Source: an uncultured Rhizobium sp. (lineage in GTDB: Bacteria; Pseudomonadota; Alphaproteobacteria; Rickettsiales; UBA1997). From it: DNA of 64,000 nucleotides. The DNA lies in contig CAZOKU010000001.1 of NCBI GenBank assembly GCA_964580715.1, positions 17,310 to 81,309 of the forward strand, read 5' to 3'. Shown one piece after another: positions 1-64,000 of the stretch. Position numbers and translations under genes: made by a program. The notes beneath the pieces were generated by a model that was not told the DNA's origin, did not search any database, and saw nothing but the letters and a program-made list of their open reading frames with translations. Every line of letters begins with the position of its first letter. Within the stretch, counting starts at the first letter, position 1.

Positions 1-993
1 GCCAGAATTCACTTTCCTGGCAACTTCCACATTGATGTTCCGTGTTATTATGAAATTCCAGACACAAAAAAAACTGAACTTGCAACAGAAGCTAATATCT
101 GGGAAGACAGTGATCCTGAGATATTTTATAACTGGTTTCAAAATAGTTTTAGCGATTCAGAACGAGAGATAGCTAGAAGAATTATTAAATATACCAAGTG
201 TTGGTCAGGTATAAGCTTTGTGAATCAGAGGAAAAATGGAAGACCATCATCTATGTTGATTATGGTATTAGTTACTCAAGCTTTATTAGGTTTACCAAAA
301 AATATTTTTGAGCTTTGTGATGATGAAATATTAGCGGCTGTTCTTGGTAAAATTCTTCAAAGATTACAAAACTCATCAAAAGTAAATAATCCTGTAAATG
401 ATAAAGAATGTTTAAGTGACCGAATTAAGGAGTTTGATGTTTTTTTGTCTGAATTAGAATCCTTCGTAAAAATTGCATTTGATGCTTTAAATTGCTCAAG
501 CACTATTGATGCTCTGGCAAAATGGCAATTAGCTTTTCACCACTTTATTCCTATGTTAGATGAAGAGGAGACGGCTAAATCCATCAATAATTCTTTGGTG
601 CCTTACAGTTTTGATCCAACAATCGAAATAACTGCCAAATCTAATAATTCTATGATTGGTTCCGGAATTAATAAAATTGGACCAATACCAAAAAATTGTA
701 GCATTACTTTTCGGATTGCTAATGAATCTCAGATCCCCGTTGGTAGCTCTATTCAATGGACTGTAAGAAATTTTGGAAGTGATTCTGAATATGTAAACGA
801 TATTGGACATCTGGCTGGCAATTCTACAAGTGTTACAAGAAATTCCGCTTATAATGGAACCCATTACATGGATTGCCTTATCACTCGCAATAATCAGGTT
901 ATAGGCTCTAAGAGAGCTACGGTTGAAATTAAAGGAAATCCAATTCCTAAAAGGAATCCTCCTAAGCCAAAATGGGTTAAGTTTAAGAGATGA
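1..993 (+). CDS. cGAS/DncV-like (SMODS/CD-NTase-like) nucleotidyltransferase, 5' end outside window, with extra C-terminal domain
   Basis: Frame 1 is open from nt 1, so the GTG at 220 in the ORF track is not the true start. The translation ...NFHIDVPCYY...WEDSDPEIFYNWF...IARRIIKYTKCWSG...RPSSMLIMVLV...ALAKWQLAF follows the motif order I associate with the distal half of CD-NTases. The last ~140 aa (from about nt 570) are a beta-rich extension of unknown function. Confidence 0.5.
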   Translation, partial: ARIHFPGNFHIDVPCYYEIPDTKKTELATEANIWEDSDPEIFYNWFQNSFSDSEREIARRIIKYTKCWSGISFVNQRKNGRPSSMLIMVLVTQALLGLPKNIFELCDDEILAAVLGKILQRLQNSSKVNNPVNDKECLSDRIKEFDVFLSELESFVKIAFDALNCSSTIDALAKWQLAFHHFIPMLDEEETAKSINNSLVPYSFDPTIEITAKSNNSMIGSGINKIGPIPKNCSITFRIANESQIPVGSSIQWTVRNFGSDSEYVNDIGHLAGNSTSVTRNSAYNGTHYMDCLITRNNQVIGSKRATVEIKGNPIPKRNPPKPKWVKFKR

Positions 994-1040
994 AGGAGTC
1001 TTTATGATAATTAAAATTCTAATGATGAGGTATCTAGGAA

Positions 1041-4019
1041 ATGTCAAAAAATAGTAAATTTAACAAAGGATCAGATTGGAGACGATGGGATTTGCATGTT
1101 CACACCCCAGGAACAGCTTTGAATAACAATTATAGTGGCAACGATGCTGCGGTATGGGAAAAATTTATTAAAAAAATTGAAGAGCAGGAAAACGTTAAAG
1201 CTCTAGGTATTGCCGATTATTTATCTATCGAAGGATATAAAAAGGTTTTTGAATATAAAAAGAGCGGAAGGTTATCGAATATTGATCTTATAATTCCCAA
1301 TATCGAATTCAGGATTACGCCAGAAACCGAAAAATCCAAAGGAATAAATATACATATTCTCGTATCGCCTGAATTGGAAAATCATATTCAGATAATAGAG
1401 GAAAGCCTATCAAGACTGACTATTAAAATAAATGATCAACCTTTTGGCTGTTGTCGCAGCTCCTTTATAGCCATTGGTAAAAAAAGAGATAAGAATAGCA
1501 GTGATGAAGCCGCCTATAGAGAAGGAGTTAATCAATACAAAGTCGATTTTAGTTCTTTTCAAGAATGGTTTAAACAAGAACGTGTTTTACAGGAAAATAG
1601 CTTAATTGCTGTTTCCAACTCGACTAATGATGGCGTATCTGGATTACAAAAGGATAATGGATTTGCTGAAACCAGAGATCAGATTTACCGATTTACCGAT
1701 ATTATTTTTTCTGCGAGACCAAAGGATCGAGAATATTTTTTGGGAAAAGGCGCGGATAATCTGGATGTAATATGTGAAAAATATAAAGCCATTAAGCCAT
1801 GCTTACACGGATCAGATGCTCATTCGTTTGAAAAATTATTTGAGCCTGATGAAAAAAGATACTGCTGGATTAAAGCTGATTTAACATTTGAAGGATTAAA
1901 ACAGACTGTTATCGAGCCGGAAAGTCGTGTTTTTATAGGTGAAAAAGTTACTTCAGATAGCTTTCCTTCTCACGTAATAGATAAAATTCAAATTGATAAC
2001 GCCTTGTGGTTAAAAAATAATGCCATACCTCTGAATTCTGGTCTTGTTACAATAATTGGTGCTAGAGGTTCTGGAAAAACTGCTCTTGCCGACTTTATAG
2101 CTGTTGGAGGGTATTCCATGAATCAGCAAAAAAATGATCGCTCTTTTGTAAAAAGGGCAGAAGAAAAATTACGAGATGAATCAGTTAAACTTTTTTGGAA
2201 ATCGAAAGAAGAAACTTCAAATAATTTAAAAAGCATTGGTATTGAAGATATTTTATATGAGCCAAAGGTTCAGTATCTTTCTCAGCAGTTTGTTGATCAA
2301 TTATGCTCTGCCGATGGATTAACAAATGAGTTAATGAAAGAAATAGAGCGCGTTATTTTTGATTATCATAAACAAATAGATCGAAAAGGTGCCGAATCAT
2401 TTGATGAATTAATGGAGTTAGAATTATCTAGCGTAACAGAATCTAGAAAATTTCATGAAGACCAAATAAAAGATTATACAAACAACCTAAACATATTGCG
2501 CAGCAAAAAAGATAGTGTTCCAACCTCAAAGCAATCCCTGCAAAGCAAAAAAAAGACAATCGAAGAAGATAAAAAAAATAGACAGTCTTTAGTAGGAAAT
2601 GATCAAGAAAAACTCACCAAAGAATACGAAACTATTTCCAGTTTTTTGGATCAAATAAGAGTAAATTTAGAAAATGAAACTCGCAAAAAATCTTCTTTAG
2701 AAACCTTAAAAACGGTTACTGTTAACATTAAAAATAATGTTATTCCAAATTCTTTAAGAAAATTAAAACAAGAACATCCTGGAGTTAACCTCACAGAAGA
2801 TCAATGGGGAAAGTTTGAATTGAGTTTTAAAGGAGATGTGGAGCAGATATTGTCTGCAGAAATTTTAAAATCTGAAAAAATAATTACTTCTATTACTGGT
2901 ATGAAAGTTCCTGAAATCAAAGATGATCAACTAAAAGTTTCCATAATACTTCAAGACTCTGATTTATCAAAACAGAGCTATAATCTTTTAAAAGCAGAAC
3001 AAGGTAGAATTGAGAGATTGATTGGTATTGGAAAAGAAAATGCTGTAAAGCTCAGGAAAATTTCTGAAAAAATTACCAAAGATGAAGTTGCTTATACCAA
3101 GCTAGAAAATGAGATAAAAGAAGCTGAATCATCTGGTGAAAAAATAGCTGAATTGACGCGTTTAAGAAAAGAATCTTACAAGAACGTATTTGGGACTTTG
3201 GTGGAGCATGAAAAAATTCTAGAGAATCTTTATCAACCATTAATGGAAGGTATCAAAGATGATGAAGGCACATTAGGAAAATTAACATTTCATGTACAGA
3301 GATTCGTTGATATTGATGAATGGGTAAAAAGTGGGGAGAATTTGCTGGATTTAAGAAAAGGTACCACCTTTAGAAGAAAAGGCTCTCTTCATGAAATTGT
3401 TAAAAAATCCATACTTCCTGTTTGGCAAAAAGGATCGGCAGAAGATGTTGCAAATGCTATGGAAAAATTTTTAGAAGAATATACTAACTCACTACTGGAA
3501 TGCTCTCCAGTAGAAAAACAAGAAGCCAATTTATTTAGAGACTGGGCTAATAAAATTTCCGCGTGGCTTTACAGCACCGATCATATATCAATAAACTATG
3601 GTGTACAATATGATGGGGTCAGTATTCAACAGCTATCTCCAGGAACGAGAGGAATTGTTTTATTACTTTTGTATCTAGTTATCGATAAAGATGATTATCG
3701 ACCTCTTATAATAGACCAGCCAGAAGAAAATCTCGATCCAAAATCAATTTTTGATGAATTGGTGACAAGATTTCGTTCAGCAAAGCGAAAAAGGCAAATC
3801 ATAATAGTAACGCATAATGCAAATTTGGTTGTTAATACTGATGCTGAGCAAGTTATTGTAGCATCCTGCTTATCTCACCAACAAAACCAACTACCAGAGA
3901 TAGGTTATATATCTGGTAGTTTAGAAAATCCTGAGATTCGCAAGAAAGTCTGTGAAATATTGGAAGGTGGAGAAAAGGCATTTAAAGAAAGAGCAAAAAG
4001 ATTGCGAGTTTCTATGTAA
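1041..4019 (+). CDS. PHP-domain phosphoesterase fused to SMC/Rad50-like ABC ATPase (TrlF/PplA-like architecture)
   Basis: N-terminus has WDLHVHTPGT, NIEFRI, NIHILV and HGSDAHS, which are PHP metal-binding motifs. These are followed by Walker A GARGSGKT, a ~300-aa Lys/Glu-rich coiled-coil, signature-like QLSPGTRG, Walker B LIIDQPEENLD and H-loop IVTHNANL. A GAGGT SD-like sequence lies upstream, 47 nt after the preceding stop. Confidence 0.75.
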   Translation: MSKNSKFNKGSDWRRWDLHVHTPGTALNNNYSGNDAAVWEKFIKKIEEQENVKALGIADYLSIEGYKKVFEYKKSGRLSNIDLIIPNIEFRITPETEKSKGINIHILVSPELENHIQIIEESLSRLTIKINDQPFGCCRSSFIAIGKKRDKNSSDEAAYREGVNQYKVDFSSFQEWFKQERVLQENSLIAVSNSTNDGVSGLQKDNGFAETRDQIYRFTDIIFSARPKDREYFLGKGADNLDVICEKYKAIKPCLHGSDAHSFEKLFEPDEKRYCWIKADLTFEGLKQTVIEPESRVFIGEKVTSDSFPSHVIDKIQIDNALWLKNNAIPLNSGLVTIIGARGSGKTALADFIAVGGYSMNQQKNDRSFVKRAEEKLRDESVKLFWKSKEETSNNLKSIGIEDILYEPKVQYLSQQFVDQLCSADGLTNELMKEIERVIFDYHKQIDRKGAESFDELMELELSSVTESRKFHEDQIKDYTNNLNILRSKKDSVPTSKQSLQSKKKTIEEDKKNRQSLVGNDQEKLTKEYETISSFLDQIRVNLENETRKKSSLETLKTVTVNIKNNVIPNSLRKLKQEHPGVNLTEDQWGKFELSFKGDVEQILSAEILKSEKIITSITGMKVPEIKDDQLKVSIILQDSDLSKQSYNLLKAEQGRIERLIGIGKENAVKLRKISEKITKDEVAYTKLENEIKEAESSGEKIAELTRLRKESYKNVFGTLVEHEKILENLYQPLMEGIKDDEGTLGKLTFHVQRFVDIDEWVKSGENLLDLRKGTTFRRKGSLHEIVKKSILPVWQKGSAEDVANAMEKFLEEYTNSLLECSPVEKQEANLFRDWANKISAWLYSTDHISINYGVQYDGVSIQQLSPGTRGIVLLLLYLVIDKDDYRPLIIDQPEENLDPKSIFDELVTRFRSAKRKRQIIIVTHNANLVVNTDAEQVIVASCLSHQQNQLPEIGYISGSLENPEIRKKVCEILEGGEKAFKERAKRLRVSM

Positions 4020-4041
4020 TAAAAAATTAGAGAGGAAAGCT

Positions 4042-4992
4042 ATGCTTGGAAAATTAGAGAAAGTCGATTTACGCCAAATATGGCAGACTGAAGGACAAGG
4101 TTTTACGCCGTGGCTTGCGCGTGAGGAAAATTTGGAGATGCTTGGAGAAGTGATTGGAATTGAATTGGAACTTGAGGCGCAGGAAAAAGATGTGGGACCA
4201 TTTAGAGCGGATATTTTGTGTAAGAATACCGAAGATGACAGCTTGGTTTTAATCGAGAATCAGATTGAAAGAACTGATCATAAGCATCTTGGTCAGCTTT
4301 TGACTTACGCAGCTGGATTACAGTCTGTTACGATCGTTTGGGTGGCAGCGAAATTTACTGAAGAGCATCGTGCAGCACTTGATTGGCTTAATGAAATTAC
4401 AGATGAGAAGTTTCGTTTTTTTGGTTTAGAAGTGGAATTGTGGAAAATTGGTAATTCAGCAGCTGCGCCAAAGTTTAATGTGATTTCTAAGCCTAATAAT
4501 TGGAGCAAAACCGTTTCTCAGGCAGCAAAAGAGATTTTAGATCAAACGACCAGTGAAACCAAGCTTTTGCAATATCGTTATTGGGAAAAACTAACTGAAT
4601 ATCTTGAAGAAAATAAATCAAAGCTTCGTCCGCAAGATTCTCGTCCTAAGCATTGGCAAATTTTTACTATTGGTCGTAGCGGATTTCATTTAGCTGCGCT
4701 TTTAAATACGCGTGATAAGAAAATTGGAGTTGAGTTAGTGATTGTTGATAAGGATGAGGCAAAAGGATTTTATCATCTTTTAGCAAAAGATAAATCAGCA
4801 ATTGAAGCTGAAATTGGATGTGCTTTGGAATGGAGAGAAAATCCGGAAAAGATTCAATCAAAAATTGCTTTGTTTAAAAATTTTGATCCTACCAACGAAG
4901 CGAGCTGGCCATCTCAGCATGAATGGATGAAAAGTACGGTTGAAAAATTTGATACTGTTTTCAGAAAACGAGTTCGTTCTTTAGCTATCTGA
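4042..4992 (+). CDS. PD-(D/E)XK nuclease-like protein with DUF4268-type C-terminal domain
   Basis: Start chosen at ATG 4042, preceded by AGAGGAAAG. FRADILCK...LVLIENQIERTDHKHLGQLLTYAAG...IVWVAAKFTEEHRAALDWLN is the D...E-x-Q core plus conserved block of this family. The gene begins 22 nt after the ATPase stop. Confidence 0.7.
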   Translation: MLGKLEKVDLRQIWQTEGQGFTPWLAREENLEMLGEVIGIELELEAQEKDVGPFRADILCKNTEDDSLVLIENQIERTDHKHLGQLLTYAAGLQSVTIVWVAAKFTEEHRAALDWLNEITDEKFRFFGLEVELWKIGNSAAAPKFNVISKPNNWSKTVSQAAKEILDQTTSETKLLQYRYWEKLTEYLEENKSKLRPQDSRPKHWQIFTIGRSGFHLAALLNTRDKKIGVELVIVDKDEAKGFYHLLAKDKSAIEAEIGCALEWRENPEKIQSKIALFKNFDPTNEASWPSQHEWMKSTVEKFDTVFRKRVRSLAI

Positions 4993-5304
4993 TTTCAGCA
5001 TCACAAATCTAAATTCACCGCGCGTTGCAACAATTTTTAGATTCTTTTTCCCACATTCAAAATAACCAGTATATTTTTCATAATTTTTAATTGGCTCGCG
5101 TTCAAGAGTCAGAGTAAACAGATTAACTCCAGCGCTCTCAGTTTCTCTAAAATCTTTCAAATCATAAAATGATTTTTTGTCAGAAGTTTCTGCCATTAAG
5201 TTAACAGCCTCTTCAAAAACATCGATCAGTTTTTCAATTTCCTGATCAGTGCATTTTTTATTTCTGACATCCTCAATAAATCCCTTGTAAATTAATCGGT
5301 TCAT
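4981..5304 (-). CDS. hypothetical protein (107 aa) at distal end of lysis operon
   Basis: Only substantial ORF in this gap. It is convergent with the DUF4268 gene and overlaps it by 12 nt. No recognisable motif. Confidence 0.45.
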   Translation of the reverse strand: MNRLIYKGFIEDVRNKKCTDQEIEKLIDVFEEAVNLMAETSDKKSFYDLKDFRETESAGVNLFTLTLEREPIKNYEKYTGYFECGKKNLKIVATRGEFRFVMLKSDS

Positions 5305-5389
5305 AAACTTTTTTAAAAATTGCTAAAGTGTCACGACACCAATGAACCCTTCGTTTTAAACACTTATCAAGTGGAATGATTGAAAATCT

Positions 5390-5602
5390 TCACTTAGTGC
5401 AATGTTCCTCAAATTCTTGGTTAAAATTGTCGATTTGGCGCAAGGTTTCTTCGGACATTGTGTCGTATTCTTCTTGACTCAAAGTTATGGGATTTGCCCA
5501 CAAGCAAAAGCTATTTACGGATGTATTTTTGCATCCGGCGCTTAACATCAGAAATATCATCATGCTTGCGAATTTCCTGCCTCTTTTTGGATTCAATTGC
5601 AT
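5390..5602 (-). CDS. o-spanin (outer-membrane lipoprotein, Rz1/LysC-like)
   Basis: Start at internal ATG 5602 gives MQLNPKRGRKFASMMIFLMLSAGC, i.e. a basic n-region, a hydrophobic core and a lipobox-like LSAGC. The gene starts inside the i-spanin gene in another frame and extends beyond it (overlapped architecture). Confidence 0.6.
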   Translation of the reverse strand: MQLNPKRGRKFASMMIFLMLSAGCKNTSVNSFCLWANPITLSQEEYDTMSEETLRQIDNFNQEFEEHCTK

Positions 5603-5726
5603 CGCTAAAATTTTCTTCAATTTGAAATGATTTCTGAGATTTTTTGCCAAGGAGGTTTCCGATTGTGAAAATGGCTAGGACTGCACCAAGAGCTGCAATT
5701 ATTTTTCCTATTAAACTTTGAATCAT
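5511..5726 (-). CDS. i-spanin (Rz/LysB-like, N-terminal TM + charged helix)
   Basis: Has an N-terminal TM segment (LIGKIIAALGAVLAIFTIGNLL) followed by a highly charged region. It sits directly after the holin and overlaps the lipoprotein ORF. Confidence 0.6.
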   Translation of the reverse strand: MIQSLIGKIIAALGAVLAIFTIGNLLGKKSQKSFQIEENFSDAIESKKRQEIRKHDDISDVKRRMQKYIRK

Positions 5727-5968
5727 TCCTTTCTGCCTCTGATAACTTTTTCAAAAATACCAATTCCCAGCAAGCTGCTACCAGAGATTAAAAAAGTGTT
5801 AATAATTCCTAGCGCTGTATCAGCATCTTTTGCACCAATTCCAAGGCTGTAAAAAAACAAGATAATTGAAAACATAGTGCCAATAGAAAGAAGAATGGTT
5901 CCCCATAATCTTTTGGAAGACTTGTTGCCACTGGCATCTTGAAGATATTTGTTCGCCATTTTAATCAC
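5723..5968 (-). CDS. holin (two predicted TM helices)
   Basis: 81 aa with two hydrophobic helices and a charged C-terminus. It lies between the endolysin and the spanins, with overlapping start/stop codons on both sides. Confidence 0.6.
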   Translation of the reverse strand: MIKMANKYLQDASGNKSSKRLWGTILLSIGTMFSIILFFYSLGIGAKDADTALGIINTFLISGSSLLGIGIFEKVIRGRKE

Positions 5969-6350
5969 TCAACTCAAAATGAGGTAAATCAAAAAATTTC
6001 TGGTCTTTTAAATCATTATCACCATCCCAATCAGCGCCGCAGCGTATCTTGATTCCTAACTGATCTGCTGTTGCTTTAACATATCCGGCAAAGTGATAAA
6101 ATTTTTCTTTGTCATTCCAATTGATTGGAGCCGGTGCAGCATCAAGTGCAAGAGATGGTGTTTGATTATGTTTACCATCACTTTTAATCTTTGATTTTCC
6201 TTCTTTAAAAGCTTTTAGCTGATCTTGTTCTGATCTATATCCTTCAATGATTGTGCAGTCATAATTTTTTATAACTTCATGGAAGAGTTTTTGTAAATTT
6301 GGATGACAAGTAGATAGCTTTTCCAAAGAGGATTTAGAAAATTTTGGCAT
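5961..6350 (-). CDS. endolysin, M15-family L-alanyl-D-glutamate peptidase (T5 endolysin-like)
   Basis: Motifs align along the whole length with the T5-type peptidase pattern: IIEGYRSEQDQ, GKHNQTPSLALDAAP, INWND, GIKIRCGADWDGDND, DLPHFEL. Confidence 0.8.
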   Translation of the reverse strand: MPKFSKSSLEKLSTCHPNLQKLFHEVIKNYDCTIIEGYRSEQDQLKAFKEGKSKIKSDGKHNQTPSLALDAAPAPINWNDKEKFYHFAGYVKATADQLGIKIRCGADWDGDNDLKDQKFFDLPHFELSD

Positions 6351-6352
6351 TG

Positions 6353-6646
6353 TTATTTGATTTTAATATTGTTGCCGAGAAGCGCAATTATACCAGCGGT
6401 GAGAAGTGTCATAAAACCGATGAGGATGCACTTAAGAAAAATTCTGAAGCTATCCTTCCTTGCAACGCGAAAAGCTTTTAATAACTCTCGCAAATCTCTT
6501 ATATCTACAAAAGCGTTTTCATCATTCAATCCAAGTTCAGATAGAGCCATTCTAGAGCCTTTCTGAGACGCTTTTTGCAGCAATTCTTCAAGTTCGCTTT
6601 TTGAAATAATAAAATCGCGTAGTTCTTTTTTACTCTTTTTGCTCAT
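6353..6646 (-). CDS. phage membrane protein (C-terminal TM; possible holin partner)
   Basis: 97 aa with a charged helical N-terminus and the C-terminal TM segment ILIGFMTLLTAGIIALL. Located between gpD and the endolysin. Confidence 0.45.
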   Translation of the reverse strand: MSKKSKKELRDFIISKSELEELLQKASQKGSRMALSELGLNDENAFVDIRDLRELLKAFRVARKDSFRIFLKCILIGFMTLLTAGIIALLGNNIKIK

Positions 6647-7631
6647 TTTCTAATTTGGGAGTTGCTGTAAGTTGTGAAATAAAACCTTGATCACTTATGG
6701 AGTGAGTGACACTTTCAATAATGAATTTTTTATCCTGAAGATATTTTATTCCCTCAATCTGAATTTTGTTTTCTGCACTTAAAGCAGGATTGCCTGCAAG
6801 AGTTATGTTTAGTTTTTCCTTATCTTTTTGAAATTCGGCGAATTTAGCTGTTGCTGCACTCAAAGCTCTTTGCTTATCAGTGAATTTATATCTTAAATTA
6901 TATGCAGGATCACCGCTGCCAACAAAAACATCTTCTTCTTTACCGCTAGAAAAATTATGCCATTTAGCAATTACTTTCCCAAATTTTTCAAAGTCAGAAA
7001 TTTTTAAATTCCAACTCGATATTTCTGCTTTTGAAATTTTTATTAGTGGCAAATCAATTCCATTAACAGAGACACTTTTTCCTTTCTGAAAAAATAATAA
7101 TTTGCCTAATGTTAATTTGATAAAAGCGCCGTAGCGCAAGGATAAAGTAGTTAGAAATGATATATCACTTTCATCGGTTTGATCTATGTGACTGATATAT
7201 ATCTGATTAAAATATTCATCAATTACGCTGTTTAAATTATGTGAATTGGCAATTGCTGTGATAATTCCAACCAAGGTATAACCGTGCCACGATTTGCTTT
7301 TTGGTGCTTTTATTTGTTTTGTTAAATTTCTATCTAGTGCATTGTTTGCCTTGCTGGTTATTCGCATTTGCGAAGGTGGTGATGAAACTTCAATATCATC
7401 TACGATGTAGCTTCCCATTCTGCTTAATGGTTTGTTTTCATAACCAAAAAAAACTTCAAGCACTGAGCCACGCGAAGGGATTTCTAATTTTTCATCTCGA
7501 TTATCTAAAAGGATTTCGCAAGTGTCAGAAACCAAACCAGTTTCATCTGTGACATTGATCGAAACCAATCTTTGCGCTATTAACGCTGTGACATCTTTTT
7601 TATCTGCAATAATTTTAAATGCTGGATTCAC
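6630..7631 (-). CDS. tail protein, P2 gpD-like (late control D family)
   Basis: 333 aa, last gene of the tail module. The N-terminus (PAFKI...DVT...L.S..V.D..G..SD..E) and the position after gpU/gpX are typical of gpD. Confidence 0.85.
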   Translation of the reverse strand: MNPAFKIIADKKDVTALIAQRLVSINVTDETGLVSDTCEILLDNRDEKLEIPSRGSVLEVFFGYENKPLSRMGSYIVDDIEVSSPPSQMRITSKANNALDRNLTKQIKAPKSKSWHGYTLVGIITAIANSHNLNSVIDEYFNQIYISHIDQTDESDISFLTTLSLRYGAFIKLTLGKLLFFQKGKSVSVNGIDLPLIKISKAEISSWNLKISDFEKFGKVIAKWHNFSSGKEEDVFVGSGDPAYNLRYKFTDKQRALSAATAKFAEFQKDKEKLNITLAGNPALSAENKIQIEGIKYLQDKKFIIESVTHSISDQGFISQLTATPKLENEQKE

Positions 7632-7685
7632 TTAATTTTTATGCGATAATCTAATGGTTCATCAACCTGATTTTGAGGAAAATTT

Positions 7686-7853
7686 ATGGAATTATTTGTT
7701 GGCTTAGGCATTGCGCTGTTGTTTTTTGCTCTTGGCAGAGAATTAATCTGTTGGTATTTCAAGATTAACAAAATCGTTGGGCTGCTTCAGTCAATTGATA
7801 ACTCATTGCAAAGAAACTCAAAAAATAGCGATAATACTACGACCAAAGTTTAA
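7686..7853 (+). CDS. small membrane protein (55 aa), opposite-strand insert between gpD and gpX
   Basis: Below the ORF-track size cut-off. ATG 7686 is preceded by GAGGAAAATTT. Product is MELFVGLGIALLFFALGRELICWYFKINKIVGLLQSIDNSLQRNSKNSDNTTTKV, one TM helix plus a polar tail. Its 3' end overlaps the gpX 3' end by 17 nt, convergently. Confidence 0.4.
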   Translation: MELFVGLGIALLFFALGRELICWYFKINKIVGLLQSIDNSLQRNSKNSDNTTTKV

Positions 7854-8043
7854 CGCTTTCTGCTTCTGCTTCCTGAGCTAAATCTGGCAAAACAATTTTT
7901 ACTCCGGCGTTAAATATCGCGTCTGGTTCTGCCAAATGACGATTGGCTTCTAAAACTTTTTCTAGAACTCCTGAATTTTTGCCATAATATTTCCAGCAAA
8001 TTGCATCAAGCACATCTCCATCTTTTGTGATGTAGGTGATCAT
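7837..8043 (-). CDS. tail protein X (P2 gpX-like)
   Basis: MITYITKDGDVLDAICWKYYG...VLEANRHLAE...G.KIVLPD....ESVKLWS matches P2 gpX nearly motif for motif. Confidence 0.85.
   Translation of the reverse strand: MITYITKDGDVLDAICWKYYGKNSGVLEKVLEANRHLAEPDAIFNAGVKIVLPDLAQEAEAESVKLWS
8022..8043. repeat. 22-bp direct repeat copy 1 (CTTTTGTGATGTAGGTGATCAT = first 7 codons of gpX, reverse strand)
   Basis: Exact repeat of 8537..8558, read directly from the sequence. Confidence 0.95.
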
Positions 8044-8156
8044 ATTGGAATAAAATAATAAATTGATAATGCTATGGTTCGTATGGCCTGAAATCGTAGC
8101 AATGCAAGTTTTTATTCAAAAAATACAAATAATATTAACTCATACTCATTTAAAAC

Positions 8157-8525
8157 ATGAAAAAGAAATCAAAAAATTCTGGAGATGCAGCCGGAGCAAT
8201 TTTAATACTAATTGCTATAGCGGTATTAGTGGGGGTAATTTTTTCTGCAATTGTCTTTGCTCCAGCTATTGGCATAACCACAATAATTGATCTTATCAAA
8301 CCATTAAAATTGGGACAACTTTGGGGAACCGTCTTCACATCAACTATTTTGATTGCTGGGGGATTGCATTTTATAGCGAAGAAGAAGGCTTTAAAAATCT
8401 ATGTAATATCTGCTATTTCTATTTTTGTGATTTTAGGAATTTATACTCTTTTTGATCCAGAAAATATATTTTATGATGCCGTAAAAAGAATGTATCCATT
8501 CGTTTTTAAGACAGGTGGAAACTAA
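8157..8525 (+). CDS. multi-pass membrane protein (122 aa), opposite-strand insert
   Basis: Three to four hydrophobic helices after a basic N-terminus (MKKKSKNSG). It lies inside the 515-bp segment bracketed by the 22-bp repeat. Confidence 0.55.
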   Translation: MKKKSKNSGDAAGAILILIAIAVLVGVIFSAIVFAPAIGITTIIDLIKPLKLGQLWGTVFTSTILIAGGLHFIAKKKALKIYVISAISIFVILGIYTLFDPENIFYDAVKRMYPFVFKTGGN

Positions 8526-8536
8526 AACATAGCCGC

Positions 8537-8558
8537 CTTTTGTGATGTAGGTGATCAT
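8537..8558. repeat. 22-bp direct repeat copy 2 (orphan duplicate of the gpX 5' end)
   Basis: Identical to 8022..8043. The flanking bases differ on both sides. Confidence 0.95.
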
Positions 8559-8579
8559 TAATTAATCAGAATATTTGGT

Positions 8580-9359
8580 ATGACTAAAAATAAGAACTTT
8601 CAAACTGAATTTATAAAAGCCGCAAAGGAATTTAATGGAAATGATAAGCTATTAACGTCAGATTTTTTAGAAATGGCTTACAAAGAATATTTTTATTCCT
8701 CTAATTATTTGGCCAATCAAGAAGTTAATGAGTTGACTCGCTATTCATCTTGGAATATTTGTTATAAATATTTTCGAGACGAATTTTTTAAAAAAGATAA
8801 AATTAAAGACGAAGATCCAGACCTTAGAATAGCTGGACTTCATTTGGCTTTTTATCTAGCGAGCTGGGGTATGTTTAGAAATCCAATGCTCTTAAATTCT
8901 GGTATTAAAAAATATGAACTTTTAGCCAAAGAACTATTCAGTTTTAAAGGTTGTAGCGAATCTAAAAATCAACAGTTTGAAAAAATAAAATCATTCCTAG
9001 AAGAATGGGAAAAAAACCCAGCAGAAACATCTGGAGCAATTGCAAATAACCAAATAAACCCAACCGACACCCTAATAACAAAAATAATGCTCGGAGCATA
9101 CTCAAATACTCCTGCTTTTGATAGGTTTTTTAAAACAACAGTAAGTAGATTTTATATTGAGAATAATGGCAGACTCGTCGGGAAGTTAGAGGAAAAAATA
9201 CAAAAGATTTTTAGTATCAAAATTGAAGGCGATATAACGGTAGGTGACTTTATAAAATCACTTAGCAAAAACTCTGCTAAAGAATTTTCCCTAGAGGACA
9301 TAAAGATCCTCGACGCAATATTTTTTCAGATTGGCTGGGCTCTCGACTACAAAGAGTAA
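8580..9359 (+). CDS. hypothetical protein (259 aa), opposite-strand insert between gpX and gpU
   Basis: Long uninterrupted ORF in AT-rich DNA that fills the gap. The predicted protein is helical (LHLAFYLASWGMFRNP, TLITKIMLGAYSNTPAFDRFF). Family not recognised. Confidence 0.6.
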   Translation: MTKNKNFQTEFIKAAKEFNGNDKLLTSDFLEMAYKEYFYSSNYLANQEVNELTRYSSWNICYKYFRDEFFKKDKIKDEDPDLRIAGLHLAFYLASWGMFRNPMLLNSGIKKYELLAKELFSFKGCSESKNQQFEKIKSFLEEWEKNPAETSGAIANNQINPTDTLITKIMLGAYSNTPAFDRFFKTTVSRFYIENNGRLVGKLEEKIQKIFSIKIEGDITVGDFIKSLSKNSAKEFSLEDIKILDAIFFQIGWALDYKE

Positions 9360-9374
9360 GGGAGATAATTCTAA

Positions 9375-9869
9375 TCATATTGCTTTCAAAACATTCTGAA
9401 TAATTCCTTTAATGCCTGGTTTTGCATCTTCGCCATAACGCTTAAGAGTAATTGAAAATTCGATTTTAAGTGGTGCGCCATCTTTCATAAACACACTTTG
9501 GTTTTCAGAAATTTTTACAATACACCATCTACCAAAGGCATTACCATTTCCGGAAATTAGCATTAGTGGTTTTCCAATCCCTGCCTCAGCGCGCATTAAA
9601 GTAACCTGGCGTAGTCCACCCTTAAAATGAGGATAAATCACACCATCAAGATCAATTGTTTCCACACCAAAACCAGTGAATTGTAAGGCAGGATTTGTGC
9701 CGATGCGATTAATTTCCTGCCAATGATATTCACTTTGTCTTTTAAGATTTTGAAAAGCAGCAGAGCTAATTGCAAAGCGATAAACACCAAGAATCATCAT
9801 CATATTGATTCCAAGCGCGCTATTTAAATTCAGTTTGCCACCAAGATTTTTAAAAGAATCAAAAGCCAT
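9375..9869 (-). CDS. tail protein U (P2 gpU-like)
   Basis: 164 aa, immediately after the tape measure with shared boundary codons. YRF..S....Q.L.R...Y.W......G..PA.QF.G...E...L.GV..P matches the gpU pattern. Confidence 0.85.
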   Translation of the reverse strand: MAFDSFKNLGGKLNLNSALGINMMMILGVYRFAISSAAFQNLKRQSEYHWQEINRIGTNPALQFTGFGVETIDLDGVIYPHFKGGLRQVTLMRAEAGIGKPLMLISGNGNAFGRWCIVKISENQSVFMKDGAPLKIEFSITLKRYGEDAKPGIKGIIQNVLKAI

Positions 9870-12190
9870 TAATCGTAATTTAAAGCAAATTTTCGTGCAG
9901 ATAATTTTCTGAAAGTTTCATTTAGTGCAGCTTTTATATGATCAGCAATTTTTTTCTCATCAACATTGTTACCAGCGTTTATGGTAATTGGTGCAGAAAT
10001 TGAAATTTGCTGTGATCCACTATTATTTGCTGAAGATGAAATTAAGGGTATTTCCAATGATGGAATTTTTTCTATATCACTTTTTGTATCAAAGTTGCTG
10101 ACGATATTTCCAACTACTGATGACGATTTCTGCTCTTTAGAATCAGAATTTCCAGCAACAAAATTCCATGCTTTTCCAGCAACACTTGTAATAGAGCTAA
10201 CAACTGATTTTAAAGGTTTTGCAAGCTTCATTACCCACTCAAAAGCAGTTTTTACCCATCCAACAATTCCGCTAAAAATATTTTTGAAAAATTCACCAAC
10301 CGGAGTCCAATTTTTTATCAGCAAAGTTGCACCAATAGCAATTCCCGCAATTATAAGTCCGATTGGATTTGAGATTAAAGCCAAACCCATTGCTCTTATA
10401 GCAGTAGTAATGGCGGGCATTACCATACCAACTAAAGTAAGAGTGGTTCTAAAAGCCAATAACGCACCTTGCGCTGCTAAAAATCCACCACGCAAAAAAG
10501 TAAAGGCATAGCCAAGAGCAATTGAGGCAACTTTGAATGCAATTAAAGAAGTAATTGTCAGGCCGATATATTTTGTAATGACCGGAAATCTTTCTGCTAA
10601 AGCGCTGACTTTGCTGGCAAAAGCTGCTGTGCCGTTTGCTGCTGCGGTTAATGTGGGAAGAAGAGTATTACCAAGAGAAATTCCAACTGATTCAATTGCT
10701 GATTGAAATTCTTTGAAAGAACCAACAGTGGTATTTTGCAATCTTTCTGCCATTTTTTTGGCAGTGCCGTCAGCATTATTTATTTTATTTAAAACTTCAT
10801 CAACAGAGCCGGTTTCAAATCCTTTAAAAATTGCTAAAGCGCCAGATGTTGAGTAAGTTCCAAAAATATCTTTGATAACTCCTAACTTTTGATCATCAGA
10901 AAGATTTTTGGTTGCTTGATGTAAATCGCGTAAAATATCAACCATCGAACGCATTTTGCCCTTGTCAAAAATCTTGACTCCAAGACCTTTAAGTCTGCTT
11001 TGAGCAAGCAAAGCTTCCTTAGCAACATCAGGCATTTCTTCAGCGCTGATTTTCATTTGATCGCGCATTTCGCCAAGCGCTTTTGCACCGGCTCTTGCGG
11101 GAGCAGCGAGGCGTAAATATGCTGATCTTAGCATCGTTCCTGCCATTGTTGCCTGAATTCCTGCATTACTCAAAACACCAGCAAGAGCTGTGGTTTCTTG
11201 TAGACTTCCACCAACTGCCGCTGCTGCAGGTGCAACGAATTTCATCGTTTCACCAAGCATTTTAACATCGGTGTTAGTTGCAATTGCAGCTTGCGCCAAA
11301 ACATCTGCCGCTTCGCCAGCGCGTTCAGCTTTCATTGCAAAGCCATTCAGAATATTTGATACAATCTCTGCTGATTGTGCTAACTCCATATTATCAGCAA
11401 TTGCCAAATTTAAAATTGCCGGAGTTGCTGCTAAAATTTGATTGGTTCTAAAACCAGCCATGCCAAGAAATTTCATGGCCTCAGCAGCTTGAGCGGAAGT
11501 GTATTGCGTGGTTGCGCCAAGCTCTCTGGCTTTAGCAGTGAGTTGCTTAAATCCTTCTGAATTAGCAGCTTCTTCAGTAACAGCACCAACTTGTGCCATA
11601 GCAAATTCAAAATCTACTGCTGGTTTTATTGCGGCATAAAGTGAACTTCCTAAAGCAACTGCATCAACCATTTGCGCGCGGTAATTAGCACGATTGTTTA
11701 GGTTTTGTGATTTGGCATCGGCATTGGTTTGAAGAGCTGCCTGTCTCTTTTTTAAAGTTCCAAGAGTTTTGCCAAGTGATGCTTGTTGTTGATTTAAATT
11801 TTTGAAATCAACGCCAGCAGCGCTTAATGCTTTACCCATTTCACGAGTTGCTTGTGCCGACTCCATGAAAGCAGTTTTTGCTCTTTGTGCTGCCGCTTCT
11901 GATTTGCGAAAATTATTTTGAAGCTCTTTGGAAGGCTTATCAGTTTTGCTGATTTCTGCGCTTAAGAGATTGAGCTTTTGCTTTGCATCTTGATAAGCAA
12001 TTGATGCTTCTTTTGTTGCGCGTGATGATTTTCTGAAAGCCTCAATTTCTGATGCTTTGTCATTAACTTTTTTTATTGCATCACCAAGTGCTGAAAGTTG
12101 CTTGTTCGCTCCACTGAAAGAATCTCGGAAAGACTTTCCCAGATCAGCACCAATCAGTATTGATACAGCAGTGTGAGTTGAAGATGACAT
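9869..12190 (-). CDS. tail tape measure protein
   Basis: 773 aa, Ala/Gly-rich and helical with a hydrophobic central block. Positioned after gpE/E'. Confidence 0.9.
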   Translation of the reverse strand: MSSSTHTAVSILIGADLGKSFRDSFSGANKQLSALGDAIKKVNDKASEIEAFRKSSRATKEASIAYQDAKQKLNLLSAEISKTDKPSKELQNNFRKSEAAAQRAKTAFMESAQATREMGKALSAAGVDFKNLNQQQASLGKTLGTLKKRQAALQTNADAKSQNLNNRANYRAQMVDAVALGSSLYAAIKPAVDFEFAMAQVGAVTEEAANSEGFKQLTAKARELGATTQYTSAQAAEAMKFLGMAGFRTNQILAATPAILNLAIADNMELAQSAEIVSNILNGFAMKAERAGEAADVLAQAAIATNTDVKMLGETMKFVAPAAAAVGGSLQETTALAGVLSNAGIQATMAGTMLRSAYLRLAAPARAGAKALGEMRDQMKISAEEMPDVAKEALLAQSRLKGLGVKIFDKGKMRSMVDILRDLHQATKNLSDDQKLGVIKDIFGTYSTSGALAIFKGFETGSVDEVLNKINNADGTAKKMAERLQNTTVGSFKEFQSAIESVGISLGNTLLPTLTAAANGTAAFASKVSALAERFPVITKYIGLTITSLIAFKVASIALGYAFTFLRGGFLAAQGALLAFRTTLTLVGMVMPAITTAIRAMGLALISNPIGLIIAGIAIGATLLIKNWTPVGEFFKNIFSGIVGWVKTAFEWVMKLAKPLKSVVSSITSVAGKAWNFVAGNSDSKEQKSSSVVGNIVSNFDTKSDIEKIPSLEIPLISSSANNSGSQQISISAPITINAGNNVDEKKIADHIKAALNETFRKLSARKFALNYD

Positions 12191-12238
12191 TTCTAGTGCT
12201 ATTTGCTAAATTTTTTCTAAAGCCAAAAATTAAAATTT

Positions 12239-12997
12239 ATGAACAAACTAAATACAAAATTCATCGAATGGGCATCTTCTTTATCTGGATGTAATGGTGG
12301 TAATCCTCGTGCAGAAATTTGGGTATGTGGCATAGAGCACGGCCTGGGAAAAAGTGATAATCCAGAAAATTATTACTCCAACAAGTTACCGCAAGAAATC
12401 GCAAAAGGAGCATTTACTCCCTCTGAAAAATATGACTGGAGATCGCACTTAAAATATGGGTATGGCAGAAGCTTGGCAAAACTTTACTCTGCGGTAAAAG
12501 GGCGTGATATTAGAAATTATAAAGAACTCGCTAATGAAAACGATAATCACCAAATATTTCAACTTAACCTTTACCCTATAGCTTTTAATAGCGTAAAAAG
12601 CGATTTATGGAAACAGAATAAAATGCCAGAACTAACTGGTTTCGAAGAAAAACATTTATTCAAAACATGGTGTTTTCTGCATCGCTTTCCAAAAATTTCT
12701 AAGATGGTTTCAAAAACAGGTTATTCGCCTAAATTAATCATCGGAACTGGTGTGAATTATTTAACTGACTTCTTTTCTTGTTTTGCTGGAGCTAGCGGAA
12801 TTGATACGCCAATTCACATTGGGATAATTCCAATTTCAGAAAAAAATAAAAAGAAACGCATTTACTATTGGGCAAAGCTTAGCAACGGAACTCTTCTTGT
12901 GGTTATTCCTTTTTTTTCGAGTCAGAGCGGATTAAACAGCGACTATCTTCTGCAGAAAATGGGTGAAGAAATAAGAAATTTGGTGCCAAATATTTAA
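12239..12997 (+). CDS. hypothetical protein (252 aa), opposite-strand insert between tape measure and gpE'; weak uracil-DNA-glycosylase-superfamily-like motif order
   Basis: ORF fills the gap exactly, with its stop 4 nt from the gpE' stop. EIWVCGIEHGLG, LNLYPIAFNS and VVIPFFSSQSGLNS occur in the order of UDG-fold motifs. This is a tentative by-eye impression only. Confidence 0.55.
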   Translation: MNKLNTKFIEWASSLSGCNGGNPRAEIWVCGIEHGLGKSDNPENYYSNKLPQEIAKGAFTPSEKYDWRSHLKYGYGRSLAKLYSAVKGRDIRNYKELANENDNHQIFQLNLYPIAFNSVKSDLWKQNKMPELTGFEEKHLFKTWCFLHRFPKISKMVSKTGYSPKLIIGTGVNYLTDFFSCFAGASGIDTPIHIGIIPISEKNKKKRIYYWAKLSNGTLLVVIPFFSSQSGLNSDYLLQKMGEEIRNLVPNI

Positions 12998-13001
12998 ATT
13001 T

Positions 13002-13378
13002 TTATACCTTCATTTCTACATCAATAGCAGCCTTATACCAATCACTAAAATCCTCTTCCGTCATTTCTAAAATTTCAGAGAGTTGCCAATTGGTTATTTT
13101 TGAGAGGATGATGATTGTGCTGACGACATCTCCTCTGAATTGAAAAAACCCAAATACATCTTTTGCAGATTTGAGTAATCAGCTTCATCAAGCTCTTCAA
13201 TTACCTTTGGCTCAACTTCACAAAGATTGGCAAAAAGCCTGATTTCTTTTTCTTCGTCAGAGACATTTTTCATTTTTGCTACCAAAAGACGATCTTTGAT
13301 TTTTGAGCGTCTCATGGTTAAACTAGTTAAAGTTTCACCAGTTGCTTCAACTGGATATTTTAGTTTGATTGTTTCCAT
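13002..13378 (-). CDS. gpE+E' tail chaperone fusion produced by programmed -1 frameshift
   Basis: The -1 frame is open from the T TTT TTC heptamer to TAA at 13002. The encoded tail ...NWQLSEILEMTEEDFSDWYKAAIDVEMKV resembles the P2 GpE' family. Confidence 0.6.
13094..13378 (-). CDS. tail assembly chaperone gpE (P2 E-like)
   Basis: 94 aa between tail tube and tape measure. Contains a slippery site near its 3' end. Confidence 0.8.
   Translation of the reverse strand: METIKLKYPVEATGETLTSLTMRRSKIKDRLLVAKMKNVSDEEKEIRLFANLCEVEPKVIEELDEADYSNLQKMYLGFFNSEEMSSAQSSSSQK
13142..13148 (-). promoter_or_regulatory. -1 ribosomal frameshift slippery heptamer T TTT TTC
   Basis: Read in the gpE zero frame as GGT TTT TTC. 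The position (about 15 codons before the gpE stop) and the open -1 frame fit the conserved E/E' mechanism. Confidence 0.6.
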
Positions 13379-13387
13379 ATTTTTTAA

Positions 13388-13627
13388 ATGAAGATTTCAG
13401 TAAAAGTAATTCCTAACGCCAAACAAAATGAGGTTGTTGACGATGCTTTCGATTTGCTTGGGGCAAGAATCTTGAAAGTTAAAGTTAATCAACCGCCTGA
13501 AGATGGTAAGGCGAATAAGGCTGTGGTGGAGTTGTTGGCTGAATATTTTAAAGTAAGAAAAAACGCTGTTTCGATAATTGCTGGCGAGACTTCGAGAAAT
13601 AAAATTATCGAGATTAAAACCGTTTAA
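13388..13627 (+). CDS. DUF167 (YggU-like) family protein, opposite-strand insert between gpE and tail tube
   Basis: KISVKVIPNAKQNEVV...LKVKVNQPPEDGKANKAVVELLAEYFKVRKNAVSIIAGETSRNKIIEI matches the YggU/DUF167 pattern throughout. Its stop codon overlaps the convergent tail-tube stop within TTTAAA. Confidence 0.8.
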   Translation: MKISVKVIPNAKQNEVVDDAFDLLGARILKVKVNQPPEDGKANKAVVELLAEYFKVRKNAVSIIAGETSRNKIIEIKTV

Positions 13628-14124
13628 ATTCCAAGCGCTTTACGAACATCAATCATCTTATCTTGGCCACCGATTTTTCTTGTCATGTTGTCGATGTCGA
13701 TTTCAATTAATTGTTCACCATCAATTTCAAGTGAGTAATAACGGCAGGCAATGCTGCATTGTAGTGTTCCTTTTTCACCGGCGGAAAGTTTTCCCATATC
13801 CATTTCGGTATACATACCTCGTAACTTAACAATCATTGGAGAAACATTTGAATCATCTTGTAAGGCTCCACGAATGGTAATTTGAACTGCATTACCTGAA
13901 ACTAAACCGAACTGCTTTAAAACATCTTTGTCATATTCTAAAAGCGTAAAAGAGGATTCTAATTTTTCTATGCCCATATCTACAAAAACTGGAGAATCCA
14001 TGCCTCCTGCGCGAAATTCTTCGGTTTTTACAGCAAGTTTTGGTAGGTTAACTTCTTCAACTTTTCCAACATAGCCACGGCCATCAATGAATAAGTTGAA
14101 GTTCTTTAAAATTTTGGGGATCAT
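13624..14124 (-). CDS. tail tube protein (P2 FII-like)
   Basis: 166 aa. MIPKILKNFNLFIDGRGYVGKVEEVNLPKL...EFRAGGMD is the classic FII N-terminus. Confidence 0.9.
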   Translation of the reverse strand: MIPKILKNFNLFIDGRGYVGKVEEVNLPKLAVKTEEFRAGGMDSPVFVDMGIEKLESSFTLLEYDKDVLKQFGLVSGNAVQITIRGALQDDSNVSPMIVKLRGMYTEMDMGKLSAGEKGTLQCSIACRYYSLEIDGEQLIEIDIDNMTRKIGGQDKMIDVRKALGI

Positions 14125-14165
14125 GGCTAAAATTGTTTAGGTTAAAATAAAAATTAGATAAACTA

Positions 14166-14519
14166 ATGATACGATATCAAAACTTACTCTCAGAGATAGA
14201 GCGATTTCGCAATGAAGAACTTCCTCCAAGAAGCGAAGATCCATTGATTTTACTGAGCTTACTAGACAAGAAACCAATCAAAATAGGTTACGGATTTTGT
14301 GGGATGTGTGACAGTATAATGCGCGATGAATGGACATTTGAGTTAGATAATGGCCGTTATGATTTGTATCATCTTGTAAACCACTTTAAACTACTTAGGA
14401 TTAGTGAGTACGATATACTCATAAAATACCTTGAAGAAGATCTTCTTAAGAGTGTTGAGTTAAAAAAATCACAATCCATATCGCATAAAATTGCAAACTT
14501 CATAAAAAAATTAGTTTAG
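14166..14519 (+). CDS. hypothetical protein (117 aa), opposite-strand insert between tail tube and sheath
   Basis: Only ORF in the gap, ending 9 nt before the sheath stop. No recognised motifs. Confidence 0.5.
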   Translation: MIRYQNLLSEIERFRNEELPPRSEDPLILLSLLDKKPIKIGYGFCGMCDSIMRDEWTFELDNGRYDLYHLVNHFKLLRISEYDILIKYLEEDLLKSVELKKSQSISHKIANFIKKLV

Positions 14520-14528
14520 TTACCAATT

Positions 14529-15749
14529 TTATTTAAAAAGTTCTTCCAGATAATCATCAACCATTCTTGAACGGAATGTGATATGTTCTGCGGGATATGG
14601 AGGAGTAAAATCAAAATCGAACGAAACTTTGCCTTGTGCGATTTGATCCGGAGTATTTAGTTCTGGATTTACGAAAGCAGTTCCACCAAGAATTGCGCCG
14701 ATGCTTTTTAGATGACGAAGATAATTATTTATTCCTTCAAGAACATCTTCCACATAGGTTTTAGTAATATTGCGATCAACTGCCCACATATGAGATTTAA
14801 GCAGAGAATCATTGATCATGTCGGCCGTTCTTCTTGCTTGCAAAAACATCCATTTTGGGTCTGCAGAAGTTGTTCTGTTGCCCCATAATCTAAAACCGTC
14901 TTGTTGAATTACTGTAACGATGCAATTTTCATTTAAATAATTTGCTTTGCTGCTTGTATCTCCAAGTGCAAAGTCAATTGGTTTTGAAATTCCTACAATT
15001 CCGTTAATCACCATGTTTGATGGCGACCACCAAAAACCTCGTTCATTATCGGATTTAGCAATAAGGCCAGCAATTCTTGAAGAGAGAGGTTGTTCAACAA
15101 TATCTCCGGTTTGTGTGTCTAAAACTTTGCACCATGGGTAAGCTGGATAAATTCTTGATGAACCCCAATCTTTTCTGTAATGAATTGCTTCTGTTTCATT
15201 TGTGTTTGGACAATCAGCAATTATTACCGCTTTTAATTTTTCTGCTATTCCAAGTAGCTCTGCTACAACAGGATTTGCAATAATATTGCCTCCATCTTCA
15301 GGAGTTTGATGAGTGAATCCTGGGGCAATTAAAATCCTTGGTTGAACTCCTACTTCTGAAGCGCAAGCAAGCAATGCGGATGCGCCTTTATATTTTCCTG
15401 TAACAGAATCAATTCCTCCAATGATATCTGATAAAGTGATTTTTTTAGGATCAAGATTTCCGGAATTTAGATGATTAGAATTTGTGGGATCAGCTACATT
15501 AATCACAACTACTAAAGCACCGGTCTGTTTAAATATTCCATCTAAAGCAGCAGGTATGCTGAAATTTTGATCATTACCAAAAACTTTTACTGCTTCTGAA
15601 GGTGAACCAAAAATTAAAGTTGGTGTATTAACCGGACCTTTTGGTGCTGAACCAATAAGACCGATGACAGAAGATTTTACAGTTTGAATTGGTCTTGCAC
15701 CATCATCAATTTCTATAACTTCAACGCCATGTAAAAATTGTTCAGACAT
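14529..15749 (-). CDS. tail sheath protein (P2 FI-like)
   Basis: 406 aa. FLHGVEVIEIDDGARPIQTVKSSVIGLIGSAPKGP is the typical sheath N-terminus. Followed by the tube gene. Confidence 0.9.
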   Translation of the reverse strand: MSEQFLHGVEVIEIDDGARPIQTVKSSVIGLIGSAPKGPVNTPTLIFGSPSEAVKVFGNDQNFSIPAALDGIFKQTGALVVVINVADPTNSNHLNSGNLDPKKITLSDIIGGIDSVTGKYKGASALLACASEVGVQPRILIAPGFTHQTPEDGGNIIANPVVAELLGIAEKLKAVIIADCPNTNETEAIHYRKDWGSSRIYPAYPWCKVLDTQTGDIVEQPLSSRIAGLIAKSDNERGFWWSPSNMVINGIVGISKPIDFALGDTSSKANYLNENCIVTVIQQDGFRLWGNRTTSADPKWMFLQARRTADMINDSLLKSHMWAVDRNITKTYVEDVLEGINNYLRHLKSIGAILGGTAFVNPELNTPDQIAQGKVSFDFDFTPPYPAEHITFRSRMVDDYLEELFK

Positions 15750-16353
15750 TTTGATTGTTGATTTTAGTTAAAATATTTTGCTCAAATTCTTTGAGTGAAT
15801 CCCAAATGATTTTGGTGGTTTCTGCGCCTTCAATTATTATCTTTATTCGCAATGCTTCGCCGTCTATGTAAGTAGAGATGTTGGCGAATTCTTCTGATCG
15901 TTTGATGATCAGTTGGGCTAATTCCAAGACGGTGATTTTTTTGTTATCAGCTTCTAGTTGTAGTGCTTCAATATCTGATTTATCAGGGGTGGCAGACTCA
16001 ATAATGCGAGAAGCAATTTTTGCTTTTGCTTCATATCCGGCAATTCTGCCTGGCATTGAGGATAAAATTTCCACTCGATATTCTTCGGCAATATCTTCAA
16101 TTACAGTTAAACCATTTTTTCTGCTTTCTTCTAAATTCCATTTTAATCTTGGGTCTTGCGGTAATGGAGTTGGTGAATTGAGCATTACGCCTGGCATATT
16201 GATAATGCTTACTGCTGGAGGTATGTTTGATAAAAGTTGTAACTTTAAATCATTAGAAATTCTTATTATTTCCAAGTCAGGATAAAGATTTTTTATATTT
16301 TGATTATTTTCATGGGCAGCAATAACCAGCCCGTCTTTTACAACTAGTTTCAT
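15742..16353 (-). CDS. putative tail fibre assembly/accessory protein
   Basis: 203 aa, positioned between the fibre gene and the sheath, as for P2 G / pyocin chaperones. Sequence itself not recognised. Confidence 0.45.
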   Translation of the reverse strand: MKLVVKDGLVIAAHENNQNIKNLYPDLEIIRISNDLKLQLLSNIPPAVSIINMPGVMLNSPTPLPQDPRLKWNLEESRKNGLTVIEDIAEEYRVEILSSMPGRIAGYEAKAKIASRIIESATPDKSDIEALQLEADNKKITVLELAQLIIKRSEEFANISTYIDGEALRIKIIIEGAETTKIIWDSLKEFEQNILTKINNQNV

Positions 16354-16371
16354 GTCTTTTAAATTTTTTAA

Positions 16372-17631
16372 TTAAGAAAAATATATGAGAGAATCGGTGT
16401 TGCCTAATGCATAAGAGCCGCCAGGAGAGTAGTTGCCACCAGCATTGCCAGACGCATTTCTAGAAGTATTCATTGCATGCATTTCTGATTTATGGGCTGA
16501 ATAATAACCTACGCCACGACAATTTCTTGCCGTTGAATCGTTGGCTATTAAACCAGAACCGTGAATTACATAGTATCCAATATCTGCACCATCAACAGTA
16601 ACATTTGTATTGGCATGAACGTTTGAATTTTGACCAACAACTAATGCGTGAGAGGAAGAATTTTTAATCAATAAATTTGCTGTATTTCCTCCACTATAAA
16701 ACCAAATATTGATTCCATTAACACAATTTTCTATCAGACCATTTTGGATATTTATCGGAGTTACGCCATCTGCAGCCATATCACTTGCCTGATGGAAATG
16801 AAAATCGCTATTCCAATTTGATTGTATGCCAGCCCAAAGATTTCTTAGGGTTACGCCGTATCCAAAAATACTACTGCAATGAAATGATCCCATGCCTATA
16901 CCATAAGGACCAAATCCACTCAGTGTTGATCTGAGCATTTCTATTCTACTGCTTGCGACCGCCCAAACACCGGTTTGTATTTCACTGGCGTTAATATTCC
17001 ATATATCAAGTTTTGAGTTGTCGTGACAATGTGCAACGCCCCATACTCTGTTAAATGTACATGTGTCAATGATGCACGAGCTTTGATATCTTGCTAGAAC
17101 ACCATGAGCTAATCCGCCTCCTGGCACACCCCAGCGCAAAGTTCTATTGCTTAACTTGGTAACAAAATCAGGAGTGAATGCAAAATTTCCTCTGAAAGAA
17201 ATATTCCTCACATACATGTTGGAATTTCTTTCAGCGATCAGCATGAAATGATGCTCGTCACCAACATACTGAAATACTGTATCCCCAGGATTATTTCCCA
17301 AACCTACAACTTGCACATTCTTGAAGAAAGAAAACATTACTTCATGAATGCCCTTGTAAGGAAAACTATAAATGCCAGGATCAATTTCAATTCTCCACAC
17401 AACATCACCTACAAACGCACTACTTGCAACACGCGCAGCAGCATCAACCGGATGTTTAAATTCCTTATCAATGCCAACTTTTAAAACTATCGGATTTGGT
17501 TTTATTAAAGTTCCTTTCCAGTTTTCATATTCCTGTAATTTATTTTCTACTTTACCGGCTAATTTTTCGGACGCAGAAATTAGGTTTCCCACATTGTCAT
17601 TAAGGGAAGCGATTTGTTGTTCTAGCGACAT
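16372..17631 (-). CDS. tail fibre / tailspike distal subunit with predicted beta-helix
   Basis: N-terminal coiled-coil (SLEQQIASLNDNVGNLISASEKLAGKVE) followed by a Gly/Asn/Ser/His-rich repetitive beta-type sequence. Follows the fibre N-terminal gene. Confidence 0.6.
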   Translation of the reverse strand: MSLEQQIASLNDNVGNLISASEKLAGKVENKLQEYENWKGTLIKPNPIVLKVGIDKEFKHPVDAAARVASSAFVGDVVWRIEIDPGIYSFPYKGIHEVMFSFFKNVQVVGLGNNPGDTVFQYVGDEHHFMLIAERNSNMYVRNISFRGNFAFTPDFVTKLSNRTLRWGVPGGGLAHGVLARYQSSCIIDTCTFNRVWGVAHCHDNSKLDIWNINASEIQTGVWAVASSRIEMLRSTLSGFGPYGIGMGSFHCSSIFGYGVTLRNLWAGIQSNWNSDFHFHQASDMAADGVTPINIQNGLIENCVNGINIWFYSGGNTANLLIKNSSSHALVVGQNSNVHANTNVTVDGADIGYYVIHGSGLIANDSTARNCRGVGYYSAHKSEMHAMNTSRNASGNAGGNYSPGGSYALGNTDSLIYFS

Positions 17632-17636
17632 TTGAT

Positions 17637-18179
17637 TTAGCGAATTGATTGAATTGTTTTAGCGATGTGGCGATCAATATTTTTGATCTGTGAAGTTGCG
17701 ATTTTTATATTGCCAAGTGTTAGACAAATTAGTTGGTTTATGAAAGACGGGTAAAAATTATTTTCTTTCCCAACAACGATTTGAATTGAATCAGATGGCA
17801 GAGTTGAAAGTAATAAATCAAATTCCAGCAATATCTCCGTGCCAGCCATTTTATATGCTAAGGCCATCTCACTTGAACTAAAAACTCCAAAAAGTGTTCC
17901 ATCTTTTAGAAAAAATCCGACTTCCTTAATTATAAAATCTGAAGGCCCATCTGCTTTTGCTATTAAGTGGATTTGTGATGATCCAATTTTTTCTCCAGAC
18001 ATTATCGGAACGCGCAAAACTTCGTGCTTCAAAGTTTTTGCTTCATCATCAATAACCGGATTCCATCCAAAATCACCCAGCGCAACATGGGTAACTTCAA
18101 GAGAAATTCCAGTTGCTTGTGCATTAAAAGCAGCTTCTTTTCCCGCTTTTGTTATTGTGATTGAAATGTTATCAGCCAT
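17637..18179 (-). CDS. tail fibre protein, N-terminal baseplate-attachment domain (P2 gpH N-term / DUF3751-like)
   Basis: ITITKAGKEAAFNAQATGISLEVTHVALGD.G matches the conserved gpH N-terminal domain. Directly after gpI. Confidence 0.7.
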   Translation of the reverse strand: MADNISITITKAGKEAAFNAQATGISLEVTHVALGDFGWNPVIDDEAKTLKHEVLRVPIMSGEKIGSSQIHLIAKADGPSDFIIKEVGFFLKDGTLFGVFSSSEMALAYKMAGTEILLEFDLLLSTLPSDSIQIVVGKENNFYPSFINQLICLTLGNIKIATSQIKNIDRHIAKTIQSIR

Positions 18180-18804
18180 TGATTTCTTTGTATGTAATCA
18201 CTCTAACTAACGCGATTATTACCAGATTGTTTCTGAATTTTGGAAGCCTGCTTTGTAGAGCAAAAGTTAGACGGCTTTTGATTAGAAGATTTGTTTTGCA
18301 AAATAATTTGCTCTCAAAATTTACGCCGAGTTTAAAATCAAGGTGTGAGCGCAAAGGCTTAACATTGTTGATTAGATTGACTAATTTTTTCTGCGTATCT
18401 TGCGTGATTATTATGTTTTTATTTTTGTCTAAATTCTCGTTGAGGTAAGCTGTGAGCTGAAATGTATGAGGCGTAAGTTTTGGATTTACTTCCCACCATT
18501 CAGTGATTTTTACTTTTACTCCTAAAATTTCTAACGCTCTTTTTACTGCACCTTTTGTTCCTTTTATTTTATGTAAGATAAGGCTATTCCTTATCATTTT
18601 TCTTTTAACTTCCAAACTCCAATTATCATCCCAAGTGTCTATGGATAGGCTCCAACCAATCCACGGCAAAATATTTTCCGGCGCTTCATCAGGATTATTT
18701 ATAAAGCGGTTCAGAGCTTTTAAATCTAAAGACTTTGCCGTAACACTTTCTAAATCTTTTAAAAAAGCAGTCGCATTTATCGGAAGTAAAGATTCGTTAT
18801 TCAT
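18172..18804 (-). CDS. baseplate/tail protein I (P2 gpI-like)
   Basis: SLLP.NAT.....E..........L..L.NPD..P...LPWL.WSLS.D.W pattern. Position after gpJ. Confidence 0.8.
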   Translation of the reverse strand: MNNESLLPINATAFLKDLESVTAKSLDLKALNRFINNPDEAPENILPWIGWSLSIDTWDDNWSLEVKRKMIRNSLILHKIKGTKGAVKRALEILGVKVKITEWWEVNPKLTPHTFQLTAYLNENLDKNKNIIITQDTQKKLVNLINNVKPLRSHLDFKLGVNFESKLFCKTNLLIKSRLTFALQSRLPKFRNNLVIIALVRVITYKEING

Positions 18805-19645
18805 CTATCAGAATCGAAAGATTTATGTTATTGCAATATGCGGCTTCCTCATGACTTGTGACAATATCCTGCGCCGGATTTATGAGTTTAACTTTCTTTA
18901 CTCCGTTTACATGAAGCGCATCGTAAATTCCTGATATCGCGACAACTTTTCCAAGCGCATGTCTTTCGTTAATAAAACTCTGTAAGGCTGTTCTCGCTTC
19001 ATTTTCAACTATTGCAGAAGAGGGGCCGGAATAAACTGTTATTACTGCTTGAATTGAGTAATTAATAATTTTTGCATCTTGAACAGCCACCTTATCAGTT
19101 AAGGGTCGGATATCATCTTCACTTAATTTATTGTAGACTAAATCAATCAATTCCTGATTTACAAAACCATCACCATTTTGTGATAAAATTGTAACCAAGA
19201 CTTCTCCAGGACTGGGACTTTTTACCGAAACTGATTTTATTTCACTTGAGGCAGATAAAGTGTGAAAAATATAAGCACCAATCGGGCCGGCCGTTGAAAA
19301 TCCTTCAAGAGCAAGCTGTGTTCTTTGTCTTAATCTATCATCACTTTCACCATCAAGCTTTTTTACTCCATAGAATGCCGCTAAATTTTCAAGATCGCTT
19401 CCGGTAGCATAAGAAAGCATAGTTGCTTTTGCGGCTTCATTGATTCTGTTTCTTAAAAGTAATTCGCGATAAGCACAAACCTGCAATAAAATCATTGCCG
19501 GATCGCTTTCAAGTAATGTGCTGTATTTCGGATTTAAATCTAAAAAAACTTTTAAAAGATTTTGAAATATTGCTTCATAACTCAACTCTTCAATTACCTT
19601 CGGCGCAGGAAGTTTTGATAAATCTATTGCTGTAAAATTTGACAT
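18797..19645 (-). CDS. baseplate protein J (P2 gpJ-like)
   Basis: 282 aa. DLSKLPAPKVIEELSYEAI...DPAMILLQVCAYRELLLR is typical of gpJ. Confidence 0.9.
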   Translation of the reverse strand: MSNFTAIDLSKLPAPKVIEELSYEAIFQNLLKVFLDLNPKYSTLLESDPAMILLQVCAYRELLLRNRINEAAKATMLSYATGSDLENLAAFYGVKKLDGESDDRLRQRTQLALEGFSTAGPIGAYIFHTLSASSEIKSVSVKSPSPGEVLVTILSQNGDGFVNQELIDLVYNKLSEDDIRPLTDKVAVQDAKIINYSIQAVITVYSGPSSAIVENEARTALQSFINERHALGKVVAISGIYDALHVNGVKKVKLINPAQDIVTSHEEAAYCNNINLSILIDE

Positions 19646-19646
19646 T

Positions 19647-19982
19647 TTATCCGGTAGAAATCTGAATATTTTCTAAACTTATTTTTTCTCCGTTACGAAG
19701 CAAACTGCCTTCAAGATCAATAGTGATTTTTCCTTTTTCAATATTTTGCACAAAGACTTGCTCAAGCTCAAAACGTGGTTCCCAAATGAATAATGCTTCT
19801 ACAATATCTGAATAAATTTCTGCTATGAGTTCACCATTCAGAGGTCTATCAATTTTTTCAAAGAGTCGTGAGCCATAATCGCGGCGCATAATTCTTGAAC
19901 CAATTGGTGTAGTGAGAATATTTATGATTGCTTGCTTGATGTGAGAAATTTCTGATATTGCTTTGCCATTGCTAATATTCAT
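19647..19982 (-). CDS. baseplate protein W (GPW/gp25 family)
   Basis: 111 aa. IKQAIINILTTPIGSRIMRRDYGS matches the gp25/GpW motif. Confidence 0.9.
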   Translation of the reverse strand: MNISNGKAISEISHIKQAIINILTTPIGSRIMRRDYGSRLFEKIDRPLNGELIAEIYSDIVEALFIWEPRFELEQVFVQNIEKGKITIDLEGSLLRNGEKISLENIQISTG

Positions 19983-20530
19983 ATTGCCTTAACTTTTGAT
20001 GACCCTGAAATTATCGGCCATTCGCCAGCAGAAGAACCGGAATCTATTTTTACTTTATCACCAACTCTTGCAATTGCTTTGCCATTAGCACCTCCTAGAT
20101 TTACTCCGCCGGCAAATAAAATACTGCCTGCGGCTTTAATGGTTGCATTTCCTTTAATATCTAAATCAAAATTTCCATTGCTGTTATCAAAGGAAATTTT
20201 TGACCCATCTTTGAAAATTATAGTTTGAATATTTTCTGAATTTGCTGGTGCATTATTGCGATAAATTGAAGGTAAAATTATACCTTGATCCAACTCTCCT
20301 CCTGGAGATAAAACCATTACTTGCTCGTCAATTTCAGGTGGATTCCAATTTTTATTATTGCCACTATTTGCAGTTATCCATGGCAGCCAATCAGTCTCAA
20401 GATTGCCGATTTTTACGCGTGCCAGCGCTTTTTCATGATCAATTGAGAAAATAGTGCCAAGACGAATAATATTTGCTATACGCCTTCCCAAATCGTTTAA
20501 ATTAAATCCATCTTTTTCATCAAACATCAT
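19979..20530 (-). CDS. baseplate spike/assembly protein V (P2 gpV-like)
   Basis: L.RRI.N.IR.GTI..ID...A.ARV..G...TDWLPW matches gpV. Confidence 0.9.
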   Translation of the reverse strand: MMFDEKDGFNLNDLGRRIANIIRLGTIFSIDHEKALARVKIGNLETDWLPWITANSGNNKNWNPPEIDEQVMVLSPGGELDQGIILPSIYRNNAPANSENIQTIIFKDGSKISFDNSNGNFDLDIKGNATIKAAGSILFAGGVNLGGANGKAIARVGDKVKIDSGSSAGEWPIISGSSKVKAI

Positions 20531-20690
20531 TCTTCTTTGATTTTTTATTCTCCAAAAGTAGGCGGTGAATTTTTAGCGCTTTGCCATTTGTTAACAAAGG
20601 AACTGCGATTTTTTCACTTAATTCATAAATTTGTCCTTTCTGATATTCGAGATAATCAGAAGTCATTTTAATTTTAATTGTTTCTGCCAT
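20520..20690 (-). CDS. small phage protein (56 aa)
   Basis: Below the ORF-track cut-off. ATG at 20690, and the stop overlaps the gpV start by 11 nt. It fills the otherwise empty gap between two structural genes. Confidence 0.4.
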   Translation of the reverse strand: MAETIKIKMTSDYLEYQKGQIYELSEKIAVPLLTNGKALKIHRLLLENKKSKKNDV

Positions 20691-20691
20691 T

Positions 20692-21114
20692 TTATTTATA
20701 ATAAATGATTGAGTAGTTAAGTCTTACAGCGCCATATATTTTGCTGCCTTCAATTGAACAATCCATTTCGGTTGATTTAAGTTTTAAAACGTCTGATTTT
20801 CTTTTTTGCATTTCAAAATCTTCAAAAGCAGATTCTATCTGCAAAGCCATTCTATCTAATAACTCATCAAGATTCTCATCTCCTAAAACAACTGCTTCAA
20901 TAGCAACATCAAGATCGCGCTTAGTAGCACCAAAACCATCAGATGCAAATTTTTCTTCCAACACATTTTCATTTTTTGCATAAACTAAAATTGCTGGTAA
21001 AAGATTATCAAAAAGTGGTTTGGTTCTGTTGCCAAAAACTCTATCTTGTGCATCAGTTTTATTTTTAAGGTGACAAACCAAAGCTTCTCTTATTTCCAGG
21101 CGCGGATGATTCAT
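20692..21114 (-). CDS. putative head-tail connector / tail completion protein
   Basis: 140 aa located between the head and baseplate modules. The IREALVCHLKN....RVFGNR......LPAILVY pattern resembles tail-completion (DUF3168-like) proteins. Confidence 0.5.
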   Translation of the reverse strand: MNHPRLEIREALVCHLKNKTDAQDRVFGNRTKPLFDNLLPAILVYAKNENVLEEKFASDGFGATKRDLDVAIEAVVLGDENLDELLDRMALQIESAFEDFEMQKRKSDVLKLKSTEMDCSIEGSKIYGAVRLNYSIIYYK

Positions 21115-21430
21115 GTAATACCAATTTTTTACTTCCTATGATATGATGTTGAATATCAATTATTTGATAACGCAAGTTCTTTATTTCGATAAGATCTCCT
21201 TGAAATGCTTGAGGATATGATTTTGGCATATTCACATCTCGTATAAATAAAACTATTTCATTGGAACTTATGTCTGCTTCAGAGGAGTTAGTGTTAACTT
21301 CTTTGTAGTTACGATGAAAATCTCCAGCGATTGTAAATGGTGAAAAGTTTTGATTTGACGGAATATAAACTGCCTGCTGGCCAAATATTTCAAGGCACGG
21401 GCGATTTATAAAATTATCAAAGTCAAACAT
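21065..21430 (-). CDS. putative head-tail joining protein
   Basis: 121 aa. Position and the GDLIEI....Y.I pattern resemble lambda FII-like head-tail joining proteins. Overlaps the next gene by 50 nt. Confidence 0.45.
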   Translation of the reverse strand: MFDFDNFINRPCLEIFGQQAVYIPSNQNFSPFTIAGDFHRNYKEVNTNSSEADISSNEIVLFIRDVNMPKSYPQAFQGDLIEIKNLRYQIIDIQHHIIGSKKLVLHESSAPGNKRSFGLSP

Positions 21431-21433
21431 TTG

Positions 21434-21889
21434 CTAATTTACGTTATCAGTTTCAGGCTTTCTTTTATTGTGTTCGTTATCTCCTTGATTATCTGTTTGG
21501 TTTTTTGCCAAAAGTTCTGAAAGTAATTTTTCTGCTTCATCTTTTTTGATCGGTTTTGAAGTTAATAAATTTTTGTCTGAGTCAAAGACATTATATTTCC
21601 CAAAATTTGTACGTTGGATGCAGGGATATTCTGTTGGCACTTCAGTCTTATTTTCTGATTTTTTATCAGAAATTTCTTTTAAATTTTCTAAAAGAGTTTT
21701 TGTTAAATTTTCAGACAAGAGAGTAATTTTTTCTCCTTGCTTAAACTGCACAGGTTCAAGCACTTCAAAAATATCTTTGCTTTTATTTCTTAAAGAAGTT
21801 GATCTGCTTTCCGCCTGATTTTTTGAAAGTCTAAGCTCAGTGCCAATGCCAATAGTTATTTGTTTTCCTGTTACTTCATAAGTTTGCAT
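21434..21889 (-). CDS. hypothetical phage head-associated protein
   Basis: 151 aa, immediately downstream of the capsid gene. Charged, no recognised motif. Confidence 0.45.
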   Translation of the reverse strand: MQTYEVTGKQITIGIGTELRLSKNQAESRSTSLRNKSKDIFEVLEPVQFKQGEKITLLSENLTKTLLENLKEISDKKSENKTEVPTEYPCIQRTNFGKYNVFDSDKNLLTSKPIKKDEAEKLLSELLAKNQTDNQGDNEHNKRKPETDNVN

Positions 21890-21901
21890 GATTACTCGCC
21901 A

Positions 21902-22867
21902 TTAAGATTTAATTAACTTGGTCAAACAGGCATGTTGCCAATATCCGTAACCAACATTTCTCCAGGTATCAACACCATATTCATGCTTATCATATCTGAA
22001 TTCCAACTCAGAACCTTCAGCAATTGCTTTTAATTTTACTCCTTCTTCTTCCTGACGAATGAAAGGTTTAATAGCGCTATCAGTTCTGAAAACAGCGAAC
22101 TTATCATCCCATGGAAGACGTGGATTTTGCGCCACAGAAATGTCTAACTCATTTAAAATTTTGATTGTATTCGTGCTACCGCCAACAGTTAAAGGAGTTG
22201 CAATTGCCGCCTTAGCAATATGCCACATTGAAGTTGGAACCATCACTAAAAACTGACTGGCATTTTCATTCATCGCTTCGCCTTGATCATCTTTGAATGA
22301 AAGAATTTGTTGAATGGTTTTTAGAACCGCTAAACGAAATGCTGCTTCACTTGGGCTTGAGGCAATACCAACTTTACCGCTGTCAATTTGCTCTATGAAT
22401 TCTGCAAGATCGAGTTGTAATTTATTACTTTGAATTCCGCTTTTTCCTTCAGCATGATCATTATCAAAATAATATTGTCCGTCATAGCAAACAGTGCTTT
22501 CACCATTGATAATTAACTTGGATAAAATTTGCGCCCAATGTGAATTAGTTCGATCTGCAAATTCATTTATTCTTGCAACAATTTGACCGGTTTTATCACG
22601 CCTTAAATCTTTAACATTTATTTCAAGTGTGCCTTCAAAATGTTTATTTTCAATTGTAAGACCGTTAACTGAAAATCCTTTAGCTTGTCTGCCACCAATC
22701 CACTCACGCATAACAGGAACTTGTCCTAGCCATTTGTAAGTTTCGCTTTCTTGATCGGAAGTAAAGTAATTTGAAATTGCTTCAATCCAATCCATGCCAG
22801 TTTTTTGCTCAAGGCGTTTATAGTAAAGGCCAATAATAGCCCTTGATGATAATTCGTTTAAAGACAT
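21902..22867 (-). CDS. major capsid protein (Mu gpT-like family)
   Basis: ETYKWLGQVPVMREWIGGRQAKGFSVNGLTIENKHFEGTLEINVKDL...CYDGQYYFDNDH aligns with Mu gpT (YGWLGKFPTLKEWVGKR...NKTFEGTV...CYDGQNFFDKEH). Confidence 0.85.
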   Translation of the reverse strand: MSLNELSSRAIIGLYYKRLEQKTGMDWIEAISNYFTSDQESETYKWLGQVPVMREWIGGRQAKGFSVNGLTIENKHFEGTLEINVKDLRRDKTGQIVARINEFADRTNSHWAQILSKLIINGESTVCYDGQYYFDNDHAEGKSGIQSNKLQLDLAEFIEQIDSGKVGIASSPSEAAFRLAVLKTIQQILSFKDDQGEAMNENASQFLVMVPTSMWHIAKAAIATPLTVGGSTNTIKILNELDISVAQNPRLPWDDKFAVFRTDSAIKPFIRQEEEGVKLKAIAEGSELEFRYDKHEYGVDTWRNVGYGYWQHACLTKLIKS

Positions 22868-22894
22868 AGTTTTTTTATTAATTGTTAGAAAATT

Positions 22895-23302
22895 CTAAGA
22901 GAAGGATGCTGCATCAAATTCGACAATGGCAATGCCACCTGAATCTATGCGTGAAATTTTTCCTATATAAACTGTACCTTCTTCAGATAAGGTGAATGTG
23001 TTGTCATCGCTTGCGTAAACTGATTTTTTAATATCAGCTAAAGTTATTCCGGAAATTTCAATTAAGATTGCACCTCGCTTGCGAAGTCGAATATTTTTTA
23101 CACCATCTCCACCGCTGAAATTGTTGGAATTATCCTCTGCAAAACCAACAAATTTATCTCCATTTTGAAGTGGTTTTGCATATCCGGATGAGTTAATTCC
23201 AACTGCGGCTCCTTCGTAAATTATTGCACCTCCTTTTACTGGAAGTTGATTAATATCTCCTGATTCGTAGGTGCGTCTTATATCTGCTGTTAATGCTGTC
23301 AT
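22895..23302 (-). CDS. head decoration/cement protein (DUF2190-like)
   Basis: 135 aa between the protease and the capsid. Gly-rich beta protein typical of this slot. Confidence 0.6.
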   Translation of the reverse strand: MTALTADIRRTYESGDINQLPVKGGAIIYEGAAVGINSSGYAKPLQNGDKFVGFAEDNSNNFSGGDGVKNIRLRKRGAILIEISGITLADIKKSVYASDDNTFTLSEEGTVYIGKISRIDSGGIAIVEFDAASFS

Positions 23303-23305
23303 GGT

Positions 23306-24661
23306 TTACCTCTTTAAAATTTTTACCTGATTATTTTCACTCGCTTTTTTGAAAGCTAAGAATGATTCGAAATCATTTCCAAATTCAGACCTGAGCTTGG
23401 AATCATTTTGCCACTCGGATTTTGCTTGATCTTCAAGAGGAGCGTCCTTATCTATTTTTGTTTTATTTGAAGAGGTGTTTTCAAAGCTGGGATCAACTTT
23501 TGGCATTTCTTTTTCTGCTTCTTTTTGTGATTCGAGATATTTTGTACCTCGTTGCTTTTCTCGCGCGATAATTTGCAGAGCAAGTTTATCTGCTGTCATA
23601 TCTTTATCTTGTTTTGCTTTTGTAACCAGATCTTCATGGCCAGGAAGAGAAGCATCTTCAATTGCTAAAATTCTTTTTCTTTCTGCTTCAATGCCTTCTG
23701 CAAATCCAGCTTTAAAAGAGCTATCTTTTATTTCACTTTTAATTTTATCAGAATTTTCTTTTGCTAATTTTTCAGCAATATCAGGAAATTCTGATTTAAT
23801 AAAATCTGCTGTAACTGCAGACCTTTCGATTGTTTCTTTAGACATAAAATTGATTTTTTTATTCGTTGAAATTTGTTGATTTAATTCACTTAAGATTTCT
23901 TCGTAAGTTCCAAGAGAATCTGCCATGCCGCATGCGACTGCGTTCTTACCTATTAAAACACCACCTTGTCCGAAATCATTTTTTACTGTGTTAATGCTTA
24001 CGTTTCTGTATTTGGCAACTGCTTCAATAAATTGCGCTTCAATATCATTGAGTTCGCGTTTTATCTCGGAAATTCCTTCTTCCGTTCTTGGATCAGGTCG
24101 CTTTTGTTTTGCATTACTTGAAACAATTTCGATATTTTTATAACCTTCAGAATCGGGCTGTTCCTGAACCGGAATTGTTGTTACAACTCCAATACTTCCA
24201 AGTAACGCAGATGGATTTGCAATAATCTTTTCAGTTGCAGAAGCAATCCAATAAGCTGCTGATGAGCAATTTCTTCCAACATAACTCCAGATTGGTTTTT
24301 TGCCTCGTGCTTTAAAAATAGCATCAGCCATTTCTTGCGGACCTAAAGCAACTCCACCTGGTGAATCAATGTCGAATAGAATTGCTTTTACCTGATCATC
24401 GTTAAGCGCAGTTTGAAAATCTTTTGCCAAATCTGACAAAGCAGTTCCACCCAGAAAAAAAGTAAAAATATCGCTTCTTGCAGTAATTGGGCCATATAGC
24501 GGAATGATTGCAGTGCCATCGCGAATTAAAACTGATCTTGTGTTATTCAGTTTTCTTTCTGACTGGAAAGAAATAGATTTGATTTCTTCCAAGCAATAAA
24601 AGCTCTTTAAAATATCAGGTTCAATCGCCCAATATTTAGCAATTTTTAAAATATCGTTCAT
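23306..24661 (-). CDS. S49-family (SppA/ClpP-fold) head maturation protease with C-terminal scaffold-like region
   Basis: DIDSPGGVALG and RNCSSAAYWIASA motifs, followed by a ~170-aa charged helical C-terminus, as in lambda gpC/Nu3. Confidence 0.85.
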   Translation of the reverse strand: MNDILKIAKYWAIEPDILKSFYCLEEIKSISFQSERKLNNTRSVLIRDGTAIIPLYGPITARSDIFTFFLGGTALSDLAKDFQTALNDDQVKAILFDIDSPGGVALGPQEMADAIFKARGKKPIWSYVGRNCSSAAYWIASATEKIIANPSALLGSIGVVTTIPVQEQPDSEGYKNIEIVSSNAKQKRPDPRTEEGISEIKRELNDIEAQFIEAVAKYRNVSINTVKNDFGQGGVLIGKNAVACGMADSLGTYEEILSELNQQISTNKKINFMSKETIERSAVTADFIKSEFPDIAEKLAKENSDKIKSEIKDSSFKAGFAEGIEAERKRILAIEDASLPGHEDLVTKAKQDKDMTADKLALQIIAREKQRGTKYLESQKEAEKEMPKVDPSFENTSSNKTKIDKDAPLEDQAKSEWQNDSKLRSEFGNDFESFLAFKKASENNQVKILKR

Positions 24662-24673
24662 TTGATTAGGTTG

Positions 24674-24701
24674 ATTTCACCAGGGGTGGTGAAATTTTTT
24701 T
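24674..24701 (+). terminator. intrinsic-terminator-like hairpin oriented on the plus (antisense) strand between portal and protease genes
   Basis: ATTTCACCA-GGGG-TGGTGAAAT is followed by a T-run on the plus strand. On the coding (minus) strand the hairpin is preceded by an A-run and not followed by Us. Confidence 0.5.
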
Positions 24702-26248
24702 CAGGAGGATGTTTGAGTTAATTCTTTTGGAATAATTCCGGCTTCTTGTTTCAGTTTATATTCTTTAAGAATTTGTGGATATTTACGTTCGAAATCTCCA
24801 CCGGTTAAAATTGATGTTTCCTCGGCAAGAGTACTAACACCAATTTCAATTCTTGTTTGTGCAGCTCTAACTTCTTTTAACTGATCAATTTGTCCTCTTG
24901 GTGGTCCAATCCATTCAGCACCTAAGTAGGCACTTCTTATTGTTGGATTAGCAAAAAAATTTGGTGCGTTTAATTCTCCTTTAGCAATCGCCTCAGTAAT
25001 TACCATTTCATAAATCGGCTGGCATAATTGAGTTGCTAACCATTTGCGCCTGCTTGAGAAAAATTTCCATGCTTCAACTAAAGCTGCTTGTGCTGCAGAA
25101 TAGCTGGCTGTGAAATGTTTAATTAAAATTTCAAATGGCAATTCAAGCGCTACACCGATTTGGCGAAGCACAGCTTGCACAAAAGGATCAAAGGCTTGAT
25201 TCGGTCTTTTCGGATCGGCGATATCAATGTTTTCGCCTGGCTGCAAATCAAGAATTGCGCCTGGTCCGAGTTTGTAATCTCCATCATCTCTACCGCCACC
25301 TTCAGGAGGAGTCATTGGTGCAAGTCCTTCTTCATCTTCTGATTTTACAAAAACAGTAAACATCGCCGAAACTACGGCAGCCATAATTTCTGCTTCGGTG
25401 TAGCGATCTAATTGTTTTAGACTTTCAATTACTGGCGCTAAATATGGAACGCCGCGAGTAAGTCCTGGTCTGTTGCGACTAAAAATATGAAAGACCTGAC
25501 GATTTCCATATTTGTCAAAAGCCGGAATTTTGACGAATTTTTTTTCTTTTTGGTTTTGAAAATCAGTCGGATGTTGATTGCAAACTGAGTAAGAAATCGG
25601 TGCGCCATCAGAATCCATTTCAACACCGCCAGCAAGAGTTGTTGTGTCAGATTTAAAATCAGTATTAGCAACTCGATCTGCTTCTACAATTTGCAGAGCA
25701 AGATTGATGTTTCTGTTTGGTCGCTCGACGTAACGCTTAAGAATGAAAACATCACCGCTTTCAAGAACAGAACGCAAAACTAAATTTTGAATTTCGCTAA
25801 AAGTTTGGCAGCGAGTAATGTCGCAATCCTGATTCTCAGACCAGTTGCGAAATATCCGTTCAGCATTTCTTTCAAAAGCATCAAATTCATCTTCGCTTTT
25901 GAAGTAATCTTTAAGCACATCGCGATCTAAGTGCGACTGAACTTTAAGACCAGTTCCAACAACATTTGTGACGACAGTATTTACTGCACCACACGCAAGC
26001 GGAGCATTACGAACTAAATCGCGCGATCTTTGACGAAGCTCTGGTAAATCAGGAAGAGTCACATTGTCAGCAGAGCCATCAGTTGCATTCCAACTTGAGG
26101 TTTGTCGGCGATCGCGTCTTGCGCCAGTATAACCACCAGCAATTGCCAATCTGGTTCTTGCTTCAAACCTTCTTAATCCAGCTTGAGGGTTTAAGTAAGA
26201 GATGGTTTTGTCTAACCAGCTTTCAGAAATTTTTGGAAATTTTCTCAT
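24701..26248 (-). CDS. portal protein (lambda family)
   Basis: 515 aa, directly after gpW and terminase. The sequence pattern (YSGA.R.RR....W........D...LP.LR.RSRDL.RN.P) is lambda-portal-like. Confidence 0.9.
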   Translation of the reverse strand: MRKFPKISESWLDKTISYLNPQAGLRRFEARTRLAIAGGYTGARRDRRQTSSWNATDGSADNVTLPDLPELRQRSRDLVRNAPLACGAVNTVVTNVVGTGLKVQSHLDRDVLKDYFKSEDEFDAFERNAERIFRNWSENQDCDITRCQTFSEIQNLVLRSVLESGDVFILKRYVERPNRNINLALQIVEADRVANTDFKSDTTTLAGGVEMDSDGAPISYSVCNQHPTDFQNQKEKKFVKIPAFDKYGNRQVFHIFSRNRPGLTRGVPYLAPVIESLKQLDRYTEAEIMAAVVSAMFTVFVKSEDEEGLAPMTPPEGGGRDDGDYKLGPGAILDLQPGENIDIADPKRPNQAFDPFVQAVLRQIGVALELPFEILIKHFTASYSAAQAALVEAWKFFSSRRKWLATQLCQPIYEMVITEAIAKGELNAPNFFANPTIRSAYLGAEWIGPPRGQIDQLKEVRAAQTRIEIGVSTLAEETSILTGGDFERKYPQILKEYKLKQEAGIIPKELTQTSS

Positions 26249-26448
26249 ACTGGCGTAACACCTCTAACTCTGATTCCACCGCGATTTTTTCTTTTGATCT
26301 GCACCAATAATCTTTTTTCGCGTTGCTCAAGATTAGCAAGATCAGCTTTTCTAACTTTCTGTCCGTTATACCACGCTTCCTGTGCATTGGTTAAAATATC
26401 AGAGATTGCTTGTTGTACTTCACTTAATTGTTCTTCAAGAGTTCTCAT
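26245..26448 (-). CDS. head-tail joining protein (lambda gpW-like)
   Basis: 67 aa between terminase and portal, helical with a basic C-terminus. Confidence 0.75.
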   Translation of the reverse strand: MRTLEEQLSEVQQAISDILTNAQEAWYNGQKVRKADLANLEQREKRLLVQIKRKNRGGIRVRGVTPV

Positions 26449-26480
26449 TTTTTAAGGGTACGGATGAAAAGTCGGACTGG

Positions 26481-28379
26481 TTAAAAAATTCCTTTGCTTC
26501 TTACTTTTCTAACGCGTTGGTAAATTGGTTGAGTAGTTTGTTGAATATTTTGAATCTGTTTATTTTCTGATCTAAGCGGAATTTCTTTTAGCTGTTGATG
26601 AATTTTATTTAGATCAAACTTCCAGTTACGAATAAGCCCACGCAGAGCAGCAAAAGCATAAACTCTACAATCAAGTGCTTCAGTTTTTGCTCCTTCACGG
26701 CGCGGTATCCATTCTCTTACTGGTCTGCCTTTGACATATTTGGTTTTAACAATTTCAGAAGTAATTTGAGTAAACCATTCAGCATCGCGTTCCATTGGAA
26801 AGTGCCAGTAACCAGCACCTTCTTCAGCAATGCGTAACCTTTGCATTAAAGTTTCCTTAGCATCGTTAACACCAATTACATAAACCGGTTTTTTTAATCT
26901 TTTATTTTGACTGGCGCGAGGTGGCCAAATTGGAACTCCAGCTCCACTTGAACTTCCTTTTATTGCAAAAACTTTTTTATGTTTTCTAGTATCGCAATAA
27001 TTGATAACATGATCGGTATAGTGACCGCCGCTATCAATGCAGGTTGCTGCAATTGAAAAATTCGGTAGTTCTCTTTGATGCTCAAAAGTTGTTTCTAAAA
27101 TTTTGTCGAGATCATTCCAAAGATGCGGAGTTGAGGGGTCGCCGTAAATCACCTGATAATCAAGTGACCAACTTTCTTCATCTTTTCCCCAACCAACAAT
27201 TTCGATCTCAAGACGATTGTCTTGCACGTCAACACCAGCAGTGATGAGAACAATATTTTTGCAAATTCTAGTACCAAAATTTTCACGACGCTTCATTAAT
27301 CCGCTTGGATCAATAACTTCACCAGCCATGTCCTCCCAAGTTTCGGCAAGTTTTGTGTTTGTCCAAACTTGAAGCCTTGGCGGGTCTTTGTGAACCTCGC
27401 AAAATTCCTGTGCGATATTGCCAAAACTTGTCCAGCCATGAGGGCTGTAAAGTGATGACAAATGAAAGGAAATCGTTTTGCTGTTAGCATTTGGGCTAGT
27501 TGCTACCCATTTACCTTTCCGTAAAATTTCTGCTTTCTGATAATCTTCCCAAACTGATCCGCATTTTTCGCAAGCGTAATAAGCAGATTCCGGCTTTCCT
27601 TTTGGCCATTTAACTTGTGACCACTTAAGAATTTGAAATTCACCGCAATCAGGGCATGGCACGAAGTAATAACGCTGATCACCTTCCAAAAATGCCGTTT
27701 CAATTCGACTAAAATTTTTGATCGTTGGTGTTGAGATCATGAAAATTTTGCGATTGGAAAACGTTGCCGTTCTCTGAATTGCCAAATTTACAGGATCACC
27801 TTCGCCACCCGCATCATCTGGATAACCATCAACCTCATCAAGAAAGAGATAACGAATCGGCATCGAACGAAGACCAACGGCAGAATTAGCGCCGGTCATA
27901 ACCAGAACACCGCCTGGAAATTCCTTCATCAAAATTGTATTGCCGCTATCTCTGGCGCGAGGGTCTTTTACTTTTTCTTTTAGTGCCGGACAATTTTCTA
28001 TCGCCGGATCAATCCGCATTTTTGAAGTGCGCTTTGCCGTCTCAACTGTTGGATTTACGATTAACATTGGCCCTGGGGCGTGATGAATCACAAAACCCAT
28101 CCAGTTATTACCGCATTCAGTCCCACCAATTTGCGCGCCTTTCATGAAGACAACTTTTTCGCAAGGATTTGATGGTGAAAGACAGTCCATAATTTCTTTC
28201 AAATATGGTGTTCTGTCAGTTCTCCATGCGCCAGGCTCTGAAGATGAAATGCTGCTTAAAACACGGTGATTATCTGCCCAACTTGATACTGTAAAATTAG
28301 GATCAGGCGTTAAGCCTGCGTGATGGTTTTGAAGATAAATATGTTCATAATTTTTCATTAACCTTGGAAAGTTCCTCAA
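26481..28379 (-). CDS. terminase large subunit (lambda GpA-like)
   Basis: 632 aa. KGAQIGGTE Walker A-like motif, LFLDEVD Walker B, zinc ribbon CPDCGEFQ...CEKCGSVW, and a C-terminal nuclease region. Confidence 0.9.
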   Translation of the reverse strand: MRNFPRLMKNYEHIYLQNHHAGLTPDPNFTVSSWADNHRVLSSISSSEPGAWRTDRTPYLKEIMDCLSPSNPCEKVVFMKGAQIGGTECGNNWMGFVIHHAPGPMLIVNPTVETAKRTSKMRIDPAIENCPALKEKVKDPRARDSGNTILMKEFPGGVLVMTGANSAVGLRSMPIRYLFLDEVDGYPDDAGGEGDPVNLAIQRTATFSNRKIFMISTPTIKNFSRIETAFLEGDQRYYFVPCPDCGEFQILKWSQVKWPKGKPESAYYACEKCGSVWEDYQKAEILRKGKWVATSPNANSKTISFHLSSLYSPHGWTSFGNIAQEFCEVHKDPPRLQVWTNTKLAETWEDMAGEVIDPSGLMKRRENFGTRICKNIVLITAGVDVQDNRLEIEIVGWGKDEESWSLDYQVIYGDPSTPHLWNDLDKILETTFEHQRELPNFSIAATCIDSGGHYTDHVINYCDTRKHKKVFAIKGSSSGAGVPIWPPRASQNKRLKKPVYVIGVNDAKETLMQRLRIAEEGAGYWHFPMERDAEWFTQITSEIVKTKYVKGRPVREWIPRREGAKTEALDCRVYAFAALRGLIRNWKFDLNKIHQQLKEIPLRSENKQIQNIQQTTQPIYQRVRKVRSKGIF

Positions 28380-28851
28380 GCGCTTTGATCAGCTCGGCTT
28401 TTAAAATTTCTTTCATCTCAAAAATATCAGTCTTGCCAACTAATTGCGGAATAACGCGGTCGGGGATATTTAAAATTCGATCACGCGTCATTCTTGCCGC
28501 GTTAAAAGCTATGATTTTTACTTCATCAACTGGAATTAATTTTTTTGACTCTTTCTCAAATTGTAATCTGAGTAGCTTCGCACCATAAGCCTCTTTAATC
28601 GCACGACTTTGTTGATAACTTGGTCCGTTTGCTGTGTTTGGTATAGAATTTTGGTTATAATCGGGCTTTTCTTCAGAAAATATTGCCTTTATCTGCGCCG
28701 GATCGGTGTTTTTACCCCATTCGCTATTAGCAATTTTAGGATTTATTTTGCCGGTTTTGCTTTTGCTGATTCTTCCTTGCCTGATTGCTTTTCTAACTGC
28801 CGCCTCGCTAACACCGCGATGTCTGGCATATCCTCTGATAGAGAGTTCCAT
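28345..28851 (-). CDS. terminase small subunit
   Basis: N-terminal HTH (IRGYARHRGVSEAAVRKAIRQGRI). Overlaps the large subunit by 35 nt. Confidence 0.7.
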   Translation of the reverse strand: MELSIRGYARHRGVSEAAVRKAIRQGRISKSKTGKINPKIANSEWGKNTDPAQIKAIFSEEKPDYNQNSIPNTANGPSYQQSRAIKEAYGAKLLRLQFEKESKKLIPVDEVKIIAFNAARMTRDRILNIPDRVIPQLVGKTDIFEMKEILKAELIKALEELSKVNEKL

Positions 28852-28920
28852 GGTTATTTGTGTATTTCAAACTTTTTTAAAAATTGTGTAAAAAATCATC
28901 TTAATTGACTTGATAGTGAT

Positions 28921-28932
28921 GCTTCGCGAAGC
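28921..28932. repeat. perfect 12-bp GC-rich palindrome GCTTCGCGAAGC upstream of terminase genes
   Basis: Read directly from the sequence. It lies 70 bp upstream of the terS start in an AT-rich divergent intergenic region, flanked by TGATAG direct repeats. Confidence 0.9.
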
Positions 28933-28985
28933 CATACTGATAGAGCCTTCATAAGGCTTTTATTAATCTCAAACGCGAGGAAATT

Positions 28986-29303
28986 ATGCCTAAAAAAATT
29001 TCAAAATCAGTTGCTAAAAAAATAGTCAAAAAAGTGTCTGCCGAAGTTAAAGAAAATTCGTTCAAAGAAGCGCCGGTTAAAAAAATTCCAACAGCACGCC
29101 AAAATACAAAAAATTCCCAATTAATCGAAATGATAAAAGGAGCTGAAGGCGGAATTACTCTCAAACAAATCTGCGAAAAACTAACATGGCAACCACACAC
29201 AGCCAGATCGGTAATTTCACGCTTAAATAAAAATCAGAATCTTGTAATTTTAAATCATAAATCAGCGAATGGAGATCGAGTTTACAAATTAACACAACAA
29301 TAA
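28986..29303 (+). CDS. DUF3489-family winged-helix protein
   Basis: SQLIEMIKGAEGGITLKQICEKLTWQPHTARSVISRL...GDRVYKL matches the DUF3489 pattern common in alphaproteobacterial mobile elements. Confidence 0.7.
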   Translation: MPKKISKSVAKKIVKKVSAEVKENSFKEAPVKKIPTARQNTKNSQLIEMIKGAEGGITLKQICEKLTWQPHTARSVISRLNKNQNLVILNHKSANGDRVYKLTQQ

Positions 29304-29395
29304 AATTGGTGTAACACCTTGAAAGGGTTGAGCTTAATTCCTATATCAAAAGGCAAATTTAGCTCAACTATTTCAACATCAATTTAAACAAAACA

Positions 29396-29713
29396 ATGCC
29401 ATATCAAAAATACGAGCCAGCAATTGCTGATATTGTTAAAAAACATTTCGGGTTGGAAATGCACAACCATCGTCCGAGTTCATTTGGATATAGCTTTTTT
29501 TTCAGTAAACCAATACCAACCGAGGACAGAAAAAATAAGCGTTCTAGGATTTTAGAAGTTCATGTTTCACAAGAATTTGTGGAGGATAACGGAAGCATAA
29601 AAGACTTAGAGAGGCAACTTACAAAAGAATTAGCTTCTTACGATCCGGAGTCGGATCATTCATGGAATCAGTCCCCTCCAATCCATCAAATAAATATAAA
29701 ATCTGCTTACTAA
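29396..29713 (+). CDS. hypothetical protein (105 aa)
   Basis: ORF in an otherwise empty gap. No motif recognised. Confidence 0.4.
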   Translation: MPYQKYEPAIADIVKKHFGLEMHNHRPSSFGYSFFFSKPIPTEDRKNKRSRILEVHVSQEFVEDNGSIKDLERQLTKELASYDPESDHSWNQSPPIHQINIKSAY

Positions 29714-29904
29714 ACCAACTTCTCAACTTCAGTAAGAAGCATAAGAGCTTGGTCTTTTTCTCGGCAGTCATTTTTAAATGCCCCGACTTTTCTTTTGGCA
29801 ATTTCTACCGCATTTTTGCCGTGCTTTTCCACAAGTTCAGCTGCTTGGTTTTTTAATTTCTCGTTACTCAGATTTTCCGTCATTTTTTCTCTTAAAAATT
29901 TCAT
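29710..29904 (-). CDS. hypothetical small helical protein (64 aa)
   Basis: Follows the methyltransferase and overlaps its 3' end. Coding status uncertain. Confidence 0.3.
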   Translation of the reverse strand: MKFLREKMTENLSNEKLKNQAAELVEKHGKNAVEIAKRKVGAFKNDCREKDQALMLLTEVEKLV

Positions 29905-31138
29905 TAAAGCTTTTACCGGTTTCCAAAAGAATTGCCTCTTTACCGGTTAAATTTTGCCATCTTTTTACAATTACGTCGACATATTTACAATCGAGTTCAA
30001 TCATTCTGCATCTGCGATTGGTTTGTTCAGATGCGATCAGTGTTGAACCTGAACCACCAAAACAATCCAAAATTATATCATCAGTTTTACTGGAATTAAG
30101 AATTGCACGCTTGCAAAGCTCAACCGGTTTCATTGTTGGGTGAAGATCATTCTTATTTGGTTTATTATAAAACCAAACATCACCTTGGTTGCGATCACCG
30201 CACCAGTAATGATCATTACTTTTTTTCCATCCGTAAAGAATAGGCTCATACTGTCTTTGATAATCACTTCCTCCAATAGTGAAATGATTCTTTGCCCAAA
30301 TAATGAAAGTTGACCACTTGCCACCAGCATCAATAAAGGATTTTTGCAAAGTATGAAGCTCTGATGAACTCATGCAGATATAGCATGAGCCTTTAGTGAT
30401 AGACAAAGCATTCTTACAAAAATCGAAAAGAAATTTGCTAAAATTTTCTCCGAGATTGTCGTTAAGAATTTTTGCATTATTGCCGCGCACTTTATCTTTC
30501 ATGCTGTTGCCGTAATCCACATTGTAAGGTGGATCGGTAAAGAGCATATCAGCAAGTTCTTCGCCTAAAAGTGCCTGGTAAGTTTCTGTTTTACAGGAAT
30601 CGCCGCAAATCAATTTATGTTTTCCTAAAATCCAAATATCTCCTGATTTTGAGATCGGCTTTTCTGTGGCTTCAGGAACTTCTTCAGTTTCTTGCTCTTC
30701 ATCTTTGTCGTAAAGGTTTGAGAAAATTTTCTCTAATTCCTGATCTTCAAAACCAATTAAATCGAGATTAAAATTTTCTTCCTTAAGATCAGCCAGCTCA
30801 CTTGCCAAAATTTCTTCATCCCATCCGGCATTCTCAGCAAGTTTGTTATCTGCGATGATGTAAGCCTTTTTTTGTGTTTCACTTAAGTGATCAAGAATAA
30901 CAACAGGAACTTCTTTTAAGCCCAGCTTCTTTGCTGCCATTAATCTTCCGTGACCAGCAATTATTCCTTTTTCTTCATCAATCAAAACCGGATTAGTAAA
31001 ACCAAACTCAATTATGCTAGCGGCAATTTGTGCTACTTGTGCTTCTGAATGCAGCCGTGCATTTTTGTTGTAAGGAATCAACTCATCAATTTTTTTAAGC
31101 TCGATGTGATCCGCCATCTTTGGTGAAAAATCATCCAT
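29864..31138 (-). CDS. ParB-like nuclease domain fused to N6A/N4C DNA methyltransferase
   Basis: N-terminal ParB/Srx motif (NPVLIDEEKGIIAGHGRLMAAKKLG), then TDPPYNVDYG (motif IV) and CFGGSGSTLIA (motif I) in beta-class order. Confidence 0.85.
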   Translation of the reverse strand: MDDFSPKMADHIELKKIDELIPYNKNARLHSEAQVAQIAASIIEFGFTNPVLIDEEKGIIAGHGRLMAAKKLGLKEVPVVILDHLSETQKKAYIIADNKLAENAGWDEEILASELADLKEENFNLDLIGFEDQELEKIFSNLYDKDEEQETEEVPEATEKPISKSGDIWILGKHKLICGDSCKTETYQALLGEELADMLFTDPPYNVDYGNSMKDKVRGNNAKILNDNLGENFSKFLFDFCKNALSITKGSCYICMSSSELHTLQKSFIDAGGKWSTFIIWAKNHFTIGGSDYQRQYEPILYGWKKSNDHYWCGDRNQGDVWFYNKPNKNDLHPTMKPVELCKRAILNSSKTDDIILDCFGGSGSTLIASEQTNRRCRMIELDCKYVDVIVKRWQNLTGKEAILLETGKSFNEIFKRKNDGKSE

Positions 31139-31162
31139 GTAATTTTCTTAAAATTTTTACGC

Positions 31163-31198
31163 AAAAAAAATGCGTACCTAAAATTATTCAGGTACGCA
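31163..31198 (-). terminator. Rho-independent terminator (minus strand) just upstream of the methyltransferase gene
   Basis: A 9-bp stem TGCGTACCT/AGGTACGCA with a 10-nt loop is followed on the minus strand by TTTTTTTT. An alternative shorter hairpin, TACGCA-A6-TGCGTA, shares one arm. Confidence 0.6.
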
Positions 31199-31380
31199 CC
31201 TTGCGAATGCTATTATTTATTGGTTTTGTCTAAAAAATTCTAACCGCTGCGAACCCTTTTAAAAATTCTATCGGTAAAAAAAGCACGGGGTCGCGCGTTA
31301 CCCGCGAAAAAAGTGCGTCACAGTACCTTTTATTTGATATTTTACTGATTATGCAATAGAATCGCAGAGTAACTAAGACA

Positions 31381-31436
31381 GGTGTGTGCGACCACCAGTT
31401 GAAGGAGGTGGTGGGTTCGAATCTCACTACGGCATT
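31381..31436 (+). other. tRNA-like fragment: canonical T-arm (GTGGG-TTCGAAT-CTCAC) preceded by ACCACC/GGTGGT hairpin; not a complete tRNA
   Basis: The T-loop sequence and 5-bp stem are canonical. I could not fold an acceptor stem, D-arm or 7-nt anticodon loop. Confidence 0.35.
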
Positions 31437-31645
31437 TGGTATCTATTTCATTACTGTAATTTTGATAAATTTTATTAACTCAAAACCAATAAGAAATATG
31501 ATAAATAATTTTAAACTAAGTCTTAAACCAAATTTAAAATCCAAAACAATGCTTAAAAAACTATTGAATACTTTCGCATCTGTTATCGGAGCTATGCTCC
31601 AAAAAATAGGTATCAATATGCTAGCAGGTTTGCTGCCTCCTTTAG

Positions 31646-32221
31646 TTATTTGTTCTTCTCTAAATTAACTCTTAGCTGTGCGTCAAAGCGATCTTTAACT
31701 GTATTTGTTGTTATCTCAATCATATCTAATCTCTTGTTGATGTCGGCGCTCTTACGCAAGAAGAAGAGAATTTTAAATTCCTTACCTTTGCGCTGTGCAA
31801 TTACTTCCTGTCCTGCTTTTGTTTTAATCTTAAACGCATCACCTGCTAGATAAGACGATGGACTGTTTGAATCGCTCCTCTTCCTAATTTGACTTATTGC
31901 CTGATAAGAGGGGATTGCCAACCGTCCATCTTTTGCTTTCTTGATGCCACCAGTTTGCTGCAAGGCTGCAAAGGCAGCCATTGTATAAACCTCAGCAGTT
32001 AATTTTGTTTTTGTTGCTGGTTTAATTCTGACTGAGCTTTCAAAGCCGCCGTATTTTTTTCTGATAAAGAATTTTTCGCGGATGTTTTTTCTGACTGCTT
32101 CCTGACTTTGTTGTGCGATTTGTGTTAGTGTTTTTGCTACAGCAAATGGAATTTGTTTTGTGGCAATTTGCTTGATATCTTCCTTCGTTTTATCGTTAAA
32201 TTGCAATTCAATAAGTGCCAT
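31646..32221 (-). CDS. hypothetical phage protein (191 aa)
   Basis: Long ORF with a basic product. Family not recognised. Confidence 0.5.
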   Translation of the reverse strand: MALIELQFNDKTKEDIKQIATKQIPFAVAKTLTQIAQQSQEAVRKNIREKFFIRKKYGGFESSVRIKPATKTKLTAEVYTMAAFAALQQTGGIKKAKDGRLAIPSYQAISQIRKRSDSNSPSSYLAGDAFKIKTKAGQEVIAQRKGKEFKILFFLRKSADINKRLDMIEITTNTVKDRFDAQLRVNLEKNK

Positions 32222-32543
32222 TTTCTAAAAATGCTTCTTTTATCAATGCGTCTAGCTGACTTGTAAATATCCAAATATCGTCTCTATCATATCTTGTCCT
32301 AGAAAATCTTAATTTTTGTTTTATTCGATATATACAATGTTTTATCATTTTTGACTGAGAAGACTTCAGTAAAATCTTAGATTTTTCAAATTCTTGTTTG
32401 ATATTTTCTATACAATTTAATCCGAACTCAACATTTGATCTAGAGAAGTGGTGGCTAGCATTGATTAATTTTTCTATCCGATATGAATAACCATTAAAAA
32501 AAACTCTGTCTATCATCATTTCTGTATCAAATTTATTAGGCAC
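32208..32543 (-). CDS. hypothetical protein (111 aa; start uncertain, GTG or downstream ATG)
   Basis: ORF fills the gap and overlaps the downstream gene by 14 nt. Confidence 0.4.
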   Translation of the reverse strand: MPNKFDTEMMIDRVFFNGYSYRIEKLINASHHFSRSNVEFGLNCIENIKQEFEKSKILLKSSQSKMIKHCIYRIKQKLRFSRTRYDRDDIWIFTSQLDALIKEAFLENGTY

Positions 32544-32602
32544 ATTTTTAGATCATGAGAAAAATATAAGGCAAACAGCCCCTAAGTGTAAAGTGCTTTT
32601 TT

Positions 32603-33001
32603 TCAATGTCTGTATATAGGTAAATCTGGGTAATTCTGAGTAATAAATTTAATCGAATTTTTGTATTTTTTATTTGCAGTTACTCTCGAAAAACCAAAAG
32701 TTTTTTTGATAATATCCCACGGAATATTATTTGCTCTCATCCACACAATTTTTCTTTCCTCTGGAGTTTTAAGTAAATTCAACCATTCCATTGCTCTTTC
32801 CATTCTTGATATTGCATCAGGAGTTGCGCGCCACACTTTGCTTTTTTGATCCATTCGCATTATTTCTCTCTCGGTATAGATAATTTCAGGCCACGCATTG
32901 AAATAACCTTGCACTCTGACAGGTGGCATTTTCTTCAAGGTTCTTACCGCCTCTTTGAAAATTGCGATGATTTGTTCTTCGCTAAATCTTGTGTTTTCCA
33001 T
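32603..33001 (-). CDS. DUF6362-like phage regulatory protein (C-terminal HTH)
   Basis: EEQIIAIFKEAVRTLKKMP...WP......E........R..P.PDAISRMERAMEWLNLL...ERKIVWMRANNIPWDIIKKTFGFSRVTANKKY matches the DUF6362 pattern seen in alphaproteobacterial prophages. Confidence 0.55.
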   Translation of the reverse strand: MENTRFSEEQIIAIFKEAVRTLKKMPPVRVQGYFNAWPEIIYTEREIMRMDQKSKVWRATPDAISRMERAMEWLNLLKTPEERKIVWMRANNIPWDIIKKTFGFSRVTANKKYKNSIKFITQNYPDLPIYRH

Positions 33002-33053
33002 TTTTATTTCTCGGTTTTGATTTTTAAATTTGAGAGAAAACCATAGCTGATTA

Positions 33054-33105
33054 CCTCCCCATATATACTTGGAGGGTTATTACCCTCCATAGTATATGGA
33101 GGGGG
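33054..33105. repeat. nested inverted repeats built from four TGGAGGG/CCCTCCA boxes in alternating orientation
   Basis: Inner perfect inverted repeat TGGAGGGT-TATT-ACCCTCCA (33070..33089). The outer arms CCCCATATATACT / AGTATATGGAGGGGG are imperfect. Confidence 0.85.
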
Positions 33106-33165
33106 TGCAGGTTCTAAACTTGAAAAAAAGCTCCAAAGATAAGATGGAAGCAAGTTCGTGGAGAT

Positions 33166-33365
33166 GAAAACTTGAAATTTTTTCTGAAACTTTTTTGAAA
33201 ACTTGGAAACTTCATTCAGAGCTTGTTTAACAAGGGTTTGCAGATTTTTAATATTTTTCCAATTTTCCAATTTTGGAAACTTGGCGGAAACTTGTGCAGG
33301 AGTAAGGCGCAGACAAGTTTTTCCGAAAACTTGGAAACTTGCTGGAAACTTGATTTGGAATCTTG
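33166..33365. repeat. iteron array: at least 10 copies of G(G/A)AAACTTG; putative phage replication origin
   Basis: Copies start at 33166, 33186, 33197, 33205, 33275, 33286, 33325, 33333 and 33344, with a variant at 33357. Inverted CAAGTT copies lie near 33151 and 33314. The array sits directly downstream of the primase-helicase gene. Confidence 0.65.
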
Positions 33366-33371
33366 ATTTTT

Positions 33372-35486
33372 TCATAACTGCACCTCGTCATCGCTAAGAA
33401 TCCAGACTGCAGGATTTTCAACTGGAAGAACTGCTCCAGTCTTTGTGCATTTAAAATGGCTCGGAAGAATTGGTATTTCAGCGCCATCTTTATTTTTGAA
33501 AACCATCTGTTCCACGCATAAGATACCATATTTTGACTTAACCTGTTGCAGTGAAAGTTCCGACCAATTGCGTGTGAATTTTATGTGACCCTTAGTTGCT
33601 AAAACCGAAATTCTGTCATTGATGGTAGTCTTACATCCCAGTCCAGCTTCGTTTTCAAATCTTTCAGAAAATTGATTTGCTGTGTAAACTTTGCCTTTTA
33701 ATGCTTCATCATAGATGAGTTGTAAAATGACATCAGCTTTACGAACTCTTTCAGCATCAAGTCTTTGACCATAATCTTGCTGAATTAATCTTTCTGAAAA
33801 CGGATTTAACTCGGTCCATTTACCATCAACTTTTTCGACAATTTTTCTTGGAATTGCGCTGCCATTTCTAAGTTCAAAATAAAGATGAATTTTAGAATCC
33901 ATTTCATCAGGACGATGCAAAATCAAACCAGTAGTGTAAAAACTTCTCAAACTTCCGGCACCGGAAAACGCTTGAAACGGATCGTCTTCTAAATCCTTCT
34001 TTTTGATTTTTTTTGTATGGTGACAAAGAATCACGCCCATGTCGGGATTGAGCATTGATCTCAATTTTTCCACTCTGTTTTGCAGGAAAAATAACATAGC
34101 ATTATTGTCATTTTCTGATCCTTCAGCGCCGCCATCAAAAATATTGCGGATTGGGTCAATGCAAATGATGTCAGGAGGTTGATCAGGAAAATAATGTTTG
34201 ATTGTACGGTAAGCAGATTCAACACCTTGATCATTTAAAATCATTTGAACTCGTGAGGTGATGATCAGATTCTGAGAAGATTTAAAAACTATTTCTTCCC
34301 CGATTTTTAATTTTTTGATACGCTCGCGAATATAGTGGTAACCGATCTCAGCTTGAAGATAAAAAATTTTAAGTGGCTTTGGTGGTTTTAATCCTAAAAA
34401 ATTTTCACCGGCAGCAAGGTGGATTAAAAAATTGATCAGAAAATCACTTTTCCCGACTTTTGGCGCACCACCAATCAACATCATTCCAGCTGGAGTCAAA
34501 AGTCTTGGAGTTATCAAATCATCCGGCATCGGGCTATTGTCGGACAAGAAATCACTGATTGAATAACTTGGTAATTTTTCATCTACTCCTTTCGCAGCTT
34601 CAAGAAAATGGTGGATGTTAAAGTTTTCTTTTACTGCATCAGCGGCATCCCATTTTTCCGGTTTTTCTTTTGCAGGATTTGCAATTGATACAAAGGACGC
34701 AACTTTAACCAAATGCTGTGCGACTTTTTGTGCGTAGTCTTTTCCAGCATCATCATTATCAGGCCAAATTATTACTTCTTTGCCAATCAGCGGCGACCAA
34801 TCAGTTTTGTTGATTGGCGCGTTTGCACCAAACATTGCGGTTGTTGCAGTGAGTCCATAAGCAATTAAACTGTCGGCAGATTTTTCACCTTCAACAAGAA
34901 TAATTTTTTTTGCGGCGACTATTCCTGGAATGTTGTAAAGCGGTCGTGGATCAGGAGATTTAGCTTTGCGATTTTTCACATCCCAAACTCTGAATTCTTT
35001 TCCATCTTCAGTGTCGTAGCGATAAACGCAGGCGATCAGCTTATTGTTTTTATCAAAGTAATCCCACTTAGCAGTTGGTTTGCCGAGATCATCTGTAAAA
35101 TTACGTTGAATAGTTTTTTGCTGAATTTCAGAAGAGACAGGATTGCCAAGCCACTGACTAATTTCGGCGAGAAGTTTGTTGAATTCTGATTTGTGATAAT
35201 TTCCGACAAATTCCCAAAGCGTAAAAATATCTCCGCCTTTGTTTTCAGCAAAATCAAACCATTGTCCTTGCTTTTCACCGGCAAGTTGAACGATCAAACT
35301 TTTTCCTGCTTCGCCTTTGATGTTGCCAATGTGAAAGCAGTTATTTTTGATGTGACCATTTGGCAGAAGATAAAATAAAACATCTTCAATTCTGTTAAGT
35401 AGTGCTTTCCTGATCAATTCAACATCAATTTTTACATTCTCTTTTTGCTGATTATCGGCGTTGTTAAAATCTAGAGGTTGGTTCAT
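33372..35486 (-). CDS. TOPRIM primase fused to RecA-fold (DnaB/RepA-like, AAA_25-type) helicase
   Basis: TOPRIM motifs LVEGEKSADSL and IWPDNDDAGKDYA, plus the P-loop GGAPKVGKSDF. Start set at ATG 35486, which forms an ATGA overlap with the upstream stop. Confidence 0.85.
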   Translation of the reverse strand: MNQPLDFNNADNQQKENVKIDVELIRKALLNRIEDVLFYLLPNGHIKNNCFHIGNIKGEAGKSLIVQLAGEKQGQWFDFAENKGGDIFTLWEFVGNYHKSEFNKLLAEISQWLGNPVSSEIQQKTIQRNFTDDLGKPTAKWDYFDKNNKLIACVYRYDTEDGKEFRVWDVKNRKAKSPDPRPLYNIPGIVAAKKIILVEGEKSADSLIAYGLTATTAMFGANAPINKTDWSPLIGKEVIIWPDNDDAGKDYAQKVAQHLVKVASFVSIANPAKEKPEKWDAADAVKENFNIHHFLEAAKGVDEKLPSYSISDFLSDNSPMPDDLITPRLLTPAGMMLIGGAPKVGKSDFLINFLIHLAAGENFLGLKPPKPLKIFYLQAEIGYHYIRERIKKLKIGEEIVFKSSQNLIITSRVQMILNDQGVESAYRTIKHYFPDQPPDIICIDPIRNIFDGGAEGSENDNNAMLFFLQNRVEKLRSMLNPDMGVILCHHTKKIKKKDLEDDPFQAFSGAGSLRSFYTTGLILHRPDEMDSKIHLYFELRNGSAIPRKIVEKVDGKWTELNPFSERLIQQDYGQRLDAERVRKADVILQLIYDEALKGKVYTANQFSERFENEAGLGCKTTINDRISVLATKGHIKFTRNWSELSLQQVKSKYGILCVEQMVFKNKDGAEIPILPSHFKCTKTGAVLPVENPAVWILSDDEVQL

Positions 35487-36241
35487 ACATTCAACCTCCA
35501 GCAACGCTGTTGCCAAGGACAGAATTTACACTCAAAGTGTGTTGAATCTGTTGCGATTCTTGGAAGTAATTCGTGAGCTTCAGTAGCGCATAAAATTTTT
35601 ACTGCTCTATCACTACTTTTTTGTGCGAGTTCTTGATCAAAAGGAATTAACTCAAAATGAATTTCTGCGGTGTCTTTGTTAATCGCTGTGAAGAGAGCAG
35701 GATTTTTACAAATGCCTTCGATTTGGCTTTCCATGTAGGCTTGGTAAATTGCCACTTGCGCCGCATAAATTGGTTTTGAGATAACCAAACCTTTTTTAAC
35801 AACATCTTTCCACGATTTGTCATTGAGTGATTTGCATTCCCAAAGCATCGGAAATTTGAACTCAAGATCTACTGGAGCATCAATAATAACACCATCAATA
35901 TGACCTTTAACTTTGCCACCAGCGACAGTAAATCCGAATTGATTTCCGTTTTGTTTTTGTGTTACGAGATTAATTCCAGCAAGCCTCAACCACTTAATCA
36001 TCAATTCTTCAAACACATGTCCTGCTTGAAAAATTCTTAAAATTTTTCCGCTGAAATTCTGATCTTCATCTTTGGGCGTTTCGGTATATTCAAACTGCAA
36101 AGCACGATCACAAGATACGCCCAGCCTTGATGCGCCGAGATAATCACGAGGAGTTTGTTTCGATTGTTCTACTGTCAGCGCTTTGTCGATCAGCAGATTT
36201 ATTTTTTCTGAAATTTTTGGTCGGTGATTAAAATCTAACAT
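35483..36241 (-). CDS. PD-(D/E)XK exonuclease, Cas4/RecB-like with C-terminal Cys cluster
   Basis: HIDGVI...MLWECKS (D...ExK), QVAIYQAY (QxxxY) and CKFCPWQQRC. Confidence 0.8.
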   Translation of the reverse strand: MLDFNHRPKISEKINLLIDKALTVEQSKQTPRDYLGASRLGVSCDRALQFEYTETPKDEDQNFSGKILRIFQAGHVFEELMIKWLRLAGINLVTQKQNGNQFGFTVAGGKVKGHIDGVIIDAPVDLEFKFPMLWECKSLNDKSWKDVVKKGLVISKPIYAAQVAIYQAYMESQIEGICKNPALFTAINKDTAEIHFELIPFDQELAQKSSDRAVKILCATEAHELLPRIATDSTHFECKFCPWQQRCWRLNV

Positions 36242-36600
36242 GGCACCTCCAACATTTCTGTTTCGGTTTCTTTGCTTTGCATAAAGTCAAAATAAGCACC
36301 AAGTGCCACTTCAATTAAACACAAAACTTCTTCTCTTGAATAACTTGAGAGTGGACGATCCATGCCAATTTCTGTTACATATTCACCGACTGGTTTTAAT
36401 GCAGATTCAATGGCTTCTTTTTCGTTTTTGGTTAGGTCTATCATATTTTTTTCTTTATAATTTTTGCTAAAAATTTCCTGACATCTCATAGAGCAAAAGT
36501 GCTTCATCATTTTGCGATTTCTTGGATCGCCAGCGCGCAGCGGAGGAGGAATAAAACCAAAACCACCAGCTTCTCTTTTGCAGATAAAACAAACTCTCAT
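36235..36600 (-). CDS. DUF6511-like phage protein (N-terminal zinc-ribbon-like Cys pairs)
   Basis: CFICKREAGGFGF...FCSMRCQ, then LTKNEKEAIESALKPVGEYVTEIG....LSSYSREEV. Confidence 0.55.
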   Translation of the reverse strand: MRVCFICKREAGGFGFIPPPLRAGDPRNRKMMKHFCSMRCQEIFSKNYKEKNMIDLTKNEKEAIESALKPVGEYVTEIGMDRPLSSYSREEVLCLIEVALGAYFDFMQSKETETEMLEVPC

Positions 36601-38294
36601 GTGCTACCTCCCACATGTCTTTTGGCATCAGCCTCGAACAGCAATTTCTGGATGGAGATTTTGTTGAAGTAGAATTTTAGAAGATTGGCGGCTTTATATT
36701 TCGTGATGCTGTAGTCGTTGCGATATTGATGAGGTAAGCATTGTAACTGCCTTGTTGATGCAGTTTGTTTTAGCCAACTTTTTGATTTGTGTGCGTTATC
36801 AGCAGTTTCATTTTCGTTGAGAAAATCATCAGCTTGCGCGAGGCAAATTTCTTGAGATCCAAAGCTCAAAATTTTAATTCCAAACTCAGTTCCACCAAGT
36901 GAATACCAGTGATCGTTTAAGAAAAATATTCCAGCAAAGGCGTTAAATCCTGAAGCCATCAAAGCAGCACCATCACCAAAAATATCACACCATTCAAAGT
37001 TTGATCTTTGTGTCAGCAGATCAATTTCCGACATGGTAAATCCAGACAATTCGCCGATCGATGGGGCATCTTCTTCTTTTGTGAAAAACTCGTAATCACA
37101 GAGTGGACAAGTGTTTGATGCCGAAGGAATAAGCATCGAGCATGAAGGGCATTCTTTTTGGAATCTTGGATCAGGTTTCTTTTTCGTTTGTTGTGCCTTC
37201 TCAAGATCAACATCAACTTCAAGAGAACCGTGTATTAGGCTTGAAGTTCCAAAATCTAAAATGATGCAATCTTCTTTGACGACTTCTGGATAAAGATCAG
37301 AATCAACTACGCGAAGTCCGCGCCCGATCATTTGAATCATCGTGGATTTAAATGAAGAGGGACGAAGCAGAATAACACATGAAGTTGGTTGATAATCCCA
37401 CCCCTCAGTAAGCACAGCCACATTGACGATCACCTGTGCATCGCCTTGTTCAAATTCAGCTAAAACATTTTTTCTTTCTGCATCGCTTAAATCACCGCTG
37501 ATAAAAACTGTTTTGACTGAGTGGTTGTTAAAAATTTCTGCAACCGATTTGGCGTGAGCGACAGTTGAACAAAAAATTACAGTCTTGCGATTTCCCGCGA
37601 GTTCCTGCCATTTAACAAAAACTTCTTCAATGATCGGAAGTTTGTTCATGATTTTTTCAACTGCACCCATGTCAAAATCACCAGCGGTTTTTTTGACTTT
37701 TTTCAGTTCATTTTGTGTACCAACATCAATGATGTAAGTGTGTGGACGCACCAAATGACCAGATGCAACCAACTCAGAAATTTTAATCTGATCAGCAACA
37801 TTGGAAAAAATAGCACCTAAATTTTTTTTATCGCCGCGACTTGGTGTGGCAGTTACGCCGTAAATTAGAACAGACGGATTTTTATCTTTTACTTCTTTGA
37901 CGATATTGCGATAGCTGGAGGAAACGCAGTGGTGTCCTTCATCAATTGCCAAAATATCAATTGCCGGAATCAGACTTAAATTTTCTTTGCGCGATAAGGT
38001 TTGCACCATCGCGAAAACTGCCTGACCAGCAAAAGATTTGGTCTTGGCATCAAAAATAGAAGTGCTTACCCCTGGATTTATTCGCAAAAACTTTTCCTGA
38101 TTTTGTGAAGTTAATTCATCACGATGGGCAAGAATTAAAGCTTTGCTTTTAGTTTTAAGGAACTCACCAACAACGGCAGAAAACATGAGTGTTTTTCCTG
38201 CACCTGTTGGCGCAATGCCAAGAGTGTTACCATGCTTTTCTAGAGCAGTAACACTTCGGCACACAAACTCCTGTTGTCTTTTGCGAAGAATCAT
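36597..38294 (-). CDS. SF2 DEAD/DEAH-box helicase
   Basis: APTGAGKT (motif I), DEGHH (motif II), VTATP (motif III), and the later QMIGRGLR. A Cys-pair zinc ribbon lies in the C-terminal part. Confidence 0.85.
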   Translation of the reverse strand: MILRKRQQEFVCRSVTALEKHGNTLGIAPTGAGKTLMFSAVVGEFLKTKSKALILAHRDELTSQNQEKFLRINPGVSTSIFDAKTKSFAGQAVFAMVQTLSRKENLSLIPAIDILAIDEGHHCVSSSYRNIVKEVKDKNPSVLIYGVTATPSRGDKKNLGAIFSNVADQIKISELVASGHLVRPHTYIIDVGTQNELKKVKKTAGDFDMGAVEKIMNKLPIIEEVFVKWQELAGNRKTVIFCSTVAHAKSVAEIFNNHSVKTVFISGDLSDAERKNVLAEFEQGDAQVIVNVAVLTEGWDYQPTSCVILLRPSSFKSTMIQMIGRGLRVVDSDLYPEVVKEDCIILDFGTSSLIHGSLEVDVDLEKAQQTKKKPDPRFQKECPSCSMLIPSASNTCPLCDYEFFTKEEDAPSIGELSGFTMSEIDLLTQRSNFEWCDIFGDGAALMASGFNAFAGIFFLNDHWYSLGGTEFGIKILSFGSQEICLAQADDFLNENETADNAHKSKSWLKQTASTRQLQCLPHQYRNDYSITKYKAANLLKFYFNKISIQKLLFEADAKRHVGGST

Positions 38295-38308
38295 GGTCGT
38301 ATCTCAAT

Positions 38309-38872
38309 CTATCTGGCCCAGGCCGGACGATTGTTGGTATTACTCGCTGTGGCTTTTGCTGCCACCGATACAACATTTCCCATAATTGCTTGATAATCCT
38401 TATGATCAGGAGTTATCGCAAAACGAATTTCATTTTTTAATTCTTCATTTTGATCTTTTTTGATTGTGATTTTGGCAACAAACTCGATGCCATCGAGGTC
38501 AGCAAAACCATTAATTTTTCTAGCATTTTGTGCTTGAGATGAGTTGTCATTTTCAGAAACTCCACGAGCAGAATTAAGAATCGCTTTAATGAATGAACGA
38601 CCTATATTTTCCCATTCTGGTCCCTTATTGCTGAAAAGTCCGATTAATCCCCAAACTTTACGTTTAGCATATTCACCTTCAAGAATGACAAATTCACATG
38701 ATAAATAAATTGAACCAGTTTTATCATTCTTTGTTGCATAACCACCAATCCAGCCTTGGCTTTGATCGTCATAGCCACCTGGCTTAATTGACATTCTAAC
38801 TTTAGCCAGAGTGTTGTTCGGGATGAGATCAAAATTTGATTGGTTTTCGCTGTTGTTAAAATCCATAGACAT
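38309..38872 (-). CDS. DUF669-like phage protein (possible ssDNA-binding partner)
   Basis: Sits between the AAA_24 ATPase and the helicase, the usual DUF669 slot. N-terminal F.LIP.......V pattern. Confidence 0.55.
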   Translation of the reverse strand: MSMDFNNSENQSNFDLIPNNTLAKVRMSIKPGGYDDQSQGWIGGYATKNDKTGSIYLSCEFVILEGEYAKRKVWGLIGLFSNKGPEWENIGRSFIKAILNSARGVSENDNSSQAQNARKINGFADLDGIEFVAKITIKKDQNEELKNEIRFAITPDHKDYQAIMGNVVSVAAKATASNTNNRPAWAR

Positions 38873-38890
38873 AATTACTCCTTCTTATTT

Positions 38891-39730
38891 TTAATTATTG
38901 TTAAAATTTAAATGTTCGTTGATTGGCTTTGCTGCTGAGCGTATTTTTTCCATCAATCGTCCAAGATGAGGTTCTTCAATTGCTTCAAGTCTTCGTGAAC
39001 GATCTTTAGCCGGATAACCAAATTGGTTGATCGTTTGACAAATGAAGGCACGGAAAGATTTACCTTTATCTTCAAGTTGAATCTCAGCCATTGTGATCAC
39101 TTGATCAACAATGCCTGGCAGCTCCAATCCGGTTTTGCTTCCTTCAATTTGTGGCTGGAAATATTTGCGGTTAAAATCATCAAGCTTTTCATCGAGGATC
39201 CCGACAAACCAAATGTTCTTAGCGCGCGTGTGTTGAAGATGAGTGAGCCATCCGATCATTTCGCGACCATGTAAACCATAAGCTCCGCGAGTATCCGGCT
39301 TTCCCGACTTCTCGCTAAAGCTTTCAGGTTGTCCTTGGCAATATCCAAAACACAAACGACCAGCGACTGTTATGCTGTCGATGAAAATTGTGTCGTATTT
39401 ATCAAGGATTGAGGGCTCACCGAACTTTTGACAAACTTCGTCATAGTGCGCTTGAGAGAATTTTTGATCAGGGCGAAGCGCGCGGTTTGGTCCGCCGATG
39501 AAAACTGCAAAGTCGCAACATTCTTGCCATGTTTTTGGTCTGATTGTGTCACCTTGCCAGCCTTCAACTGCCAAGTCGCCAGCTTCAAGATCAAAGAAAA
39601 GAGTGGTTTTTGGGTCTAAAGTCCAAAGCAAAGAAGTTTTTCCGATGCCGGATTTTCCAAAGATGCAGCCTTTGATTCCTTTGGTTTCTTTTAAGCGTTC
39701 ATCAGCACTAATAATTGGAAGACTACTCAT
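38891..39730 (-). CDS. AAA_24-type ATPase (Sak4-like RecA-fold recombination protein)
   Basis: P-loop IFGKSGIGKTSL near the N-terminus. Size and neighbourhood are typical. Confidence 0.8.
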   Translation of the reverse strand: MSSLPIISADERLKETKGIKGCIFGKSGIGKTSLLWTLDPKTTLFFDLEAGDLAVEGWQGDTIRPKTWQECCDFAVFIGGPNRALRPDQKFSQAHYDEVCQKFGEPSILDKYDTIFIDSITVAGRLCFGYCQGQPESFSEKSGKPDTRGAYGLHGREMIGWLTHLQHTRAKNIWFVGILDEKLDDFNRKYFQPQIEGSKTGLELPGIVDQVITMAEIQLEDKGKSFRAFICQTINQFGYPAKDRSRRLEAIEEPHLGRLMEKIRSAAKPINEHLNFNNN

Positions 39731-40211
39731 GGTTGCCTCCTTCAGCTAGTAACTGAATCTTAAAAGTTTCTGCACCAGTTTTTAGAAGACGCGCCGGTTT
39801 AAAAATATTTTTTATATGTTCTGGCCAAGCAGTGTATTTGGTTTCAGAAATTTTGTAGGAGGTTTCGACATATTCATCAGGATTGTCGCCATGCCTTCTG
39901 ATAGCAGTTACAACATCTTTTAATCTATCCTGATTCCATTCAACTTTTTTTGCCAAAACAGAAGTGATTTTGTAATCACCATCTGTAAAATTGACTGTAC
40001 CGGTATCCTTAGAATCAAGTTTGCGAAGGTTGGAAGCAATATCGCGATATTTAAAAGCAATAGTGTTATCCATCCATTCCTTAAGCATTTTTGCTTTCTG
40101 CAAATGCTGTGCTGCTTGTTCCTGAAGCGATAATAATTCTTCCGGAGATAGTTTTGATAAAGTTCCAACCGGAATATTTGGAACTTGTGCTAATGTAATT
40201 TTATCCTTCAT
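39723..40211 (-). CDS. hypothetical coiled-coil phage protein (possibly Gp157-like)
   Basis: Start set at ATG 40211 (MKDKITLAQV...). The longer ORF-track version would overlap the whole upstream HTH gene. Confidence 0.5.
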   Translation of the reverse strand: MKDKITLAQVPNIPVGTLSKLSPEELLSLQEQAAQHLQKAKMLKEWMDNTIAFKYRDIASNLRKLDSKDTGTVNFTDGDYKITSVLAKKVEWNQDRLKDVVTAIRRHGDNPDEYVETSYKISETKYTAWPEHIKNIFKPARLLKTGAETFKIQLLAEGGNHE

Positions 40212-40416
40212 GACGCACCTCCTGAGCTTTTGATTTTTTATCAAGAGAGCCTTCATCCTCATATTTCTTAATAGCAGCTTCGGAATATCTAACTCTGCCA
40301 CCAAATTTAACATATTCAGGACCATCGCCACTAGCGCGCCAGCGCTGCAATGTTTTTTCAGAAATACCCCATTTTTTGGCGACATATTTCTCGGAGTGAT
40401 AATTTTCTTTTGTCAT
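40201..40416 (-). CDS. small HTH DNA-binding protein (excisionase/MerR-like HTH_17; Cro-like position)
   Basis: VAKKWGISEKTLQRWRASGDGPEYVKFGGRVRYSEAAIKKYE. First gene of the replication operon. Confidence 0.7.
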   Translation of the reverse strand: MTKENYHSEKYVAKKWGISEKTLQRWRASGDGPEYVKFGGRVRYSEAAIKKYEDEGSLDKKSKAQEVRHEG

Positions 40417-40429
40417 TTGTGCTTTGCGT

Positions 40430-40455
40430 TAATTGATAAAAATCCAAATCAATTA
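40430..40455. promoter_or_regulatory. inverted repeat TAATTGAT-N10-ATCAATTA just upstream of the HTH gene start
   Basis: Perfect 8-bp arms, beginning 14 nt upstream of start codon 40416. Confidence 0.5.
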
Positions 40456-40505
40456 GAACCAAAAATGGTCACTGATTTGACTTGCACAAAGTTAGAGAGT
40501 GGGGG

Positions 40506-40544
40506 GTATAAAAATCGGTATAGCTATGGTATGAAAAGCGGTAT
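40506..40544 (-). promoter_or_regulatory. 39-bp bipartite element (copy 1): ATACCGCTTTTCATAC-cat-AGCT-ATACCGATTTTTATAC on the minus strand
   Basis: 35/39 identical to 50251..50289, including an exact 20-mer. It has the same orientation relative to the downstream small HTH gene. Confidence 0.8.
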
Positions 40545-40589
40545 GATTTTGATTTTGTTAGGGAGTTTTTAAGAAATGAGAATCTGAGT

Positions 40590-41492
40590 CTAGATATTGA
40601 GCCAGTAATATCCTTTTTTGTCGTTCTGTAAAATGTTATGGCGAATATTTTTTGAATCTGGACTTCTGAATAATGTTTTTAATTCTGTACTACTTTCAGT
40701 GACTTCTACCATTATTTCATCTTTATGTACTGGCTTTCTTGCTTTGTGTAAATATTCCAAAACATCCGCCTCTTGTTTGGTAAATCTGAAATACTCACCA
40801 TTAAAACAAGCACTGCGATAACCAATTGTAAAACCATCTTTTGATGTTTTAAATACTGCGGATTTCAGAGCGCCTTTATCAATATGAAAATTTTTCTTGT
40901 TAACAGAGAGGCAATTTTTGAGGGAAATGATTTTATTGCCGGCAATCTTTGAATTGAAGTAACTCGGAATATCGTTGCAGCTAGTCAGGATTAAACCCTG
41001 AAAAGTCGATTTTCTTTTTATAAGCACCTTTTTAATCTTATCAAAAATCTCTTCTTGTCTAATTTTTCTAGCAAAAAAAACTGGCACTTCAATATCAAGA
41101 TTAGCAACGCCAATACCCCACAACAAATTTGGCAAAATTTCTTCACAGTCTTTATCAGAAATACCAAAATCATTGCCGATATTTCTTACAATCCAGTCTA
41201 GCCTTAAATTATATTTCGTGAAATTTTCAAAAGAGACAGGAACAAATTTATTATTTTGGTCAAAATAACCAGGCTGGTTATTCCTGAAACATAAATTTTC
41301 AGCATCTCCATTTTTGTTAATGCAATAATCAAGACTATCTGTGGTAAATGCTCCATGAGCTACAAGGTTAGTCATCTCATCAGCAAAATGATTAGCTATT
41401 CGATGTGTTATTGAGGGGCTATCATTTTCACATATTTCACAAGCGAACAGAAAGGATTTTCTAGAGACTTGATTGCTTATTGTAGCAGTCAT
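40590..41492 (-). CDS. hypothetical protein (300 aa) with possible C-terminal winged-helix (OmpR/PhoB-like) segment
   Basis: Long ORF. The C-terminal FTKQEADVLEYLHKARKPVHKDEIMVEV resembles the effector-domain wHTH pattern. Remainder not recognised. Confidence 0.5.
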   Translation of the reverse strand: MTATISNQVSRKSFLFACEICENDSPSITHRIANHFADEMTNLVAHGAFTTDSLDYCINKNGDAENLCFRNNQPGYFDQNNKFVPVSFENFTKYNLRLDWIVRNIGNDFGISDKDCEEILPNLLWGIGVANLDIEVPVFFARKIRQEEIFDKIKKVLIKRKSTFQGLILTSCNDIPSYFNSKIAGNKIISLKNCLSVNKKNFHIDKGALKSAVFKTSKDGFTIGYRSACFNGEYFRFTKQEADVLEYLHKARKPVHKDEIMVEVTESSTELKTLFRSPDSKNIRHNILQNDKKGYYWLNI

Positions 41493-41530
41493 TTCGAGGA
41501 CGAAGTTTATTAACTACTAAACACGATCAT

Positions 41531-41941
41531 TCATATATTTCGCGCCTCTAATAGTCCCCAAGATTCTAAATATTTGCTAATCACAGGATGATTAATAGTG
41601 GTTTTGATATTGCTAAAATATTTTATTTTAACCGGTATCGTATTTTTCTTTTTGTTTAAAAATCCTTCGTAAAATACAATATCAATACTGATTTCTTTTA
41701 CAGCAATACAACTGGTAGAAATGTTCTTTGCTTTAATTGCATCAAATATGACTTTTTTGTTATCGTTAACAGCAAAAGAAAAATCATAACTTTCACAAGG
41801 TGAAACCACTGTAACATCTTTAATTTTTACATCTTTGATTCCATCTTTTGGATCTGTAGAAAATTTAAAATCATCAATCAATTTTTCAAAATTTTGTGAG
41901 ATGTTGAAAGATTTTCTAAATAAAACTTCATTATTATTCAT
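41531..41941 (-). CDS. hypothetical protein (136 aa), first gene leftward of the immunity region
   Basis: ORF with beta-rich composition. No motif recognised. Confidence 0.45.
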   Translation of the reverse strand: MNNNEVLFRKSFNISQNFEKLIDDFKFSTDPKDGIKDVKIKDVTVVSPCESYDFSFAVNDNKKVIFDAIKAKNISTSCIAVKEISIDIVFYEGFLNKKKNTIPVKIKYFSNIKTTINHPVISKYLESWGLLEARNI

Positions 41942-42008
41942 TGTGATACTATATTACTTGATAATAAGTCCCCGAACCGATCCTTTGGGAGGGCATAATA
42001 CGCATTGG

Positions 42009-42035
42009 ACTTGATTCTTACCACATAAATCAAGT
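42009..42035. promoter_or_regulatory. inverted repeat ACTTGATT-N11-AATCAAGT in the divergent immunity intergenic region
   Basis: Perfect 8-bp arms 50 bp upstream of the S24 gene. A third ACTTGAT half-site lies at about 41957. Confidence 0.45.
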
Positions 42036-42084
42036 TTTTTAAAACTTTTGTGGAAAATAGTGTATCATTTTAAGACAATTACAG

Positions 42085-50551: not shown

Positions 50552-51745
50552 TTATTTGTTTAATTTGTCTAAATAATCAGCCCACCATTGCATCATCTCT
50601 TTGCGTTGTTCGAGATATTCAGCTTTGTTATAAGTGCCACGAACCTTGTTATCTTCTACGTGTGAAAGTTGTCTTTCAATCCAGTCTGAATTAAAATTAC
50701 TTTCATTTAATATTGTAGAACCTGTATGACGGATACCATGTGGAGTCATCTTATTTTCGCTGAGTTTTCTCATCGCCTTAATCAGAGCCACATCAGAGAT
50801 TGGTTTTTTCATTCCAACTTTTCCTGGAAAAAGGTAAGAAGAATTTCTGCCTAGATTACGAATGGTTTTTAAAATTGATAAAGCTTGTTTTGATAATGGC
50901 ACAAGATGTTCACGCTTTTTCTTCATTCTCCCAGCTGGAATATGCCAAATTGCTTTTTTCTCATCAAACTCTTTCCATTCAGCAAATCTGATTTCACCAG
51001 GGCGTTGCAAAGTTAAGACCAATAACTTTATCGCAAGAATAGTTATGTTTTCCTCTTCTGACGAATAAAGCTTCTCAATAAAATCCGGTAATTCTTTATC
51101 AGAAAGATGAAGTCGATTTTTTATTGTGTGAGATTTTAAAAATTTTGCTCTGCCCAAAGCAGGATTTGAATCACAAATTCCCATCACCAAAGCGTAATCA
51201 AATATTTCAGTGCAATATCCGTTAATTCTTTGGGCAACAGAAACTGCATCACGCTGTTCAATGTTTCGTAAAATTTGCAAAATATCTTGAATGGTAACTT
51301 CTTTAATTCCTTTCCAACCAATGATCGGATAAACATCTTTTTCTAGTCGGCTTTTAATATTTTTAGAATGCTTTTCAGTCCAAGATTGTTTTTGACGCCA
51401 TTCTTCGGCGATGCTTTCAAAAGTGTTTTCTGCCCTTAATATAGCTTCCTGTTTTTGAGCTTTTTTATTTTTGTTTGGATCAAGGCCGCGAGAAAGTAGA
51501 TCTCTAATTTCATCTCTCGCTTTTCGAGCATCAGCTAATGACACAAATCCAGCTCTATCTCCATATTTTCCAAGTGTAGCAACATTATTTTTTCCGTTAA
51601 ACTTATAAGGATACTGCCAAACTTTAGTGCCACTTGGTCTTATCAAAAGTCTTAGTTTTGCATCATCAAATAAAAAATAATTCTTATCTTTTGGTTTTGC
51701 TTCTCTGATTTCCCGATCAGTAAGTTTGCGATTATTTTTGGGCAT
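50552..51745 (-). CDS. int: tyrosine integrase (P4-type, DUF4102 N-terminal arm-binding domain)
   Basis: N-terminal LTDREIREAKPKDKNYFLFD...LRLLIRPSGTKVW. C-terminal HGIRHTGSTILNE...LSHVEDNKVRGTYN (R..HxxR..Y catalytic region). Confidence 0.9.
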   Translation of the reverse strand: MPKNNRKLTDREIREAKPKDKNYFLFDDAKLRLLIRPSGTKVWQYPYKFNGKNNVATLGKYGDRAGFVSLADARKARDEIRDLLSRGLDPNKNKKAQKQEAILRAENTFESIAEEWRQKQSWTEKHSKNIKSRLEKDVYPIIGWKGIKEVTIQDILQILRNIEQRDAVSVAQRINGYCTEIFDYALVMGICDSNPALGRAKFLKSHTIKNRLHLSDKELPDFIEKLYSSEEENITILAIKLLVLTLQRPGEIRFAEWKEFDEKKAIWHIPAGRMKKKREHLVPLSKQALSILKTIRNLGRNSSYLFPGKVGMKKPISDVALIKAMRKLSENKMTPHGIRHTGSTILNESNFNSDWIERQLSHVEDNKVRGTYNKAEYLEQRKEMMQWWADYLDKLNK

Positions 51746-51911
51746 TCTTTGTATGATTTATTTTTATGTATTTTTCAGGCTGTTTATAGATGAAAAATTA
51801 GACTTTGCTAAATTTGGTCAGACTGATCTTTTATCAAAAGATGTCATGGAGCATCTAAAATCATAGCTTCCGAAGCTTAAAATGGAACTACAAAGTGTTT
51901 TTGTGTCCATT

Positions 51912-51934
51912 TTTGTACATAACTTTGTACATAA
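51912..51934. repeat. tandem repeat TTTGTACATAA x2 between integrase and tRNA
   Basis: Copies at 51912..51922 and 51924..51934, each containing the TGTACA palindrome. Confidence 0.8.
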
Positions 51935-51953
51935 AAAAACTTTGGCTTCAGGC

Positions 51954-52051
51954 GAATTTTAACGAATTTCTTCGAAAAGGAGAGTGGCTTGGAAGCCGCT
52001 TGTGTGTAGGACTTATCGGATTTTAACGGATTTCTTTGAAAGTGGAAGTGG
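51954..52051. repeat. imperfect ~34-bp direct repeat (GAATTTTAACGAATTTCTTCGAAAAGGAGAGTGG / GGATTTTAACGGATTTCTTTGAAAGTGGAAGTGG), second copy abutting the tRNA 3' end
   Basis: Units at 51954..51987 and 52018..52051, period 64 bp, roughly 27 of 34 positions identical. Confidence 0.75.
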
Positions 52052-52125
52052 TTGCGGGGGCTGGATTTGAACCAACGACCTTCAGGTTATGAGCCTGACA
52101 AGCTACCGGGCTGCTCTACCCCGCG
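52049..52125 (-). tRNA. tRNA-Met (CAT), initiator type
   Basis: The reverse complement reads CGCGGGGTAGAGCAGCCCGGTAGCTTGTCAGGCTCATAACCTGAAGGTCGTTGGTTCAAATCCAGCCCCCGCAACCA. This is a full cloverleaf with a C1xA72 mismatch, A11:U24 and an encoded CCA, near-identical to E. coli tRNA-fMet. Confidence 0.92.
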
Positions 52126-52245
52126 ATAAGGAAGAGCGAAGAGGATAAGGTTGGTTTTAGATAAAAGCAAGAAAATGTTTTGAATATAAAAAATAATAAA
52201 TTAAAAAAATAAGCATTTCACAATTAAATTTTAAATTAATTAACT

Positions 52246-52773
52246 ATGAGTAGACCACAGGAAGATTTGCGAGTGGAAAAGGTAGAAGGTAATGACACTA
52301 GCAATTCGCCGACGAAGCCTAATAGTTTTTTTAGAAGACATGTGTTGCCGGGCATGATTTCTATGGTGTCTGCTGGAGCGGGTGGTATATCTGCTGTTTA
52401 TGCATCTTATCAATTAGGTGGGGGGAGTGAAGCGGGGACTACAGCTATGGTGATGGGATCGGCTGCGGCAGTAGTCAGTGGAGCTACAGCTGTTAACACA
52501 ATTTATTATGCTTGCAGAGCTTTTTTTGGTATGGGTGTTACTGATACTGATTTTGAGAAATATAAAACTCAAGAATCTTCTCGTGTATCAGCTCGAGAAC
52601 ATGATATAGAAGATCAGCAATATGAACCAGTAACGGCAGCAGAGATAGAAGAACGAGCGGCAGAAACGGTAGAGCAAAAAAATACTTCTCCTTCACACAC
52701 AATGTTGCCAAGATCAGGATCAAGTCTTAGTGGAGAACAAGAAGAAAAATCCATTAATGTAGTATATTATTAG
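52246..52773 (+). CDS. hypothetical membrane protein (Gly/Ala-rich TM segments, acidic C-terminal tail)
   Basis: 175-aa ORF between the tRNA and truA. No recognised family. Confidence 0.45.
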   Translation: MSRPQEDLRVEKVEGNDTSNSPTKPNSFFRRHVLPGMISMVSAGAGGISAVYASYQLGGGSEAGTTAMVMGSAAAVVSGATAVNTIYYACRAFFGMGVTDTDFEKYKTQESSRVSAREHDIEDQQYEPVTAAEIEERAAETVEQKNTSPSHTMLPRSGSSLSGEQEEKSINVVYY

Positions 52774-52781
52774 TTCGTTAA

Positions 52782-53525
52782 TTAATACTCTACTTTCAAA
52801 AAATACAATCCGCATGATGGAGCGTTAGCGCCTGATTTGGTGCGGTTTTTAGCGGCCAGAATATTTTTTATTTCTTGTGGCGTGATTTTATTTTTTCCTA
52901 CATCGGCCAATGTTCCAATGATATTTCTTACCATGTGATGCAAAAAAGATTTTGCGGAAATTTCGATTTCTATTTTTTCGGCGTTATCGTTTATCTCAAT
53001 TTTATTTATGGTTTTAATTGGTGAAGAAGATTGGCATTCCGCATCGCGAAAAGAAGAAAAATCATGTTGCCCAATTAGATAGCTTGCGCCTTCACGCATT
53101 GCCTCGATATCAAGGCTTTTTATGATATGCCAAGCACGATTCTTGTTTAATGTCAGCGGAGCAGAGCGGTTGATGATGATATATTTGTATGAGCGCTGTT
53201 TGGCATTGAAGCGGGCGTGAAAATTTTCATCAACGGTTTCTGAGTTTAGAATTGCAATATTTTCTGCAGTTAAATAACTATTAAGACCGCGGACAATTTG
53301 GTAGTTCTCAAATTTTTTATTTAGGTCGAAATGAATAATTTGTCCAAGTGCATGCACGCCTTTGTCAGTGCGGCCAGCCGGAATTATTTTAACATTTTCT
53401 TGCGACAGAGAAAAAATTGCTTTTTCCAAAACTTCTTCAATTGATTTTTGTGGAATATCAAATTGCTTTTGAAAGCCGCAATAGTTGGTGCCGTCATATT
53501 CTATTGTAAGTTTGTAGCGGTTCAT
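52782..53525 (-). CDS. truA: tRNA pseudouridine(38-40) synthase TruA
   Basis: YKLTIEYDGTNYCGFQKQ and GRTDKGVHALGQ (catalytic Asp). Start set at ATG 53525 (ATGA overlap with the addB stop). Confidence 0.9.
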   Translation of the reverse strand: MNRYKLTIEYDGTNYCGFQKQFDIPQKSIEEVLEKAIFSLSQENVKIIPAGRTDKGVHALGQIIHFDLNKKFENYQIVRGLNSYLTAENIAILNSETVDENFHARFNAKQRSYKYIIINRSAPLTLNKNRAWHIIKSLDIEAMREGASYLIGQHDFSSFRDAECQSSSPIKTINKIEINDNAEKIEIEISAKSFLHHMVRNIIGTLADVGKNKITPQEIKNILAAKNRTKSGANAPSCGLYFLKVEY

Positions 53526-56209
53526 TTTATTCTCCCTAAATGCCAATATTCATCATCATTCTCCTTGGCGATAAATCCATTTTTTTCATCATAAAAATAA
53601 TCAAACAACCTTGCAAGCCCTGATTTTGCTGCGGCCACAAGTATTTTTACTTCTTCATTATTTTTGCAAATCTTTTTAATTTCTGAAATATTACTACCAA
53701 CTTTCCAATAATTTAGAGACGCGATTTCTACCTCATCTAAATTCTTTAATTTGCTCTCAATAATGCCATCAAGTAGCGCCAATGCAGATATGGTGAGTTG
53801 TGGATTAATTCCTGATTCAACATCCTTTTTACTCGGAACTTGACCGGTTTTATAATCGAAAATATGGGCAAAATTTTCTTTATCAATTATTACGCGATCA
53901 ATTTTTCCTTTTATTGTAACCTTATCAAAAGCCAATTTTACTGGAATTTCGACGTGATTTTCCAAATTTTCAAATTGTAGATTTTCTTCATAAAAATTCT
54001 CAAAAATATTTTTAAATTTCGGAAACCAAATTAATTTTGCATCTTCGTTTATAAAATATTTTTCAAATATTTTTTCAAAATTTCTGAATTCCGGATTTTT
54101 TATAAATTGCTCTAAGGCCTCGTGAACAAAGCTTCCAAACTCGGCATAAGAACTTTCAAAATCAATTTTTTGCAACTCTTTTAATTGCAAAATTTTTTTG
54201 GCATAAATTGCATAAGGATTTGTGAGTAATTTATTAATTTCTGTAATTGAAAAAGTTTTTGGTCGTAGATCAATTTCCGGTTTTGGGTTTGATCCTCTAT
54301 TTTCTAGCTTTGGAAGGTTGTTAAAATTATGCAGATAGGAAAAATATTTGTTACCGTCAGCAACTTTAATATTATTTTTCTGACAAAGTGTTTTAAATTT
54401 TAAAAGAAATGGAGATTCAACCGTTTTAGATTTCGCACGACTTAAAACCACTTTTTTATTCGACATGTAATTACAAAAATCAAAAGCATTTTGTCCCAAT
54501 TTCCTTAAAGCACGATCAACTCCCAAATCTTTTTTTATTTTTTTACCCAAATAATTTTGTGTTTCAATTTGGGGAAAATCGCCTTCATTTAAAGCGCCGA
54601 TAATTACCAAATCATAATTTAACAAACGGGCTTCAATAGTAGATAAAATCTGGATTGGTGCCTTAGGATTACTGTAATCAAAAAAGCTGATTTGTTTAAA
54701 AAGATTTTTAAAAATTTCTAAATAATTACCATCTAAAATTATATCATTTTTTAATTTTAATTTTTCAAAAAAATCAAATATTTCAGTTTGAGCAGGTTCT
54801 TCCAGCAATAATTCATTCCAACTTTTTTTAGAAAGTTTTTCAGCGGTTTGGATTAAAATTAAACTTAAATTTGCTAAAGTTTTTTCTTTTAGCGAAAATG
54901 TAATTTCATTAAAAGAGCTAATGTCGATGGCTGATTCTTTTCTCTCCTCGCGCAAAACATTAATTTCAAAATTAATTATTTTTTGTTTTTCTTTGGCATA
55001 AAAACACAAAGGATTTTTTAATAAAGCGAGCAGGGCGGCAGCACTAAAATTTCCACCGTTTATTTCTAAAATTTGCAGTAAGAAATTTATTAATTTTGAG
55101 TTGAAAATCCCTAAATTGCGGCTGTCGTTGAATTCAAGATTAAGTCTTGTGAGTTCAAGTTTTACAAGATTCGCTAGGTTGTCGTTGTTAGAGATTAATG
55201 CGGATTTTTTAGCAATATTTTCTTTTAGGATCAAAGCAATAACCTTTGCTTCTTCAATCTCGTTTTTACTTTCAATTATTGTAAAATTTTCTTTAATATC
55301 ATTTTTTATTTCATCATCCAATTCCTTTTGCCAGGCAATAGTATCAACAGCCGGAAGCATCATTGCCGAAATAAAATTCTGACGTTTTTTAGGGCTTAAA
55401 ATAAATTTTTCTAACGCAATTTCTTTTACTGAAGAGCGGTTAATTTCTAAAAAACTTAATAATCTATTTAAGAAAAATTGAGCGTGATTTTCATCGGAAA
55501 ATTCGTCACAATTTAAACCGTATAAAATTACGTAACCATTTTCTTGTGTGGAAATTGCTTTAATTAATTTTTGGCTTGAAGTCATGCTGCCGGTAGATCC
55601 GGCAATGACGAGAGGGTTTTTGTAATTATATTTTATAAATTCGTTGATAACTAAATTATGGTTGGCTGCCGCAAAATTTATATTATTTTTAATCAAGGAA
55701 TTTTTTATTTTTACATAAAAATCCTGTAAAAATTCTAATGTTAGTTGGCGATGTTTGGAAAGATTTGAATCATCAATTTCATATAATTTTTTTAAATCAA
55801 TTTCTTCTCTTTCGATTTCTTCAAAAAGATTGTAGAGGTTTTGCGCGATCTTGTAGGAAGCTAGGAAATCAAGGTTTTGGCCAAATATTTGTAGTTTTTT
55901 TATTTCAGAACTTAAGAAAAATAAGTAATCGTTTTTTTCTAAAACTTTTTTTTCCAGTAAAAAATTTATGCTGGTTTGTGCATCATCAAAATCAAAAAAA
56001 TCTTCGTAAGAAATATCGGAAATAGCCTTAATTTTCGGTAGAATTAAATGGGATTTTTTTTGCAAAAATAATTGGTGTAATTCGCGGCAGGATCTGCGGT
56101 TGGGAAGAATTACGGTTGGTTGCGACAAATCGCCAAAATTGGCTTCGAGCCAGAAAAATAGAGATTCAAAGAAGTTGTAGTTACGAGGAATGTTGTATAT
56201 ATTGTTCAT
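53522..56209 (-). CDS. addB: double-strand break repair protein AddB (alphaproteobacterial type, C-terminal PD-(D/E)XK nuclease)
   Basis: 895 aa. The C-terminus GKIDRVIIDKENFAHIFDYKTG is the AddB nuclease motif. No Walker A in the N-terminus, as in alpha-type AddB. Confidence 0.7.
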   Translation of the reverse strand: MNNIYNIPRNYNFFESLFFWLEANFGDLSQPTVILPNRRSCRELHQLFLQKKSHLILPKIKAISDISYEDFFDFDDAQTSINFLLEKKVLEKNDYLFFLSSEIKKLQIFGQNLDFLASYKIAQNLYNLFEEIEREEIDLKKLYEIDDSNLSKHRQLTLEFLQDFYVKIKNSLIKNNINFAAANHNLVINEFIKYNYKNPLVIAGSTGSMTSSQKLIKAISTQENGYVILYGLNCDEFSDENHAQFFLNRLLSFLEINRSSVKEIALEKFILSPKKRQNFISAMMLPAVDTIAWQKELDDEIKNDIKENFTIIESKNEIEEAKVIALILKENIAKKSALISNNDNLANLVKLELTRLNLEFNDSRNLGIFNSKLINFLLQILEINGGNFSAAALLALLKNPLCFYAKEKQKIINFEINVLREERKESAIDISSFNEITFSLKEKTLANLSLILIQTAEKLSKKSWNELLLEEPAQTEIFDFFEKLKLKNDIILDGNYLEIFKNLFKQISFFDYSNPKAPIQILSTIEARLLNYDLVIIGALNEGDFPQIETQNYLGKKIKKDLGVDRALRKLGQNAFDFCNYMSNKKVVLSRAKSKTVESPFLLKFKTLCQKNNIKVADGNKYFSYLHNFNNLPKLENRGSNPKPEIDLRPKTFSITEINKLLTNPYAIYAKKILQLKELQKIDFESSYAEFGSFVHEALEQFIKNPEFRNFEKIFEKYFINEDAKLIWFPKFKNIFENFYEENLQFENLENHVEIPVKLAFDKVTIKGKIDRVIIDKENFAHIFDYKTGQVPSKKDVESGINPQLTISALALLDGIIESKLKNLDEVEIASLNYWKVGSNISEIKKICKNNEEVKILVAAAKSGLARLFDYFYDEKNGFIAKENDDEYWHLGRIK

Positions 56210-56317
56210 AATCAGTCAATGGACCCCGGAATGTGCCGGAGTCTATTTACAATTACATTAGTTGATTTTTTACCGAACTTTATTATAAACATCGCCTCAC
56301 TTATTTAAAACATTTTT

Positions 56318-57589
56318 ATGAGAGTAATAGTACTTGGTGCGGGCGTGATTGGTGTTACGACCGCTTATTTCTTGGCGCGCCTTGGTTATCAAGTTACGGT
56401 TTTGGAAAAAAATTCTGACTGTGCTTTGGGCTGTTCTTACGCCAATGGCGGGCAGTTGAGCTATGGTCATGTTGAAACTTGGTCGCACAAAACTTCTCTC
56501 TCTTCCTTGATTAAGGCTTTTTTTATGCCGGGTTCGTTTTTATCAATTGCTGATTTTGGTAAAAAAGATTTTTTAAAATGGCTTTTTGAATTTTATAAAA
56601 ATTCTTCCAAGAAAAGGTCTGAAGAAAATAGCAAAAAATTATACGCCATTTCGTCTTATAGCCACGAGCTTTTAGACGAAATAATGATTAGCGAGGATTT
56701 AAAATTTGATTATAAAAAACAGGGAATTTTACATTTTTATCGCGATGAAAAGAAATTGCAAAAAGCTTTGCGCGATCTTGAATTTGTTAGAAGCTTGGGT
56801 TGTAAAGTTCAGGTGCTGAACGCAGAAGAATGTATAAAAAAAGAACCGACCTTAGTAAAATTATTGGATGAGGAAAATCTTGCCGGCGGTCTATTCTACG
56901 AGGAAGATGCGAGTGGTAACAGCTTTTTATTTACTAAAAAATTGTCTGAAATTTGCACTGAAAGATATGGTGTTAAATTTGAATATAATTCTGACATAAA
57001 AAATATTTTAACTAATCATAAAAAAATTACCGGCATCAATACCGGTAAAGGAGTTTTTGCTGCCGATATTTATGTTAGTGCGCTTGGATCGCACGGCGAC
57101 AAGCTTTTGCGCGGTATCGGATTAAATTCAAAAATTTATCCGCTTAAAGGCTATAGTCTTTCAATCAATGTTGATCGCGAATTTTTGGCACCGAATATGG
57201 CGCTAACCGATAGCGAAAATAAAATTGTTTATAGCCGTTTGGGAGATATTTTTCGCGCCGCAGGAACAATTGAGATTGCCGGTTTAAAGCAATTTTCAAA
57301 TCGCAAACATATTAAGTTTTTAAAAAATAAAATAGCTTCAACCTTTTCTGATTTCGGTAATTTAAATGAAGTAACAGAATGGTTTGGATTTCGTCCGTTT
57401 CGTCCAAATTCAATGCCGCTAATTTGTCAGGTCAAAAAATACGGAAATTTTTATATTAATGCGGGTCACGGCTCTCTAGGATTTACACTGTCTTTGGCTT
57501 CGGGAAAAATTTTGTCAGATTTGGTTTTGGGGAAAAAAAATACTAAATTTAATTTTTTAGAAGAGGAAGAAAAAGGGATTTATAAATAA
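56318..57589 (+). CDS. dadA: D-amino-acid dehydrogenase (FAD-dependent)
   Basis: MRVIVLGAGVIGVTTAYFLA, YPLKGYSLSI, WFGFRPFRPNSMP and NAGHGSLGFTLSLASGKILSDLVLG align with E. coli DadA blocks. Confidence 0.8.
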   Translation: MRVIVLGAGVIGVTTAYFLARLGYQVTVLEKNSDCALGCSYANGGQLSYGHVETWSHKTSLSSLIKAFFMPGSFLSIADFGKKDFLKWLFEFYKNSSKKRSEENSKKLYAISSYSHELLDEIMISEDLKFDYKKQGILHFYRDEKKLQKALRDLEFVRSLGCKVQVLNAEECIKKEPTLVKLLDEENLAGGLFYEEDASGNSFLFTKKLSEICTERYGVKFEYNSDIKNILTNHKKITGINTGKGVFAADIYVSALGSHGDKLLRGIGLNSKIYPLKGYSLSINVDREFLAPNMALTDSENKIVYSRLGDIFRAAGTIEIAGLKQFSNRKHIKFLKNKIASTFSDFGNLNEVTEWFGFRPFRPNSMPLICQVKKYGNFYINAGHGSLGFTLSLASGKILSDLVLGKKNTKFNFLEEEEKGIYK

Positions 57590-58869
57590 GATGAAAATTT
57601 TTTTACATCGCGTGCCAAATGTAATGATCCGCAAATCACAATGCGGCACGGTTCTTCATCAATCGAACAAATAGCTTCATGCAAATCAGCAAAACCTTTT
57701 GCTGTAATTTTGGATTTTTTGGCAATCTCGCAAATTACTTCAAAGCTCTCCGGATAAGGTTCGCCATCAACTCTTACGGCAATTATTTCTGCTATATTTT
57801 TAAATTTTTCCAAAAAATTTGCTTTGCATTTATTGCGGCTGAATCCAACTATTACGAAATTTTTTTTATTATCTTTAAATTCGCGCAGCCAATTAGCTAG
57901 AGCGAAGGCCCCGCCTGAGTTATGAGCGCCATCTATCCAAATTTCGCTTGCTTGATTTTTTAATAATTTATTCAAGCCGTTTTCAATTTTTTCTAAACGG
58001 CTTGGCCATTTGACAGTTGATATTCCTTGTTTGACGGCCTCATTGCTAACCGGAAAATTTTTTATGGATTTAATTGCGGCGATTGCGGTTGCAAAATTTA
58101 CATATTGATGAGAGCCTGGTAATATTGGTTTGGGGAGGTTTTCTAATTTTTCTTTTTTAAAATAAAAATCAAATTCTTTGGTTTTTTCGTCCATCTCTAC
58201 AAAAAAATCTTCATCGTAAAAATAACTCTCGACTTTCTGATCGTTAGCCAGAATCTTTATAATTCTTTTAGCTTCTTCGGGTTGTGCCGAAACTATCAAT
58301 GGCACTTGAGGTCGCATAATCATTGCTTTCTCAAGTGCAATTCTTTCAATTGAATTTCCTAAATATTCGGTATGATCAAAAGAAATTGATGTGATAATTG
58401 TGGCTAATTTATTTTCTATAATATTTGTCGCATCAATTCTTGCGCCCATTCCACATTCAACAATTACAAGGTCTGCAGGGGTTTTTGAAAAAGCTAAAAT
58501 TGCACCAATGGTAAAACCTTCCATAAAAGTAAGAGGCGTTCTTTCAGCGGCAATTCTGCTTTCTTCCATAACTTCAAATAAAAAATTATCAGAAATTTTT
58601 TCGCCGTTTAATAAAATTCTTTCATTGCAATCATGCAAATGCGGCGAAGTGTAAAGATGCGTTTTATATCCGGCTAAAGAAAAAATTCGTGCAAGCAACG
58701 CACTTACCGAGCCCTTGCCGTTCGTGCCCGCAATATGAATTATAGGCGGAAGTTTTTGGTGCGGATTTTTAAGTTTTTTTAAAACAATTTCCATGCGCTC
58801 GAAAACCGTTTCGTAATCGATTTGGCATTTTCCAAGAGTCGATGGGATTGGCCAGTGGGGGAGGTACAT
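57580..58869 (-). CDS. folC: bifunctional folylpolyglutamate synthase / dihydrofolate synthase
   Basis: IHIAGTNGKGSVSALL P-loop and YTSPHL. Mur-ligase organisation. Confidence 0.85.
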   Translation of the reverse strand: MYLPHWPIPSTLGKCQIDYETVFERMEIVLKKLKNPHQKLPPIIHIAGTNGKGSVSALLARIFSLAGYKTHLYTSPHLHDCNERILLNGEKISDNFLFEVMEESRIAAERTPLTFMEGFTIGAILAFSKTPADLVIVECGMGARIDATNIIENKLATIITSISFDHTEYLGNSIERIALEKAMIMRPQVPLIVSAQPEEAKRIIKILANDQKVESYFYDEDFFVEMDEKTKEFDFYFKKEKLENLPKPILPGSHQYVNFATAIAAIKSIKNFPVSNEAVKQGISTVKWPSRLEKIENGLNKLLKNQASEIWIDGAHNSGGAFALANWLREFKDNKKNFVIVGFSRNKCKANFLEKFKNIAEIIAVRVDGEPYPESFEVICEIAKKSKITAKGFADLHEAICSIDEEPCRIVICGSLHLARDVKKFSSYL

Positions 58870-58972
58870 AAAATTGTTTTAGTTTAAGATTTTAGAGTGT
58901 AAGTTGAGCTCAATTATGAATTACGAATTACGGGCAAATGTTTTATCTGTAATTTGCAAAGTTTTATTTTGC

Positions 58973-60298
58973 ATGCAAAAAAAAATAAATCTCTTTTTAT
59001 TTTTTCTTCTAATCCCGATTCTTGCTGCTGCGCAAACTATTCCTGAAAAATATTATAAAAAAGCAAACTCGCCAATTTTTCTTGCCAATGGTTTTATAAA
59101 TTTTTCAGCGAATGATCAATTTTTGGGTAATGATTCGCAAATTTATTTGAAAACGGCAAACAAGTCGTTAAACGGTGTAAAATATGGTGCGGTGGCAAAG
59201 TTAGAATTTAACGTTAATTCAAATCATCATAATGAAAATTTAAATCTAGATCAGGCTTTTATATTTAGTGAAAGTGACTCCGGTAAATTCGAAATGGGAA
59301 ATTATAAAGCCGTAAATCAAATGATGAAAGTGGGGCCGGCCCGCTTTGCGCGAGGTGCCGGAGGGATTAACGGAAAATATCTTGAACAAGTTGACATGCC
59401 GCAAATTATGAATTGTTCAAATAGTTCTTGCGCCAATACTAAGCTACCGCGCTTTATTTTGCTGGCGCAATCGCCAATCGGACATGGCGGATATTCCAAA
59501 GGTTTTTATAAAAGCGGTGTTGTTAATGATTGGCAAACCGGTTTTAAGCAAAGCCAATTTCGCGCGATAAAAGATGATAGTTTTGATGGGCTTGAAGATG
59601 CTACGAAATTAAATTATTATTCACCAAGAATTGAAGGTTTGCAAATTGCGGCAAGTTATACGCCAACTACAGCCAATCAAGGCGTTACGGCGGTTACTGC
59701 AAAAGATTTAGATTATATAAGAATTGAAAATGTTCTAAGTTTCGGCGCTAATTATTCTAATTATTTTAATAATTTAGGAGTGGCTTTTTCACTGACCGGA
59801 GAGCAAGGCCAAGTCAAAAATTCTGCCTCAAATTTAGGCGTGCAAAGAAATAATTTATTTTCTTATGATTTAGCTGCCACTTTAACATATTTTGGTTTTA
59901 GCTTTGGCGCTTCTTACGGAACTTGGCAAAAATCTTTACAAGCAAAAAATGGCATCTATTCTTGCGATTATGATTCAGGTTCAACTTTGTCGGCGCAAAA
60001 TTGTTCCGGTAATTCCAAAGGCTTTGCCAAGCCTTATTATTACACGCTTGGAATTGCTTATGAATTTGGACCAATTGCCGCAAGTTTAACGTCAATTAAC
60101 AGTGAATTCCAAAAAAATAAATATCAGGCAACTGCTTTTGATATTGATTATAAATTAACCAAAAATTTACTACCTTATTTTGAAATTACCCGATTTGATT
60201 TTACGCCAAATCAGGTACGAGCCTCTGATATTACTGATAGAAAAATTAAAAATAATCAGGGCTATGTTTTTTTAACCGGAATTTTATTTTCATTTTAA
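58973..60298 (+). CDS. outer-membrane porin
   Basis: Start set at ATG 58973, giving the signal peptide MQKKINLFLFFLLIPILAAAQT. Beta-strand-rich with a C-terminal aromatic ...GILFSF. Confidence 0.65.
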   Translation: MQKKINLFLFFLLIPILAAAQTIPEKYYKKANSPIFLANGFINFSANDQFLGNDSQIYLKTANKSLNGVKYGAVAKLEFNVNSNHHNENLNLDQAFIFSESDSGKFEMGNYKAVNQMMKVGPARFARGAGGINGKYLEQVDMPQIMNCSNSSCANTKLPRFILLAQSPIGHGGYSKGFYKSGVVNDWQTGFKQSQFRAIKDDSFDGLEDATKLNYYSPRIEGLQIAASYTPTTANQGVTAVTAKDLDYIRIENVLSFGANYSNYFNNLGVAFSLTGEQGQVKNSASNLGVQRNNLFSYDLAATLTYFGFSFGASYGTWQKSLQAKNGIYSCDYDSGSTLSAQNCSGNSKGFAKPYYYTLGIAYEFGPIAASLTSINSEFQKNKYQATAFDIDYKLTKNLLPYFEITRFDFTPNQVRASDITDRKIKNNQGYVFLTGILFSF

Positions 60299-60303
60299 AG
60301 TGA

Positions 60304-64000: not shown

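Follow-up and report, generated by a model that had tools for sequence, protein, structure and literature searches.

The 22-bp direct repeat that brackets a membrane-protein gene in this P2-like tail operon marks a real insertion scar within a cargo hotspot. Its distal copy is the head of a truncated pseudogene of the tail gene gpX, a piece that would have been stranded when a second cargo segment was joined in beside an earlier one. The reading of this remnant as a dead gpX head that persists as a neutral scar is, overall, assigned a probability of about 0.75. In the current work "the window" refers to the whole stretch of 64,000 nucleotides that was analysed, the minus strand of which carries a P2-type contractile-tail module, with tube, sheath and chaperone genes further along. 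Related loci are indicated by the letter L and a number, and the features needed to follow the argument are as follows.

6630-7631, minus strand: gpD.
7837..8043, minus strand: gpX (tail protein X, 68 aa, intact; Pfam PF05489 Phage_tail_X, E=3e-19).
8022..8043, no strand: copy 1 of the exact 22-mer, i.e. gpX codons 1-7 plus 1 nt.
8044..8156, plus strand: non-coding ORF122 leader of 113 nt, which abuts the gpX ATG and is alignable to L041 666-781 (68%) and to L050.
8157..8525, plus strand (opposite to the tail operon): ORF122, an open reading frame for a small multi-pass membrane protein with hydrophobic windows at residues 7-50 and 77-101.
8505..8558, minus strand: truncated gpX pseudogene (nt 1-54, codons 1-18), the scar, from alignment to gpX alleles and from blastn over 8511-8558.
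8537..8558, no strand: copy 2 of the exact 22-mer, head of the remnant; its orthologue in L044, L045 and L046 is the genuine gpX start.
8559..8579, no strand: 21-nt spacer from the old gpX start to the p259 start codon, equal to L044 2277-2297 and matching L046 at 18/21.
8580..9359, plus strand: p259, the earlier U|X cargo gene (259 aa), with homologues at the same site without ORF122 in L044-L046.
9372..9378, minus strand: ATGATTA at the U stop, where the ancestral ATGA overlap of stop and start persists, together with 1-3 nt similar to the gpX start.
9375..9869, minus strand: gpU, the upstream core gene bounding the hotspot (Pfam Phage_P2_GpU, E=1e-39).
9869-12190, minus strand: tape measure T.

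A scan with gpU, retaining one genome per species, retrieved 38 related loci, all of them from metagenome-assembled genomes of alphaproteobacteria, with labels such as Rickettsiales and "Rhizobium sp.", and often present as several copies per MAG. These related prophages come from freshwater alphaproteobacterial MAGs, and gpU shows less than 60% identity to cultured phages. In most of the 38 loci (20+ relatives) no insert is present and the U/X and X/D gene pairs overlap by one base, the U stop being placed over the X start (...GCAATATGATCAC...) and the X stop over the D start (...TCGTGAATCC...). Therefore, these overlaps among U, X and D, which are of the ATGA/GTGA type, represent an ancestral state without intergenic DNA. 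The ancestral U/X junction of the insert-free relatives reads ...GCAATATGATCAC/ATGATTAC, and the window and L044 have ...GCAATATGATTAGAATTAT in common at the U-side junction. The resident gpX of the window is an intact gene, matching the Phage_tail_X profile over residues 5-57 with 68.8 bits (cutoff 22) and having a dN/dS of 0.12-0.35 versus relatives; full-length homologues are found in every related locus, where as a rule they share bases with the U stop and the D start.

In the window, plus-strand ORFs lie between the tail genes, namely p259 and ORF122 at U|X and a 55-aa ORF at X|D, and inserts occur sporadically among the relatives at U|X (L005, L010), X|D (L001, L002, L028) and T|U (L012, L013). 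The U|X junction is found either empty or occupied by p259, by p259 with ORF122, by genes for 391-aa and 304-aa proteins with ORF120, by an EndoII-like nuclease, or by a 130-aa membrane protein. Inserts are thus located between adjacent or overlapping core genes and their content varies among close relatives, which are the properties that define a cargo hotspot of the P2 type.

The 22-mer CTTTTGTGATGTAGGTGATCAT is present twice in the window as an exact direct repeat, as had been reported in the first-pass annotation, and a search of the window allowing up to 3 mismatches returned no further copy, the chance expectation being 0.00 matches (100 shuffles). Its reverse complement, ATGATCACCTACATCACAAAAG, represents the first 22 nt of the 68-aa minus-strand ORF that matches Phage_tail_X. 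The bases on both sides of the two copies had been described as unrelated, which is incorrect for the gpX-internal side: the repeat reaches 32 nt at 28/32 identity (88%; 8012-8043 versus 8527-8558), and comparison with the gpX alleles of relatives extends the homology of copy 2 up to approximately gpX nt 54. Aligned with the gpX gene of L044, the remnant is identical over the first 22 nt (22/22) and then matches at 23/32 over nt 23-54, a score that, among the 127,938 32-mers of the window, is attained by the remnant and the resident gpX only (next best 21), while blastn aligns 8511-8558 to gpX of L041 and L044. The exact match ends at 22 nt since gpX alleles hardly vary in codons 1-7 but diverge over nt 23-54; the copy-1 22-mer also begins gpX in L005, L008, L041 and L046, and the gpX start of other close relatives matches it at 18-21/22.

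The former role of copy 2 is revealed by three loci that were reached through homologues of p259: L044 and L045 (JGI; gene on 10 contigs) and L046 (NCBI MAG), all of which have the order U-[p259 homologue]-gpX-D, with p259 homologues of 89% (L044/L045) and 75% (L046) identity and with no ORF122. In L044 and L046 an intact gpX start is followed by TAATTAATCAGAATATTTGGT-ATG(p259), corresponding to window positions 8559-8579 exactly (L044) or at 18/21 (L046), with the general pattern TAATTAATCAG(A/G)ATATTT..ATG of the p259 gene; the TAATTAA of this spacer is also kept in L041. A gpX start followed by the same spacer therefore makes copy 2 orthologous to a genuine gpX start situated 21 nt from p259. 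This substantiates the earlier proposal that gpX formerly began at 8558 beside the 259-aa gene, and the further proposal that the membrane-protein segment arrived later is borne out by the occurrence, in L044-L046, of a p259 homologue without the 122-aa gene. An alignment to relatives lacking the insert had been recommended in the annotation, and in this alignment window positions 8511-12192 are colinear with L044 2229-5928.

Identity over gpX nt 23-54 also discriminates between the alleles from which the remnant might derive, as the remnant scores 23/32 against L044 and 16/32 against the resident gene; of the 9 sites in this interval that distinguish the resident gpX from that of L044, it has the L044 base at 7 and the resident base at 0. 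Judged from these sites, the remnant appears to belong to the L044/L046 gpX allele and not to the resident allele, and this mismatch argues against the two copies being a fresh tandem duplication of the present gene. The second copy contains no intact frame covering the domain, its homology being confined to gpX nt 1-54. The remainder of the 41-codon ORF that the remnant offers is antisense to ORF122, and this ORF is not conserved, since the L041 remnant reads ATG ATT ACC TAA, with a stop at codon 4.

The 122-aa membrane ORF was located where the annotation had placed it, between the two copies on the plus strand. Its codons 1-116 (to position 8504) correspond to a conserved gene, and gpX nt 34-54, read in antisense, supply its last 6 codons plus stop (8505-8525). 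In an alignment of five ORF122 homologues (46-90% identity), conservation extends as far as ...MYPF(V/I/S), beyond which the sequences diverge; the Bacteroidota homologue (47%) has a different tail, which continues for 12 residues past MYPFI, against 6 past MYPFV for the window protein. From the alignment, the joint is placed between ORF122 codon 116 and gpX nt 54 (8504|8505), inside two coding sequences, a position that points to an illegitimate joint. L050 and L051, which carry an ORF125 (72% identity), retain the distal remnant only (gpX nt ~30-57); the remnant of L050 still has the gpX bases CAGATAA at a place mutated in the window, which shows that the tail of ORF122 is gpX-derived, and a different gene has taken the place of its proximal 30 nt, so that the 22-mer is missing. 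At its opposite end the window segment directly adjoins the ATG of the intact gpX. With a dN/dS of 0.23-0.34, ORF122 is under purifying selection. Its promoter is presumed to reside in 8044-8156, although a consensus scan, which may not represent the promoter types of the host, detected neither a sigma-70-like promoter in this interval nor a terminator after 8525. The view that the repeat is a scar of cassette acquisition at the 5' end of gpX stands as regards the insertion scar, but the duplicated piece is approximately 54 nt rather than 22.

The scar is inherited. L041-L043 have the order U-391aa-304aa-remnant-ORF120-gpX and contain the closest ORF122 homologue (~91% identity, BLASTP), and the 304-aa protein of L041 is a diverged member of the p259 family at the position of p259. 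The L041 remnant, CTTTTGTGATTTAGGTAATCAT, differs from the 22-mer by 2 mismatches and is followed by TAATTAA, and the remnants of the window and L041 have common derived changes relative to all gpX alleles, which argues for a single event before the lineages split (ORF122 dS 0.22). The insertion event is thus old and inherited, being common to L041-L043 and, in part, to L050. Between the window and L041, identity amounts to 86% in gpX, 68% in the leader, 90% in ORF122 and 20/22 in the 22-mer, then drops to ~50% in p259 versus p304 and recovers at the U stop; such a collapse of identity between the remnant and the U stop indicates that cargo was swapped between those boundaries.

These boundaries, i.e. 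the 3' end of U and the gpX remnant, lend some support to one part of the suggestion that inserts accumulate by recombination using conserved gene termini; the part concerning the original insertion fares less well, as the far joint falls within gpX codon 18 on one side and within the 3' end of ORF122 on the other, away from any gene terminus. Nor could the scar be generalised to a route by which inserts accumulate, as no comparable long duplication was found at the other junction inserts examined. These show just 0-9 nt of junction overlap with stop and start codons preserved, and a search for terminal duplications at the inserts of L005, L010, L001, L002, L028, L012 and L013 and at the X|D insert of the window gave none above the null; a 17-nt inverted similarity between the 3' end of U and 8560-8576 was likewise within the null. 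The scar informs on one event, not on all inserts, and while the history proposed in the annotation is well supported, its general mechanistic claim is only partly supported.

The identity of the remnant, the relatives with empty and filled sites, the place of the joint and the inherited nature of the scar are established, and a sequence of steps compatible with them can be proposed. An ancestral prophage would have had U, X and D overlapping by ATGA/GTGA, after which the opposite-strand p259 would have come between the U stop and the X start, producing the state of L044-L046. Later, a segment containing ORF122 and a complete gpX start would have been joined in, one illegitimate joint fusing ORF122 codon 116 to nt 54 of the recipient gpX and the other side being resolved in or downstream of gpX. 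As for the order of strand exchanges and the partners involved, we infer homology-facilitated illegitimate recombination between two related phages, in which a donor with ORF122 immediately before its own gpX would have recombined with a recipient of the U-p259-gpX type, the gpX/D region serving as the homologous side of the exchange. The outcome would be that nt 1-54 of the recipient gpX were stranded between p259 and ORF122, that ORF122 gained a 6-codon tail, and that a functional gpX of the other allele followed the cassette. This specific donor/recipient route is considered the most likely one, with roughly even odds of being correct; the donor arrangement (ORF122 upstream of gpX with no remnant) was not found in genome, viral and metagenome collections.

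A possible but clearly less probable course is duplicative insertion in situ, in which a replication template switch, or else repair at a staggered break, departed from gpX at nt 54, copied foreign DNA with ORF122 and returned to the gpX ATG, thereby duplicating nt 1-54, with the window gpX being replaced past nt ~22 by homologous exchange at a later time. The intact gpX of L041 (ATGGCGATGTTTTGGATTTTATCTGTTGG) is of the L046-like allele type, as is the remnant, and fits duplicative insertion in situ plus allele replacement in the window lineage equally well; moreover, the duplication starts exactly at the ATG, and the window gpX combines a 22-mer of the L046/L008/L005 type with a downstream part nearest to L010 and L038. 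However, the window would then require a second event, namely the allele replacement. The resident gpX shows a weak mosaic signal (18-22/22 versus 63-69/78) that lacks a clear breakpoint, and a source of the foreign DNA was not identified. Between in-situ duplication and the donor route we infer the latter. It is rather improbable that the remnant has been kept for a function, be it as 5' control region of p259, as antisense element or as portable homology patch, and no evidence for a function was found. The promoter of p259 in empty-site phages must overlap the 5' end of gpX, and a transcript of ORF122 would hold 22 nt able to pair without any mismatch with the gpX start codon region. The remnant and TAATTAA accompany genes of the p259 family in the window and L041 and are lost in L050, which has a different neighbour; furthermore, the window and L041 are 85-90% identical across gpX-ORF122-remnant up to the collapse past the p259 start and the recovery at the U stop, the 22-mer matching at 20/22 where the other non-coding stretch reaches 68%. 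Yet at an ORF122 dS of 0.22 between the window and L041, about 4 changes are expected in 22 nt and 2 are seen, so that the conservation of the 22-mer is within neutral expectation (P about 0.18). The two mismatches of L041 would break antisense pairing, L050 is without the 22-mer, and simple linkage accounts for the remnant travelling with p259. At the remnant a consensus scan detected no promoter-like or terminator-like site, no stable RNA fold was found (z = 0.47, no better than shuffles) and no Rfam family was assigned, the sole hit in 7000-10000 being RT-7 at 9787-9938, outside the remnant, with 16 bits versus a gathering score of 116.8 (E=0.93).

More doubtful still are a portable patch of 22-54 nt for the stacking, swapping or deletion of cargo, an antisense action on the gpX start of the same or a superinfecting phage, and a hotspot made by EndoII-like cutting. 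If the patch reading were true, recombination between the 22-mers would regenerate the L044-type arrangement, although even with a neutral scar the two copies might allow a precise loss of the 515-bp segment; if the nuclease reading were true, the junction would be a hotspot because an EndoII-like GIY-YIG nuclease cuts insert-free U/X junctions. Very unlikely is a target-site duplication by a mobile element (a transposon, integron-type cassette or homing-endonuclease gene) aimed at the gpX start. The U|X junction has been filled repeatedly (window, L005, L010, L041-L046, L050), a GIY-YIG nuclease of the T4 EndoII type is present there in L005 and L050 only, and a direct repeat of target sequence flanks the inserted segment, as it does for a transposon. 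Nevertheless, the duplication involves ~54 nt versus 2-14 for a transposon, its copies represent different alleles, ORF122 is truncated at the joint, and the other inserts show the 0-9 nt overlap only. The window segment contains no recombinase, transposase, integrase or nuclease gene and no terminal inverted repeats, and it has the makings neither of a transposon or IS with a target-site duplication nor of a free-standing homing endonuclease. A chance repeat or an assembly artefact, in favour of which nothing can be put forward beyond AT-rich composition, may be practically dismissed, as 0 copies are expected in shuffles. The identical arrangement is present in a Logan assembly (L039/L040) and a diverged form in 3 assemblies from other samples (L041 NCBI MAG, L042 ENA, L043 Logan), the latter with the 2 mismatches noted above; diverged versions of the same architecture in independent assemblies rule out the artefact that the annotation had named as a potential refutation.

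Regarding the cargo itself, p259 has 250 homologues in bacteria and archaea, which constitute a widespread, uncharacterised, all-alpha family of roughly 220 aa with conserved residues that include R54, S57, C61 and Y92-M98. An AF2 model (pLDDT 84.8) gave no significant PDB or BFVD match, and searches of Pfam, PADLOC, PHROGs and NCBIfam were blank for p259, for the family of ORF122 and for the functions of p55 and p252. One archaeal p259 homologue is located near a methylase and BrxC, GmrSD is present at another junction in L041 and L044, and ORF122 homologues in Bacteroidota lie directly downstream of an REase-ARP gene, near Fic, GmrSD and an AIPR-like gene; a literature search on REase-ARP returned no paper. 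p259 was considered as a relative of REase-ARP, which would pair with ORF122 as in Bacteroidota, and this was rejected as no similarity was detected. The window cargo matched no defence model in PADLOC, Pfam and NCBIfam also being blank; the neighbourhoods offer hints only, and a role in defence or exclusion is plausible.

Morons are extra genes between genes that are adjacent in relatives, with joints near gene boundaries that are attributed to illegitimate recombination plus selection for function, and they, together with the novel joints of mosaic phage genomes, reportedly go back to comparisons of HK97 and HK022 by Hendrix and colleagues. The window insert is likewise situated between genes that are adjacent in relatives. 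A classical moron brings a promoter and a terminator of its own for transcription from the prophage, whereas the consensus scan found neither here, with the reservation that host promoter types may differ; in addition, one joint of the window insert falls within two coding sequences, which gave rise to a chimeric C-terminus. Homology-facilitated illegitimate recombination has been described for the transformation of Acinetobacter and Streptococcus, and resembles the proposed route in having one homologous anchor (here the gpX/D side) and one illegitimate joint, and in that recipient sequence beside the anchor can be duplicated, as in the window. It differs in being defined for natural transformation rather than phage-phage exchange, and in that no donor was recovered here.

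Cargo and defence hotspots of P2-like phages have been documented (PMC9122126, Rousset et al. 2022; PMC13586616, Moura de Sousa et al. 2026), and small intergenic pseudogene-like pieces within them were interpreted as probable leftovers of intense recombination, the choice between a homologous and an illegitimate mechanism being left undecided (PMC13586616). The locus described here is similar to the P2 hotspots in that variable non-structural genes occupy fixed core-gene positions and are swapped fast between otherwise similar phages. It differs in that the sites are within the tail operon (U|X, X|D, T|U, T|chaperone, tube|sheath), that the hosts are uncultured freshwater alphaproteobacteria, that cargo is always on the opposite strand, that the window cargo is without a recognisable defence domain, and that the scar pins the exact joint.

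In our view this is a well-resolved case of a known phenomenon and reveals no new mechanism. For the question of how cargo and defence genes enter and exit prophage hotspots, this locus provides a rare resolved example, comprising insert-free, one-gene and two-gene states and a joint mapped to the base. A second gene would have been added by one illegitimate joint inside a flanking core gene, later swaps being bounded by core-gene termini, and the locus also shows how the antisense strand of a tail gene furnished a cargo gene with a new C-terminus. Known from P2 of enterobacteria, the hotspot picture now also covers junctions within the tail operon of phages from uncultured, Rickettsiales-like freshwater bacteria.

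Genes inserted between the tail genes, here named cargo, were found in the window at junctions other than that between gpU and gpX, and they lie on the following segments, all on the + strand and thus opposite to the tail operon:

7686-7853, + strand, 55-aa ORF with one hydrophobic helix, within an insert of ~208 nt between gpX and gpD
12239-12997, + strand, 252-aa ORF of unknown function, at the junction between T and the tail chaperone
14166-14519, + strand, 117-aa ORF of unknown function, at the junction between tube and sheath

At the gpX-gpD junction, the stop of gpX is changed from an overlapping GTGA to TAG, and the 3' end of gpX shares a 17-nt overlap with the 55-aa ORF, a homologue of which (57% identity) is present at the same junction of locus L001. 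The corresponding junction of L002 carries a cation-efflux gene and a lipoprotein. In the relatives L041 and L044, a GmrSD type IV restriction gene is found between T and the chaperone instead of the 252-aa ORF. The orientation opposite to the tail operon is shared by most inserts examined in relatives, the exceptions being the ORFs of the gpX-gpD insert of L028 and an IS30-like transposase located within gpD of L026, both of which are on the tail-operon strand. The larger inserts and nucleases of relatives are located as follows:

L012 3979-6994 and L013 2350-5209, opposite strand, ~3-kb block of host-like genes between T and gpU
L005 7505-7972 (- strand) and L050 773-1129 (+ strand), small nuclease of the GIY-YIG superfamily between gpU and gpX

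The host-like block encodes an ApbE flavin transferase, an FMN-binding protein, a DUF6662 outer-membrane-type protein and a cytochrome-b561-like membrane protein. The profile of the nuclease family retrieved T4 endonuclease II (2wsh, E=1e-13) and Hpy188I, the Pfam GIY-YIG model being matched by 12 of its 42 members.

Just outside the gpD-side prophage end, a further group of genes is located, which looks like a defence-type cluster:

220-4992, + strand, gene with an AGS_C sensor domain (CBASS-associated), 992-aa AAA_21/SMC_N ATPase and DUF4268 gene

Many copies of the tail module occur in single metagenome-assembled genomes, with at least 7 loci in JAYQKE01 (in the range L016-L026, L033), 3 in CAIRMX01 and 3 in JAGWWH01. 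Matches to T, D or X obtained by tblastn are split in several JAYQKE copies, which suggests that these copies carry frameshifts. These loci may be prophages that are present in several copies or in decay, or they may belong to a tail-like element that has been domesticated.

The 259-aa cargo protein p259 (8580-9359, + strand) and its homologues P0006-P0125 form a large uncharacterised family of bacteria and archaea, a few members of which have an N-terminal DUF7669 or DUF7662. Its AF2 model is confident and all-alpha (pLDDT 84.8, pTM 0.86), and no significant match to it was found in PDB and BFVD.

For the 122-aa membrane protein ORF122, the only non-phage homologues were those of Bacteroidota (L047-L049, L054, L055; 47% identity), in which the gene and a REase-ARP (PF22558) gene overlap as a conserved pair; the islands that carry this pair also contain a Fic, GmrSD or AIPR-like gene. 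The Bacteroidota pair may represent an undescribed two-gene system composed of a nuclease and a small membrane protein.

Follow-up and report, generated by a model that had tools for sequence, protein, structure and literature searches.

Paired four-repeat arrays in an alphaproteobacterial prophage and an orphan winged-helix protein as their candidate regulator

The window analysed here, a 64-kb stretch of DNA taken as a whole, carries a prophage whose regulatory genes and cis-elements are compiled in Table 1. Beyond HTH_17, the early operon continues with phrog_2480, AAA_24, phrog_2300, a DEAD helicase, DUF6511, a Cas4-like exonuclease and a primase/helicase, and this replication module is encoded on the minus strand, as are the phage structural genes. 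The preliminary description had put the 71-aa HTH_17 gene at the Cro position; that position is held by p136 and p300, and HTH_17 starts the next operon. A p136-like gene is absent in the high-GC relative L119. On the other side of the divergent region, the S24-like gene is followed by eight cargo genes (PhzF, M24 peptidase, GNAT, APH, GNAT-like, kinase-like, beta-lactamase-like and GNAT), and then by siteB and the AlpA-type gene. The arrangement of integrase and tRNA-Met is also found in the relatives L007, L022, L029 and L035. No att repeat of 16 nt or more was detected: neither the 3' end of the tRNA nor the sequence next to int recurs elsewhere in the window. A blastn search of a phage database with the regulatory region gave no match.

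Table 1 Features of the prophage regulatory region, in window coordinates
Feature	Position	Strand	Remarks
HTH_17 protein, 71 aa	40201..40416	-	HTH_17 match, E 1.1e-9; heads the early/replication operon
Putative -10 hexamer TAACTT (siteA)	40489..40494	-	Inferred; 11 nt past the last ATAC
siteA	40506..40544	-	Four direct ATAC(CG) repeats
p300, 300 aa	40590..41492	-	Orphan regulator; 45 nt separate the end of its gene from siteA
p136	41531..41941	-	Conserved partner upstream of p300; no Pfam or PHROG match
Palindrome CTTGATT-N11-AATCAAG	42010..42034	.	Conserved; in the p136/S24 divergent region
S24-like protein, 181 aa	42085..42630	+	Divergent from p136-p300
Cargo block, 7.5 kb	42668..50186	+	Between the S24-like gene and siteB
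siteB	50251..50289	+	Second four-repeat array, facing AlpA and Int
Putative -10 hexamer TAATCT (siteB)	50301..50306	+	Inferred; 11 nt past the last ATAC
AlpA-type protein, 73 aa	50329..50550	+	Phage_AlpA match, E 4.4e-8; presumed excisionase or regulator
Tyrosine integrase	50552..51745	-	Arm-DNA-bind_3, Phage_int_M and Phage_integrase domains; converges on AlpA
tRNA-Met (CAT)	52049..52125	-	Integration target

The replication module of this prophage family is closest to those of Wolbachia phage WO and Acidithiobacillus phage AcaML1. Phage WO has an AAA_24 gene, and neither p300 nor HTH_17 nor the repeat array was found in it; the sigma-like gene beside its AAA_24 gene is unrelated to the 162-aa protein of the window.

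The two 39-bp elements, siteA and siteB, are built of short repeats separated by T-tracts. On the minus strand siteA reads ATACCGCTTTTCATAC-CAT-AGCT-ATACCGATTTTTATAC, and on the plus strand siteB reads ATACCGATTTTAATAC-TAC-AGCT-ATACCGATTTTTATAC. Re-reading the window returned the figures given in the preliminary description, namely 35 of 39 identical positions, an exact common 20-mer (AGCTATACCGATTTTTATAC) and gaps of 89 and 39 nt to the downstream ORF starts (40416 and 50329, respectively). The real start of AlpA is probably 50341, as the alignment with relatives begins only at residue 4-5, and the gap to siteB would then be 51 nt. Similarity between the two loci, which form an inverted repeat, continues to 64 nt at 78% (40487-40550 vs. 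50245-50308). Within the 64-kb window ATACCGnTTTTnATAC occurs exactly four times, as two 39-bp pairs, where none is expected, and the pattern ATACCGNTTTTNATAC has four exact matches, where 100 dinucleotide shuffles give an expectation of 0.00. In a relaxed scan the four true units differed from the consensus by 0-2 positions, and the remainder of the 64 kb by at least 4.

The repeats are direct rather than inverted, and the element is not palindromic. In siteA the ATAC units start on the minus strand at 40544, 40532, 40521 and 40509, and in both window copies the offsets are 0, 12, 23 and 35. This 12-11-12 spacing is the same in all relatives, including those with an ATCCCC variant, and places all four repeats on one face of the helix; the period of about 11 nt is that of a Pho-box or SARP-like activator site. 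Since three or all four of the repeats are ATACCG in the relatives, the unit is a hexamer present four times, about one helical turn apart. The 39-bp element has the look of a promoter-proximal array for a phage regulator, ordinary in kind. Integrase arm-type or Xis sites of attP were considered and rejected, as ~1.76 kb, int included, separates siteB from the 3' end of the tRNA, siteA is ~11.5 kb away, and the element also accompanies serine recombinases and integrase-less islands. Operators of the CI/Cro type were rejected as well: the repeats are direct and lie outside the divergent region (42084 back to 41942), where the separate palindrome sits. That palindrome is a second class of cis-element, distinct from the ATAC repeats.

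At both sites the last ATAC is followed by a C-rich spacer of 11 nt and then by a TAnnnT hexamer. The 11-nt gap and positions T1, A2 and T6 of the hexamer are invariant in every siteA, siteB and satellite copy aligned, including relatives in which p300 identity is as low as 37-58%. Both -10-like hexamers are weak, no -35-like hexamer is present at 16-18 nt spacing at either site, and a scan for the standard sigma-70 consensus promoter gave no match at siteA or siteB. With the putative -10 as reference, the array stops at about -24 and leaves the -10 and +1 uncovered. The arrays always face the downstream gene, with 40-130 nt to its start codon. A promoter of the Bacteroidetes type, suggested by TAnnTTTG after the element, was dismissed since the carriers are all labelled Alphaproteobacteria or Rickettsiales, and a sigma-54 promoter was dismissed for want of a GG/GC pair at the correct spacing.

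In order to find further copies, the pattern ATACCG-N6-ATAC-N7-ATACCG-N6-ATAC was scanned against a genome collection (185,579 species; 49 matching stretches) and the IMG/VR viral contigs. The T-rich version, although the pattern does not demand the T-tract, was found in 19 stretches. All 19 belong to low-GC metagenome-assembled genomes (MAGs) labelled Alphaproteobacteria/Rickettsiales or to viral contigs. In each case the setting is the regulatory region of a prophage or a satellite-like element, never a host promoter; the other matches (Microcoleus, Aldehydirespirator and others) are repeats of unrelated kinds. A dispersed genomic repeat, named in the preliminary description as an outcome that would refute its reading, is not what the scans show, given only four units in 64 kb and the exclusively prophage or satellite setting of the T-rich matches; the element is also kept in related prophages. 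A homologue search with HTH_17 returned only four close matches, and the viral scan only contigs already known.

By tblastn with the proteins of the window, about a dozen prophages of low-GC freshwater Alphaproteobacteria MAGs share the layout of the window, in which p136, p300, siteA and HTH_17 run in one direction, the S24-like gene, siteB and AlpA in the other, and Int converges on AlpA. This divergent, outward-facing pair of elements, whose copies are often identical, supports the earlier proposal that one regulator serves both early transcription and excision. SiteA upstream of the HTH_17 operon is kept in all relatives that encode p300. The two copies within one phage are often identical over the 39 nt (L002, L013, L003/L035 and L004/L032), and spacers vary between phages. 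In L001, L002 and L013 the distance from siteA to siteB is only ~2.2 kb, and siteB starts ~45 nt past the stop codon of the S24-like gene. Relatives thus have the S24-like gene, siteB within ~45 nt, then AlpA, Int and tRNA-Met in one contiguous series, and the cargo block is missing at the corresponding position. Because the S24-like gene closely abuts siteB in these relatives, the 7.5-kb cargo of the window is an insertion into a single prophage, and the earlier view of one element rather than two tandem islands is upheld. Judged by synteny, the cargo, with its acetyltransferase, kinase and beta-lactamase-like genes, was inserted inside the prophage regulatory cassette.

The genes that follow the element vary. 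In the window both copies precede HTH_17/AlpA-type genes, as the preliminary description had stated; elsewhere the element also precedes a serine-recombinase module and a satellite-like operon. In L032, L047 and L049, siteB stands before a 69-aa ORF, DUF2924 and a large serine recombinase, so that AlpA is no fixed partner of the element. Altogether four unrelated first genes are found downstream, i.e. HTH_17, AlpA, a 63-69-aa protein (with DUF2924 and the serine recombinase) and a 77-aa HTH protein of mini-islands, so that autoregulation by the downstream gene cannot account for the shared site. The siteB copy is absent in the distant relatives L052, L053, L055 and L097, and its duplication before the recombination module is thus a feature of one subclade. 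The coupling to excision would accordingly seem to be specific to one clade.

A mini-island of 3-4 kb, headed by the element together with a siteB-type leader and located beside tRNA-Ala(ggc) or tRNA-Pro(tgg), was found in seven contigs or MAGs that are independent of one another (L020, L051, L058, L059, L060, L062 and L075). The mini-islands encode a 77-aa HTH_17 protein, a Toprim/AAA_25 primase, a 123-aa ORF and a small terminase subunit (TerS). The primase is 67% identical to that of the window prophage (33372-35516), and the TerS (phrog_57 match, E 5e-31) is 54% identical to the product of 28345-28851 in the window. They therefore combine helper-related packaging and replication genes with a predicted helper-type promoter, as satellites do, and lack the integrase and att sites of their own that satellites have: no integrase ORF or Pfam match was detected within or beside them, nor was an att direct repeat. 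One MAG holds both the L020 mini-island and the prophage L004/L032. The mini-island looks like a minimal satellite that may carry the regulatory site of its helper. More distant primase homologues (L061-L072, 59-65% identity) are phage copies, not satellites, and are without the element. The leader RNA of the siteB type can form a weak hairpin (-2.45 kcal/mol), with one covarying pair.

The p300 protein belongs to a small family, with only 35 homologues among 5.8 billion proteins and none with a domain annotation of its own. Its AlphaFold2 (AF2) model has a pLDDT of 81 and ends in a beta-beta-alpha-alpha-alpha-beta-hairpin domain. By fold, residues 218-300 (nt 40593-40841) are a winged helix of the OmpR/PhoB type, with the secondary structure E-E-H-H-(H)-H-E-E expected of that fold. 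When these residues were modelled alone, nearly all of the top 50 PDB matches in Foldseek were OmpR/PhoB-type DNA-binding domains (YycF, ArlR, VicR, VanR, OmpR, SaeR, PhoB, PhoP, ToxR, CadC and AfsR), with probabilities up to 1.00, TMq of 0.5-0.66 and E-values of only 0.02-0.2. Trans_reg_C (PF00486) was the commonest sub-threshold Pfam match, seen in 4 of 26 family members (best E 0.074); none of the 26 reached its gathering score, and the p300 of the window was without any match. A PDB profile search placed RstA, ArlR and DrrD in register, non-significantly (E 0.4-0.8). The C-terminal domain is the most conserved portion of the protein (66-92% identity). For the N-terminal 215 aa no match was found, initiator folds included. 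A two-component response regulator was rejected as an identity for p300, which is without a receiver domain: no Response_reg domain was detected, and full-length alignment to response regulators gave an rmsd of 11-16 Å. Binding of OmpR/PhoB domains to 11-nt direct repeats is head-to-tail and involves contact with sigma-70 (PMC4415409), a mode that agrees with the geometry of the element.

We then compared repeat sequence with regulator sequence in relatives picked by protein similarity and not by motif, which avoids motif ascertainment; an AAA_24-based scan of IMG/VR (385 relatives) was the source of phages with an equal early operon and other regulators. Repeats of the ATACCG type are kept in L055 (p300 identity 58%; ATACCGATTTCTATAC-CGCCACT-ATACCGATTTATATAC) and L053 (55%; AGTACCGATTTCAATAC..ATGCCGATTTCCATAC). 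The array of L052 (41%, without an S24-like gene) is CTACCGgtttggCTACCGattttaCCAC, with CTACCG repeats, and in all three the array comes directly after the p300 gene and is followed by 11 nt and TAnnnT. In L097, where p300 is 37% identical overall and the C-terminal domain is kept, the repeats are CTACCGATTT, again of the CTACCG type. Phages of the L093 type have an HTH_17 protein that is 59% identical, with the KTLQRWR helix unchanged, and an upstream regulator of ~314 aa that aligns with the N-domain of p300 only (26%, residues 8-205, E 1e-9), its C-terminus not being alignable; their repeats are TCCCCC, and the 11-nt gap to TAAAGT is retained. In the high-GC L119 a 227-aa regulator, related to the p300 winged helix at its C-terminus (hhalign E 6e-4), accompanies four ATCCCC repeats in 12-11-12 spacing. 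It holds the Cro position, and facing it is a canonical HTH+S24 repressor whose catalytic Ser is intact. Repeat sequence thus appears to track the C-terminal domain of the upstream regulator, and not HTH_17, AlpA or the S24-like protein. The comparison documents natural specificity swaps between DNA-binding domain and repeat sequence.

These comparisons make p300 the most likely binder of the element among the candidates considered; the 300-aa wHTH-like protein was already on the list drawn up in the preliminary description. Also in its favour, L052 keeps the repeat array though the S24-like gene is missing. Against it, the p136-like gene also changes in the swap cases. We propose that p300 binds the repeats, that TAnnnT serves as the -10 and that the outcome is activation rather than repression. 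The genes p136 and p300 hold the Cro position, opposite in direction to the S24-like gene, and would be expressed once the central switch releases them; this location suggests that p300 would be made at the onset of the lytic cycle. It would then occupy the repeats head-to-tail, from about -62 to -24, and bring in RNA polymerase as PhoB and SARP activators do. The two outward promoters would fire jointly, one for the early operon (HTH_17 and replication) and one for the excision module (AlpA toward int). The predicted promoter geometry favours activation over repression, because a -35 is lacking, the -10 is weak, the array ends at about -24 and the spacing is invariant. The loss of the catalytic Ser of the S24-like protein in this clade counts against the model. 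We put the probability that p300 binds the array and activates the early operon jointly with the excision module at roughly one half (0.5).

The same protein could instead act on the array as a repressor or roadblock, occluding the outward promoters and stopping read-through into the replication and excision genes. The central cassette (p136-p300, the S24-like gene and the cargo) would in that case be expressed in the lysogen, and loss of p300 activity would derepress both promoters and the satellite. The position of the two copies, one exactly at each border of the cassette, fits this, as does the insertion of moron-like cargo upstream of siteB and within the cassette. Neither the stretch from the S24-like gene or cargo to siteB nor that from p300 to siteA has a predicted intrinsic terminator, and OmpR/PhoB-family proteins can repress (PMC11825685). 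We nevertheless regard repression as unlikely, since weak -10 hexamers without a -35 have an activator-dependent look, the array stops at about -24 and leaves -10 and +1 free, the strict 11-nt spacing across very divergent relatives suggests a stereospecific contact with RNA polymerase, and the Cro position of the L119 regulator implies expression at lytic onset.

Other proteins encoded nearby might bind the array in place of p300. It is conceivable, if improbable, that the small wHTH proteins (the 71-aa HTH_17 and/or AlpA, which are themselves barely alike, 36% over 36 aa, E 0.016) oligomerise on the repeats and regulate their own and each other's promoter, like RdfS/TorI: HTH_17 is immediately downstream of siteA in every relative, with a conserved putative recognition helix, and wHTH proteins of the RDF type bind repeated sites as well as the promoters of their own genes (PMC11963761; PMC3509656). 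The L093-type HTH_17 nevertheless keeps an equal helix beside TCCCCC repeats, AlpA is absent in serine-recombinase relatives that retain the element, and the first genes after the shared element are of four unrelated kinds. That the S24-like protein is the prophage repressor, with the ATAC arrays as its operators at two lytic-direction promoters, is distinctly improbable. Its gene is in the CI position and just upstream of siteB in relatives, and a conserved basic N-terminal arm (HGGYRxGAGRKP) could bind T-tracts. It is without an HTH, and its catalytic Ser is replaced throughout the clade (GCEL in the window; GYHL, GCNL, GHHL and GDCM), the L097 homologue retaining GYSM. Proteins of the S24/LexA fold form symmetric dimers, for which the palindrome already at its own promoter is a more natural site, and the divergent region holds no ATAC repeats; moreover, L052 has repeats without the gene, and L119 combines an equal four-repeat architecture with a different S24 repressor of the HTH type. 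A function as replication-origin iterons, or as recombination or boundary sequences for module exchange, is very improbable. Direct repeats do adjoin the replication module, an array precedes the mini-island primase, and the frequent identity of copies within a phage fits gene conversion or recombination; against this stand the constant orientation toward a downstream gene, with its fixed 11 nt to TAnnnT and 40-130 nt to the start codon, and an N-domain of p300 that matches no initiator fold. We know of no precedent for two inverted origins flanking a regulatory cassette.

The element may define a small trans-acting regulon, a wider reading that we advance tentatively and hold to be somewhat short of probable. 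It would comprise a WO-like prophage lineage of freshwater Alphaproteobacteria and a new family of integrase-less satellites with a captured siteB-type promoter, firing when the p300 of the helper is made. In hundreds of alphaproteobacterial phages, p300-like proteins (an orphan N-domain with an exchangeable OmpR-type wing) and their cognate four-hexamer arrays would make up a modular system of specificity. To our knowledge, lysis-lysogeny control in this prophage family is poorly understood. The analysis offers a testable regulatory circuit for an uncultured alphaproteobacterial prophage family, and the orphan p300 family, for which Pfam, PHROG and PDB gave no match, gains a likely function, that of a sequence-specific promoter regulator, together with a candidate DNA target.

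Among known systems, the pho boxes of PhoB and the SARP/AfsR promoters have, as here, direct repeats that recur about every 11 nt, and these are bound head-to-tail (PMC4415409). In PhoB and SARP promoters the array replaces the -35, as is predicted here, and the DNA-binding domains of such OmpR/PhoB-family activators are the best fold match for the p300 C-terminus. The proximal repeat in pho and SARP promoters lies ~10 nt upstream of the -10. Unlike those regulators, p300 is without a receiver, BTAD or NB-ARC domain, its N-terminal 215 aa being an orphan sequence; it is phage-encoded, narrowly distributed and below the Pfam threshold, and the repeats are hexamers in 12-11-12 spacing with T-tracts. 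In its logic the proposed circuit resembles the early-to-middle activator cascades of T4 MotA with its Mot boxes, Mu Mor/C and P2 Ogr, which act at promoters without a -35: the activator comes from the first lytic transcript, its box replaces the -35 and the next promoters are turned on. These activators have a DNA-binding fold different from that of p300, and here, by contrast, a single regulator would control the excision module too, with no AsiA-like co-factor evident.

The candidate satellites have parallels of their own. P4 and P2 have Ogr/Delta sites in common, and the mini-islands share with P4, PICIs and PICMIs an AlpA/HTH_17-type gene, a primase/helicase, TerS, a tRNA neighbour and a helper-type promoter; unlike them, no integrase, att repeats or capsid-remodelling genes were found in the mini-islands. 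AcaCD of IncC plasmids and SetCD of SXT ICEs are master activators with boxes before several operons, including xis, and mobilisable islands such as SGI1 copy the AcaCD boxes and so sense their helper (PMC4207636, PMC4605294, PMC5058578). AcaCD and SetCD are FlhDC-like activators of conjugative elements, whereas here a prophage and a TerS-encoding satellite-like island are involved and the fold is unrelated. The candidate satellites would thus extend the strategy of copied activator boxes, as in SGI1/AcaCD and P4/P2, to a new host group.

Conserved inverted repeats occur in the leaders downstream of both copies of the 39-bp element, the one facing the early operon (siteA) and the one facing the AlpA-type and integrase (Int) genes (siteB). 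In A-type leaders the repeats are nested, with inner stems inside CTTTGYG...CRCAAAG; 8 of 19 predicted pairs show compensatory changes, and the 5' arm of the repeat overlaps a putative -10. B-type leaders and those of integrase-less islands bearing the element have TCACA-N13-15-TGTGA in common, the window version being CTCAT..ATGAG. The annotated AlpA start, 50329, falls within the siteB leader repeat. Because alignments of the relatives' AlpA begin only at residue 4-5 of the window protein, the ATG at 50341 (ATGACA...) is the likelier true start.

Features of the window and of related contigs (L-numbers)
Feature	Position	Location or character
siteA leader	window 40417-40488	conserved inverted repeats
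siteB leader	window 50307-50340	conserved inverted repeats
Integrase-less islands, 3-4 kb	L051 2200-6200; also L020, L058, L059, L060, L062, L075	adjoin tRNA-Ala(ggc) or tRNA-Pro(tgg)
Four ATCCCC hexamers, 12-11-12 spacing	L119 3560-3790; L130	upstream of HTH_17, high-GC relatives
Conserved palindrome CTTGATT-N11-AATCAAG	window 42010-42034	p136/S24 divergent region
Cargo block	window 42668-50186	within regulatory cassette
25-nt direct repeat TTTCAAAGAAATCCGTTAAAATCCG, 3 mismatches	window 51953-51977 and 52017-52041	between int and tRNA-Met 3' end

The islands share one order: the 39-bp element with a siteB-type leader, a 77-aa HTH_17 gene, a primase (67% identical to that of the window phage), a 123-aa ORF and TerS (54% identical to the product of window 28345-28851). 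The promoter unit is present as two tandem copies in the L058 island, and 2-3 inverted ATAC units lie immediately upstream in those of L020 and L051. In the high-GC relatives an inverted GGGGAT array is found about 50 bp upstream of the ATCCCC array, which has the architecture of the window ATAC(CG) array with a different predicted specificity.

The S24-like protein (window 42085-42630) has GCEL in place of the GDSM/GMSM of UmuD/LexA; its catalytic serine is lost clade-wide, and a conserved basic arm, HGGYRxGAGRKP, takes the place of the N-terminal HTH. RecA-type autocleavage therefore seems unlikely here. A distant homologue (L097) retains GYSM. The palindrome, with a TATCAT -10 (42063-42068) directly downstream, is probably the operator for a second, dimeric regulator.

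Among annotated sequences, the AAA_24 gene (window 38891-39730) is most closely related to genes of Acidithiobacillus phage AcaML1 (60%) and Wolbachia phage WO (53-56%). At least 385 relatives are present in IMG/VR, and the best 80 loci listed show 75-93% identity and belong mostly to high-GC hosts. A tyrosine Int is paired with AlpA in some lineages, and a large serine recombinase with DUF2924 in the others.

The 25-nt direct repeat, of which no further copy was found elsewhere in the window, likely represents integrase arm-type or att-region repeats, or else a remnant of earlier integration. An insertion different from the window cargo block, of 2.1 kb, lies between AlpA and Int in the related contig L035. 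The window cargo block, encoding PhzF, an M24 peptidase, GNATs, an APH-family kinase, a Ser/Thr-kinase-like protein and a 781-aa beta-lactamase-fold protein, loosely resembles in position the accessory modules of WO-like phages.
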